Part shown: positions 1-11,454 of the stretch, piece after piece
How positions within the stretch are numbered: the first letter of the stretch is position 1
Layout of the letters: the number at the start of each line of letters is the position of its first letter
Source of the DNA: a virus
Taxonomy: Duplodnaviria > Heunggongvirae > Uroviricota > Caudoviricetes
DNA: 11,454 nt
IMG/VR virus record: IMGVR_UViG_2585427747_000005
Strand: one strand, 5' to 3'
Notes under the pieces: generated by a model
What the model was told of the DNA's origin: nothing
The model's input: the letters and a program-made list of their open reading frames with translations, nothing else
Databases searched by the model: none
Translations under genes and position numbers: made by a program

Positions 1-1218
1 ATGAACAAACTGAGCGATACCTTGCTAAGGAAACTTCATGGTAAGCCAGCGGAGAAAAACACGTTTTATAGTGATGGCGGAAACCTGAGCGTGAAATATT
101 TAACATCAGGGAAATTGACCTGGTATTTCACATACAGGGCCGGAACGGGAAGGGAGACACGACCCGAACGCATTAAGCTGGGAAGTTATCCTGATCTGAG
201 CCTGAAAGCAGCCAGGGAAAAAGCCGCACAGTGTCGCACATGGCTGGCTGAGGGGAAAAATCCACGTCATGAGATGAATTACACCGTACAGGAAGCGTTA
301 AAGCCCGTAACGGTTGGCGATGCGCTCACCTACTGGCTTGAGTATTACGTAAAGGAAAACCGCGTGGATTATATCGCCCTGAAAAGGCGACTTAATAATC
401 ACGTAATACAGCAGATTGGTGCTATGCCGCTGGATAAATGCGAGCTACGGCACTGGCTGGCCTGTTTTGACCAGGTGGCAAAGCGAACGCCTGTTACTGC
501 CGGATTCGTGCTACAGGCGTGCAAACAGGCGCTTAAGTTCTGCCGTAGGCGGCGCTATGCAATCAGCAACGTTCTGGACGATCTGAACGTTGCGGACGTT
601 GGGAAAAAACCGGATATAAGCGAACGTGTCTTAAGTAACAAAGAACTTGGCGAATTATTGCAGGCACTGGACAAAAAAATATTCTCCCCTTACTACGTCG
701 CGTTAATCCGCCTCCTGATTGTCTTCGGAGCCAGAACGGTAGAACTGAGGTTATCGGAGATCGGGGAGTGGGATTTTACGGAAATGCTATGGACCGTTCC
801 GAAGGAGCACAGCAAAACGAAGGTCGCAATATTCCGGCCCATACCGGAAGCGATCCTGCCGTTCGTCACGCAGCTGGTGGAGCAGAACAGGCACACGGGC
901 TTATTGCTGGGGGAAGTGAAACAGGAGGCCAGCGTATCGCAGTATGGAAGATTAGCGCACTGGAGGCTTAATCACCCTCACTGGTCACTGCATGACATCC
1001 GGCGCACCTTTACAACCATGCTGAACGATTTAGGCGTTGATCCGCATGTCGTGGAGCAGCTTACAGGCCACCAGATGCCAGGAATGCAGCGAGTTTATAA
1101 TCATTCCCGTTATCTGGATGCGAAACGCAATGCGCTGGATATGTGGACGGAGCGGTTAGGGATACTGGCGGGAAAACATGAAAACGTAACCACGCTACCC
1201 GTAGCCAGAAGAAAATAA
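1..1218 (+). CDS. int: Tyrosine site-specific integrase, P4/CP4-57 family
   Basis: 405-aa ORF starting with ATG at 1; N-terminal arm-binding-type region (SDGGNLSVKY..WYFTYR); C-terminal catalytic motifs HDIRRT and VYNHSRY (HxxR and the catalytic Tyr). Confidence 0.9.
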   Translation: MNKLSDTLLRKLHGKPAEKNTFYSDGGNLSVKYLTSGKLTWYFTYRAGTGRETRPERIKLGSYPDLSLKAAREKAAQCRTWLAEGKNPRHEMNYTVQEALKPVTVGDALTYWLEYYVKENRVDYIALKRRLNNHVIQQIGAMPLDKCELRHWLACFDQVAKRTPVTAGFVLQACKQALKFCRRRRYAISNVLDDLNVADVGKKPDISERVLSNKELGELLQALDKKIFSPYYVALIRLLIVFGARTVELRLSEIGEWDFTEMLWTVPKEHSKTKVAIFRPIPEAILPFVTQLVEQNRHTGLLLGEVKQEASVSQYGRLAHWRLNHPHWSLHDIRRTFTTMLNDLGVDPHVVEQLTGHQMPGMQRVYNHSRYLDAKRNALDMWTERLGILAGKHENVTTLPVARRK

Positions 1219-1235
1219 TTTTTTTCGTGTTTTTT

Positions 1236-1251
1236 CAGTATGCGCATACTG
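1236..1251. promoter_or_regulatory. Perfect 16-bp palindrome CAGTATGCGCATACTG just downstream of the int stop
   Basis: Read directly; no flanking U-tract, so more likely a protein-binding site than an intrinsic terminator. Confidence 0.35.
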
Positions 1252-1273
1252 GATATGCGAACAGATACAACGT

Positions 1274-1313
1274 GCAACAATGAGCAACAATGTGGAACAA
1301 CTACGAACAAGAG
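1274..1313. repeat. Four tandem helically phased 10-bp repeats (GCAACAATGA, GCAACAATGT, GGAACAACTA, CGAACAAGAG)
   Basis: Exact 10-bp periodicity at 1274, 1284, 1294 and 1304, in the int-alpA intergenic region. Confidence 0.45.
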
Positions 1314-1583
1314 GCGAAAAAGCGTACGGATTTATAAGTAGCTGATTTTTAATGTGTTACTGGTTTTTTGTACACTAGCGAATCACTCTTTAAAGAGCGA
1401 GAAAAAAGGCATGGAACAATATTTTATGCCTTTGTATTAACATGAATTTAAAAGATTTTATTCTTACTGTTTCATTTTCTGTAAATCATACATCCTCAGT
1501 ATTTGCCATTCATCACTCTAGCGGGAACAATACGACACAATAAGACACCTGATGACTCTTTAAGAAACGAAAGGGGGGCAATA

Positions 1584-1772
1584 GTGTTAAGCACTGATCG
1601 GTTTATACGTGAAAAAGAATGCGAAAAACTAACCGGCCTTAGCCGTACGTGTCGCTACCGCCTGGAAAAGGCCGGACAATTCCCATCACGTCGTAAACTT
1701 GGCGGTCGTTCCGTTGGATGGTCTTTATCCGAGGTTCTGGCCTGGAAGGATAGCTGCAAGGCAGTTCATTAA
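1584..1772 (+). CDS. alpA: AlpA-family (Xis-like) transcriptional regulator / recombination directionality factor
   Basis: GTG start at 1584 preceded by a strong Shine-Dalgarno (AAAGGGGGG, 1571-1578); HTH segment LTGLSRTCRYRLEKAGQFP and KLGGRSVGW typical of the AlpA family. The track ORF starts at a TTG at 1503, which is unlikely. Confidence 0.8.
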   Translation: MLSTDRFIREKECEKLTGLSRTCRYRLEKAGQFPSRRKLGGRSVGWSLSEVLAWKDSCKAVH

Positions 1773-1918
1773 TCACGCTGGCGGCACGCAGCCGCCACAC
1801 ATCAATCATCTGAACACAGAGCTATAACCATGAAGATTGAATATACGCCAGAACGTGGGCGGGGATTCGTTCGCCCTGGTGAAACTGAAAAACAACAAAA
1901 TTGGGGTTTTTCAGGTAT

Positions 1919-1948
1919 AAAAAAAGCGGCCCCGAAATGGAGCCGCCT
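1919..1948 (-). terminator. Rho-independent terminator for the leftward small-gene operon
   Basis: On the minus strand GGCGGCUCC-AUUUC-GGGGCCGC forms an 8-bp stem with a 5-nt loop, followed by a 7-U run. Confidence 0.6.
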
Positions 1949-2041
1949 TTCTGAACAGATAACCCGCTGCGCCGTTTGTGTGTGTGATCCCAAACATAAG
2001 CACGGGGATGATAGCCGTTATCAGGCTGGTGGGCAATGCAA

Positions 2042-2230
2042 TCAGTCTGGTTCAGTTCGTTGCCATACCTGCAATGAGCGCTTTTCCCTGTACTCTTTAA
2101 GGAATTGCTCAAGGGCAAAAGCACATGGCGCGAATCTTTCTGATTCATGCTCTATCTTTCTGCGCCGTCTTTTCCGTGCCGGTGATAATGTTTTGGTCAA
2201 TTCTTTATCGGTCATTGTGTTGTCCTGCAT
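2042..2230 (-). CDS. Small basic hypothetical protein (RKRRRRK tract)
   Basis: 62-aa ORF. The likelier start is the internal ATG at 2215, which has an AGGA Shine-Dalgarno; it lies 42 nt downstream of the RHH-like gene and upstream of the minus-strand terminator. Confidence 0.45.
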   Translation of the reverse strand: MQDNTMTDKELTKTLSPARKRRRRKIEHESERFAPCAFALEQFLKEYREKRSLQVWQRTEPD

Positions 2231-2272
2231 AGCAATGCGCCGTAATACCTTACACCACGGCGCTGATGGTGA

Positions 2273-2452
2273 TTACTCTGGTTCTTTGGCCTTGCGCCGC
2301 TGGCGATATTCAACTTCTCGTTTTAATGCCGCAGTAACAAATTGCCCCGTACTTTCGCCAGGCATTTTTACCGCCTCAACATTGTTCATAACTTCATGCG
2401 GAACCCTTGCCGCAACGGTTTGTGATTTTGCGTTTACCGCTTTTGTCGCCAT
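2273..2452 (-). CDS. Ribbon-helix-helix (Arc/CopG-like) DNA-binding protein, candidate repressor
   Basis: 59-aa ORF (MATKAVNAKSQTVAARVPHEVMNNVEAVKMPGESTGQFVTAALKREVEYRQRRKAKEPE), below the track cutoff; GAGGGG Shine-Dalgarno 8 nt before the ATG at 2452; strand-helix-helix pattern; adjacent to the operator triplet. Confidence 0.55.
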   Translation of the reverse strand: MATKAVNAKSQTVAARVPHEVMNNVEAVKMPGESTGQFVTAALKREVEYRQRRKAKEPE

Positions 2453-2502
2453 GTGGTGTACCCCTCATAAAAAACAAATGCAGTATGCAGGAAAAAAAAT
2501 AA

Positions 2503-2554
2503 GTGTTCAACACTTGACGTGTTTAACACCTGGGTTTAAATTGGTGTTCAACAC
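2503..2554. promoter_or_regulatory. Three copies of the 11-bp palindromic operator GTGTT-N-AACAC overlapping divergent promoter elements
   Basis: GTGTTCAACAC at 2503-2513, GTGTTTAACAC at 2519-2529, GTGTTCAACAC at 2544-2554; a TTGACG -35-like hexamer at 2514-2519 sits between the first two. Confidence 0.55.
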
Positions 2555-2651
2555 CTTGTTGGCGCAAGGTGCAGAAACGACGAAACCCGGCAGTGCGCTA
2601 ACACTAACCGGGCTTCTAACCACCAACGATAGCGAAAGTATCGAGGTAGCT

Positions 2652-2855
2652 ATGAGAAATCATACCACACACCCGCAAGGGCGGGACTCGCACGACCTGA
2701 ATAAATACATCTGGCGTTTTATCGCCCTGAGCACGGCACAACCGCGCGTGATTACCATCGAGGCCACCAGCGAACAGGAAGCGCGTCAGCAATCTCCGGC
2801 TGGCTGCGTGATGGTATTCGCTGCCCGTATTCGCCAGGGGTCACATCATGCGTAA
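2652..2855 (+). CDS. Icd-like / P4 Kil-region-like small protein
   Basis: 67 aa, GAGGT Shine-Dalgarno; motif YIWRF...ATSEQEARQQ...VFAARIRQG matches my recollection of the host cell division inhibitor Icd-like family. Confidence 0.55.
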   Translation: MRNHTTHPQGRDSHDLNKYIWRFIALSTAQPRVITIEATSEQEARQQSPAGCVMVFAARIRQGSHHA

Positions 2856-3141
2856 AAACCGCTTGCAAAAAATTATCACGGGGCTGTATGCTTCCCCCGT
2901 CGCCCACATGGCGACCGGGTTTGACAGCCTGAATACATCTGGCGGACAGCCGCCCACATCCGATAAGCGGTTTTTTTGTGTCCGTAAACCTACCCATACC
3001 CGCATTATGGCGGGGCGTAACGGGGGAGCCTTTGTGCTCGCTGGTTTCCAGATGACCAGTCTGTCAACCCTGTTACGTCTCGCCACCATGTTTGACAGCG
3101 TAGTAGCGAGACTCCTTAAAATTCATCTGGGAGCCTTTCAC

Positions 3142-3309
3142 ATGGCTGTATCCGCACGCCCTTATTTTGTCTGGCGCTTTATGCAGTGCCTGACAGACAG
3201 CATTGCAATATTCACCGTTACCGCTGCCACTGAGCGCGAAGCACGTGCACAGCTGCCGCACGCACATCTGATTTTTGTCGCCCGTATTCGTCAGGGGGTA
3301 GGCTTATGA
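3142..3309 (+). CDS. Icd-like paralog (second copy)
   Basis: 55 aa from the ATG at 3142 (GGAG Shine-Dalgarno); YFVWRF...ATEREARAQ...FVARIRQG parallels the first copy. A longer in-frame ORF starts at 2848 but its N-terminal 98 aa look non-protein-like. Confidence 0.5.
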   Translation: MAVSARPYFVWRFMQCLTDSIAIFTVTAATEREARAQLPHAHLIFVARIRQGVGL

Positions 3310-3539
3310 GTCAGGAAATCACACTACAACAGGCAGCAGAACGCGCCCACCAAATCGAAGTTATTTGCGCACTGGCAGAGGATTACCCTGGCATGATGAC
3401 CGACAGCGAATCAGGGGCAATCATCGGCTTACTTAAACGCCTTAGCGGTGAGGTCTGCGTATTCCTGAGCGATGAACAGGAAAGAAGAACGCTTATTTCT
3501 AACGAAAAAAAATGCGGAGGGGTACACCATGTGCAATAA
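3306..3539 (+). CDS. Hypothetical small protein
   Basis: 77-aa ORF; ATG overlaps the upstream stop (ATGA), suggesting translational coupling; no recognisable motif. Confidence 0.45.
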   Translation: MSQEITLQQAAERAHQIEVICALAEDYPGMMTDSESGAIIGLLKRLSGEVCVFLSDEQERRTLISNEKKCGGVHHVQ

Positions 3540-3750
3540 CATCCGTCCGGACGCAGCAGCCGCCGCGCTCACTACGCTGATGCACGCGCTTATCGATATT
3601 GAATGCACTGCAGAGCTTGCGCAGGGAGAAGAACAGAAAGACCGGACACAGTTCGCCCTGGAATGTATCCGATACATCGCAACGCGGTCGCTGAATGAAG
3701 CTAAAAATATTCTTGTTGCTGATTGTGAAAATGGGGGGGGTTATGCGTGA
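3529..3750 (+). CDS. Hypothetical small protein
   Basis: 73 aa from the ATG at 3529 with a GGAGGGG Shine-Dalgarno (the track ORF begins at 3472); no recognisable motif. Confidence 0.4.
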   Translation: MCNNIRPDAAAAALTTLMHALIDIECTAELAQGEEQKDRTQFALECIRYIATRSLNEAKNILVADCENGGGYA

Positions 3751-3976
3751 TGATCGTTTTAATTCCCTGAAACAGGAATTTTCCGGCGTTCCTGATGATG
3801 CGGCTGATGCGCTTTCGTCAATGCCAGAACTTATTAGAGCGGCTTTTTTCTTACTTTCCACGAGAGAATATAAATCAACGGGGCTTGATGTACTGAATAT
3901 CGCCGCCGATTATGCGGAATATGTGGCAGAGGCGCGTTATAGAAGAAAATTTCCTGAGGATGTAAGCCATGCGTGA
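3743..3976 (+). CDS. Hypothetical small acidic protein
   Basis: 77 aa from the ATG at 3743 after a G-rich Shine-Dalgarno; start embedded in ATGCGTGA overlapping the upstream stop. Confidence 0.45.
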   Translation: MRDDRFNSLKQEFSGVPDDAADALSSMPELIRAAFFLLSTREYKSTGLDVLNIAADYAEYVAEARYRRKFPEDVSHA

Positions 3977-4202
3977 TATTTACCACGAAACAATAGACCG
4001 CGCATTTCTTGCACTTTCTCACAGTGAAAACATGCTGGAAATATTGCGCATATGGCTTGAAACACTTGGCGACAATGAACGCGACAAACAAAAATCAAGA
4101 ATTGCCACGGCATTAATAACGCTTCTTGAGCCTGTAATAATGGAACTGCAAGAAATAGATCTATTGCACGACAGATATAAAGAACAGCACACCGGAGAAT
4201 AA
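3969..4202 (+). CDS. Hypothetical small protein
   Basis: 77-aa ORF; ATGCGTGA start/stop overlap with the upstream gene; helical-looking sequence. Confidence 0.5.
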   Translation: MRDIYHETIDRAFLALSHSENMLEILRIWLETLGDNERDKQKSRIATALITLLEPVIMELQEIDLLHDRYKEQHTGE

Positions 4203-4207
4203 AAATA

Positions 4208-4507
4208 ATGAAACTTAAATATTCTGGCTTAACTGCCAGTGGCAACACTCACCCTAAATTTACGCGCGGCGATATTTACCGCGACCAGTACGGCGGCACG
4301 GTAATGATTAAGGGCGTGGAAGAACGGCGCGTAACCTACCGCCGTGAAGGTTACGAATATGATTGCGTGATGCCTGTTTATCAGTTCCGGCGTGATTTTT
4401 CTCTGGTACAGACCGCGCCGCATAACGTGTCCACCAGCAACGCCAGGGCACGGGCAAACATCCAGAAGCTGAAAACCATGATTAACGGATTCAGGGGTAA
4501 AAAATGA
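4208..4507 (+). CDS. Hypothetical protein
   Basis: 99-aa ORF, GGAGA Shine-Dalgarno; stop overlaps the start of the replication gene (ATGA). Confidence 0.5.
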   Translation: MKLKYSGLTASGNTHPKFTRGDIYRDQYGGTVMIKGVEERRVTYRREGYEYDCVMPVYQFRRDFSLVQTAPHNVSTSNARARANIQKLKTMINGFRGKK

Positions 4508-6258
4508 AACTGGCACCGAACGTAAAACAGCAGTCACGCGGCATAAAACACAAAGAAACAGAAGTCATTATTTTTGCGGGTAGTGATGCCTGGTCACACG
4601 CAAAACAATGGCAGGAACATGACGCGCGTATGGCCGGAGATAATGAGCCTCCTGTGTGGCTTGGGGAGCAGCAGTTATCCGAACTGGATAAGCTGCAAAT
4701 TGTGCCGGAAGGCAGAAAATCCGTGCGCATATTCAGGGCCGGATATCTTGCGCCAGTAATGATAAAGGCGATTGGTCAGAAGCTGGCGGCGGCAGGCGTA
4801 CAGGATGCAAATTTTTACCCTGATGGTATGCACGGTCAGAAGGTGGAGAACTGGCGCGAATATCTGGCCCGTGAGCGCCAGAATCTTTCTGATGGTCTGG
4901 TCATTGAGCTTCCGGTAAAGCAAAAGGCGCAACTTTCGCAGATGGCGGACAGTGAGCGCGCGCAGCTGCTTGCCGATCGCTTTGATGGCGTTTGCGTACA
5001 TCCTGAAAGTGAAATCGTTCACGTATGGCGCGGCGGGGGATGGTGTCCGGTCAGCACAATGGAACTTAGCCGCGAAATGGTGGCGATCTATTCAGAGCAC
5101 AGGGCCACTTTCAGCAAGCGCGTAATCAATAACGCCGTGGAAGCGTTAAAAGTTATTGCCGAACCAATGGGCGAGCCGTCCGGCGATTTGTTGCCGTTCG
5201 CCAATGGTGCGCTTGACCTGAAAACGGGGGAATTTTCCCCGCACACGCCGGAGAACTGGATCACCACGCACAACGGCATTGAGTACACGCCACCAGCACC
5301 AGGGGAGAACATCCGCGATAACGCGCCAAACTTTCATAAATGGCTTGAGCACGCAGCCGGAAAAGACCCGCGCAAGATGATGCGTATATGTGCCGCGCTG
5401 TACATGATTATGGCGAACCGGTACGACTGGCAGATGTTTATTGAGGCCACCGGAGACGGCGGGAGCGGTAAAAGTACATTCACACACATAGCCAGCCTTC
5501 TGGCAGGGAAACAGAACACGGTAAGCGCTGAAATGACATCGCTTGATGATGCTGGTGGACGTGCGCAGGTTGTCGGGAGTCGTCTTATCGTCCTGGCTGA
5601 CCAGCCGAAATATACAGGCGAAGGAACGGGCATCAAGAAAATCACGGGCGGTGACCCCGTGGAAATTAACCCGAAATACGAAAAGCGTTTCACGGCGGTA
5701 ATCAGGGCGGTGGTGCTGGCGACCAACAATAACCCGATGATATTCACCGAACGGGCCGGAGGTGTGGCACGTCGTCGCGTGATTTTCCGTTTCGACAATA
5801 TCGTCAGTGAGGCCGAAAAAGACAGGGAGCTACCGGAAAAGATCGCGGCTGAAATCCCTGTCATTATCCGCCGATTGCTGGCGAACTTTACCGACCCTGA
5901 GAAGGCACGGGCTTTACTACTGGAACAGCGTGACGGTGATGAAGCTCTGGCAATAAAGCAACAGACGGATCCGGTTATTGAGTTTTGCCAGTTCCTGAAT
6001 TTTCTGGAGGAAGCGCGCGGCCTGATGATGGGGGGCGGTGGCGATTCAGTGAAGTACACGACCAGGAACAGCCTTTACCGCGTCTATCTGGCGTTTATGG
6101 CATACGCAGGCAGGAGCAAACCGCTAAACGTAAATGACTTTGGCAAGGCTATGAAGCCAGCCGCGAAAGTTTACGGACATGAATATATTACGCGGAAAGT
6201 TAAGGGAGTAACGCAGACTAACGCAATAACAACAGACGATTGCGACGCGTTTTTATAA
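4504..6258 (+). CDS. Replication initiator: P4-alpha-family primase C-terminal domain / SF3-type NTPase
   Basis: 584 aa; Walker A GDGGSGKST, Walker B-like RLIVLADQ, D5_N-like segment LPFANGALDLKTGEF; no obvious TOPRIM primase motif seen in the N-terminal third. Confidence 0.85.
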   Translation: MKLAPNVKQQSRGIKHKETEVIIFAGSDAWSHAKQWQEHDARMAGDNEPPVWLGEQQLSELDKLQIVPEGRKSVRIFRAGYLAPVMIKAIGQKLAAAGVQDANFYPDGMHGQKVENWREYLARERQNLSDGLVIELPVKQKAQLSQMADSERAQLLADRFDGVCVHPESEIVHVWRGGGWCPVSTMELSREMVAIYSEHRATFSKRVINNAVEALKVIAEPMGEPSGDLLPFANGALDLKTGEFSPHTPENWITTHNGIEYTPPAPGENIRDNAPNFHKWLEHAAGKDPRKMMRICAALYMIMANRYDWQMFIEATGDGGSGKSTFTHIASLLAGKQNTVSAEMTSLDDAGGRAQVVGSRLIVLADQPKYTGEGTGIKKITGGDPVEINPKYEKRFTAVIRAVVLATNNNPMIFTERAGGVARRRVIFRFDNIVSEAEKDRELPEKIAAEIPVIIRRLLANFTDPEKARALLLEQRDGDEALAIKQQTDPVIEFCQFLNFLEEARGLMMGGGGDSVKYTTRNSLYRVYLAFMAYAGRSKPLNVNDFGKAMKPAAKVYGHEYITRKVKGVTQTNAITTDDCDAFL

Positions 6259-6270
6259 TTTTTTGCAATG

Positions 6271-6498
6271 GCTGTCTACCCTGTCTACCTGAGTAAAGAA
6301 AAATACATTTAATTCAGTATATTAACTTAGGTAGGCAGCCTTTTTTCACTGTCTACCTACTATCTACCCTCTCTACCTGATTTTACCTGAATCAGACAGG
6401 GAGGTAGATACGGGGTAGATAGTGGATAAAAGCACTCTACCCCGCTGAAAGCCGCGCCATTACTGGCATGAGAGCCAGTAAGGTAGATAAGGTAGACA
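6271..6498. repeat. Origin of replication: iteron array (TGTCTACC and variants, both orientations)
   Basis: TGTCTACC at 6273, 6282 and 6350; ATCTACC at 6362; CTCTACC at 6371 and 6434; inverted GGTAGATA/GGTAGACA at 6403, 6414, 6482 and 6491; immediately downstream of the replication gene. Confidence 0.7.
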
Positions 6499-6546
6499 AG
6501 GGGAGGCACAACTCAAAACTTTTTAAACGAGGGGGTAAAAATAAAA

Positions 6547-6804
6547 ATGCGCACATCAGGAAAACTTAATAATCAGAAGAAGCAGCATAACCGCGCCATT
6601 GACCTTACAGAGCACTGGCTGAGAGTGGCGATAAAAATCATCGACCGCAACACGGGGGAAGGATACGCGAAAGCACATCCCGACCTGATAAGCGCATTCA
6701 TGACCACGGCGGCGGCAAACTTTGCCACGCTGACAGAACGGGAGATTGCCGAAGCGGAACAGGTAACAACCATCAACGTTAAAACCGGAGAGGTGGAATC
6801 ATGA
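6547..6804 (+). CDS. Hypothetical protein
   Basis: 85-aa ORF with a GAGGGGG Shine-Dalgarno; stop overlaps the SSB start (ATGA). Confidence 0.5.
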   Translation: MRTSGKLNNQKKQHNRAIDLTEHWLRVAIKIIDRNTGEGYAKAHPDLISAFMTTAAANFATLTEREIAEAEQVTTINVKTGEVES

Positions 6805-7223
6805 CAGCACAGATAGCAGCTTACGGGCGGCTGGTGGACGACCCGCAGGTAAAACAGACCAGCAAGGGCACACCAATGACGCTGGCACGTATGGCGGTCC
6901 CCCTTCCGTGCAGCCAGGCAGATGACGGAACGGCGACGATGTGGTTATCCGTCCTGGCATTTGGCAGACAGGCCGAAGCACTGGAAAGGCACCGCAAGGG
7001 TGAACTCCTGAGCGTGGCGGGTAACATGCAGATCAGCCAGTGGACTGGGCAGAACGGAGAAACGCGGCAGGGCTGGCAGGTTATCGCAGACAGTGTAATC
7101 AGTGCGCGAACGGCGCGACTGGGCGGCAAAAAAGGTCAACAGGGCCAGGCTACTGACGCGCTGAACAGGGCAAAACAACAGGCGGGGAATGATGATCCGT
7201 ACGGGGATAACATACCGTTTTAA
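6801..7223 (+). CDS. ssb: Single-stranded DNA-binding protein (SSB-like)
   Basis: 140 aa; OB-fold-like conserved positions (W..V.AFG..AE, RKG, W....G..R) and an acidic C-terminal tip DDPYGDNIPF resembling the E. coli SSB D-IPF tail. Confidence 0.75.
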   Translation: MTAQIAAYGRLVDDPQVKQTSKGTPMTLARMAVPLPCSQADDGTATMWLSVLAFGRQAEALERHRKGELLSVAGNMQISQWTGQNGETRQGWQVIADSVISARTARLGGKKGQQGQATDALNRAKQQAGNDDPYGDNIPF

Positions 7224-7239
7224 GCGACGAGTGACAGAA

Positions 7240-7261
7240 GCCGGAGCAATCCGGCTTTTTT
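7240..7261 (+). terminator. Rho-independent terminator after ssb
   Basis: GCCGGA-gcaa-TCCGGC stem-loop followed by 6 T. Confidence 0.7.
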
Positions 7262-7325
7262 ACGGGGCCTCCTGGCGGGGTGGGCCTGAACACGGGGCGG
7301 GAGGCGCGGAAAAAAGCGCATTTTT
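7262..7325 (+). other. Degenerate cos-like repeat (diverged copy of the cosQ/cosN segment)
   Basis: ACGGGGCCTCCTGGCGGGGTGGGCCTGAACACGGGGCGGGAGGCGCGG aligns by eye with 9702-9755, but the cosN core is altered. Confidence 0.4.
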
Positions 7326-7441
7326 GTGATTTTATCGTCATCATCATCATGAGCGTAATTTATTGTTTTTAATTGTTTTGATGCAAAAAAGATGATGGTT
7401 ATGGTTAATTTTTGTTCGACATCTTTGCAGGCAGATAAAAA

Positions 7442-7478
7442 AGCCCGATAAGGTCAGAGGTGGCTTATCGGGCTTTTG
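7442..7478. terminator. 11-bp-stem hairpin flanked by A and T runs (possible bidirectional terminator)
   Basis: AGCCCGATAAG-gtcagaggtgg-CTTATCGGGCT then TTTT; A-run upstream. Confidence 0.4.
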
Positions 7479-7554
7479 CATATGAGGCTTTTTGGTGCAC
7501 TGACACACATGATCGGGATAATCATTTCATAATTTGCAACACAACTCAATATCA

Positions 7555-7603
7555 TTGCACAAAATGCAATCATGATTATAATCAGAGCTGGATGAACATC
7601 CAG
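7555..7603 (+). promoter_or_regulatory. Sigma70-like promoter for the head module, with overlapping palindromes
   Basis: -35 TTGCAC (7555-7560), 16-nt spacer, -10 TATAAT (7577-7582); ATTGCA-N5-TGCAAT (7554-7570) overlaps the -35; CTGGATG-aa-CATCCAG (7588-7603) sits at the predicted transcription start. Confidence 0.4.
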
Positions 7604-7638
7604 TTATGATTTTTTAAGTCGAAGAGGAATTTCTTACT

Positions 7639-7845
7639 ATGGCTGAAGAGAAAAAAGGCGGTGTTTCGGTGTACATAAGCCCCGAAATCGTGGAGGTGCT
7701 CAAGCAGCGCCACAAAAAAAACTATGAGGCTGGCGTGGCGGCTGGACTGGATCCGCTGATGACGCCGGAGCCGTCGATAGGTTCACTTGTACGCTCTTAT
7801 TTACTTGCGGCGCTTGGGATGCATAAAAATTATGGGGGTGAATAA
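7639..7845 (+). CDS. Hypothetical small protein upstream of the capsid gene
   Basis: 68-aa ORF; stop overlaps the capsid start (TAATG); possible strand-helix start (VSVYISPEIVEVLKQ). Confidence 0.5.
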   Translation: MAEEKKGGVSVYISPEIVEVLKQRHKKNYEAGVAAGLDPLMTPEPSIGSLVRSYLLAALGMHKNYGGE

Positions 7846-8900
7846 TGGCAGGCAAAGCAACGGCACTTAACACTCACCAGCTTTTTGCGTACCTGAATCG
7901 CGGGGATATTGCGGAATTTAAATTTAGTCCGCTGTTTACCACGCTGTTTTTCCCGAAAGTAGCGACATTCAACACCCAAAACATCATGCTGGATAACCTG
8001 GACACCGAAGAAGTCACTATGTCAGCGTTTTGCTCGCCTATGGTTGGTAGCCAGGTACAGCGCGATAAAGGGTACGAAACCAGCACGATTAAACCTGGCT
8101 ACATGAAGCCAAAGCACGAAATCGATCCAACAAAAACCATCATGCGCATGGCTGGAGAAGATCCGGCACAGCTTAACGACCCAACCTATCGCCGTATGCG
8201 CCTGATTACTGGCAACATGCGCCGCCAGGTAAACGCTATTAAAGCGCGTGTTGAATGGCTGGCGGTAAATGCGGTAACGACCGGAAAAAACATCATTGAG
8301 GGCGAAGGCATAGAACGCTATGAAATCGACTGGAAGATGCCGGAAAACAACATCATAGAGCAGGCCAAAGGCCGTAAATGGTCCGAGCAGGACAAAGAAA
8401 CCCACGATCCAATCTATGATATCGAGCTTTATGCGGATCAGGGCAATTGCCCCGCAAACGTCATGATTATGGGCGCTGAGGTATGGCGCACGTTACGCAG
8501 CTTTAAAAAATTCCGCGAACTGTACGATCTTTCCCGTGGTTCAGAATCCGCCGCAGAACTGGCCTGTAAAAACCTGGGCGAAGTGGTGAGCTTTAAAGGC
8601 TATCTGGGCGATATTGCCCTTATCGTCTATTCCGGCAAATACGCCGACAGCGACGGCACCGAAAAACATTTCCTTGAGCCTGATTTGCTGGTCTTGGGCA
8701 ACACCAACAATAAAGGGCTGGTTGCTTATGGTGCGATTATGGATCAGGAAGCGGTAAGAACGGGCGCAACGCAAAACATGTACTACCCGAAAAACTGGAT
8801 TGAGGACGGCGATCCGGCGATTGAGTACGTGCAGACGCACAGCGCACCGCAGCCGGTGCCGGCAGACATTCGCAAATTTGTTACCGTCAAAATTGGTTAA
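7845..8900 (+). CDS. Major capsid protein, lambda gpE family
   Basis: 351 aa; FKFSPLF..LFF, PGYMKPKHE, EDPAQLNDPTYRRMR, YPKNWIEDGDPAIEY..SAP match remembered lambda gpE segments (FKFDPLF..LFF, PGYVKPKHE, EDPQNLADPAYRRRR, YPKNWVTTGDPAREF..SAP). Confidence 0.9.
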   Translation: MAGKATALNTHQLFAYLNRGDIAEFKFSPLFTTLFFPKVATFNTQNIMLDNLDTEEVTMSAFCSPMVGSQVQRDKGYETSTIKPGYMKPKHEIDPTKTIMRMAGEDPAQLNDPTYRRMRLITGNMRRQVNAIKARVEWLAVNAVTTGKNIIEGEGIERYEIDWKMPENNIIEQAKGRKWSEQDKETHDPIYDIELYADQGNCPANVMIMGAEVWRTLRSFKKFRELYDLSRGSESAAELACKNLGEVVSFKGYLGDIALIVYSGKYADSDGTEKHFLEPDLLVLGNTNNKGLVAYGAIMDQEAVRTGATQNMYYPKNWIEDGDPAIEYVQTHSAPQPVPADIRKFVTVKIG

Positions 8901-8911
8901 CGGGGGATTCT

Positions 8912-9247
8912 ATGAACACTCCATACATTGAGTTATTTGCAGGCAGTCAGCAGGTATCCACGACGCTGGTACATTTTGCCGCTGATGCTGGCGTCATTCA
9001 GGAATTTACCCCGCTGATGCTGGCGGACAATGGCGAGTTTAAGCCGTGGGATGGTCAGGCGTCCGGAAAGGCTGTTTATCTGACTTCGTACCCCGTGGAC
9101 ACGTCAAAGCAGAAATCAGCACAGTGCTACAAGACGGGGATCTTTAATATCGCCGCCGTGAACTGGCCCGAGAGCGTCGACACCGATGCGAAAAAATGCG
9201 CCGCCTTTGCGGGTTCTGGCGTATCCGTTCAGCCGCTGGCCCGATAA
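8912..9247 (+). CDS. Head decoration protein, lambda gpD family
   Basis: 111 aa; TPLMLADNG..WDGQASGKAV...YKTGIFN..WPE...KKCAAFAGSGVSV parallels lambda gpD TPLMLDTSS..WDGTTDGAAV...YKSGTFR..WPE...KKRTAFAGTAISIV. Confidence 0.85.
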   Translation: MNTPYIELFAGSQQVSTTLVHFAADAGVIQEFTPLMLADNGEFKPWDGQASGKAVYLTSYPVDTSKQKSAQCYKTGIFNIAAVNWPESVDTDAKKCAAFAGSGVSVQPLAR

Positions 9248-9259
9248 GCAGGGGGAACG

Positions 9260-9673
9260 ATGGCAACGAATGAAAGCATCATGACGCTACCGCTGGCGAG
9301 TAAATTTAAAGCCGAAGCGCGGGCAATGGCTGACAGAGGTTTATCAACCTACGAGGCCGTATATCAACTCAACAAACTGGAAGAGCAGGACAAGCCGCGC
9401 GCTGATGCGATTATGGCGCTTCATGAGCATAACGACTATCAGCCGCTGTTACGTGCAATGGCAAACGTGCCTTGTATCGATGTTGGTACGGCTAAAAGCA
9501 TCCTTAGCATGACCATAGAGCAGGAACGCCAGAAGGTTGCGCCGGAGCTTACCGCAGCCTTTGAAAACTTTATGGACATGCACAGCCCGCAAGCCGTTTC
9601 AGCTGGCATGGCATACGACGGCAGAAACCCGGGCGATGATGGCGACATCGAGCGCATACTGAAAACCATCTGA
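9260..9673 (+). CDS. Hypothetical protein, last gene of the head-module operon
   Basis: 137-aa ORF with an AGGGGG Shine-Dalgarno; acidic and helical-looking; no confident homolog recognised. Confidence 0.55.
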   Translation: MATNESIMTLPLASKFKAEARAMADRGLSTYEAVYQLNKLEEQDKPRADAIMALHEHNDYQPLLRAMANVPCIDVGTAKSILSMTIEQERQKVAPELTAAFENFMDMHSPQAVSAGMAYDGRNPGDDGDIERILKTI

Positions 9674-9679
9674 GACAAG

Positions 9680-9702
9680 GCCGGAGAAATCCGGCTTTTT
9701 TT
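9680..9702 (+). terminator. Rho-independent terminator
   Basis: GCCGGA-gaaa-TCCGGC followed by 7 T; near-identical to the hairpin at 7240-7255. Confidence 0.7.
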
Positions 9703-9770
9703 ACGGGTCCTTTCCGGCATATGGACCCGTTACGGGGCGGCGACCTCGCGGGTTTTCGCTATTTATGACG
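9703..9770 (+). other. cos: Lambda-type cos site (cosQ-like segment plus cosN GGGCGGCGACCT at 9735-9746)
   Basis: ACGGGTCCTTTCCGG...CCGTTACG|GGGCGGCGACCT|CGCGGGTTTTCGCTATTTATGA matches remembered lambda cos flanks, diverging only in the cosQ-cosN spacer. Confidence 0.8.
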
Positions 9771-9835
9771 TTTTTCCGTGAAGGTGACACCACCACCACT
9801 TGATTAATATTTAACCATGCAGTTAAGGTAACATT

Positions 9836-10276
9836 ATGATTGATAAAGCTTGTTTTGTAAGTCAGCAGGAAATAGCTGAACATTTCAAGGTTAACAGAAC
9901 CACTATTCGCGCATGGACCAAACAGGGGATGCCGTATCTTAATGCGGATCGCGGAAAGTCTGGCGGTTATCACATCGGGCATACATTGCTTTGGTCTTCA
10001 GGTAAAAGCCGTCTTGAGGCCATCAGATATCACGTAGAAACCAGTGCGCTGGAAAAAATTATGTTTGCCAGGCTGCTTTCATCTGAGCGTGACGAGTACT
10101 CCAGTGAAGAAACAGAACATAGATTTGATGAAGGTTTACAGATTTACGGCTACTCACCGGAAGAAGTGAGCAAAGCGCGAAATAAAATGGCCGGCTTTCT
10201 GGCTGGGTGGCGTCATGCCGTAAGCGTTCGCCGTGCCAGCATGGAACAATCAGTCGTTACAGAACAGCAAAGTTAA
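9836..10276 (+). CDS. Terminase small subunit homolog (lambda Nu1-like wHTH); Rpp-like packaging-redirection candidate
   Basis: 146 aa; VSQQEIAEHFKVNRTTIRAWTKQGMPYL parallels lambda Nu1 KKQLADIFGASIRTIQNWQEQGMPVL; no large terminase gene in the window. Confidence 0.8.
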   Translation: MIDKACFVSQQEIAEHFKVNRTTIRAWTKQGMPYLNADRGKSGGYHIGHTLLWSSGKSRLEAIRYHVETSALEKIMFARLLSSERDEYSSEETEHRFDEGLQIYGYSPEEVSKARNKMAGFLAGWRHAVSVRRASMEQSVVTEQQS

Positions 10277-10306
10277 AAATCACTTTCTGTTACGCCATCA
10301 AATACG

Positions 10307-10460
10307 CAATACAACAACCACGTATTTTTTTAAAACTATTTGATTCAATTAGCATTTTTTTATTTTTAGCATCAAAAAAACACTATCAGGTTGTTGTATT
10401 GCTCTTTATTTTTACTTAGTTATCAAATGGATATGACAAACAATTAAACAACAACCTCCC
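10307..10460. repeat. cosB-like array: three ACAACAACC/GGTTGTTGT sites in an AT-rich segment
   Basis: CAATACAACAACC (10307-10319) and its exact inverted copy GGTTGTTGTATTG (10391-10403); third ACAACAACC at 10449-10457; lies between the terS-like stop and the inverted cosN. Confidence 0.45.
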
Positions 10461-10469
10461 TCTAAAAAA

Positions 10470-10537
10470 GCTCATAAATAGCGAAAAACCGCGAGGTCGC
10501 CGCCCCGTAACGGGCCATAATTCCAGGAAGGACCCGA
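10470..10537 (-). other. cos: Second cos copy in inverted orientation (cosN GGGCGGCGACCT on the minus strand, 10494-10505)
   Basis: Reverse complement reads CGGGTCCTTCCTGG...CCGTTACG|GGGCGGCGACCT|CGCGGTTTTTCGCTATTTATGAG, an imperfect inverted repeat of 9703-9770. Confidence 0.7.
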
Positions 10538-10569
10538 CGACACCAGACTATCAGAGCGATGGGGGCACA

Positions 10570-10851
10570 ATGACAGAAGCCGAACTACTGGGATTAATCC
10601 GCCGCGTTACCGGAATCAGCCAGCAGCATGACGAACAGGCCACGCAGCCGGACAGCGTGACCGCCGAAAATTACGCGCGTGTGGTTGCTGAGGTGATGCG
10701 CCGTGATGGTATCCAGCTTAATGATGTGGATATGCGCAACATACGGATCCGCGTTCTTGAAATGCTGGCCTACAATCGCCGCGTGGCACTGTATCGGGAA
10801 ACGGAGAAAATTACGTACCACTGGAAGAAGCCGGAGCGGTTACGGCGTTAA
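10570..10851 (+). CDS. Hypothetical protein
   Basis: 93-aa ORF, G-rich Shine-Dalgarno; no recognisable motif. Confidence 0.5.
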   Translation: MTEAELLGLIRRVTGISQQHDEQATQPDSVTAENYARVVAEVMRRDGIQLNDVDMRNIRIRVLEMLAYNRRVALYRETEKITYHWKKPERLRR

Positions 10852-10867
10852 CGAGTAGCGACATACC

Positions 10868-10902
10868 GTGACGGAGAGTGACAACCAGTGACACGCCGTG
10901 AC
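10868..10902. repeat. Four GTGAC motifs at exact 10-bp spacing
   Basis: GTGAC at 10868, 10878, 10888 and 10898 (cGTGACg, aGTGACa, aGTGACa, cGTGACa). Confidence 0.5.
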
Positions 10903-11221
10903 AAAAGACGGTTTAACCGTTAATTAAAAATTGACGGGATTTTATGCTTTCCGGACGACGTGACCAACGTCATTTTTTAGCGAAAAGTTCTGATTAAGGT
11001 CATTGTCTGAATGGTCATAATGACCACTCCTACAAAACAGGTAAAGCCCACCAGCCTGATTAACAGTTAACCGGAAAAAAAATCCGGTAGCCCCGTTATG
11101 GGGATCCCCATATCAACATTAACGCCCCTCATGAATTAGCGCGCTTCCCCCTGGAAAGATGACCCGCCTGTATATTTCTTGTGTCTATTTGTTCCACGTT
11201 GTTTCATACAGTGCACCGAAC

Positions 11222-11243
11222 GGTGTAGTCACTGGTGTAGTCA
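11222..11243. repeat. Tandem 10-bp direct repeat GGTGTAGTCA x2 near the right junction
   Basis: GGTGTAGTCA at 11222-11231 and 11234-11243; adjacent palindromes CACCG-aa-CGGTG (11213-11224) and TGGGGATCCCCA (11099-11110). Confidence 0.4.
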
Positions 11244-11307
11244 TTTTGCGATTTATGGCACTTTTTGTAGTGCAAATCATTTAATTAAATCAATGCGTTA
11301 AGTGAAA

Positions 11308-11454
11308 TTAGTTATATATAACAGCAATAAATAATGCGAGAATAAACGGCACGATGATCTCGGCGGCAAAACGGATACCGCAGAGAATAATGACCAGCAT
11401 TCCCAACATAATGACGATTTTTAGGCCATTGAGCGTGATGATCGGCTTTGCCAT
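11308..11454 (-). pseudogene. tqsA: 5' fragment of an AI-2E family transporter gene (tqsA/ydgG-like), interrupted after about 46 codons
   Basis: Minus-strand translation [45 protein letters not shown] matches my recollection of the E. coli TqsA N-terminus, then diverges (IYN, stop at 11308-11310). Confidence 0.55.

Follow-up and report, generated by a model that had tools for sequence, protein, structure and literature searches.

A probable packaging-hijack module with an RppA allele and two cos sites in opposite orientation in a PICI of Escherichia coli

Gene content and placement of the island

The DNA analysed here, called the window throughout, is a stretch of 11,454 nucleotides from an IMG/VR virus record (IMGVR_UViG_2585427747_000005; Caudoviricetes). 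It opens with an integrase gene, AlpA, icd-like genes, DUF4222, a D5/DUF5906 primase, SSB, and a 68-aa ORF; the remainder consists of a gpE-like capsid gene, a gpD-like decoration gene, a 137-aa ORF, a cos site (cos1), rpp, an inverted cos site (cos2), and a 93-aa ORF. The genes outside the stretch from cos1 to cos2 include the following:

1–1218, + strand: tyrosine integrase, PICI backbone (1–7223)
1503–1772, + strand: AlpA, PICI backbone, in which the icd-like genes are also present
4504–6258, + strand: D5/DUF5906 primase, PICI backbone
6801–7223, + strand: SSB, PICI backbone
7845–8900, + strand: gpE-like major capsid protein (Pfam and PHROGs; 43% identity to lambda E)
8912–9247, + strand: gpD-like decoration protein (Pfam and PHROGs; 36% identity to lambda D)
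9260–9673, + strand: 137-aa ORF with Nu3/protease C-terminal similarity (Pfam and PHROGs)
10570–10851, + strand: 93-aa conserved ORF, phrog_1561, distal to cos2; the same gene is found in EcCICFT073 and in the E. coli 042 island

The capsid and decoration genes correspond to c1499 and c1500 of EcCICFT073 (PMC6092414). According to Pfam and to the PGAP annotation of an identical island, portal, protease, tail, and connector genes are absent from the island, and both the window and the island lack terS and terL; an earlier note on this DNA, made from the letters alone, had already remarked on the missing large terminase. A cf-PICI was considered and rejected, since the capsid, decoration, and scaffold-like genes are present but portal, protease, terminase, and connector genes are not.

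Islands that are 100% identical to the window occur in at least 10 complete E. coli genomes, where tqsA is split. The window island is collinear with EcCICFT073, at 85–95% nucleotide identity, and also with the island of E. coli 042, which occupies the same tqsA site and has its Rpp entered in Table S1 of PMC6739421. Judged by its sequence, the window belongs to the EcCICFT073 family of PICIs, with E. coli tqsA as its insertion site. It shares with EcCICFT073 the PICI backbone and the order capsid-like gene, decoration-like gene, 137-aa ORF, cos1, rpp, inverted cos2, and 93-aa ORF, whereas it differs in sitting in tqsA (EcCICFT073 lies next to roxA/phoQ), in having an integrase that is only 85% identical at the nucleotide level, and in being without a PerC gene.

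Anatomy of cos1

The first cos site lies between the 137-aa ORF and rpp, and its parts, with bp counted from the first base of the cohesive end, are as follows:

9677–9702, + strand: Rho-independent terminator-like hairpin (GCCGGA-GAAA-TCCGGC followed by T7) that ends the capsid-gene operon; its T-run enters cosQ
9700–9715, + strand: cosQ, TTTACGGGTCCTTTCC, the same as lambda cosQ, aligned to lambda and to EcCICFT073 cos1
9735–9746, + strand: cosN, 12-nt cohesive end, GGGCGGCGACCT, an exact lambda match; bp 1 is position 9735
9747–9768 (bp 13–34), + strand: cosN-proximal spacer, CGCGGGTTTTCGCTATTTATGA, conserved and common to lambdoid phages
9782–9807, + strand: PICI-specific cosB, of which bp 48–65 are the R3-PICI proposed by Murialdo and Feiss (PMC9026076)

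The definition of cosQ was taken from Fig. S1 of PMC6739421, and in phage DE3 the sequence that is the same as GGGCGGCGACCT carries the annotation 'cos site'. When a 49-nt pattern running from cosQ to cosN was searched across the whole window, it was found at two sites, 9703–9751 (+ strand, 0 mismatches) and 10489–10537 (− strand, 1 mismatch), and it was matched in none of 200 dinucleotide-preserving shuffles. The cos match in the window is real and far above chance. A cosQ together with a 12-nt cosN at the lambda spacing, which is what marks a lambda-type cos, is found at cos1 and cos2 alike.

Position-by-position alignment of cos1 to lambda gave 12/12 identical positions in the cohesive end, 25/28 at bp 13–40, and 32/50 over the 50 nt that precede the cohesive end, cosQ included. 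The earlier note had claimed that the cos flanks match lambda through cosQ and cosN, and these figures, together with the identical cosQ, bear this out. Farther into the site, only 8 of the 30 positions at bp 41–70 and 15 of the 60 at bp 71–130 are identical. Since identity to lambda is at background beyond the spacer, the lambda cosB (R3, I1, R2, R1) is absent from cos1, and none of its TerS-binding repeats R3, R2, and R1 could be found there in the alignment to lambda. Matches to the cos1 stretch in a phage database cover only query positions ~39–127 and end at about bp 45–50. Of 5426 complete E. coli genomes, 4189 have the cosQ–cosN core, as part of lambdoid prophages.

Compared with EcCICFT073 cos1 from −50 to +130, the window is identical at 179 of 180 positions, and the lone difference falls in cosQ, at a base where the window agrees with lambda. 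The window thus carries the exact cosB of the published swap experiments, in which cosB swaps and a chimeric phi80 mapped cosB as the RppA-dependent determinant (PMC6739421).

Within this cosB, the block ACACCACCACCACTTGATTAA (9787–9807, bp 53–73) is invariant in the cos1 of all five islands aligned, namely those of the window, CFT073, 042, Ch1, and ETEC1730. The ETEC1730 island (L013) keeps the block despite a wholly different cosN core; its cosN core is unrelated at both of its cos sites. We regard the block as a putative Rpp site, which fits the Rpp-specific R3 proposed at bp 48–65 (PMC9026076). The cos of phage N15 is similar in having a compact cosB with one element ~50–65 bp from the nick and a next gene at ~bp 90–100 (PMC9026076); the N15 element, however, is bound by the phage's own TerS, whereas that of cos1 is proposed to be read by a hybrid of Rpp and TerS.

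The hairpin that precedes cosQ has a predicted RNA fold of −16.1 kcal/mol (z = −4.2 versus shuffles). A scan for consensus terminators and promoters gave counts no higher than those of shuffles and missed this hairpin, because its stem absorbs part of the T-run.

The Rpp protein

The gene immediately downstream of cos1 is the following:

9836–10276, + strand: rpp, RppA allele, 146 aa, with an N-terminal winged HTH (~7–57) and a C-terminal helical dimerisation region

A ribosome binding site, AAGGT, is found 7–8 nt upstream of the ORF, and rpp follows cos1 at a distance of 55 bp. The ATG is bp 102 from the cos1 nick, the same nick-to-ATG spacing that Murialdo and Feiss give for rpp of PICI-C (PMC9026076). 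When compared with RppA of EcCICFT073 (c1503; AAN79972.1 / WP_000565609.1; strain CFT073; Fillol-Salom et al. 2018, 2019), translated from the CFT073 genome, the window ORF shares 141 of 144 aligned residues; no difference falls within residues 1–109, and those that exist are D110E and a C-terminal end that reads SVVTEQQS and not SADTEQ. We identify the window ORF as an RppA allele. The packaging redirection of the Rpp type that the earlier note had foreseen is upheld both by this match and by the near-identity of the two cos1 sites.

In a phmmer search against all PDB sequences, the best match was RppC (6HLK, and 6HN7 with lambda TerS 1–98; E = 2.4e-31), with 55 of 126 residues identical over residues 2–125 and the same layout of winged HTH and helical dimerisation region. 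The matches after RppC were marginal and were to the Nu1 DNA-binding domain (6HN7_B, E = 0.084; 1J9I, E = 0.14). RppC is only ~44% identical to the window Rpp, is 153 aa long, and has a basic tail at its C-terminus. RppB-type clusters are closer, at 84% identity. Islands of the RppB type, such as that of ETEC1730, are like the window in having a 146-aa Rpp, a C-terminal SVVTEQ, and a GGTTGTTGT-type cosB at cos2, but their Rpp begins MNNKDCF... and is ~84% identical.

The proposed DNA-contact residues R21, T22, R25, K29, R39, and K41 are invariant in 15 Rpp homologues. An AlphaFold2 model of Rpp, built on a 15-sequence alignment, was of low confidence (pLDDT 52.7, pTM 0.40); the model being too poor for a fold search, it is the sequence homology to RppC, whose structure is solved, that carries the argument for the fold. 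In addition to its full-length homology to RppA, RppB, and RppC, the ORF adjoins the 3' side of a PICI cos that retains the cosQ and cosN of the helper beside a non-phage cosB, has a winged HTH that is Nu1-like in sequence, and resides in a PICI, all of which are traits of the Rpp family. By analogy with the RppA experiments (PMC6739421), the window Rpp would bind the helper TerS, block phage packaging, and support cos1-dependent transfer of the island.

One might instead take the ORF for an ordinary HTH transcription factor or an excisionase-like regulator of the island, its position beside cos being incidental. There are indeed weak, sub-threshold matches to HTH_28, HTH_17, and MerR_1 and to PHROG excisionase and HTH families. 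However, all of these matches fall below curated cut-offs and cover only ~20–30 residues, whereas RppA and RppC are homologous to the ORF specifically and over its full length, and the cos–rpp spacing and the conserved cosB block are kept across islands. A generic HTH regulator is highly improbable, and we rejected it.

Relation of Rpp to the small terminase

The earlier note had described the ORF as an island-encoded small terminase with a Nu1-like winged-HTH N-terminus, and only the latter part of this description stands. BLASTP against lambda Nu1 gave 30% identity between Rpp residues 8–71 and Nu1 residues 3–55 (E = 3e-6), and PHROG 57, 'terminase small subunit', matches Rpp residues 7–47 (E = 3.4e-8). 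Lambda gpNu1 (TerS; PF07471; 1J9I) is thus like Rpp in its N-terminal winged HTH, with 30% identity over ~55 residues, and like rpp its gene lies just 3' of cosN.

The two proteins part company beyond this domain. Nothing was aligned by BLASTP past Rpp residue 71, and there was no match to the oligomerisation or TerL-binding regions of Nu1. The Pfam model Phage_Nu1 (PF07471) scored 14.6 bits, below its gathering cut-off of 30, and only profile positions 3–36 of 164 were matched (33/164). Rpp was also put into a multiple alignment with five TerS proteins of the lambdoid type, in which its C-terminal two thirds remained unaligned; when cos and ORF are set against the lambdoid cos and TerS families, as the earlier note had proposed, cosQ and cosN match lambda and the homology to TerS extends over the DNA-binding domain only. 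Rpp is ~35 aa shorter than Nu1, is without its TerL-binding C-terminus, and recognises a different cosB. There is no terL beside rpp, which is followed by an intergenic stretch of 190 bp and then by the inverted cos2.

We take the resemblance to Nu1 to be real but confined to the winged HTH (residues ~7–71). Rpp is not a small terminase, and the label should be dropped because the protein scores below the curated threshold of the Nu1 family, has no counterpart of its C-terminal domains, and has no terL adjacent to its gene. Published experiments show that Rpp binds TerS and is no substitute for it, helper TerS still being essential (PMC6739421, PMC6092414, PMC9026076).

It might still be argued that the ORF is a genuine, truncated small terminase of the Nu1 family left by a decayed lambdoid prophage, the cos being derived from the same prophage. 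The N-terminal similarity to Nu1 and PHROG 57 would agree with this, as would the position of a lambda-type cosQ and cosN directly ahead of the ORF, which is also the phage arrangement. However, such a remnant is hard to reconcile with the Phage_Nu1 score and coverage, with the lack of similarity to the oligomerisation and TerL-binding regions, with the absence of terL, portal, and tail genes from a context (int-alpA-pri-ssb) that is that of a PICI, or with the 98% identity of the ORF to a protein that acts by binding TerS (PMC6739421). We consider the chance of a true TerS remnant very slight and have rejected this reading, which is refuted in practice.

A second, inverted cos site

A second cos lies, inverted, 759 bp downstream of cos1; it falls outside the coordinates treated in the earlier note and goes unmentioned there. 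A repeat search gave a 72-nt inverted repeat, 9704–9775 versus 10465–10536, with 86% complementarity. The parts of this second site, cos2, are as follows:

10494–10505, − strand: cos2 cosN cohesive end, inverted relative to cos1
10523–10537, − strand: cos2 cosQ-like sequence, TCGGGTCCTTCCTGG, identical to the EcCICFT073 cos2 flank
10311–10456, − strand: cos2 cosB with three R-like elements, GGTTGTTGT, in the lambda R3/R2/R1 arrangement
10448–10456 (bp 50–58), forward: R-like element 1, lambda counterpart R3 (53–64)
10389–10397 (bp 109–117), inverted: R-like element 2, lambda counterpart R2 (113–124)
10311–10319 (bp 187–195), forward: R-like element 3, lambda counterpart R1 (151–162)

Elements 2 and 3 are the inverted repeat 'I2' of the repeat search, and the repeats of this cosB are of a different sequence type from those of lambda. 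The site is the counterpart of the published EcCICFT073 cos2, and from its anatomy we identify it as a phage cos that is complete and belongs to a non-lambda specificity class. The published papers, in which comparison was made only with lambda, phi80, and phage 4, report no phage cosB identifiable at either PICI cos, and cos2 is undiscussed in a 2022 review. The complete, three-R-element anatomy of cos2 may be unreported, and it is the only part of the finding with some novelty.

The stretch comprising cos2 and its cosB has relatives in 299 E. coli genomes, four of which were inspected (L008, L014, L009, and L013). In the lambdoid prophages L008 and L014 the related stretch, 77–80% identical, lies directly upstream of terS; in L009 and L013, which are other PICIs, it lies downstream of rpp. 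Aligned over the span between cosQ and the start of terS, cos2 and L008 are identical at 180 of 224 positions overall and at 145 of 188 in the cosB part. A phage collection searched with the cos2 region returned the cosQ–cosN core only, with no cosB match, whereas relatives of the cosB were found among prophages in E. coli genomes and only there.

EcCICFT073 and the 042 island carry a different cos2 cosB, in which the repeats, at bp 51, 108, and 138, are of the ATGTCCGGTT type. This type of cos2 is identical at 148 of 155 positions to the prophage cos–cosB of strain 1070/13, in which terS starts at bp 196, and the ATGTCCGGTT-type cos2–cosB has relatives in 1185 genomes. A match in O157:H7 (H138) was set aside as uninformative, since an IS66 element disrupts the region. 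The swap between the window module and that of CFT073 and 042 has its left breakpoint in the last rpp codons and its right one ~30 bp from the cos2 nick; the last Rpp residues of the window and the 190 bp from rpp to cos2, which hold the cos2 cosB, are accordingly another module than in EcCICFT073. In the two classes of prophage, the TerS proteins have a C-terminal part in common, and at the N-terminus each class has a DNA-binding domain related neither to that of the other class nor to Nu1; this fits the different R elements of the two classes. TerS proteins that go with a GGTTGTTGT-type cosB are WP_001426432.1 and WP_089649264.1.

We tentatively propose, while giving it rather less than an even chance, that cos2 is an exchangeable copy of a specific lambdoid packaging site, cut just before the terS start, and not a degenerate duplicate. 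Different islands would carry different TerS-specificity classes (GGTTGTTGT in the window and the RppB-type islands, ATGTCCGGTT in CFT073 and 042), and each island would have two entries, cos1 being Rpp-dependent and open to TerS of the lambda, phi80, and 21 types, and cos2 being Rpp-independent and serving another prophage lineage with an unrelated TerS DNA-binding domain. The homology of cos2 to prophage cos sites is a matter of alignment; the Rpp-independent packaging route for a second helper class is what we infer. With lambda and phi80, cos2 is dispensable or even slightly harmful in published data (PMC6092414). If true, this proposal would explain why islands keep a second, inverted cos and would make helper range predictable from sequence.

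It might even be that cos2 is the main packaging site when the natural helper is present, being read directly by an unmodified TerS from one specific lambdoid lineage, and that Rpp and cos1 act chiefly in interference and provide a reserve route when the helper is lambda, phi80, or of the 21 type. Such a role would suit a site with cosQ, cosN, and three R-like elements at lambda-like positions whose identity to the L008 and L014 cos regions runs through to the terS start; the EcCICFT073 cos2 is likewise 95–96% identical to another prophage cos–cosB, and both EcCICFT073 cos sites are functional, transfer being abolished when both are deleted (PMC6092414). However, EcCICFT073 needs cos1, and not cos2, for transfer by lambda and phi80, its transfer is raised by deletion of cos2, and RppA lowers the transfer of a cos2 plasmid. 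Furthermore, a genome with an identical island (H102) shows no second GGTTGTTGT-type cosB in a search that gave one place per record, and with this same scope no resident lambdoid prophage was located in the genomes that have the identical island. We consider packaging mainly from cos2 unlikely.

Proposed mechanism and helper range

It is very probable that the region is the packaging-hijack module of an EcCICFT073-family PICI, in which a lambda-type cosQ and cosN with a PICI-specific cosB are followed by rpp. The module is already known, RppA and cos1 having been characterised genetically and structurally, and the window holds another natural allele of it; one allele and one insertion site (tqsA) are added to a system already worked out. 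Our observations concern the sequence identity to this characterised system, the anatomy of the sites, and the genomic context, and for protein–protein interaction, DNA binding, and transfer we draw by homology on experiments in which the protein was 98% identical and cos1 identical.

After induction of a lambdoid helper, the island would excise and replicate into concatemers. RppA dimers would bind the Nu1-type TerS of the helper, the winged HTH of RppA pairing with the DNA-binding domain of TerS to form a hybrid DNA-binding unit. This hybrid would no longer recognise the R sites of the phage cosB, so that phage packaging would be blocked, and would instead recognise the island cosB at the invariant ACACCACCACCAC block (bp 53–73). 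The C-terminus of TerS would still recruit the helper TerL; TerS is presumably essential because it alone recruits TerL. TerL would then nick the island cosN, since this is identical to the phage cosN, and packaging would proceed rightwards from cos1 into proheads made by the helper. EcCICFT073 DNA is packaged into full-size capsids (mechanism experiments: PMC6092414, PMC6739421). For direct binding of Rpp to DNA, the published RppA evidence is genetic.

The hijack resembles that of the SaPIs (SaPI TerS with Ppi; SaPIbov5 cos with Ccm), in which the terminase of the helper is likewise turned to satellite DNA and the helper suffers interference; two cos sites are also found in SaPIbov4 (PMC6092414). 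The SaPI proteins are, however, unrelated to Rpp, and in pac SaPIs two proteins do the job of the single Rpp (PMC6739421).

The documented helpers are lambda, phi80, and CFT073 prophage 4, which has a 21-type TerS, and by analogy the helpers that fit the window island would be lambda, phi80, and 21-type phages. The earlier note had predicted a helper like lambda or HK97; the lambda half holds, lambda being a documented helper, and the HK97 half does not, since HK97 has an unrelated TerS and is for that reason insensitive to RppA (PMC6739421). The cos2–cosB module, which differs from that of CFT073, could alter the competition between the two cos sites.

Consequences for annotation

The practical value of these results lies in annotation. 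The family of Rpp homologues is small, comprising 17 clusters at 90% identity from Escherichia, Klebsiella, Phytobacter, and Salmonella, all of them named 'hypothetical protein'. PGAP gives rpp the same name; neither Pfam nor NCBIfam holds a model for Rpp, and NCBIfam is without models for the neighbouring ORFs as well. As a consequence, ~2% of complete E. coli genomes contain Rpp genes and PICI cos sites that bear no label, the unit of cos1 and rpp (at least 80% coverage) being present in 97 of 5426.

The second cos site of the island

Downstream of rpp, the island carries a second cos site in inverted orientation:

Window 10290-10537, minus strand: cos2, consisting of cosQ, cosN, and three GGTTGTTGT R-like elements

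The three GGTTGTTGT elements are placed much as R3, R2, and R1 are in lambda, and cos2 is homologous to the stretch that immediately precedes terS in the lambdoid prophages L008 and L014. Judged by its sequence, cos2 is a complete phage-type cos. According to published papers, no phage cosB has been found at the cos sites of PICIs (PMC6092414, PMC6739421).

Between window positions 10255 and 10463, a module has been swapped relative to EcCICFT073 (L003, 26077-26267) and the Escherichia coli 042 island (L007); it comprises the last codons of Rpp and the entire cosB of cos2, and is flanked on either side by DNA that is 94-99% identical. The terminal residues of Rpp in the window, SVVTEQQS, are RppB-like, and the RppB-type genes of the islands Ch1 (L009) and ETEC1730 (L013) are followed by the same cosB type as that of the window cos2.

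Two classes of prophage each possess a cosB that matches one cos2 type, and their TerS genes were compared:

L008 6484-6990: TerS gene of one class
L011 3677-4186: TerS gene of the other class

The C-terminal two thirds of the two proteins are nearly identical, whereas the N-terminal DNA-binding domains are unrelated, a pattern that looks like a natural domain swap running parallel to that of cosB.

Paired change of the two cos sites

The cos sites were also compared in related islands, where cos1 and cos2 vary in concert:

L009 (Ch1) 6474-6496 and 7235-7257: the two cos sites
L013 (ETEC1730) about 915-1000 and 1690-1760: the two cos sites

In Ch1, one G-to-T change in the cohesive end (GGGCGTCGACCT) is shared by cos1 and cos2, and in ETEC1730 an unrelated cosN core occupies cos1 and cos2 alike, with the ACACCACCACCACTTGATTAA block retained. 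This co-variation suggests a match between cosN and the TerL of the helper, and homogenisation of cosN between the inverted copies. In cos1 of the 042 island (L007 10796-10835), the spacer between cosQ and cosN is of the cos2 type (CCTTCCTGGAATTATGGCCCG), a sign that one inverted copy may have been converted by the other there.

Capsid-like genes upstream of cos1

Two capsid-like genes lie at 7845-9247: one for a gpE-like major capsid protein that shares 43% identity with lambda E, the other for a gpD-like decoration protein that shares 36% with its lambda equivalent. They are the counterparts of c1499 and c1500 of EcCICFT073, for which the literature gives no phenotype. The island encodes neither a portal nor a protease gene. 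One further ORF follows:

Window 9260-9673: 137-aa ORF (phrog_1999), between the decoration-protein gene and cos1

A further match of this ORF, to PHROG 53 ("head maturation protease"), falls near the C-terminus of that family (positions 495-567 of 583, E=5.5e-8), in a region equivalent to the nested Nu3 scaffold in lambda. It aligns weakly with residues 126-191 of lambda Nu3 (E=0.05), and may be a scaffold-like protein; PGAP labels one homologue "head-tail connector".

Island ends and the tqsA junction

The island splits tqsA, the AI-2 transporter gene, with the right junction at approximately 11296-11310:

Window 10868-10902: four GTGAC motifs (CGTGACGGAGAGTGACAACCAGTGACACGCCGTGAC), period exactly 10 bp
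Window 11221-11243 and L001 1543-1565: 23-bp direct repeat CGGTGTAGTCACTGGTGTAGTCA (GGTGTAGTCA twice), near both island ends
Window 11308-11454, minus strand: N-terminal 48 codons of tqsA, right end of the window
L001 509-1414: remainder of tqsA, left of the integrase

The GTGAC motifs are probably arm-type sites for the integrase or an excisionase; the 042 island shares them, together with the tqsA site and integrase type, whereas EcCICFT073 lacks them and has three TAACCCGTTGATATTTTCG-like repeats in the same place. The CGGTGTAGTCACTGGTGTAGTCA repeat, to which a sequence at the right end of EcCICFT073 is similar, may flank att or serve as a binding site for a recombinase.

Follow-up and report, generated by a model that had tools for sequence, protein, structure and literature searches.

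Why some phage-inducible chromosomal islands (PICIs) possess two cos sites is a question posed in the published work on the E. coli island EcCICFT073 (Fillol-Salom et al. 2018, PMC6092414; 2019, PMC6739421). It arises again in a stretch of viral DNA of 11,454 nucleotides, referred to here as the window, in which the gene rppA is flanked by a facing pair of lambda-type cos sites, their cosB sides pointing inward and their cosQ sides outward. The two sites and rppA make up the packaging module of a PICI of the EcCICFT073 family, a phage-parasitising element of E. coli. Since the plus-strand copy corresponds to the published cos1 and the minus-strand copy to the published cos2 of this sister island, the two-cos arrangement is already known, although the words 'inverted' and 'orientation' are never applied to the two sites in the main text of the reports (PMC6092414, PMC6739421). 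Among the new results is one on cos2, whose AT-rich flank is, judging from its alignment with prophages, a genuine phage cosB. The module formed by Rpp, cos1 and cos2 is central to the takeover of lambdoid phages by Gram-negative satellites, and Rpp-type islands are under development as DNA-delivery vehicles.

An island of the EcCICFT073 family

The window begins with an integrase gene (1-1218; PF00589 and PF13356), which is followed by genes for an AlpA-type regulator (1584-1772; PF05930, E = 5.4e-17), a D5-type primase (D5_N/DUF5906, 4504-6258) and an SSB (6801-7223). The terminal integrase, the AlpA-type regulator and the primase/replication module all run in one direction, as expected of Rpp-type cos PICIs. 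Also in keeping with this class, the window encodes a protein of the Rpp kind, in which a mimic of the TerS DNA-binding domain is joined to a dimerisation region, recognised by its match to the structure 6HLK, its near-identity to CFT073 RppA and its conserved DNA-reading residues, and it has a cos1 with phage-like cosQ and cosN and an island-specific cosB beside rpp.

EcCICFT073 and the window island share a near-identical RppA, a nearly identical cos1 with the ACACCACCACCAC element, the arm of cos2 and the convergent geometry of the two sites, which is seen in the CFT073 genome too. Their neighbouring genes are also the same, with a gpE-like capsid gene, a gpD-like gene and ORF137 upstream and ORF93 downstream. 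They differ in the cosB cassette of cos2, which is of the CCGGACAT type in EcCICFT073 and of the ACAACAACC type in the window island, and in location, the window island sitting in tqsA whilst EcCICFT073 adjoins phoQ. Helper-driven induction, packaging, transfer and interference have been published for EcCICFT073 only (PMC6092414, PMC6739421). When an Rpp alignment was run against species-representative genomes, no relatives were confirmed; the related islands considered below were taken from complete E. coli genomes and from look-ups of the exact protein.

Two cos arms and the cosB of cos1

The cosN sequence GGGCGGCGACCT occurs exactly at 9735-9746 on the plus strand and at 10494-10505 on the minus strand, with no further match in the window even when one mismatch is allowed (chance expectation 0.06). 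A preliminary description of this DNA had proposed two lambda-type cos sites in inverted orientation, and this is borne out by the exact cosN and by the cosQ heptamer GGGTCCT in both arms (9705-9711, plus; 10529-10535, minus). The inverted repeat is imperfect, as described, but longer than the 65 bp or so given: its arms (9704-9775 and 10465-10536) measure 72 nt, are 86% complementary with a perfect core of 26 nt, and are separated by 689 nt. The left arm, on the plus strand, is the core of cos1, with cosQ, cosN and a stretch resembling lambda I2 at 9747-9775; the right arm, on the minus strand, is the core of cos2 and likewise holds an I2-like stretch, cosN and cosQ. The former agrees nearly base for base with EcCICFT073 cos1, and the latter matches the cos2 arm, both as drawn (Fig. 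S1A, PMC6739421) and in the CFT073 genome.

Both island arms thus have the 12-nt cohesive-end sequence, the cosQ heptamer and the I2-like stretch in common with lambda cos. Lambda, however, has one site where the island has two facing sites, and the gene adjoining the island cos encodes a DNA-binding-domain mimic and not Nu1. Just before the cosQ of cos1, a terminator-like hairpin followed by a run of T (9677-9702, plus strand) closes the operon of the capsid gene and ORF137. The fold of 9672-9706 has an energy of -14.6 kcal/mol (z = -4.7), a stability reached in none of 200 shuffles. A consensus terminator scan missed this hairpin and flagged only the cosN palindrome, which is taken as an artefact.

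The Rpp-specific cosB of cos1 is placed at 9776-9835 on the plus strand, the span of the published cosB-swap primers; the published functional fragment extends into rppA, to about 9917 (PMC6739421). As first described, 89 nt separate the plus-strand cosN, which ends at 9746, from the ATG at 9836, and a ACCACCACC-like motif is present at 9787-9799. Inside this cosB a conserved element, ACACCACCACCAC-TTGATTAA, occupies 9787-9807, and in alignment its form ACACCACCACCAC-TGATTRA is kept in E. coli islands of both the RppA and the RppB type, as well as in Klebsiella and Salmonella islands. The block may bind a protein or may belong to a promoter; the only matches of a promoter scan, sigma-70-like and close to the start of rppA, were weak and did not rise above shuffles. 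The plus-strand copy had been treated as the weaker of the two, whereas cos1 is the main site in the published work: its cosB is the determinant of RppA-dependent packaging, the boost given by RppA is confined to cos1, and this cosB is read by RppA paired as a heterodimer with the helper TerS, which draws the helper terminase away from the phage's own DNA and onto the island (PMC6092414, PMC6739421).

A phage-type cosB at cos2

The inward flank of cos2 (10291-10464, minus strand) is a long AT-rich segment with three R-type sites, of a kind found only beside this copy, as had been observed, and it is organised in phage style. The AT-rich spacer holds all three exact copies of ACAACAACC, which begin at 10311, at 10389 (on the opposite strand) and at 10448; against a chance expectation of 0.11 copies, none of 200 shuffles yielded three. 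Read from cosN, they correspond to R3 (10448-10456), R2 (10389-10397) and R1 (10311-10319) in the order forward, reverse, forward, which is also the order of R3, R2 and R1 in lambda (PMC6092414 and PMC6739421, supplements).

The segment is about 76% identical to DNA directly upstream of Nu1-type terS genes in lambdoid prophages, where it precedes terS, terL and portal (loci L002, in the O111 strain RM9322, and L003). Counted from cosN, the three sites lie at the same offsets (46, 105 and 183) in the window as in L002, and the ACAACAACC sites are invariant blocks of the alignment whilst the surrounding spacer diverges. The proteins adjoining the prophage cosB, among them the terS product WP_001426432.1 as in strain RM9322, belong to the Phage_Nu1 family (PF07471 matches) and match phrog_57 over their full length. 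The cosQ, the cosN, the sites and their spacing are common to prophages such as L002 and the island; what follows differs, being terS, terL and portal in the prophages and, in the island, rppA, which is encoded on the opposite strand and has its 3' end nearest the cos. The rppA stop codon falls about where the phage terS would start.

From 10536 to 10291, cos2 thus comprises cosN with cosQ upstream, an I2-like stretch downstream and three predicted TerS-binding R sites between cosN and the position of terS, and on this comparison it is a complete phage cos copied from a lambdoid prophage family. The cos arm also aligns with the ends of lambda and with prophage cos sites. It departs from lambda in its sites, which are of the CGTTTCC type in lambda and of the ACAACAACC type here, and in lacking an exact IHF consensus. 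No exact WATCAANNNNTTR, as would mark an IHF site (I1) between R3 and R2, is present in the cos2 spacer, the only exact match in the window being at 11288; a conserved TATC...TTGATAA block between R3 and R2 misfits the IHF consensus. The ACAACAACC repeats had been proposed as the target of the protein encoded between the sites. This is unlikely, since RppA-TerS reads the cosB of cos1 and the repeats match the cosB of prophages that have a Nu1-type TerS of their own.

Variety of cos2 cassettes among islands

Islands whose rppA genes are 98% identical can have cos2 cosB segments of different types. The CFT073-type cos2 is a near-copy of the cos of another prophage family (EDL933 locus L030; L031). 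A further type of island (L004, at least seven genomes) has no rpp but two different phage-type cos sites face to face, and the variant GGGCGTCGACCT is common to both cosN copies. In the RppB-type island L017 both cosN copies are of one entirely different type, which the prophage L003 has too. These comparisons indicate that the phage cosB cassette at cos2 varies from island to island, and that the two cosN copies covary between islands and appear tuned to one nuclease.

A cos region shared with a helper has been described for the helper-embedded PICI 11capE, which has 258 bp in common with its own helper prophage (PMC10111431). This element belongs to the same general family, and its cos region is about 90% identical to that of the lambdoid helper; it has a single shared region and no facing pair, and Rpp and inversion are not discussed (PMC10111431). 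The staphylococcal satellites SaPIbov4 and SaPIbov5 are likewise packaged from cos by a helper terminase. Two putative cos sites have been ascribed to SaPIbov4 (PMC6092414, PMC6739421). These satellites are unrelated in sequence and host and are not known to have an Rpp.

A proposed role for the second site

In EcCICFT073, transfer is possible from either site when cos1 or cos2 is cloned on a plasmid; deletion of cos1 lowers transfer, deletion of cos2 raises it, for lambda and for phi80, and deletion of both abolishes it (PMC6092414, PMC6739421). As both cloned sites start packaging, packaging could begin in either direction, in agreement with what had been proposed for the window.

The reading we favour, with moderate confidence, is that cos1 serves Rpp-redirected helpers whilst cos2 acts as a plug-in site for helpers of another family, and that the inverted orientation prevents deletion of the segment. 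Helpers whose own Nu1-type TerS reads ACAACAACC would package the island directly from cos2, with no need of Rpp, and the cosB cassette would be exchangeable between islands to suit other helper families. Termination of the lambda type is polar, reading cosQ and then cosN. The inverted orientation would therefore make two cos sites tolerable: a run begun at one site would end only at a site of the same orientation, one island unit away, whilst two direct copies would package molecules lacking or duplicating the 760-bp rppA segment. With a non-cognate helper, cos2 would become a liability, because a cut 760 bp ahead would abort the run started at cos1.

Several observations count against a plug-in role. 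When cos2 and its cosB were compared with 50,697 phage records, the arms alone matched, giving no sequenced phage with a ACAACAACC cosB. The want of an exact IHF consensus in the cos2 cosB counts on the same side. Among the listed window-type hosts (one place each) there was no co-resident prophage of the ACAACAACC type, and the Rpp islands of Klebsiella and Salmonella have cos1 alone. (An extra ORF between cos1 and rpp in Salmonella showed no relatedness to ORF137.) In CFT073 the published native helper, the icd prophage, was considered as a match for the island's cos2 and rejected, its cosB being phage-21-like. The excess of second CCGGACAT-type copies in island-bearing genomes, 44 of 60 against a background of about 21%, is uncorrected for shared ancestry and counts copies at whatever locus.

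Some of these observations, namely the mismatch of the CFT073 helper and the missing cos2 of the Klebsiella and Salmonella islands, together with the gain in lambda and phi80 transfer on deletion (PMC6092414, PMC6739421), would also suit an evolutionary leftover. On this account cos2 would be the scar of a phage recombination that brought in cos and the ancestor of rpp, a weak site of no benefit and mildly harmful. A harmful relic should decay, however, and not be swapped for fresh copies. Several island lineages have preserved cosQ, cosN and each of the three R-type sites in a diverging spacer; the covariation of the two cosN copies extends over three cosN types; the one position is filled by intact phage cassettes of more than one kind; and the rpp-less islands keep two phage-type cos sites. 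A leftover is thus unlikely.

We regard it as quite improbable that cos2 is mainly an anti-phage decoy, with amplified island copies putatively soaking up TerS and terminase and so adding to Rpp interference. The site does appear to be an authentic phage cos, the island replicates with its own primase, and PICIs of this family block helper packaging; yet Rpp alone explains the published interference (PMC6092414, PMC6739421), and a terminase that bound and cut cos2 would package the island anyway, making decoy and alternative start inseparable. The preliminary description had allowed for a decoy, which fits only loosely with the rise in lambda-mediated transfer on cos2 deletion (PMC6092414, PMC6739421).

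Under the plug-in reading, how might cassettes be exchanged? It is possible, and we suggest it tentatively, that the cos arms are portable joints, recombination at which plugs in the complete cosB of the prevailing helper family and may also flip the segment without a recombinase. As cosQ, cosN and I2 are common to every lambdoid helper and every island, recombination in the arms would swap cosB, yielding islands with Rpp plus a phage cos and rpp-less islands with two phage cos sites. If true, this would explain why certain PICIs possess two cos sites, as asked in the published work. The comparisons in any case recast that question as testable statements: that cos2 is a real phage cos traceable to an identifiable prophage family, that it passes between islands as a cassette, that it can take the place of Rpp altogether, and that the cutting sites of cos1 and cos2 covary. 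The known mechanism is not overturned.

Inversion of the segment between the sites

Facing arms would be expected to recombine now and then, becoming homogenised and, rarely, flipping the segment. In addition, terminase cuts at both facing cosN sites would free the DNA between them as a fragment bearing the same 5'-GGGCGGCGACCT overhang at each end, and this fragment could re-anneal in either orientation. Inversion had been raised as a possibility for the window, and it has occurred in islands of the CFT073 type: an exact flipped isomer of the module is present in 15 complete E. coli genomes, with an 813-nt block 100% identical to the unflipped form and collinear flanks. The left half of the L004 island preserves another trace of the flipped arrangement. 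Facing cos sites can therefore invert the intervening DNA in natural populations, which matters for island engineering and for the reading of assemblies.

Both orientations of a short segment bounded by inverted repeats are also a property of Hin, Gin, Cin and fimS, and the flipped isomer and the trace in L004 might suggest a programmed, phase-variable switch that sets rppA expression or packaging direction. This is very improbable. No invertase gene adjoins the segment and no dedicated recombinase was found near the arms, and the repeats are functional cos sites. Six flipped loci, from six countries, have no differences over 17.2 kb and are on this evidence one clone, pointing to a rare event and not a working switch; recurrent flipping among the 15 genomes was accordingly rejected, and no reversion was seen among them. 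Nor was a flipped isomer found among about 44 window-type islands in complete genomes, in nine distinct assembly contexts of islands with the exact window protein, or among 11 RppB-type islands, all co-directional. Inversion is thus seen in the CFT073 type, where it appears to have been a rare event that became fixed in a single clone, and not among these islands of the window's own type. In the HM670/NR329 group the arms have been converted to a 47-nt perfect repeat, and the flip arose in a lineage with such arms, as expected for occasional homologous recombination.

The protein encoded between the sites

The gene bracketed by the two sites (9836-10276, plus strand) had been called a small terminase. 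It is in fact rppA, encoding a redirecting-phage-packaging protein of 146 aa that mimics the DNA-binding domain of TerS. Residues 2-125 match the RppC structure 6HLK (E = 2.4e-31), and the protein equals CFT073 RppA except for E110D and the C-terminal tail. Its terS PHROG match is limited to residues 7-47, its overall likeness to terS extends over residues 6-57 or so, and it has no Pfam match to Phage_Nu1 (PF07471). The identity of a small terminase was rejected on the full-length Nu1 architecture, a winged helix followed by a C-terminal region for oligomerisation and TerL binding, the latter being common to lambda Nu1 and the prophage TerS proteins and absent from RppA.

The version first described, in which a small terminase of the island itself would bind the ACAACAACC repeats and start packaging both ways, is scarcely credible: the N-terminus does resemble the winged-helix DNA-binding domain of Nu1, but the RppC alignment, the short terS likeness and the missing Nu1 C-terminal region all speak against it, and the phage TerS is still required, RppA acting via the cosB of cos1 (PMC6092414, PMC6739421). 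The residues published as reading DNA in Rpp, R21, T22, R25 and K29, are invariant.

Island identity and gene content

The window is a phage satellite, encoding an integrase (1–1218), an AlpA regulator (1584–1772), a D5-type primase (4504–6258) and SSB. Homologues of lambda's gpE (capsid) and gpD (decoration) come next, and the cos region after them. The island is about 11 kb in length and sits within tqsA in deposited genomes, interrupting this AI-2 transporter gene (L001, the island in its genome, 1309–2214 and 13712–13855). Islands of the CFT073 type adjoin phoQ, one rpp-less island of the L004 type adjoins yejO, and the RppB-type island L017 adjoins an autotransporter gene.

Directly upstream of cos1 (7639–9673) lie a 68-aa ORF and the genes for the gpE-like major capsid protein (PF03864, 4e-50), the gpD-like decoration protein (PF02924, 6e-18) and ORF137 (phrog_1999), which has a weak match to the C-terminal part of a head-maturation-protease family and may be scaffold-like. 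That an 11-kb island makes E, D and scaffold-like proteins for itself suggests capsid-size redirection. The capsid, decoration and ORF137 genes are also annotated in the sister island EcCICFT073, contrary to the statement in the 2018 paper that it is without capsid morphogenesis genes (PMC6092414). A variant island (L037, GCA_017910855.1) encodes the exact window RppA, has SSB directly upstream of the cos/rpp module, and is without the capsid, decoration and ORF137 genes.

ORF93 (10570–10851; phrog_1561, unknown function) lies just outside the cosQ of cos2 in every island kind compared, namely the window and the CFT073-type, RppB-type and rpp-less islands. Just past its stop codon (10858–10902), GTGAC recurs at 10868, 10878, 10888 and 10898, an exact 10-nt spacing, with GCGAC at 10858 (Tandem Repeats Finder: period 10, 2.8 copies). 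This array looks like a set of putative, helically phased protein-binding sites.

Two facing cos sites around rppA

The cosN core GGGCGGCGACCT is found exactly at 9735–9746 on the plus strand (cos1) and at 10494–10505 on the minus strand (cos2), with no other match in the window even with one mismatch (0.06 expected by chance). The two copies lie in the arms of an inverted repeat (9704–9775 and 10465–10536; 72 nt, 86% complementary), each arm having a cosQ heptamer, GGGTCCT (9705–9711 and 10529–10535), and an I2-like stretch. The perfect core of the repeat is only 25–26 nt in CFT073 and the window, because the arms differ in their cosQ-side halves. The AT-rich spacer holds three exact ACAACAACC sites at 10311, 10389 (opposite strand) and 10448, where 0.11 would be expected; three were reached in none of 200 shuffles. 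The rppA ATG lies at 9836, 89 nt from the plus-strand cosN. The preliminary description of the cos pair, the repeat and the spacer sites was accurate apart from the name of the gene.

That gene had been called a small terminase, which is incorrect. Its 146-aa product matches RppC (PDB 6HLK) over residues 2–125 with E = 2.4e-31, has no match to the Phage_Nu1 family, and resembles small terminases only over about residues 6–57 (residues 6–57 with the TerS chain of 6HN7, E = 0.084; residues 8–55 with lambda Nu1 1J9I, E = 0.14; residues 7–47 with phrog_57). It is the same sequence as CFT073 RppA save for E110D and the last few residues. Rpp ('redirecting phage packaging') together with helper TerS forms a DNA-binding domain which reads the island cosB and not the phage cosB (PMC6739421).

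Correspondence with EcCICFT073

Both EcCICFT073 cos sequences are printed in Fig. S1A of the 2019 paper (PMC6739421). Its cos1 corresponds to the window's plus copy followed by GTGACACCACCACCAC and the rppA start, its cos2 arm to the window's minus arm, and the CFT073 genome has the same facing layout, cos1 on the plus and cos2 on the minus strand with 739 nt between. rppA, cos1 and cos2 are firmly identified; the arrangement is the known one, here in an island new to the EcCICFT073 family, and had been read correctly, gene label and main-site assignment excepted.

Lambda or phi80 can transfer a plasmid into which either site has been cloned. Island transfer is lowered by deletion of cos1, raised by deletion of cos2 and abolished by deletion of both; RppA stimulates cos1 only, and cosB swaps have located the determinant in the cosB of cos1 (PMC6739421; PMC6092414). 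These studies of EcCICFT073 establish that cos1 is Rpp-dependent. The main site is the plus copy, and not the minus copy as originally ranked. The authors recognised no phage cosB in either site, left as a question why some PICIs have two, and never applied 'inverted' or 'orientation' to the two sites in the main texts (PMC6739421; PMC6092414); the later literature searched held nothing further on cos2. The additions made here are modest: the origin of cos2 from phages and its behaviour as a cassette, a natural flip, rpp-less islands with two phage-type cos sites, and covarying cosN copies. Together they make the openly posed two-cos question testable.

Phage origin of cos2

When the inner segment without the arms was searched in E. 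coli genomes, 238 matched at 60–80% identity, essentially over the AT-rich spacer alone. In the two examined (L002 and L003), the matched segment lies directly upstream of terS, terL, head-tail joining and portal genes in lambdoid prophages, whose terS products belong to the Phage_Nu1 family and match phrog_57 over their full length. The cosN-to-site offsets (46, 105 and 183 nt) are equal in L002 and the window, and in a four-way alignment the blocks GGTTGTTGTTTAATTGTTT, ATACAACAACCT and TGGTTGTTGTAT are invariant while the remaining spacer drifts. The sites share the forward, reverse, forward pattern of lambda R3, R2 and R1, and the rppA stop codon (10274–10276) falls about where a phage terS would begin. 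These alignments establish that cos2 is a homologue of authentic phage cos sites. In its N-terminal DNA-binding region the prophage TerS is unlike both lambda Nu1 and Rpp, which makes the ACAACAACC sites more likely targets of the phage TerS than of Rpp.

The cos2 of CFT073 is a different phage cassette, with sites ATGTCCGG, CCGGACATG and CCGGACAT. These sites and their spacing are common to prophages, for example one in O157:H7 EDL933 (L030), and another (L031) is nearly identical to CFT073 cos2 as far as the third site. Both segments lie directly upstream of a Nu1-type terS, and this cosB type is present in about 1,185 genomes.

Possible roles of the two sites

Lambda-type termination is polar, a cos site ending only those runs begun at a site in the same orientation. 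Because of this polarity the inverted orientation would be required; direct repeats would package genomes without the rppA segment, or with it duplicated. Helpers with a TerS that reads the cos2 sites would be able to package the island from cos2 without Rpp. If the helper is non-cognate, stray cuts at cos2 would abort runs begun at cos1, which would explain the higher lambda-mediated transfer on cos2 deletion. Against such helper-matching, the published helper of CFT073 has a phage-21-like cosB, unlike CFT073's cos2, and no matching prophage is present in the listed window-type hosts. A second CCGGACAT-type locus is present in 44 of 60 island-bearing genomes versus a background of about 21%, a statistic which ignores shared ancestry.

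Exchange of cos cassettes among islands

Islands with an rppA 98% identical to that of the window, such as L005 in strain HM670, carry the other, CFT073-type cos2 cassette; comparison of the islands establishes that they swap the cos2 cosB as a unit, a cassette. RppB-type islands (L017) have two facing cos sites, and the cosN region of both is of a quite different type (ACACCG.GGGTA.....ACGCGCAAAAACGCGC). Their left copy retains the cos1 element beside rpp, and in prophage L003 this alternative cosN is joined to a ACAACAACC cosB. L004-type islands (at least seven genomes) are without rpp and have the variant GGGCGTCGACCT in both cosN copies; of their two facing sites, each phage-type, one is of the CCGGACAT kind and the other of the ACAACAACC kind. 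Thus the two cosN copies evidently covary between islands. In the L004-type sub-family (L004 3735–4345 in E. coli strain 135, and hits H241–H247), only 3' rpp remnants lie between the facing sites.

In Klebsiella and Salmonella, the Rpp islands have a single cos site, cos1. Those of Salmonella (L026, 2076–2504) have an extra 142-aa ORF between cos1 and rpp, which proved unrelated to ORF137. The L026 island adjoins lambda-like head-completion and tail genes (Packaging_FI, Phage_attach, Minor_tail_Z) and may be embedded in or beside a prophage. The block ACACCACCACCAC-(T/A)TGATT(A/G)A, between cosN and rpp, is conserved in all Rpp islands compared and is the best candidate for an Rpp–TerS recognition element, albeit one that may have a role in an rppA promoter.

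Inversion of the rppA segment

A flipped isomer of the window was built in silico and searched against 5,426 complete E. coli genomes. Fifteen match it across both junctions, the uncovered 16% being the differing cos2 cassette. In one of them, NR329 (L006), rppA is on the strand opposite to the capsid, decoration, ORF137 and ORF93 genes; HM670, with the same proteins at the same phoQ site, has rppA co-directional. L006 3204–4016 is the reverse complement of L005 3929–4741, with 100% identity over 813 nt and collinear flanks. As a result of the flip, the cos2 cosB follows the left-arm cosQ–cosN, and cos1–rppA is attached to the right arm.

Among complete genomes, CFT073-type islands are co-directional in about 38, including four CFT073 assemblies and strain 042, and flipped in 15; window-type (about 44) and RppB-type (11) islands are co-directional throughout. 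For the window's exact RppA no flipped state was found, all nine distinct assembly contexts being co-directional. Six flipped loci, from Japan, China, Thailand, the USA, Australia and New Zealand, show no differences over 17.2 kb of island and chromosome, and co-directional islands occur in other host lineages; the flipped genomes therefore represent one event, stably inherited. At least one natural inversion has occurred, the 15 genomes counting once; the preliminary suggestion of an invertible segment holds true, with inversion a rare event. L004 preserves a second, independent trace of the flipped arrangement. Its left half is a CFT073-type cos2 at the flipped position, after which come rpp 3' ends, first antisense and then sense.

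Within the HM670/NR329 group, conversion of the left half to the sequence of the right arm has produced a perfect repeat of 47 nt, recognisable as a gene-conversion footprint. The flip occurred in this background, which favours occasional homologous recombination. A recombinase-free flip is also geometrically possible, with cuts at both facing cosN freeing an inner fragment whose 5'-GGGCGGCGACCT overhangs are identical at its two ends; cut-and-rejoin and homologous recombination fit the flip alike, because the breakpoint lies inside the perfect core. Between the ORF137 stop codon and the cosQ of cos1, a strong hairpin with a T-run after it (9677–9702; −14.6 kcal/mol, z = −4.7) implies that rppA may not be simply co-transcribed with the capsid genes, and a flip need not silence it.

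Follow-up and report, generated by a model that had tools for sequence, protein, structure and literature searches.

A 93-codon ORF between an inverted cos site and the att arm is a conserved terminal gene of enterobacterial int-alpA-pri satellites

The tqsA island and the described satellites

The prototype phage-inducible chromosomal island (PICI) EcCICFT073 carries a small gene, c1505 (WP_000133413.1; L002:11874-12155 among our loci), which follows rppA and an inverted cos site, cos2, and precedes the att arm. Every EcCICFT073 gene after ori has been cloned in pBAD18 (PMC6739421), where plasmid pJP2220 is listed as ‘pBAD18 c1505’, and the site needed for transfer is cos1, not cos2. A later preprint reported int, alpA and pri to be essential for induction and transfer, with AlpA as the excisionase. 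Among the capsid-forming PICIs (cf-PICIs), EcCIEDL933 is described in the cf-PICI paper as not blocking its helper phages, and in that paper mutation of a ‘hypothetical gene 1792’ reduced transfer.

The DNA analysed here, in the following called the window, comprises the whole 11,454 nucleotides of IMG/VR record IMGVR_UViG_2585427747_000005 and was identified as an EcCICFT073-type PICI inserted in tqsA. The gene order was int, alpA, icd-like, DUF4222, pri, ssb, gpE-like capsid, gpD-like decoration, scaffold-like, cos1, rpp, cos2 and the ORF under study, which is the order of the prototype; int, alpA, pri, the lambda-type cos1 and cos2, and rpp, all in the same order and direction, assign the element to this type. 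The query segment 10280-11300 was 100% identical to islands in several E. coli chromosomes, where tqsA is split by the island. The features from cos1 to the island end were the following.

9735-9751, plus strand: cosN of cos1, exact 17-mer GGGCGGCGACCTCGCGG; functional packaging site just upstream of rpp
9836-10276, plus strand: rpp (redirecting phage packaging), matched by RppC (PDB 6HLK, E=2.4e-31)
10489-10505, minus strand: inverted lambda-type cosN of cos2, exact 17-mer GGGCGGCGACCTCGCGG
10561-10565, plus strand: GGGGG, a Shine-Dalgarno-like run read from the sequence, 4 nt before the ATG of the ORF
10570-10851, plus strand: 93-aa ORF, ATG at 10570, 93 codons, TAA at 10849-10851
10816-10848, plus strand: invariant C-terminal tail Y-H-W-K-K-P-E-R-L-R-R, codons 83-93
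10858-10902, plus strand: five G(Y)GAC repeats at 10858, 10868, 10878, 10888 and 10898, in exact 10-bp spacing
10917-10979, plus strand: two hairpins resembling terminators, with a T run after the second
11048-11061, plus strand: start of the conserved att-arm segment CCACCAGCCTGATT, common to islands at different integration sites
11222-11243, plus strand: two tandem GGTGTAGTCA repeats, putative integrase arm-type sites
11308-11454, minus strand: 5′ fragment of host tqsA, marking the island end

Both cos sites of the window correspond to cos1 and cos2 of EcCICFT073 as given in the supplement of PMC6739421, and in the shuffling control for cosN 0/200 shuffles gave three such matches. An earlier reading made from the letters of the window alone (the sequence-only reading) had placed an ORF at 10570-10851 between an inverted cos copy and an att arm. 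The ORF was found exactly there, the inverted copy was confirmed by the 17-mer on the minus strand, and the arm by the G(Y)GAC repeats, the CCACCAGCCTGATT segment, the GGTGTAGTCA repeats and the split tqsA. The upstream neighbour rpp is probably co-transcribed with the ORF; the rpp allele of the window occurred at only 123 places in E. coli, versus 2011 for the ORF.

The cosB side of the inverted cos2 bore R-site-like repeats that depended on the allele (window 10306-10457 versus L002:11660-11760). In the window, (C)AACAACC-type copies lay at 10306-10331, inverted at 10377-10402, and at 10448-10457; CFT073 had three CCGGACAT copies instead. The cosB version of the window cos2 occurred in no phage record, where only the cosQ-cosN part found any match, and cos2 may be a site for the terminase of another helper. 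At L009:5920-6000, half a cos2 (CCGCCGCCCCGTAACGGG...) was joined directly to the terS stop codon, a deletion end-point inside cosN that suggests rearrangements at the cos nick site.

Other elements of the window were noted upstream. A strong intrinsic terminator (GCCGGAGAAATCCGGC then seven T; −19.1 kcal/mol, z = −3.2) sits at 9679-9702 between the scaffold-like gene and cos1, so that either rpp and the ORF would be transcribed separately or late transcription would need antitermination. The 137-aa ORF at 9260-9673, after the gpD-like gene, matched phrog_1999, gave a weaker match to head maturation protease profiles (phrog_53) in their C-terminal part, and may encode a scaffold-like (Nu3-type) protein; its EcCICFT073 equivalent is c1501, the site of the tetA marker insertion. 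Rfam models identified a C4 antisense RNA (72.6 bits, E=5.8e-13) and its a1/b1 target at 2886-2935 and 3003-3090, adjoining the icd-like ORFs, i.e. a P1/P7-type c4-icd immunity module within a PICI.

A real gene and its place in the islands

The product of the ORF was 100% identical to RefSeq entry WP_000133427.1, annotated as ‘hypothetical protein’. By blastn against E. coli complete genomes the ORF was present at 2011 places in 1567/5426 genomes (~29%), frequently in more than one copy and with up to six copies per genome. Its length alone is within chance, because the other 93-aa ORFs in the window overlap real genes on the wrong strand. The median dN/dS was ~0.23 (50 distinct nucleotide versions from 83 loci), and codon position 3 was more diverse than positions 1 and 2 along the entire ORF, tail included. 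Homology began exactly at the ATG, across islands with unrelated upstream genes, and ended at the stop codon, while frame and length were preserved even in the 44%-identical relatives from Salmonella and Citrobacter. On the strength of the dN/dS value, the third-position diversity and the limits of homology, the 93 codons encode a real small protein under purifying selection. The GGGGG run before the ATG was also kept in cos2-type islands.

It is barely conceivable that the ORF is spurious and conserved on account of overlapping cis-acting DNA (cosQ, att-arm sites). In many islands the stop codon does overlap an IHF-consensus box, and the original CFT073 annotation called a reverse-strand ORF, c1506, at the same place; but constraint of the codon-position kind runs throughout the frame and into the tail, the Salmonella copy retains reading frame and length, and the homology limits coincide with start and stop codons, so this explanation is effectively refuted already.

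For the distribution, 92 loci were gathered from E. coli RefSeq regions, IMG/VR contigs and Logan/NCBI contigs. The ORF was the last island ORF before the att arm in 92/92 loci, and was the terminal gene in at least six PICI architectures. The genes directly upstream were these.

Rpp, then inverted cos2; 76 nt from cosN to the ATG in all sampled islands with cos2
180-aa Nu1-family TerS, with or without cos2
DUF1441 protein, gap of 2 nt
Large terminase (TerL) of cf-PICIs, gap of 13 nt
Unannotated 125-aa ORF, in an island with a ClpP-capsid fusion
SSB, in a minimal island that has no packaging genes
175-aa HTH protein with a TerS-like N-terminus, in a Salmonella island; ORF at 44% identity
Uncharacterised 153-aa protein, in a Citrobacter island; ORF at 44% identity

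Being present in every sampled lineage, the minimal island included, and at 2011 places, the ORF behaves as a backbone gene. It is a conserved 3′-terminal backbone gene of enterobacterial int-alpA-pri satellites and not strain-specific cargo; the variable presence among related islands that would mark accessory cargo was not seen, the ORF being terminal throughout the 92 loci. The sequence-only reading had presented an unassigned ORF in the accessory position, a candidate cargo gene that lack of conservation across related islands would argue against. The location, the lack of a motif and the lack of an assignment still stand, and conservation proved very strong, down to the 44% relatives in Salmonella and Citrobacter, but cargo does not fit an invariant last gene. 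The ORF also marks the island 3′ end sharply, since homology sets in at its ATG and the att arm at its stop codon.

Two of the islands (L058, L074) appeared embedded in lambdoid prophage late (head) genes, judged by co-oriented downstream ORFs with unannotated products, and resembled the ‘helper-embedded satellites’ of bioRxiv 10.1101/2022.07.18.500453. The ORF was still the terminal island gene in both and would read into the helper late genes. That the ORF is the first-injected gene via cos2 was considered and rejected, since islands that lack cos2 keep the ORF and transfer requires cos1.

Compared with the closest relatives, c1505 of EcCICFT073 was 91% identical over 93 residues and, like the ORF, stood between the inverted cos2 that follows rppA and the att arm. 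The islands differ in the cosB-side repeats of cos2, in the IHF-box array that follows the stop codon in CFT073 and not in the window, and in the integration site, which is roxA/phoQ in EcCICFT073 versus tqsA here. This last difference exists despite similar integrases, those of the window island (1-1218) and of EcCICFT073 (L002:1431-2660) being 91% identical, with arm repeats in common. In EcCIEDL933-type cf-PICIs (WP_000133425.1, O157) the ortholog was 92% identical and likewise terminal, with the same conserved arm by phoQ; there it lies 13 nt after terL, with no lambda-type cos between. By a numbering inferred from the capsid as gene 1786, the cf-PICI ortholog is probably gene 1795. The same numbering set aside its identity with ‘hypothetical gene 1792’, which falls on a 60-aa ORF between HNH and terS.

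As a sequence feature the ORF is thus already known: its RefSeq entry is identical, its ortholog was cloned in 2019, and the element is of a known satellite kind. For the window itself the result is an ordinary one, a known conserved hypothetical gene in a known element. Literature searches for c1505 and the RefSeq accessions returned no discussion in print of a near-universal terminal gene.

The protein and the DNA behind its stop codon

The sole family match of the product was phrog_1561 (E=1.1e-56, residues 1-93 on profile positions 1-93 of 93), the function of which is unannotated. No match was found in Pfam, NCBIfam, PADLOC or the PDB (phmmer and profile searches), which agrees with the lack of a recognisable motif remarked upon in the sequence-only reading. 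Pfam scans of each family member with E-values up to 10 gave nothing consistent, and in PADLOC no defence protein, known or candidate, was matched at E-values up to 0.1. Among 1.84 billion cluster representatives, phmmer returned 38 matches, mostly fragments of the same family, with no distant characterised relative. Because tblastn of 50,697 phage records found nothing, the ORF is judged not to be phage-derived.

Two AlphaFold runs agreed on three helices, with pLDDT of 85-90 over residues 31-70. The fold was predicted to be a generic helical hairpin (helices at ~28-45 and 52-82), with conserved arginines along predicted helices 2 and 3. The N-terminal part was acidic and variable, and the aromatic-basic tail, Y-x-W-K-K-P-E-R-L-R-R across the family, was invariant. 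Diversity over the tail codons was 0.01 at the first two positions and 0.18 at the third. Constraint on the DNA itself by an overlapping IHF box was rejected as the source of the invariant tail because its synonymous sites vary; judged by these codon positions, the constraint acts on the protein.

The ORF and Rpp/TerS-like proteins (RppC, PDB 6HLK) are neighbours, probably in one transcription unit, and both are small satellite-specific proteins. They differ in that no similarity of sequence or fold was seen between them, in that the Nu1-type N-terminal HTH of Rpp and small terminases was absent from the ORF product and present in that of the upstream gene, and in that c1505 showed no RppA-like interference phenotype. 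With excisionases and recombination directionality factors (lambda Xis, TorI, AlpA/Vis) the ORF product shares small size, basic character and a location beside an att arm with IHF-consensus sites. The differences are that the product is predicted to be all-helical, the two AlphaFold models having three helices and no strands instead of the winged-helix/HTH fold of the Xis/AlpA/TorI type; that it gave no HTH or AlpA match in Pfam; and that it is apparently dispensable for transfer, AlpA filling the role in these islands.

Behind the stop codon, the G(Y)GAC repeats of the window begin 7 bp on, where the att arm seems to start. Their sequence is that of the GTCAC core of the arm-type repeats on the opposite strand, and ACCAGTGAC (10884-10892), once reverse-complemented, reproduces exactly a part of the arm-type repeat at 11228-11236. 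The array probably consists of inverted integrase arm-type or excisionase sites. The hairpins at 10917-10979 probably mark the end of the transcription unit. In the other islands the ORF was followed by 200-740 bp of non-coding DNA, the CCACCAGCCTGATT arm segment and two GGTGTAGTCA repeats, and no coding cargo stood between ORF and arm in the islands compared. Rfam gave no match at or after the ORF in the window and in the downstream region of one related island.

In most related islands the TAA of the ORF opens an array of 1-7 directly oriented units (L002:12153-12430, L008:6280-6720, L004:10259-10470), each made of a box, TAACnnGYTGATAT, and then a hairpin whose stem varies between units with compensatory changes. 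Read on the reverse strand, the box is the IHF consensus WATCARNNNNTTR. A stricter TAAC-box pattern gave 125 matches, 124 of them on one strand and all downstream of the ORF, and the density of the IHF consensus was 3.65 per kb downstream of the ORF versus 0.02-0.08 per kb upstream. Apart from a degenerate unit at 10913-10937, no such array was present in the window, and no GYGAC array in the other islands.

Possible roles of the terminal gene

Published experiments bear on the role through c1505. The primers of pJP2220 were located by eye at L002 11817-11837 and 12170-12190, so that the insert contains the whole c1505 ORF with its own ribosome-binding site. Expressed from pBAD18, c1505 did not reduce lambda plaques, whereas c1503 (rppA) did (PMC6739421). 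Lack of a phenotype on expression had been named in the sequence-only reading as evidence against its proposal, and this only published test, of the ortholog against lambda, was negative. In the strain list of the same paper the islands used in transfer work are ‘c1504-07::cat’, and the recombineering arms of that construct delete from the rppA stop codon to the conserved arm, including cos2 and c1505. From the strain table we infer that c1504-07::cat strains underlie the transfer assays of Figure 3, and the supplementary strain list suggests island transfer with lambda and phi80 in the absence of c1505.

The explanation to which we give slightly better than an even chance is a conserved backbone protein, encoded by the last cistron of a helper-induced unit, that would act in trans as a small adaptor. 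The ORF would probably be the last cistron of the late/packaging transcription unit induced by the helper, supported by the 2-13 nt gaps upstream and by the terminator-like hairpins occurring only after the ORF. Its product may then bind nucleic acid, or one host or helper partner common to all islands, through the basic-aromatic tail and an arginine-rich face, which would adjust the induced cycle under the conditions met in nature. In satellite P4, psu closes the late genes ahead of the P4 hotspot, int and att; the ORF may be likened to it by positional analogy only, as a terminal late satellite cistron beside an integration module.

Anti-phage defence or helper interference from the 3′ accessory position is quite improbable. 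PICIs are reported to bear immune systems at the 5′ or the 3′ end (PMC11364771), the ORF is a small gene of no assigned function at such an end, and the c1505 clone was challenged with lambda only. However, presence in all sampled island lineages is not the variability of a defence gene, PADLOC models gave no match, the 91%-identical c1505 left lambda plaques unreduced where rppA reduced them, and the EcCIEDL933-type cf-PICI has an ortholog and is reported to spare its helper phages. The tight operon position behind late genes likewise suggests expression only after induction. Also unlikely is a recombination directionality or architectural factor that would work with Int, IHF and AlpA on the att arm next to the ORF, in analogy to TorI of KplE1. 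The ORF stops 7 bp before the phased G(Y)GAC arm repeats, its stop codon lies within the first IHF-consensus box of the array in most related islands, these boxes are concentrated downstream (3.65 versus 0.02-0.08 per kb upstream), and the protein is small, with many conserved arginines. TorI is encoded at the prophage end opposite its integrase, and once the island is excised the ORF and int would flank attP in the same reading direction. Set against this, the island devoid of c1504-07 seems to be what was transferred in the published assays, AlpA is the described excisionase/regulator and int, alpA and pri are those reported essential, the predicted fold is all-helical with no winged helix, and the protein stays 85-100% identical while the downstream arm varies completely between IHF-box and GYGAC arrays.

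Nor do we find it probable that the product is a counter-defence or establishment factor, e.g. anti-restriction or anti-nuclease, though strong purifying selection on a gene apparently dispensable in laboratory transfer, its restriction to satellites (it is absent from 50,697 phage records) and its place on the first-entering end, were cos2 used for packaging, would be in keeping with such a role. The effect of such a factor would be confined to wild hosts and so go unseen in K-12-to-K-12 transfers. The argument from entry order fails where cos2 is missing, as in the cf-PICIs, with the ORF directly after terL, and in islands with cos1 only, and transfer needs cos1 rather than cos2. No known anti-defence protein resembled the product, and no promoter-like site was seen between cos2 and the ATG.

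Compared with the small adaptor favoured above, a more far-reaching form is possible but doubtful. The product would be a hitherto unrecognised, near-universal effector of E. coli, Salmonella and Citrobacter PICIs, its YxWKKPERLRR tail docking on one conserved target of the host or the lambdoid helper and thereby raising yield or establishment in natural hosts. Candidate targets include a nuclease, IHF at the nearby arm, and a factor of transcription or termination. If this were true, a natural-host effect on satellite yield or establishment would escape the standard K-12 assays with lambda and phi80.

The ORF is common to satellite lineages with quite different packaging strategies, and yet it has been without a name, a family annotation or a phenotype. 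Its status as backbone rather than cargo changes which tests are suitable, as phage challenge alone would miss the point, and makes it a reasonable target for work on PICI biology.

Follow-up and report, generated by a model that had tools for sequence, protein, structure and literature searches.

Does the gene-free right end of this stretch serve over its whole length as the attachment arm of an integrated element, and do the phased GTGAC repeats within it belong to the recombination machinery? We addressed this question in a sequence of 11,454 nucleotides (the window), in which positions 10852-11310 had been read, in the initial annotation, as the likely att arm, carrying integrase arm-type or Xis/AlpA-type sites. 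Judged by its insertion site and its genes, the stretch is an EcCICFT073-type PICI (a phage-satellite island) of 11.5 kb, inside the E. coli gene tqsA. The island interrupts tqsA, and a 9-bp sequence, ATAACAGCA, is common to attL (L001 3407-3415), attR (window 11318-11326) and the empty K-12 tqsA (attB), where it occurs once. In K-12-type genomes the match to the window begins at 11318, with nothing before it. The crossover identity at 11318-11326 thus places 10852-11310 at the right end of the island.

The island carries int, alpA, pri-rep with an ori, lambda E/D-like capsid genes, a likely rpp and orf93. This content agrees with that of EcCICFT073, including homologues of its capsid gene c1499 and decoration gene c1500 and the two cos sites (PMC6092414, PMC6739421). 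Between the two cos sites lies a small Nu1/TerS-like HTH gene of 146 aa with weak Pfam HTH matches only, taken here to be the likely rpp. The island's own ori-like region (6270-6500) has TCTACC-type iterons in two sets around an A+T-rich centre, a layout that agrees with the published organisation (PMC6092414).

On comparison with related islands, the non-coding right end (10852-11326) proves to be a mosaic, made up of four modules that can be exchanged separately: A (10858-10902, plus strand), the GTGAC array; B (10903-11010, plus strand), which is A+T-rich and holds a palindrome and two terminator-like hairpins; C (11010-11090), a block common to many islands; and D (11090-11326), the probable integrase P arm. 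The region had been described as ORF-free, and this description held. Its longest ORFs reach at most 41 aa, and RefSeq leaves the interval from the 93-aa gene to the tqsA fragment without annotation. An Rfam scan of the window matched only C4/isrK antisense RNAs at 2886-3090, and no family in its right arm or in the longer arm of L004. A search of the arm for promoters returned one weak promoter-like site (minus strand, 10966-10939), no more than in shuffled sequence.

Palindromes were abundant in the region: 9 entries, with arms of 5 or more and a spacer no longer than 2, were counted against a mean of 1.65 in 1000 dinucleotide shuffles scored by the same rule (P about 0.001), two palindromes having been entered under two spacer settings, so that the 9 entries stand for 7 distinct palindromes. 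The 5+2+5 palindrome CACCG-AA-CGGTG by itself would fall short of significance. The sequence elements listed in the initial annotation were all recovered. TGGGGATCCCCA (11099-11110) and the GGTGTAGTCA tandem (11222-11243) lie exactly as annotated, CACCG-AA-CGGTG (11214-11225) was 1 bp out of place, and TGGTCAT-A-ATGACCA, first put at about 11009-11023, lies 3 bp away at 11012-11026. The four GTGAC motifs at exact 10-bp spacing (10868-10902) are likewise present and non-random. Overlooked in that annotation were a second phased array (TTGT), the palindrome ACGGTT-T-AACCGT, the two terminator-like hairpins and a core palindrome, GTTATATATAAC.

The recombination arm probably corresponds to module D only, the last ~230 bases of the right end (about 11090-11326). 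It ends in the attR core (11311-11326), which combines ATAACAGCA, the 9-bp identity, with the palindrome GTTATATATAAC (11311-11322). Two copies of GGTGTAGTCA with a 12-bp period (11222-11231 and 11234-11243, plus strand), 96 and 84 bp from the core, are candidate arm-type integrase sites; the first is overlapped by CACCG-AA-CGGTG. Exact GGTGTAGTCA pairs stand in the same orientation at -96/-84 in the P arm and at +137/+149 in the P' arm, where the pair adjoins int (L001 3544-3565). Both arms of L007, an EcCIEDL933-type island of another O157:H7 strain, show the identical GGTGTAGTCA layout despite a different core, and the Int of that island is 91% identical to ours. Present on both arms and distinct from the core, the tandem thus appears to behave like an arm-type site. 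The N-terminus of Int (residues 4-91) matches Arm-DNA-bind_3 (PF13356, E = 1.3e-18), and among 8 islands the arm repeats co-vary with integrase type: the tandem is TGTGTGGTCA in L011, whose Int is 67% identical, and the arm repeats are GTTATACG in L006 and L010, whose Int is 25% identical.

A second set of phased repeats sits 17-43 bp upstream of the arm-type tandem: TTGTGTC, TTGTTCC and TTGTTTC, at 11179, 11189 and 11199 (plus strand), follow each other at an exact 10-bp period, and a weak fourth unit, (CA)GTGCA, extends the span to 11215. The phased TTGTT pattern occurs in only two places in the window (in 0 of 200 shuffles), the other being a 5-unit TTGTT(C) array upstream of alpA (1267-1311); such arrays are confined to the arms and to the region upstream of alpA. 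Further copies of the TTGT repeats stand in the P' arm, at L001 3502-3538, and both L009 and L011 have them in their arms. Together with the GGTGTAGTCA tandem they form one module of roughly 65 bp, present in direct orientation on both arms. Among the 6 islands compared for AlpA, those with allele 2 (L009, L011) have related CGAAC repeats upstream of alpA and three copies of TTGTTCG in the arms, and those with allele 3 have other repeats. These observations suggest that the TTGT repeats at 11179-11215 may be AlpA/RDF-type sites of the P arm, fitting an Xis/AlpA-type role, and Int or a host protein instead of AlpA could be what binds them.

Two further elements lie in module D. The perfect 16-bp palindrome TATGGGGATCCCCATA (11097-11112), centred on GATC and holding TGGGGATCCCCA as its core, is kept in L004, L005 and L008 and is 20 bp long in L010. 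L010 is a tRNA-Pro island, and TGGGGATCCCCA, though located in module D, is therefore not integrase-specific. An IHF-consensus match, AATCAATGCGTTA (11288-11300, plus strand), lies 18-30 bp from the core, and an IHF-like sequence is found at the equivalent position in L004, L005 and L008. These functional assignments draw on position, repetition and co-variation, the last taken from 8 islands. On this basis, excision would join the P arm, the core and the P' arm as attP. Int would bridge the GGTGTAGTCA arm sites and the core, and IHF would bend the DNA at 11288-11300. AlpA would act as a directionality and architectural factor through the phased TTGTT(C) repeats, which also stand upstream of its own gene. 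AlpA is reported to switch on its own promoter and, when over-expressed, to bring about int-dependent excision and replication (PMC6092414).

The GTGAC array of module A does not follow this pattern. It consists of a degenerate GCGAC at 10858 and of GTGAC at 10868, 10878, 10888 and 10898, all on the plus strand with an exact 10-bp period. A scan of the entire 11.4-kb window for GTGAC-N5-GTGAC with at most 1 mismatch gave 4 overlapping matches, all in the array, against a shuffle mean of 0.38, and 0 of 200 shuffles reached 4. Helical phasing, together with a position on the island's side of the junction, is what one would expect if the entire 460 bp were an att arm in which the repeats served as Int or AlpA/Xis sites for excision and integration. 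The same explanation gains from pSAM2, whose excisionase has phased repeats containing GTCAC as its binding sites, and from the 9-mer ACCAGTGAC (10884-10892), which is the exact reverse complement of GTCACTGGT within the arm-type tandem, but such an inverted 9-mer match is expected about 0.5 times per 540 bp by chance, and ACCAGTGAC is also kept where the arm motif of the island differs. The array is separated from the core by 416-460 bp that include terminator-like hairpins and exchangeable blocks, and no GTGAC array was found in the attL arm or near alpA.

The distribution of the array points the same way. It is present, nearly unchanged, in L006 and L010, which combine a 25%-identical Int with another AlpA allele and other attachment sites, yet it is absent from L004, L005 and L007, which have the window's AlpA and P arm. 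L007 has an identical AlpA and its 91%-identical Int, and L005, for which int lies outside the compared sequence, matches the window in its tqsA site and in its P arm. Thus, the array co-varies neither with integrase type (8 islands) nor with AlpA allele (6 islands), and the array-bearing islands differ in integrase, replicon and capsid module. We conclude that an att-arm function of the GTGAC repeats is highly improbable and that the array is best described as a portable unit separate from the recombination machinery, apparently untied to Int or AlpA type. The earlier reading of this end as an att arm is supported for the DNA adjoining attR, given the arm-binding domain of Int and the presence of GGTGTAGTCA on both arms, and disfavoured for the GTGAC array. 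Similarly, the proposal of phased direct repeats of Xis/AlpA type suits the TTGT repeats (11179-11205), which it had not named, and not the GTGAC motifs to which it had been applied. The palindrome TGGTCATAATGACCA, for its part, sits in a block common to islands of unrelated integrase.

That block is module C, which alignment of relatives delimits from TGGTCAT-A-ATGACCA to CCCACCAGCCTGATTAACAGTTAACCGGAAAAAAAATCCGG; with the palindrome TGGTCATAATGACCA, it occurs in islands of unrelated integrase type. Relatives have two copies of the palindrome flanking about 85 bp, and the window has one, with a deletion of roughly 85 bp between the two copies. A small coding ORF in module C was rejected, since no frame was both open and conserved throughout in a six-frame comparison of five islands. 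In module B, the palindrome ACGGTT-T-AACCGT (10908-10920) is accompanied by terminator-like hairpins at 10917-10937 and at 10957-10971, the latter followed by a T run (plus strand). Terminator-like sites numbered 4 against a shuffle mean of 1.2, and the likeliest role of module B is to end transcription of the long rightward operon. A query made up of the array and module B (10852-11010) found matches in 267 genomes out of 5426 from E. coli, some of them to the array without module B and others to module B without the array; the segment at query positions 53-159 was the part of module B matched in genomes lacking the array.

A mosaic of this kind, with the ~85-bp deletion in the window and with repeated copies of the orf93 3' end in relatives, is also what would be seen if the array and the upstream blocks were young, non-functional leftovers of satellite/lambdoid recombination that hitch-hike with orf93. 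The identity of the array among islands is about equal to that of the flanking DNA. At 85-100%, the array is conserved no better than orf93 next to it, and so gives no sign of purifying selection on the array itself. However, the array has four kinds of left flank and two kinds of right flank among islands, which is hard to obtain from hitch-hiking alone, and the matches in 267 genomes include islands of differing integrase, replicon and capsid. Five units in exact 10-bp phase with diverged spacers are also no product of recent slippage. We therefore regard such an origin as unlikely.

The constant position of the array directs attention to its neighbour. orf93 (10570-10851, plus strand) is the terminal gene of the island operon and encodes a hypothetical protein of 93 aa (WP_000133427.1). 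It is the final gene ahead of the arm in 8 of 8 related islands. The array always lies downstream of it in one orientation, and homology among islands begins and ends at the array edges. The 3' UTR RNA including the array folds somewhat better than shuffled sequence (z = -2.5). A common island protein, for example that of orf93, or a host protein might accordingly bind the array at the operon 3' end as a roadblock, an insulator or a nucleoprotein cap. The orf93 family is conserved (970 close homologues) yet narrow (only 38 clusters at 50% identity); the protein matches phrog_1561, a family of unknown function, and no Pfam family, and a search of species-representative genomes found it at one locus only, in Shigella. 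Its AlphaFold model is all-helical, with three helices, and of low confidence (mean pLDDT 66). A Foldseek search of the PDB with this model gave no fold match at E <= 0.001 (the best, at E = 1.4, is meaningless). orf93 thus lacks a DNA-binding signature, and its alleles do not co-vary with the presence of the array, the array-less L004 having a 92%-identical orf93. Adjacency would suffice to explain the co-inheritance of the two, and binding at the operon end by such a protein seems improbable.

A different hint to the role of the array came from phage sequences. GTGAC-N5 x4 arrays were found in at least 120 viral contigs, and 39 of 79 distinct arrays lay, in one orientation throughout, inside ORFs like replication-initiation or O-like proteins (phmmer E <= 1e-5 to eight ORFs with matches of their own to PHROG replication-initiation / O-like families). 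Read along the initiator gene, the core GTGAC is GTCAC. The island array and the commonest E. coli-type array have the unit GTGACACGCC in common, and 2078 of the 5426 E. coli genomes (38% of complete genomes) encode a GTGAC-type initiator. As about half of these unrelated arrays lie inside O-like initiator genes, the island array may be an orphan set of phage O-type iterons, a reading that we consider possible but doubtful. The DNA beside the array (10903-10950) has about 60% A+T, and a G+C hairpin block takes its place in L010 and L011.

Several results speak against the iteron reading. The phage arrays are intragenic and that of the island is intergenic, and, relative to the array, the island's A+T-rich segment is on the side opposite to the purine-rich tract of the phage genes. 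No O-like initiator homologue was found in 7 islands by phmmer, and hhalign of orf93 and of the 137-aa and 85-aa ORFs against an initiator N-terminal profile gave nothing. A BLAST search of the phage collection yielded nothing useful. The annotated gp15 sites of the helper phage phi80 are of the GGGAA/TTCCC type and unlike GTGAC, and lambda iterons also differ from the GTGAC type. Our literature search on GTGAC iterons or GTCAC excisionase sites found nothing relevant. We discarded two other origins for the array. Descent from an O-like gene found no support in tblastn or blastn-short, which showed no similarity past the motif. Nor are the repeats the island's own ori iterons, which are of TCTACC type at another position, with no GTGAC repeats found in 6270-6500.

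Taken together, our results are best explained by a PICI right-end mosaic in which the arm is module D and the array stands outside the recombination machinery, and we consider this reading probable. Module A would then consist of protein-binding-type repeats on one helix face that move among islands independently of int, alpA, replicon and capsid. By motif resemblance, the array might, in the mechanism that we favour among doubtful ones, bind the initiator of replication from a lambdoid phage, either a helper or a co-resident, and titrate or recruit it: an amplified island could soak up the initiator of a helper or competitor or, as a second option, replication could be fired from a helper-supplied initiator. 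The combined proposal, that orphan iterons at the PICI/cf-PICI operon end, of the GTGAC type employed by O-like initiators in a very common class of lambdoid prophages, are used in trans and that AlpA acts as RDF via TTGTT on both arms, is rather unlikely as a whole.

These findings chart, base by base, the recombination arm in the EcCICFT073/EcCIEDL933 family, from the core and the IHF-like site to the arm-type sites and the phased repeats of TTGT, and set a portable GTGAC array apart from integrase function. If AlpA does act at both att arms, this would explain why AlpA over-expression alone results in int-dependent excision. A decoy or borrowed origin for O-like initiators would give the conflict between satellite and helper a further layer, one acting through DNA, and titration, if true, would be a new DNA-based interference mechanism; if the iteron reading is false, the locus is an ordinary mosaic island end.

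The predicted arm resembles the heterobivalent integrase attP sites of lambda Int and of the P4-type KplE1 integrase IntS with its RDF TorI. A core palindrome flanks the crossover identity, arm-type direct repeats distinct from the core stand on both arms, an IHF-consensus site lies beside the core, and Int has the Arm-DNA-bind_3 domain. The phased repeats by the arm sites would suit several copies of a small winged-helix RDF; TorI has five cooperative sites in KplE1 attL (PMC3509656). Unlike in those systems, the core identity of the island is only 9 bp and lies within protein-coding tqsA rather than a tRNA gene, and the ~65-bp module of TTGT repeats and arm sites is duplicated directly on both arms. 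The candidate RDF also differs, being AlpA; in EcCICFT073 this protein has so far been described only as an activator of the island cycle (PMC6092414).

Among satellites, the island shares its gene order with EcCICFT073 and EcCIEDL933 (PICI and cf-PICI; Fillol-Salom 2018, 2019; Alqurainy et al. 2022): int, alpA, pri-rep with ori, lambda-like capsid and decoration genes, and a cos-flanked HTH gene. The right-arm modules, arm-type sites and GTGAC array are not described in those papers. EcCIEDL933 is reported to undergo induction and high-frequency transfer (bioRxiv 10.1101/2022.09.08.507074), and its O157 relative L007 is without the array altogether.

With the iterons inside phage O genes (lambda ori in O; phi80 sites in gene 15), the island array has in common 4-6 direct repeats at the helical period and, with those of GTGAC type, the core and the unit GTGACACGCC. 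It differs from them in being intergenic, in an island that has no initiator gene, and in showing no homology past the motif. In P4 crr and P1 incA, initiator-binding repeats away from the origin modulate replication by binding the element's own initiator. The island likewise has a second repeat cluster, but this one mismatches its own ori iterons, and any initiator that binds it would thus have to come from another phage.

A BLAST search of complete E. coli genomes showed that several E. coli chromosomes contain a segment identical to the window. In strain SW4848 (locus L001), the genes run from the 3' part of tqsA through those for the integrase (int), an AlpA-like regulator (alpA), Icd-like products, a DUF4222 protein, a D5/DUF5906 primase, SSB, a lambda-E-like capsid and a gpD-like decoration protein to two small genes, orf93 (93 aa), about 460 bp of gene-free DNA and tqsA codons 1-48. 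Pfam confirmed the integrase (Arm-DNA-bind_3 and Phage_integrase), AlpA, capsid protein E and decoration protein D. The lambda-type cohesive-end (cosN) sequence GGGCGGCGACCT, embedded in about 45 bp of similarity, is found on the plus strand at 9735-9746 and, inverted relative to this copy, on the minus strand at 10494-10505. A Nu1/TerS-like HTH gene (9836-10276, 146 aa), which gave sub-threshold Pfam HTH matches only and which we take to be rpp, sits between the two. The published layout of EcCICFT073 comprises cos1, cos2, rpp, the capsid gene c1499 and the decoration gene c1500, and the two cosN sites of the window are the counterparts of cos1 and cos2 (PMC6739421, PMC6092414). Since its gene and cos organisation matches that of EcCICFT073, the window is an EcCICFT073-type phage-inducible chromosomal island (PICI).

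Two further regions of the island were observed. Positions 6270-6500, 3' of the primase gene, are origin-like, with many (C/T)TCTACC iterons, direct and inverted, around an A+T-rich centre, a layout as described for E. coli PICIs; the two-strand Rfam 'mir-3927' match there is spurious, produced by this origin-like region. At 2886-3090, Rfam matches to C4 antisense RNA (72.6 bits) and to the a1/b1 target (46.8 bits) both exceeded their gathering scores, and an isrK match (35.2 bits) fell below its cut-off of 50. We suggest that this early-region RNA is a P1/P7/P4-type antisense immunity RNA.

Comparison of the empty site of K-12 (gttaagaATAACAGCAataaataatg) with attL of SW4848 (gttaagaATAACAGCAttttatcattt) and attR of the window (agttatatATAACAGCAataaataatg) gave a crossover identity, or core, of 9 bp at 11318-11326, and in thousands of island-free genomes the BLAST match starts only at 11318. 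Thus, the region 10852-11310, which the initial annotation had presented as a likely att arm, is all island DNA, ending at attR. A 12-bp palindrome, GTTATATATAAC (11311-11322), extends across the junction. The island interrupts the coding sequence of the AI-2 transporter TqsA, separating codons 1-48 from the rest (window 11311-11454 and L001 2509-3414), so carriers should be without functional TqsA.

The motifs of that annotation are all present, with TGGTCAT-A-ATGACCA displaced by 3 bp (true position 11012-11026), CACCG-AA-CGGTG by 1 bp (11214-11225) and the other coordinates correct. The region is indeed ORF-free (longest ORF at most 41 aa), and no Rfam family matched in it. Its palindrome density, 9 entries (7 distinct) against a shuffle mean of 1.65, is about five-fold enriched (P about 0.001) when shuffles are counted in the same way as the real sequence, duplicates included. 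The phased GTGAC array, four copies and a degenerate GCGAC at a 10-bp period, is non-random, being unique in the window and reached by 0 of 200 shuffles. Only two arrays in 11.4 kb contain 5-mers repeated at least three times at 10- or 11-bp spacing, namely GTGAC and four to five AACAA at 1267-1311.

The right-end comparison drew on eight related islands, which occupy five attachment sites (tqsA, roxA/phoQ, tRNA-Pro/yejO, clpS and rcnR/thiM) and carry capsids of three types, namely lambda-like, HK97-like cf-PICI and protease-capsid fusion. On this comparison, the right end resolves into four modules, A-D. Module A (10858-10902) is the GTGAC array. Module B (10903-11010) is A+T-rich and carries the palindrome ACGGTT-T-AACCGT and two plus-strand hairpins followed by T runs; a scan including this module counted four terminator-like sites against a shuffle mean of 1.2. 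Module C (11010-11090) is present in most compared islands irrespective of integrase. Its palindrome TGGTCATAATGACCA occurs once in the window versus twice, about 85 bp apart, in L003, L004 and L008, where the copies read ATG(G/A)TCATAATGA(C/T)CA (L003 6105-6220; L004 5900-6010), and the missing ~85 bp looks like a deletion between palindrome repeats. Module D (11090-11326) occurs only in islands with an integrase related to that of the window. The array-plus-B query (10852-11010) matched 267 of 5426 genomes by BLAST, and the match classes, comprising array with B, array without B and B without array, confirm that the modules are independent.

Several palindromes of this arm family have GATC at the centre. 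In cf-PICI relatives, orf93 is followed by three to five copies of a unit resembling its 3' end, GGCGCGGTAACTnnnTGATATT (L004 5430-5900, L005 5505-5900, L008 10264-10530), each with a partner perfect hairpin such as GGAAACCTCAATTTGAGGAAGTC; in L003, a PerC-family moron is inserted in this space.

The GTGAC repeats had been read as integrase arm-type or Xis/AlpA-type sites. The array lies 416-460 bp from the core, a search of the attL arm found no copy, and it is near-identical across islands with unrelated integrases and AlpA alleles, showing no co-variation with either, which makes that reading highly improbable. L004, L005 and L007 are without the array though they share the window's AlpA, P arm or both; L007 is an O157 island of EcCIEDL933 type, and EcCIEDL933 was induced and transferred in experiments (bioRxiv 10.1101/2022.09.08.507074). 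The array and the arm tandem share an exact 9-mer in inverted orientation, no more than chance would give, and the same 9-mer is kept in islands with a different arm motif. Judged by these comparisons, the GTGAC array is not part of the integrase/AlpA machinery. Inter-island homology starts at the first GTGAC and stops at GTGACAAAAAGACGG, with four different left and two different right flanks, which makes the array itself the conserved unit. It is a portable module of its own, and most of the palindromes likewise belong to modules that are separate and exchangeable. That it is bound by an island-encoded or host protein is quite unlikely.

Module D is the predicted recombination arm. GGTGTAGTCA occurs twice to the left of the core, at distances of 96 and 84 bp, and on the attL arm, about 35 bp upstream of int, the pair recurs unchanged and in unaltered orientation to the right of the core, at 137 and 149 bp. 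L007 (O157:H7), whose Int is 91% identical and whose core differs (GGACATATTT), has GGTGTAGT(C/T)A pairs at the equivalent positions in each arm. In L011, with 67% Int identity, two TGTGTGGTCA show the 12-bp period of the window; in L006 and L010, where Int identity is 25%, GTTATACG repeats stand in place of the window's arm motif. We infer that GGTGTAGTCA is a putative Int arm-type site. Just upstream of the tandem, TTGT units follow an exact 10-bp period on both the window arm (11179, 11189, 11199) and the other arm (L001 3502, 3512, 3522, 3532). Within the window, phased TTGTT is confined to this arm and 1267-1320, and 0 of 200 shuffles match. At the latter, between the int stop and alpA, five AACAA (TTGTT in minus-strand sense; 1267-1311) recur at an exact 10-bp period, the motif being that of the phased repeats of both att arms, and form a candidate AlpA operator. 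In EcCICFT073, the alpA promoter is activated by AlpA itself, and AlpA over-expression leads to int-dependent excision and replication (PMC6092414). In L009 and L011, which carry the related AlpA allele 2, alpA is preceded by CGAAC repeats and the arms contain three TTGTTCG, and the repeats are of other kinds in islands where AlpA is the highly divergent allele 3; this comparison lends partial support to a TTGT/AlpA link, and the TTGT repeats are putative AlpA (RDF-type) sites. An IHF-consensus match, AATCAATGCGTTA (11288-11300), is positionally conserved in L004, L005 and L008. Taken together, these results suggest that the region serves a P4-type integrase as its attP arm, within an already known PICI family. 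The att-arm reading is partly supported: this is an att-proximal island end that contains arm-type sites and phased sites of RDF type. The GTGAC array is not among them; the true sites would be GGTGTAGTCA and the TTGT repeats, unlisted in the initial annotation, in the last 230 bp.

Scanning IMG/VR for the exact phased GTGAC pattern returned at least 120 contigs with at least 79 distinct arrays, nearly all of which show no relation to the island beyond the motif itself. Among the matches listed, 39 of 79 arrays lie wholly inside an opposite-strand ORF phmmer-similar to eight reference ORFs labelled 'replication initiation protein / O-like / primosomal protein' in PHROGs (one has a DnaT domain), and about 20 more fall in ORFs that have no assignment and are 100 aa or longer. 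Repetition every 10 bp is incompatible with a peptide repeat. Of 5426 complete genomes, 2078 contain the N-terminal part of this initiator gene in its commonest E. coli version. Ori-lambda lies inside O, with iterons within the initiator gene, and the gp15 sites of phi80 are annotated within gene 15, the same intragenic arrangement as that of the phage GTGAC arrays. The location in initiator genes suggests that phased GTGAC in phage DNA is mostly an origin-iteron signature.

The common O-like initiator gene of E. coli (L134 888-1958 and L027 3839-4891) has its GTGAC repeats in two clusters, at about 150 and 410 nt, which encode the conserved peptides NVT.GH and DVT.CH.ESR.VT, and these bases appear to double as coding sequence and putative iterons. 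Another family of phased GTGAC arrays, with units ACGGTGACAA / TTCAGTGACA in four to at least eight copies (IMG/VR contigs L024 3951-3985, L045, L047, L103 and L125), occupies a short gap between large-terminase and portal genes, not a replication gene.

We found no cognate initiator in the islands and no homology of the island array's flanks to the phage arrays. That the island array is a non-functional relic is unlikely. The iterons of phi80 differ from GTGAC, as do the TCTACC iterons of the island's own origin. With these differences set against the shared motif and unit, it is possible, if rather doubtful, that the array represents orphan O-type iterons working with an initiator from another phage: it matches the phage O-type arrays in motif, period, copy number and one whole unit, GTGACACGCC, but differs from them in being intergenic.

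Follow-up and report, generated by a model that had tools for sequence, protein, structure and literature searches.

A PICI inserted at a 9-bp attachment core splits the tqsA gene of Escherichia coli near its 5' end

The closest described relatives of the locus analysed here are two E. coli phage-inducible chromosomal islands (PICIs), EcCI042 and EcCIK1516, for which Table S1 of an earlier survey gives the att core as ATAACAGCA and the att gene as tqsA (Fillol-Salom 2018; PMC6092414). EcCI042 is the 11 kb island of E. coli 042 (FN554766.1, 1832521-1843554). The gene also figures in two other studies. Bobay et al. (2013) included tqsA in their list of core genes disrupted by prophage integration, and a later study with TIGER described three elements, Eco33.11.tqsA, Eco282.16.tqsA and Eco557.15.tqsA, which disrupt the UPF0118 domain without restoring it, and named tqsA among 19 new candidate cases of regulated gene integrity (Mageeney 2020; PMC7192596). 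Between them, these studies (2013, 2018, 2020) have thus put in print the site in tqsA, the core and the fact that the gene is disrupted. A literature search on ydgG together with integrase returned nothing on the tqsA site, and yielded only a paper on the sister island CP-933C.

We analysed a stretch of 11,454 nt (the window; IMG/VR virus record IMGVR_UViG_2585427747_000005), which begins at the ATG of an integrase gene and ends at the ATG of tqsA. The top bit score against the window, 21,130, was reached by seven complete E. coli genomes, with three others scoring slightly less. A base-by-base comparison with one carrier, VTB96933v (L008), revealed 4 mismatches over the 11,454 nt. The final 285 nt of the window align with positions 1832384-1832668 of E. 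coli 042 with 100% identity, which places the core at 1832512-1832520 of that genome, directly adjoining the published start of EcCI042. We conclude that the window contains the attR core of an integrated 11.5-kb phage satellite, a PICI of the EcCICFT073 family and of the same kind as EcCI042 and EcCIK1516. The island has in common with these two islands the host species, the att gene, the core and a size of 11-11.4 kb, but is a sequence variant of them, and the 2018 table names the site without discussing the broken gene.

The starting point for our analysis was an original prediction, made from the letters of the window alone, that the minus-strand frame at its right end matches the N-terminus of TqsA for about 46 codons before it runs into a stop at 11308-11310. 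Translation confirmed this down to the coordinates. Read from 11454 to 11308, the frame encodes TqsA residues 1-46, followed by Tyr-Asn and the stop codon at 11308-11310, and the 48-aa product matches residues 1-48 of PDB 7NB6 chain A ('AI-2 transport protein TqsA') with E=1.9e-20. Residues 1-46 are identical; position 47 is Tyr here and Leu in TqsA, and the agreement at Asn48 is a coincidence. At the DNA level, the 137 chromosomal bases at 11318-11454 are 100% identical to the 5' end of tqsA in K-12 MG1655 and in thousands of further E. coli genomes; position 11318 is the exact edge of this homology.

Seen from the right edge, the junction comprises three parts. Codons 1-43 of the chromosomal tqsA gene occupy 11327-11454 on the minus strand (start codon 11454-11452), as assigned by nucleotide identity and the match to PDB 7NB6. 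They are followed at 11318-11326 by the attR copy of the 9-bp core ATAACAGCA, which corresponds to tqsA codons 44-46 (GCT GTT AT on the minus strand). From there on the truncated frame runs in island sequence (11308-11317, minus strand), which supplies the last base of the Ile46 codon (11317), Tyr47, Asn48 and the TAA at 11308-11310. The core had been placed at 11300-11325; the actual core is 9 bp long and is located at 11318-11326. The 48-aa tqsA stub gave no Pfam match, and in near-identical genomes PGAP labels the tqsA 5' stretch a pseudogene ('pheromone autoinducer 2 transporter, incomplete, missing C-terminus'). Beyond the right end of the window, and still joined to the 5' fragment, is the native promoter region of tqsA.

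The left junction is outside the window, and was read from public genomes that harbor near-identical elements, E. coli VTB96933v (L008) and SW4848 (L001), rather than from the source genome. It had been proposed that the rest of tqsA and a direct repeat of the core should lie beyond the left end, and in both genomes they do. The remaining 298 tqsA codons are found to the left of int, between the island and pntB, directly abutting a copy of the core, and carry the PGAP label of a pseudogene 'missing N-terminus'. ATAACAGCA occurs once per junction, at 188 bp to the left of window position 1 and at 11318-11326, and the distance between the two copies is 11,513 bp. In genomes that lack the island, the attL probe matches as far as the final base of the left core copy and the attR probe matches from the first base of the right one onward, and ATAACAGCA is the sole stretch common to attL, attR, attB, and attP. 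Since the edges of homology fall exactly at ATAACAGCA, the nonamer is all of the sequence over which attP and attB are identical, and it must be within these 9 bp that strands are exchanged.

When the two flanks were joined at the core in silico, they gave an uninterrupted tqsA gene of 344 codons. Over its 400 nt, the attB rebuilt in this way agrees with the natural locus of strain 1190 at 100% identity, and it is intact in 5,167/5,423 genomes. The attR and attL junctions were detected in 246 and 247, respectively, of 5,426 complete E. coli genomes (~4.5%). These carriers are diverse in both strain and island cargo: ~44 genomes cover at least 80% of the island described here, compared with ~247 that have the same junctions but partly different cargo.

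With a size of 11,513 bp, the island falls within the ~8-15 kb expected of a PICI. As is also expected of this class, the integrase is located at one end, by attL with a specific att site, and the AlpA gene is followed by a primase/replication module. The order of genes is int, AlpA, icd-like genes, primase, iteron-like repeats, SSB, capsid E, decoration D, a Nu3-like fragment, and a terS-like HTH gene. The AlpA-family HTH protein is encoded at 1584-1772 on the plus strand (Pfam Phage_AlpA, 5.4e-17); proteins of this family are regulators or excision factors typical of Gram-negative PICIs and P4-like satellites. The primase/replication protein (4504-6258, plus strand) contains D5_N, DUF5906, and Pox_D5 domains, and right after its gene, at ~6271-6377, there is a family of iteron-like CTGTCTACC repeats and variants which, judged from their sequence and position, probably constitute the replication origin of the island.

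The virion-related genes are limited to those for capsid E, decoration D, the Nu3-like fragment, and the terS-like HTH protein, and no tail genes, lysis genes, or full packaging set were found in the island by Pfam, PHROG, or PGAP annotation. The homologue of the lambda E-type major capsid protein lies at 7845-8900 (plus strand; Pfam Phage_cap_E, 4e-50) and that of the lambda D-type head decoration protein at 8912-9247 (plus strand; Pfam HDPD, 6e-18). EcCICFT073 also encodes capsid and head decoration proteins (c1499 and c1500; Fillol-Salom 2018). The packaging region (9735-10505) consists of two lambda-type cos cores, GGGCGGCGACCT, placed around the gene for the small HTH protein (9836-10276), which has weak similarity to the terminase small subunit (PHROG 57, 3e-8). 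Both cos cores are exact and they are inverted relative to one another (9735-9746, plus strand; 10494-10505, minus strand); two copies were reached in 2/200 shuffles. The supplement of Fillol-Salom 2018 contains the label 'CFT073 cos.1', and two cos copies may be a trait of the family. On the basis of int, alpA, the primase, the capsid and decoration homologues, and cos, the gene content fits that of a Gram-negative PICI.

Several smaller features of the island were recorded along the way. Just downstream of a 93-aa ORF (10570-10851), near the right end of the island, GTGAC occurs four times at an exact 10-bp period (ccGTGACggagaGTGACaaccaGTGACacgccGTGACaaaag, 10868-10902), in an arrangement that looks like a phased protein-binding array. 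Near window position 3740, the window and SW4848 differ in length by 1 nt (window ~3472-3976 versus 8529-8975 in L001), such that the window and VTB96933v have two ORFs of ~73-77 aa (PGAP, VTB96933v) and SW4848 has a single ORF of 149 aa; one of the two versions has a frameshift in this small island gene. Two small island ORFs had no match in Pfam. A 341-codon open frame at 1830-2855 spans a truncated icd-like pseudogene called by PGAP, a YlcI/YnfO gene on the opposite strand (at about 2273-2452, minus strand), and a short Icd-like gene. A PHROG family match ('transcriptional repressor') was limited to the last 90 residues of this frame, which is probably not a real gene.

The integrase gene (1-1218, plus strand) encodes a tyrosine integrase of 405 aa from the ATG at which the window begins, and the start called by PGAP is 12 nt upstream of that ATG. 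The protein matches PHROG 1 (integrase, 4e-70) and has a P4-type domain architecture, with Arm-DNA-bind_3 (PF13356, 1.3e-18), Phage_integrase (PF00589, 1.1e-15), and a central Phage_int_M domain (PF22022) whose score of 6e-4 is under its gathering cutoff. Candidates for the R-K-H-R-H-Y residues, picked by eye in the translated sequence, are R245 (GAR245TVE), K272/K274, H331 and R334 (H331DIR334R), H357 (TGH357), and Y366/Y371.

Both ends of the island carry repeats of the kind such an integrase would be predicted to bind. Two tandem copies of GGTGTAGTCA are located in the right arm, ~75 bp inside the right end (11222-11231 and 11234-11243), and two further copies are ~130 bp inside the left end, with all four in the same orientation. 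Exact GGTGTAGTCA is therefore present in four copies, two per island end, and nowhere else in the island. When one mismatch was allowed, there were five matches, the fifth of which is outside the island, and 0/100 shuffles reached five. The right-hand copies belong to a 77-nt segment of the P' arm (11171-11247, plus strand) that is 77% identical to a segment in the stretch that separates int from the left core copy. An alignment of attL from four integrase clades revealed that the P arm, including the GGTGTAGTCA sites, is kept up to the core, and that the core and the host side differ. Given the domain and the pattern of repeats, we infer that the GGTGTAGTCA repeats are arm-type sites for the Arm-DNA-bind_3 domain.

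Two further observations concern the attachment sites. In a search by eye for core-type inverted repeats, a 12-nt palindrome, GTTATATATAAC, was seen to overlap the core in attR and attP, and attB has GTTA-N4-TAAC. In addition, Table S1 of Fillol-Salom 2018 gives CGGTGTAGTTAATGGTGTAGTTAATT as the 'att site core' of EcCIDI14; in our alignment this is the conserved tandem arm-type repeat. For each of the three sister integrase clades that we aligned (L002/L004/L005), the repeat is ~130 bp inside attL, and the tqsA clade has the variant CGGTGTAGTCACTGGTGTAGTCAC (L001 4941-4965; window 11222-11243). The published EcCIDI14 'core' is probably an arm repeat and not a crossover site, and the same is perhaps true of the published TTTGTAGTTATACG... 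core of the yejM islands.

Integrase copies with at least 94% nucleotide identity to the one in the window were located at tqsA wherever they were inspected. A clade at 91-93% identity, from O157:H7 and Shigella flexneri (CP-933C/EcCICFT073 type), is found between roxA (ycfD) and phoQ; a clade at 82% adjoins an MFS transporter gene that neighbours ygaZ; and a clade at 79% is between cspD and clpS. None of these sites is a tRNA gene, and the target in tqsA is codons 44-46. For P4-type integrases, insertion at a tRNA or tmRNA 3' end is a typical trait, though not one that defines the family. The cores published for roxA-phoQ (GGACATATTT) and cspD-clpS (ATGATAGTTAT) (Fillol-Salom 2018, Table S1) both appear in our attL alignment of the clades. 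Use of non-tRNA sites is the rule for this family of satellite integrases. The suggestion that tqsA would be an unusual target for a P4-type integrase was therefore correct with regard to the architecture of the enzyme, but not with regard to the unusualness of the site, as three sister clades are also at non-tRNA sites. A scan of GTDB species-representative genomes with the integrase returned one relative only, in Shigella flexneri at the roxA-phoQ site, and so provides no evidence of tqsA-site islands outside E. coli.

Comparison with the better-known relatives helps to define what is particular to the tqsA site. EcCICFT073 and CP-933C (O-island 51 of O157:H7) have the same int, alpA, icd-like, primase, capsid E, decoration D, and cos functions, an integrase that is 91-93% identical at the DNA level, and a P arm with tandem arm-type sites that is homologous up to the core. 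In contrast to the island described here, they are inserted between roxA (ycfD) and phoQ at the core GGACATATTT, in an intergenic or gene-end position, and leave conserved coding regions uncut. The TIGER elements in E. coli tqsA, at 11-16 kb, likewise cut the UPF0118/AI-2E domain such that the profile match begins at position 32; the study that found them was purely computational and did not identify them as PICIs, and 'regulated' has the standing of a hypothesis in that study and in ours. Satellite P4 resembles the island in its Arm-DNA-bind_3 tyrosine integrase, AlpA-family protein, D5-type primase, and satellite lifestyle. P4 inserts at the 3' end of a tRNA-Leu gene, which is preserved, whereas the island in the window cuts a protein gene near its 5' end, has no recognisable sid, psu, or delta, and has lambda-type capsid, decoration, and cos instead. 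Lastly, elements that split mlrA, comK, or sigK share with it site-specific insertion into a conserved coding region and scarless restoration of the gene on excision. For these, a phenotypic switch has been demonstrated experimentally, whereas the tqsA case is known from sequence.

If the nonamer is the crossover site, then the excised island should have a joint in which the right and left ends flank a single copy of it, i.e., ...AGTTATAT-ATAACAGCA-TTTTATCATT.... A search of IMG/VR for this predicted attP joint identified one contig, IMGVR_UViG_3300045988_152974 (L006), which has it exactly as predicted. The contig is 11,098 nt long, consists of a related island free of host DNA, and overlaps itself at its termini by 119 nt, which is the signature of a circular or concatemeric assembly. 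The presence of a single 9-bp copy between the island ends in this excised-form contig indicates that the 9 bp belongs to attP. The break in the contig falls precisely on the final base of the att core, which is consistent with the coexistence of integrated and excised forms in the sample. In principle, an attP-bearing contig could also originate from a tandem integrated array instead of a free circle.

These observations suggest the following scheme. The island Int, aided by the arm-type sites on both sides, would recombine attP with the identical 9 bp ATAACAGCA in tqsA codons 44-46. Integration leaves a promoter-proximal stub of 48 codons (residues 1-46 plus Tyr-Asn-stop) and, on the far side next to int, a promoterless and start-less remainder of 298 codons. 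Int and AlpA would later excise the island precisely, presumably upon induction of a helper phage, so as to give back an intact tqsA and a circular island with attP. The roles assigned to the two proteins, and the helper-phage dependence of the tqsA-site island, are putative; in experiments, excision and helper dependence have been demonstrated only for its relative EcCICFT073 (Fillol-Salom 2018, Fig. S4 legend; PMC6092414). For helper-dependent induction, packaging and transfer of the tqsA-site island, the two lambda-type cos cores and the host-free, circular-type contig in a viral collection are indirect indications.

The original prediction had left open whether integration disrupts tqsA or supplies it with a replacement 5' end at the other junction. 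Of these two options, the data support disruption and refute replacement. The minus-strand frame that leads into the tqsA remainder reads ...AKNTK-stop-stop-NAVILNPLVQHM..., where the two stops are TGA TAA, and translation of all frames across the left junction established that the other two are likewise closed. Because in-frame stops precede the remainder, no replacement 5' end is provided and tqsA is disrupted. At the left junction of the near-identical elements, neither a start codon nor a hydrophobic segment is fused to the remainder, which matches positions 32-326 only of the 327-position AI-2E_transport profile. A crude scan of both strands of the ~190 bp from the core to int, which amounts to a weak negative, found no sigma-70-like promoter.

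According to cryo-EM of TqsA, the pentamer makes its main cytoplasmic contact through H1 (Thr7-Phe29), and H2 extends from Ala31 to Trp57. Insertion after codon 46 consequently takes H1 off the remainder and cuts H2 in two. From the sequence and the published structure, carriers are predicted to be tqsA-null through loss of TqsA function. Formally, read-through transcription might still permit a restart at GTG (Val51) or ATG (Met54), for which neither a Shine-Dalgarno sequence nor a promoter was seen.

We consider it very probable that the right junction is the attR core of a tqsA-splitting PICI that supplies no 5' end and whose effect is reversible by excision. It is, on the other hand, a general rule that integrative elements in protein genes preserve the gene (Mageeney 2020), and elements in icd and in tRNA genes duplicate the gene ends. 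One could therefore imagine a surrogate tqsA 5' end, with a promoter and ~46 codons, at the int-proximal end of the island that keeps the exporter working. A candidate might be seen in the 60-codon 'hypothetical protein' that PGAP calls to the left of int, and which happens to be in the tqsA frame. However, the consecutive TGA and TAA codons part this ORF from the tqsA remainder; Pfam gave no match for it, nothing in it resembles TqsA residues 1-46, and it shares sequence with both the arm-type integrase sites and the start of int. The truncated profile match, the pseudogene call made by PGAP for the remainder in every carrier inspected, and the TIGER domain-disruption test, which scored tqsA as 'disrupted without restoration' (Mageeney 2020), all argue in the same direction, and make preservation of the gene very improbable. 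We give hardly any credence to a reading in which the 9-bp repeat is a transposase target-site duplication, or the product of an off-target event by an integrase with its real site elsewhere. Nine bp is a common length for a target duplication, and Bobay et al. (2013) suggested that sparsely occupied sites in protein genes may be secondary sites. Yet the identical junction recurs in ~247 genomes, the island encodes no transposase, and the excised-form contig has the 9 bp once, between the island ends; moreover, every integrase of the clade that was inspected is at tqsA, and the cores of the sister clades match their own targets.

A different issue is whether the split gene serves a purpose, such that excision restores tqsA and alters AI-2 export, biofilm, or motility to the benefit of the host or the island. 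In favor of such regulated gene integrity, a dedicated integrase clade is at tqsA wherever it was inspected, the cut is inside a conserved domain, excision would be scarless, and tqsA has been named among the 19 new candidates (Mageeney 2020). The locus also fits one part of the Mageeney 2020 definition, in that a tight integrase clade cuts a conserved domain at one position and leaves it unrestored. Nevertheless, excision of a PICI normally goes with lethal growth of the helper phage, from which survivors would rarely benefit, and the island is present in only ~4.5% of genomes. Furthermore, a simple deletion of tqsA in at least one genome suggests that the gene is dispensable and a harmless landing site. 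The genome in question is that of E. coli CFSAN004176 (L010; NZ_CP014583.1, 364937-371118), in which an internal deletion leaves two short tqsA fragments and there is no island; the gene is thus also lost by other routes, which suggests dispensability in some lineages. On balance, we regard regulated gene integrity as unlikely. It is similarly doubtful that the PICI uses tqsA as a true switch, in which AI-2 export would be abolished in the integrated state and restored by excision in a surviving subpopulation, a reading that goes further than the computational 'candidate' status given in Mageeney 2020. Were it true, one would expect higher intracellular AI-2 and altered biofilm, motility, or prophage induction while the island is integrated, and carriage of the satellite would be coupled to quorum sensing and possibly to the likelihood of helper-phage induction.

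As the site, the core, and the disruption are all in print, the tqsA-splitting PICI described here carries little weight as a discovery. Its value is for annotation: where PGAP lists two tqsA pseudogene fragments, as it does in ~4.5% of complete E. coli genomes, these are a single gene cut by a PICI into its attL and attR halves, and in any interpretation of AI-2 or biofilm phenotypes the carriers should be presumed likely tqsA-null. For the satellites themselves, the integrases of P4-type architecture in E. coli satellites form a set of close clades that have kept their arm sites and changed their core, and have in this way come to occupy different non-tRNA loci.
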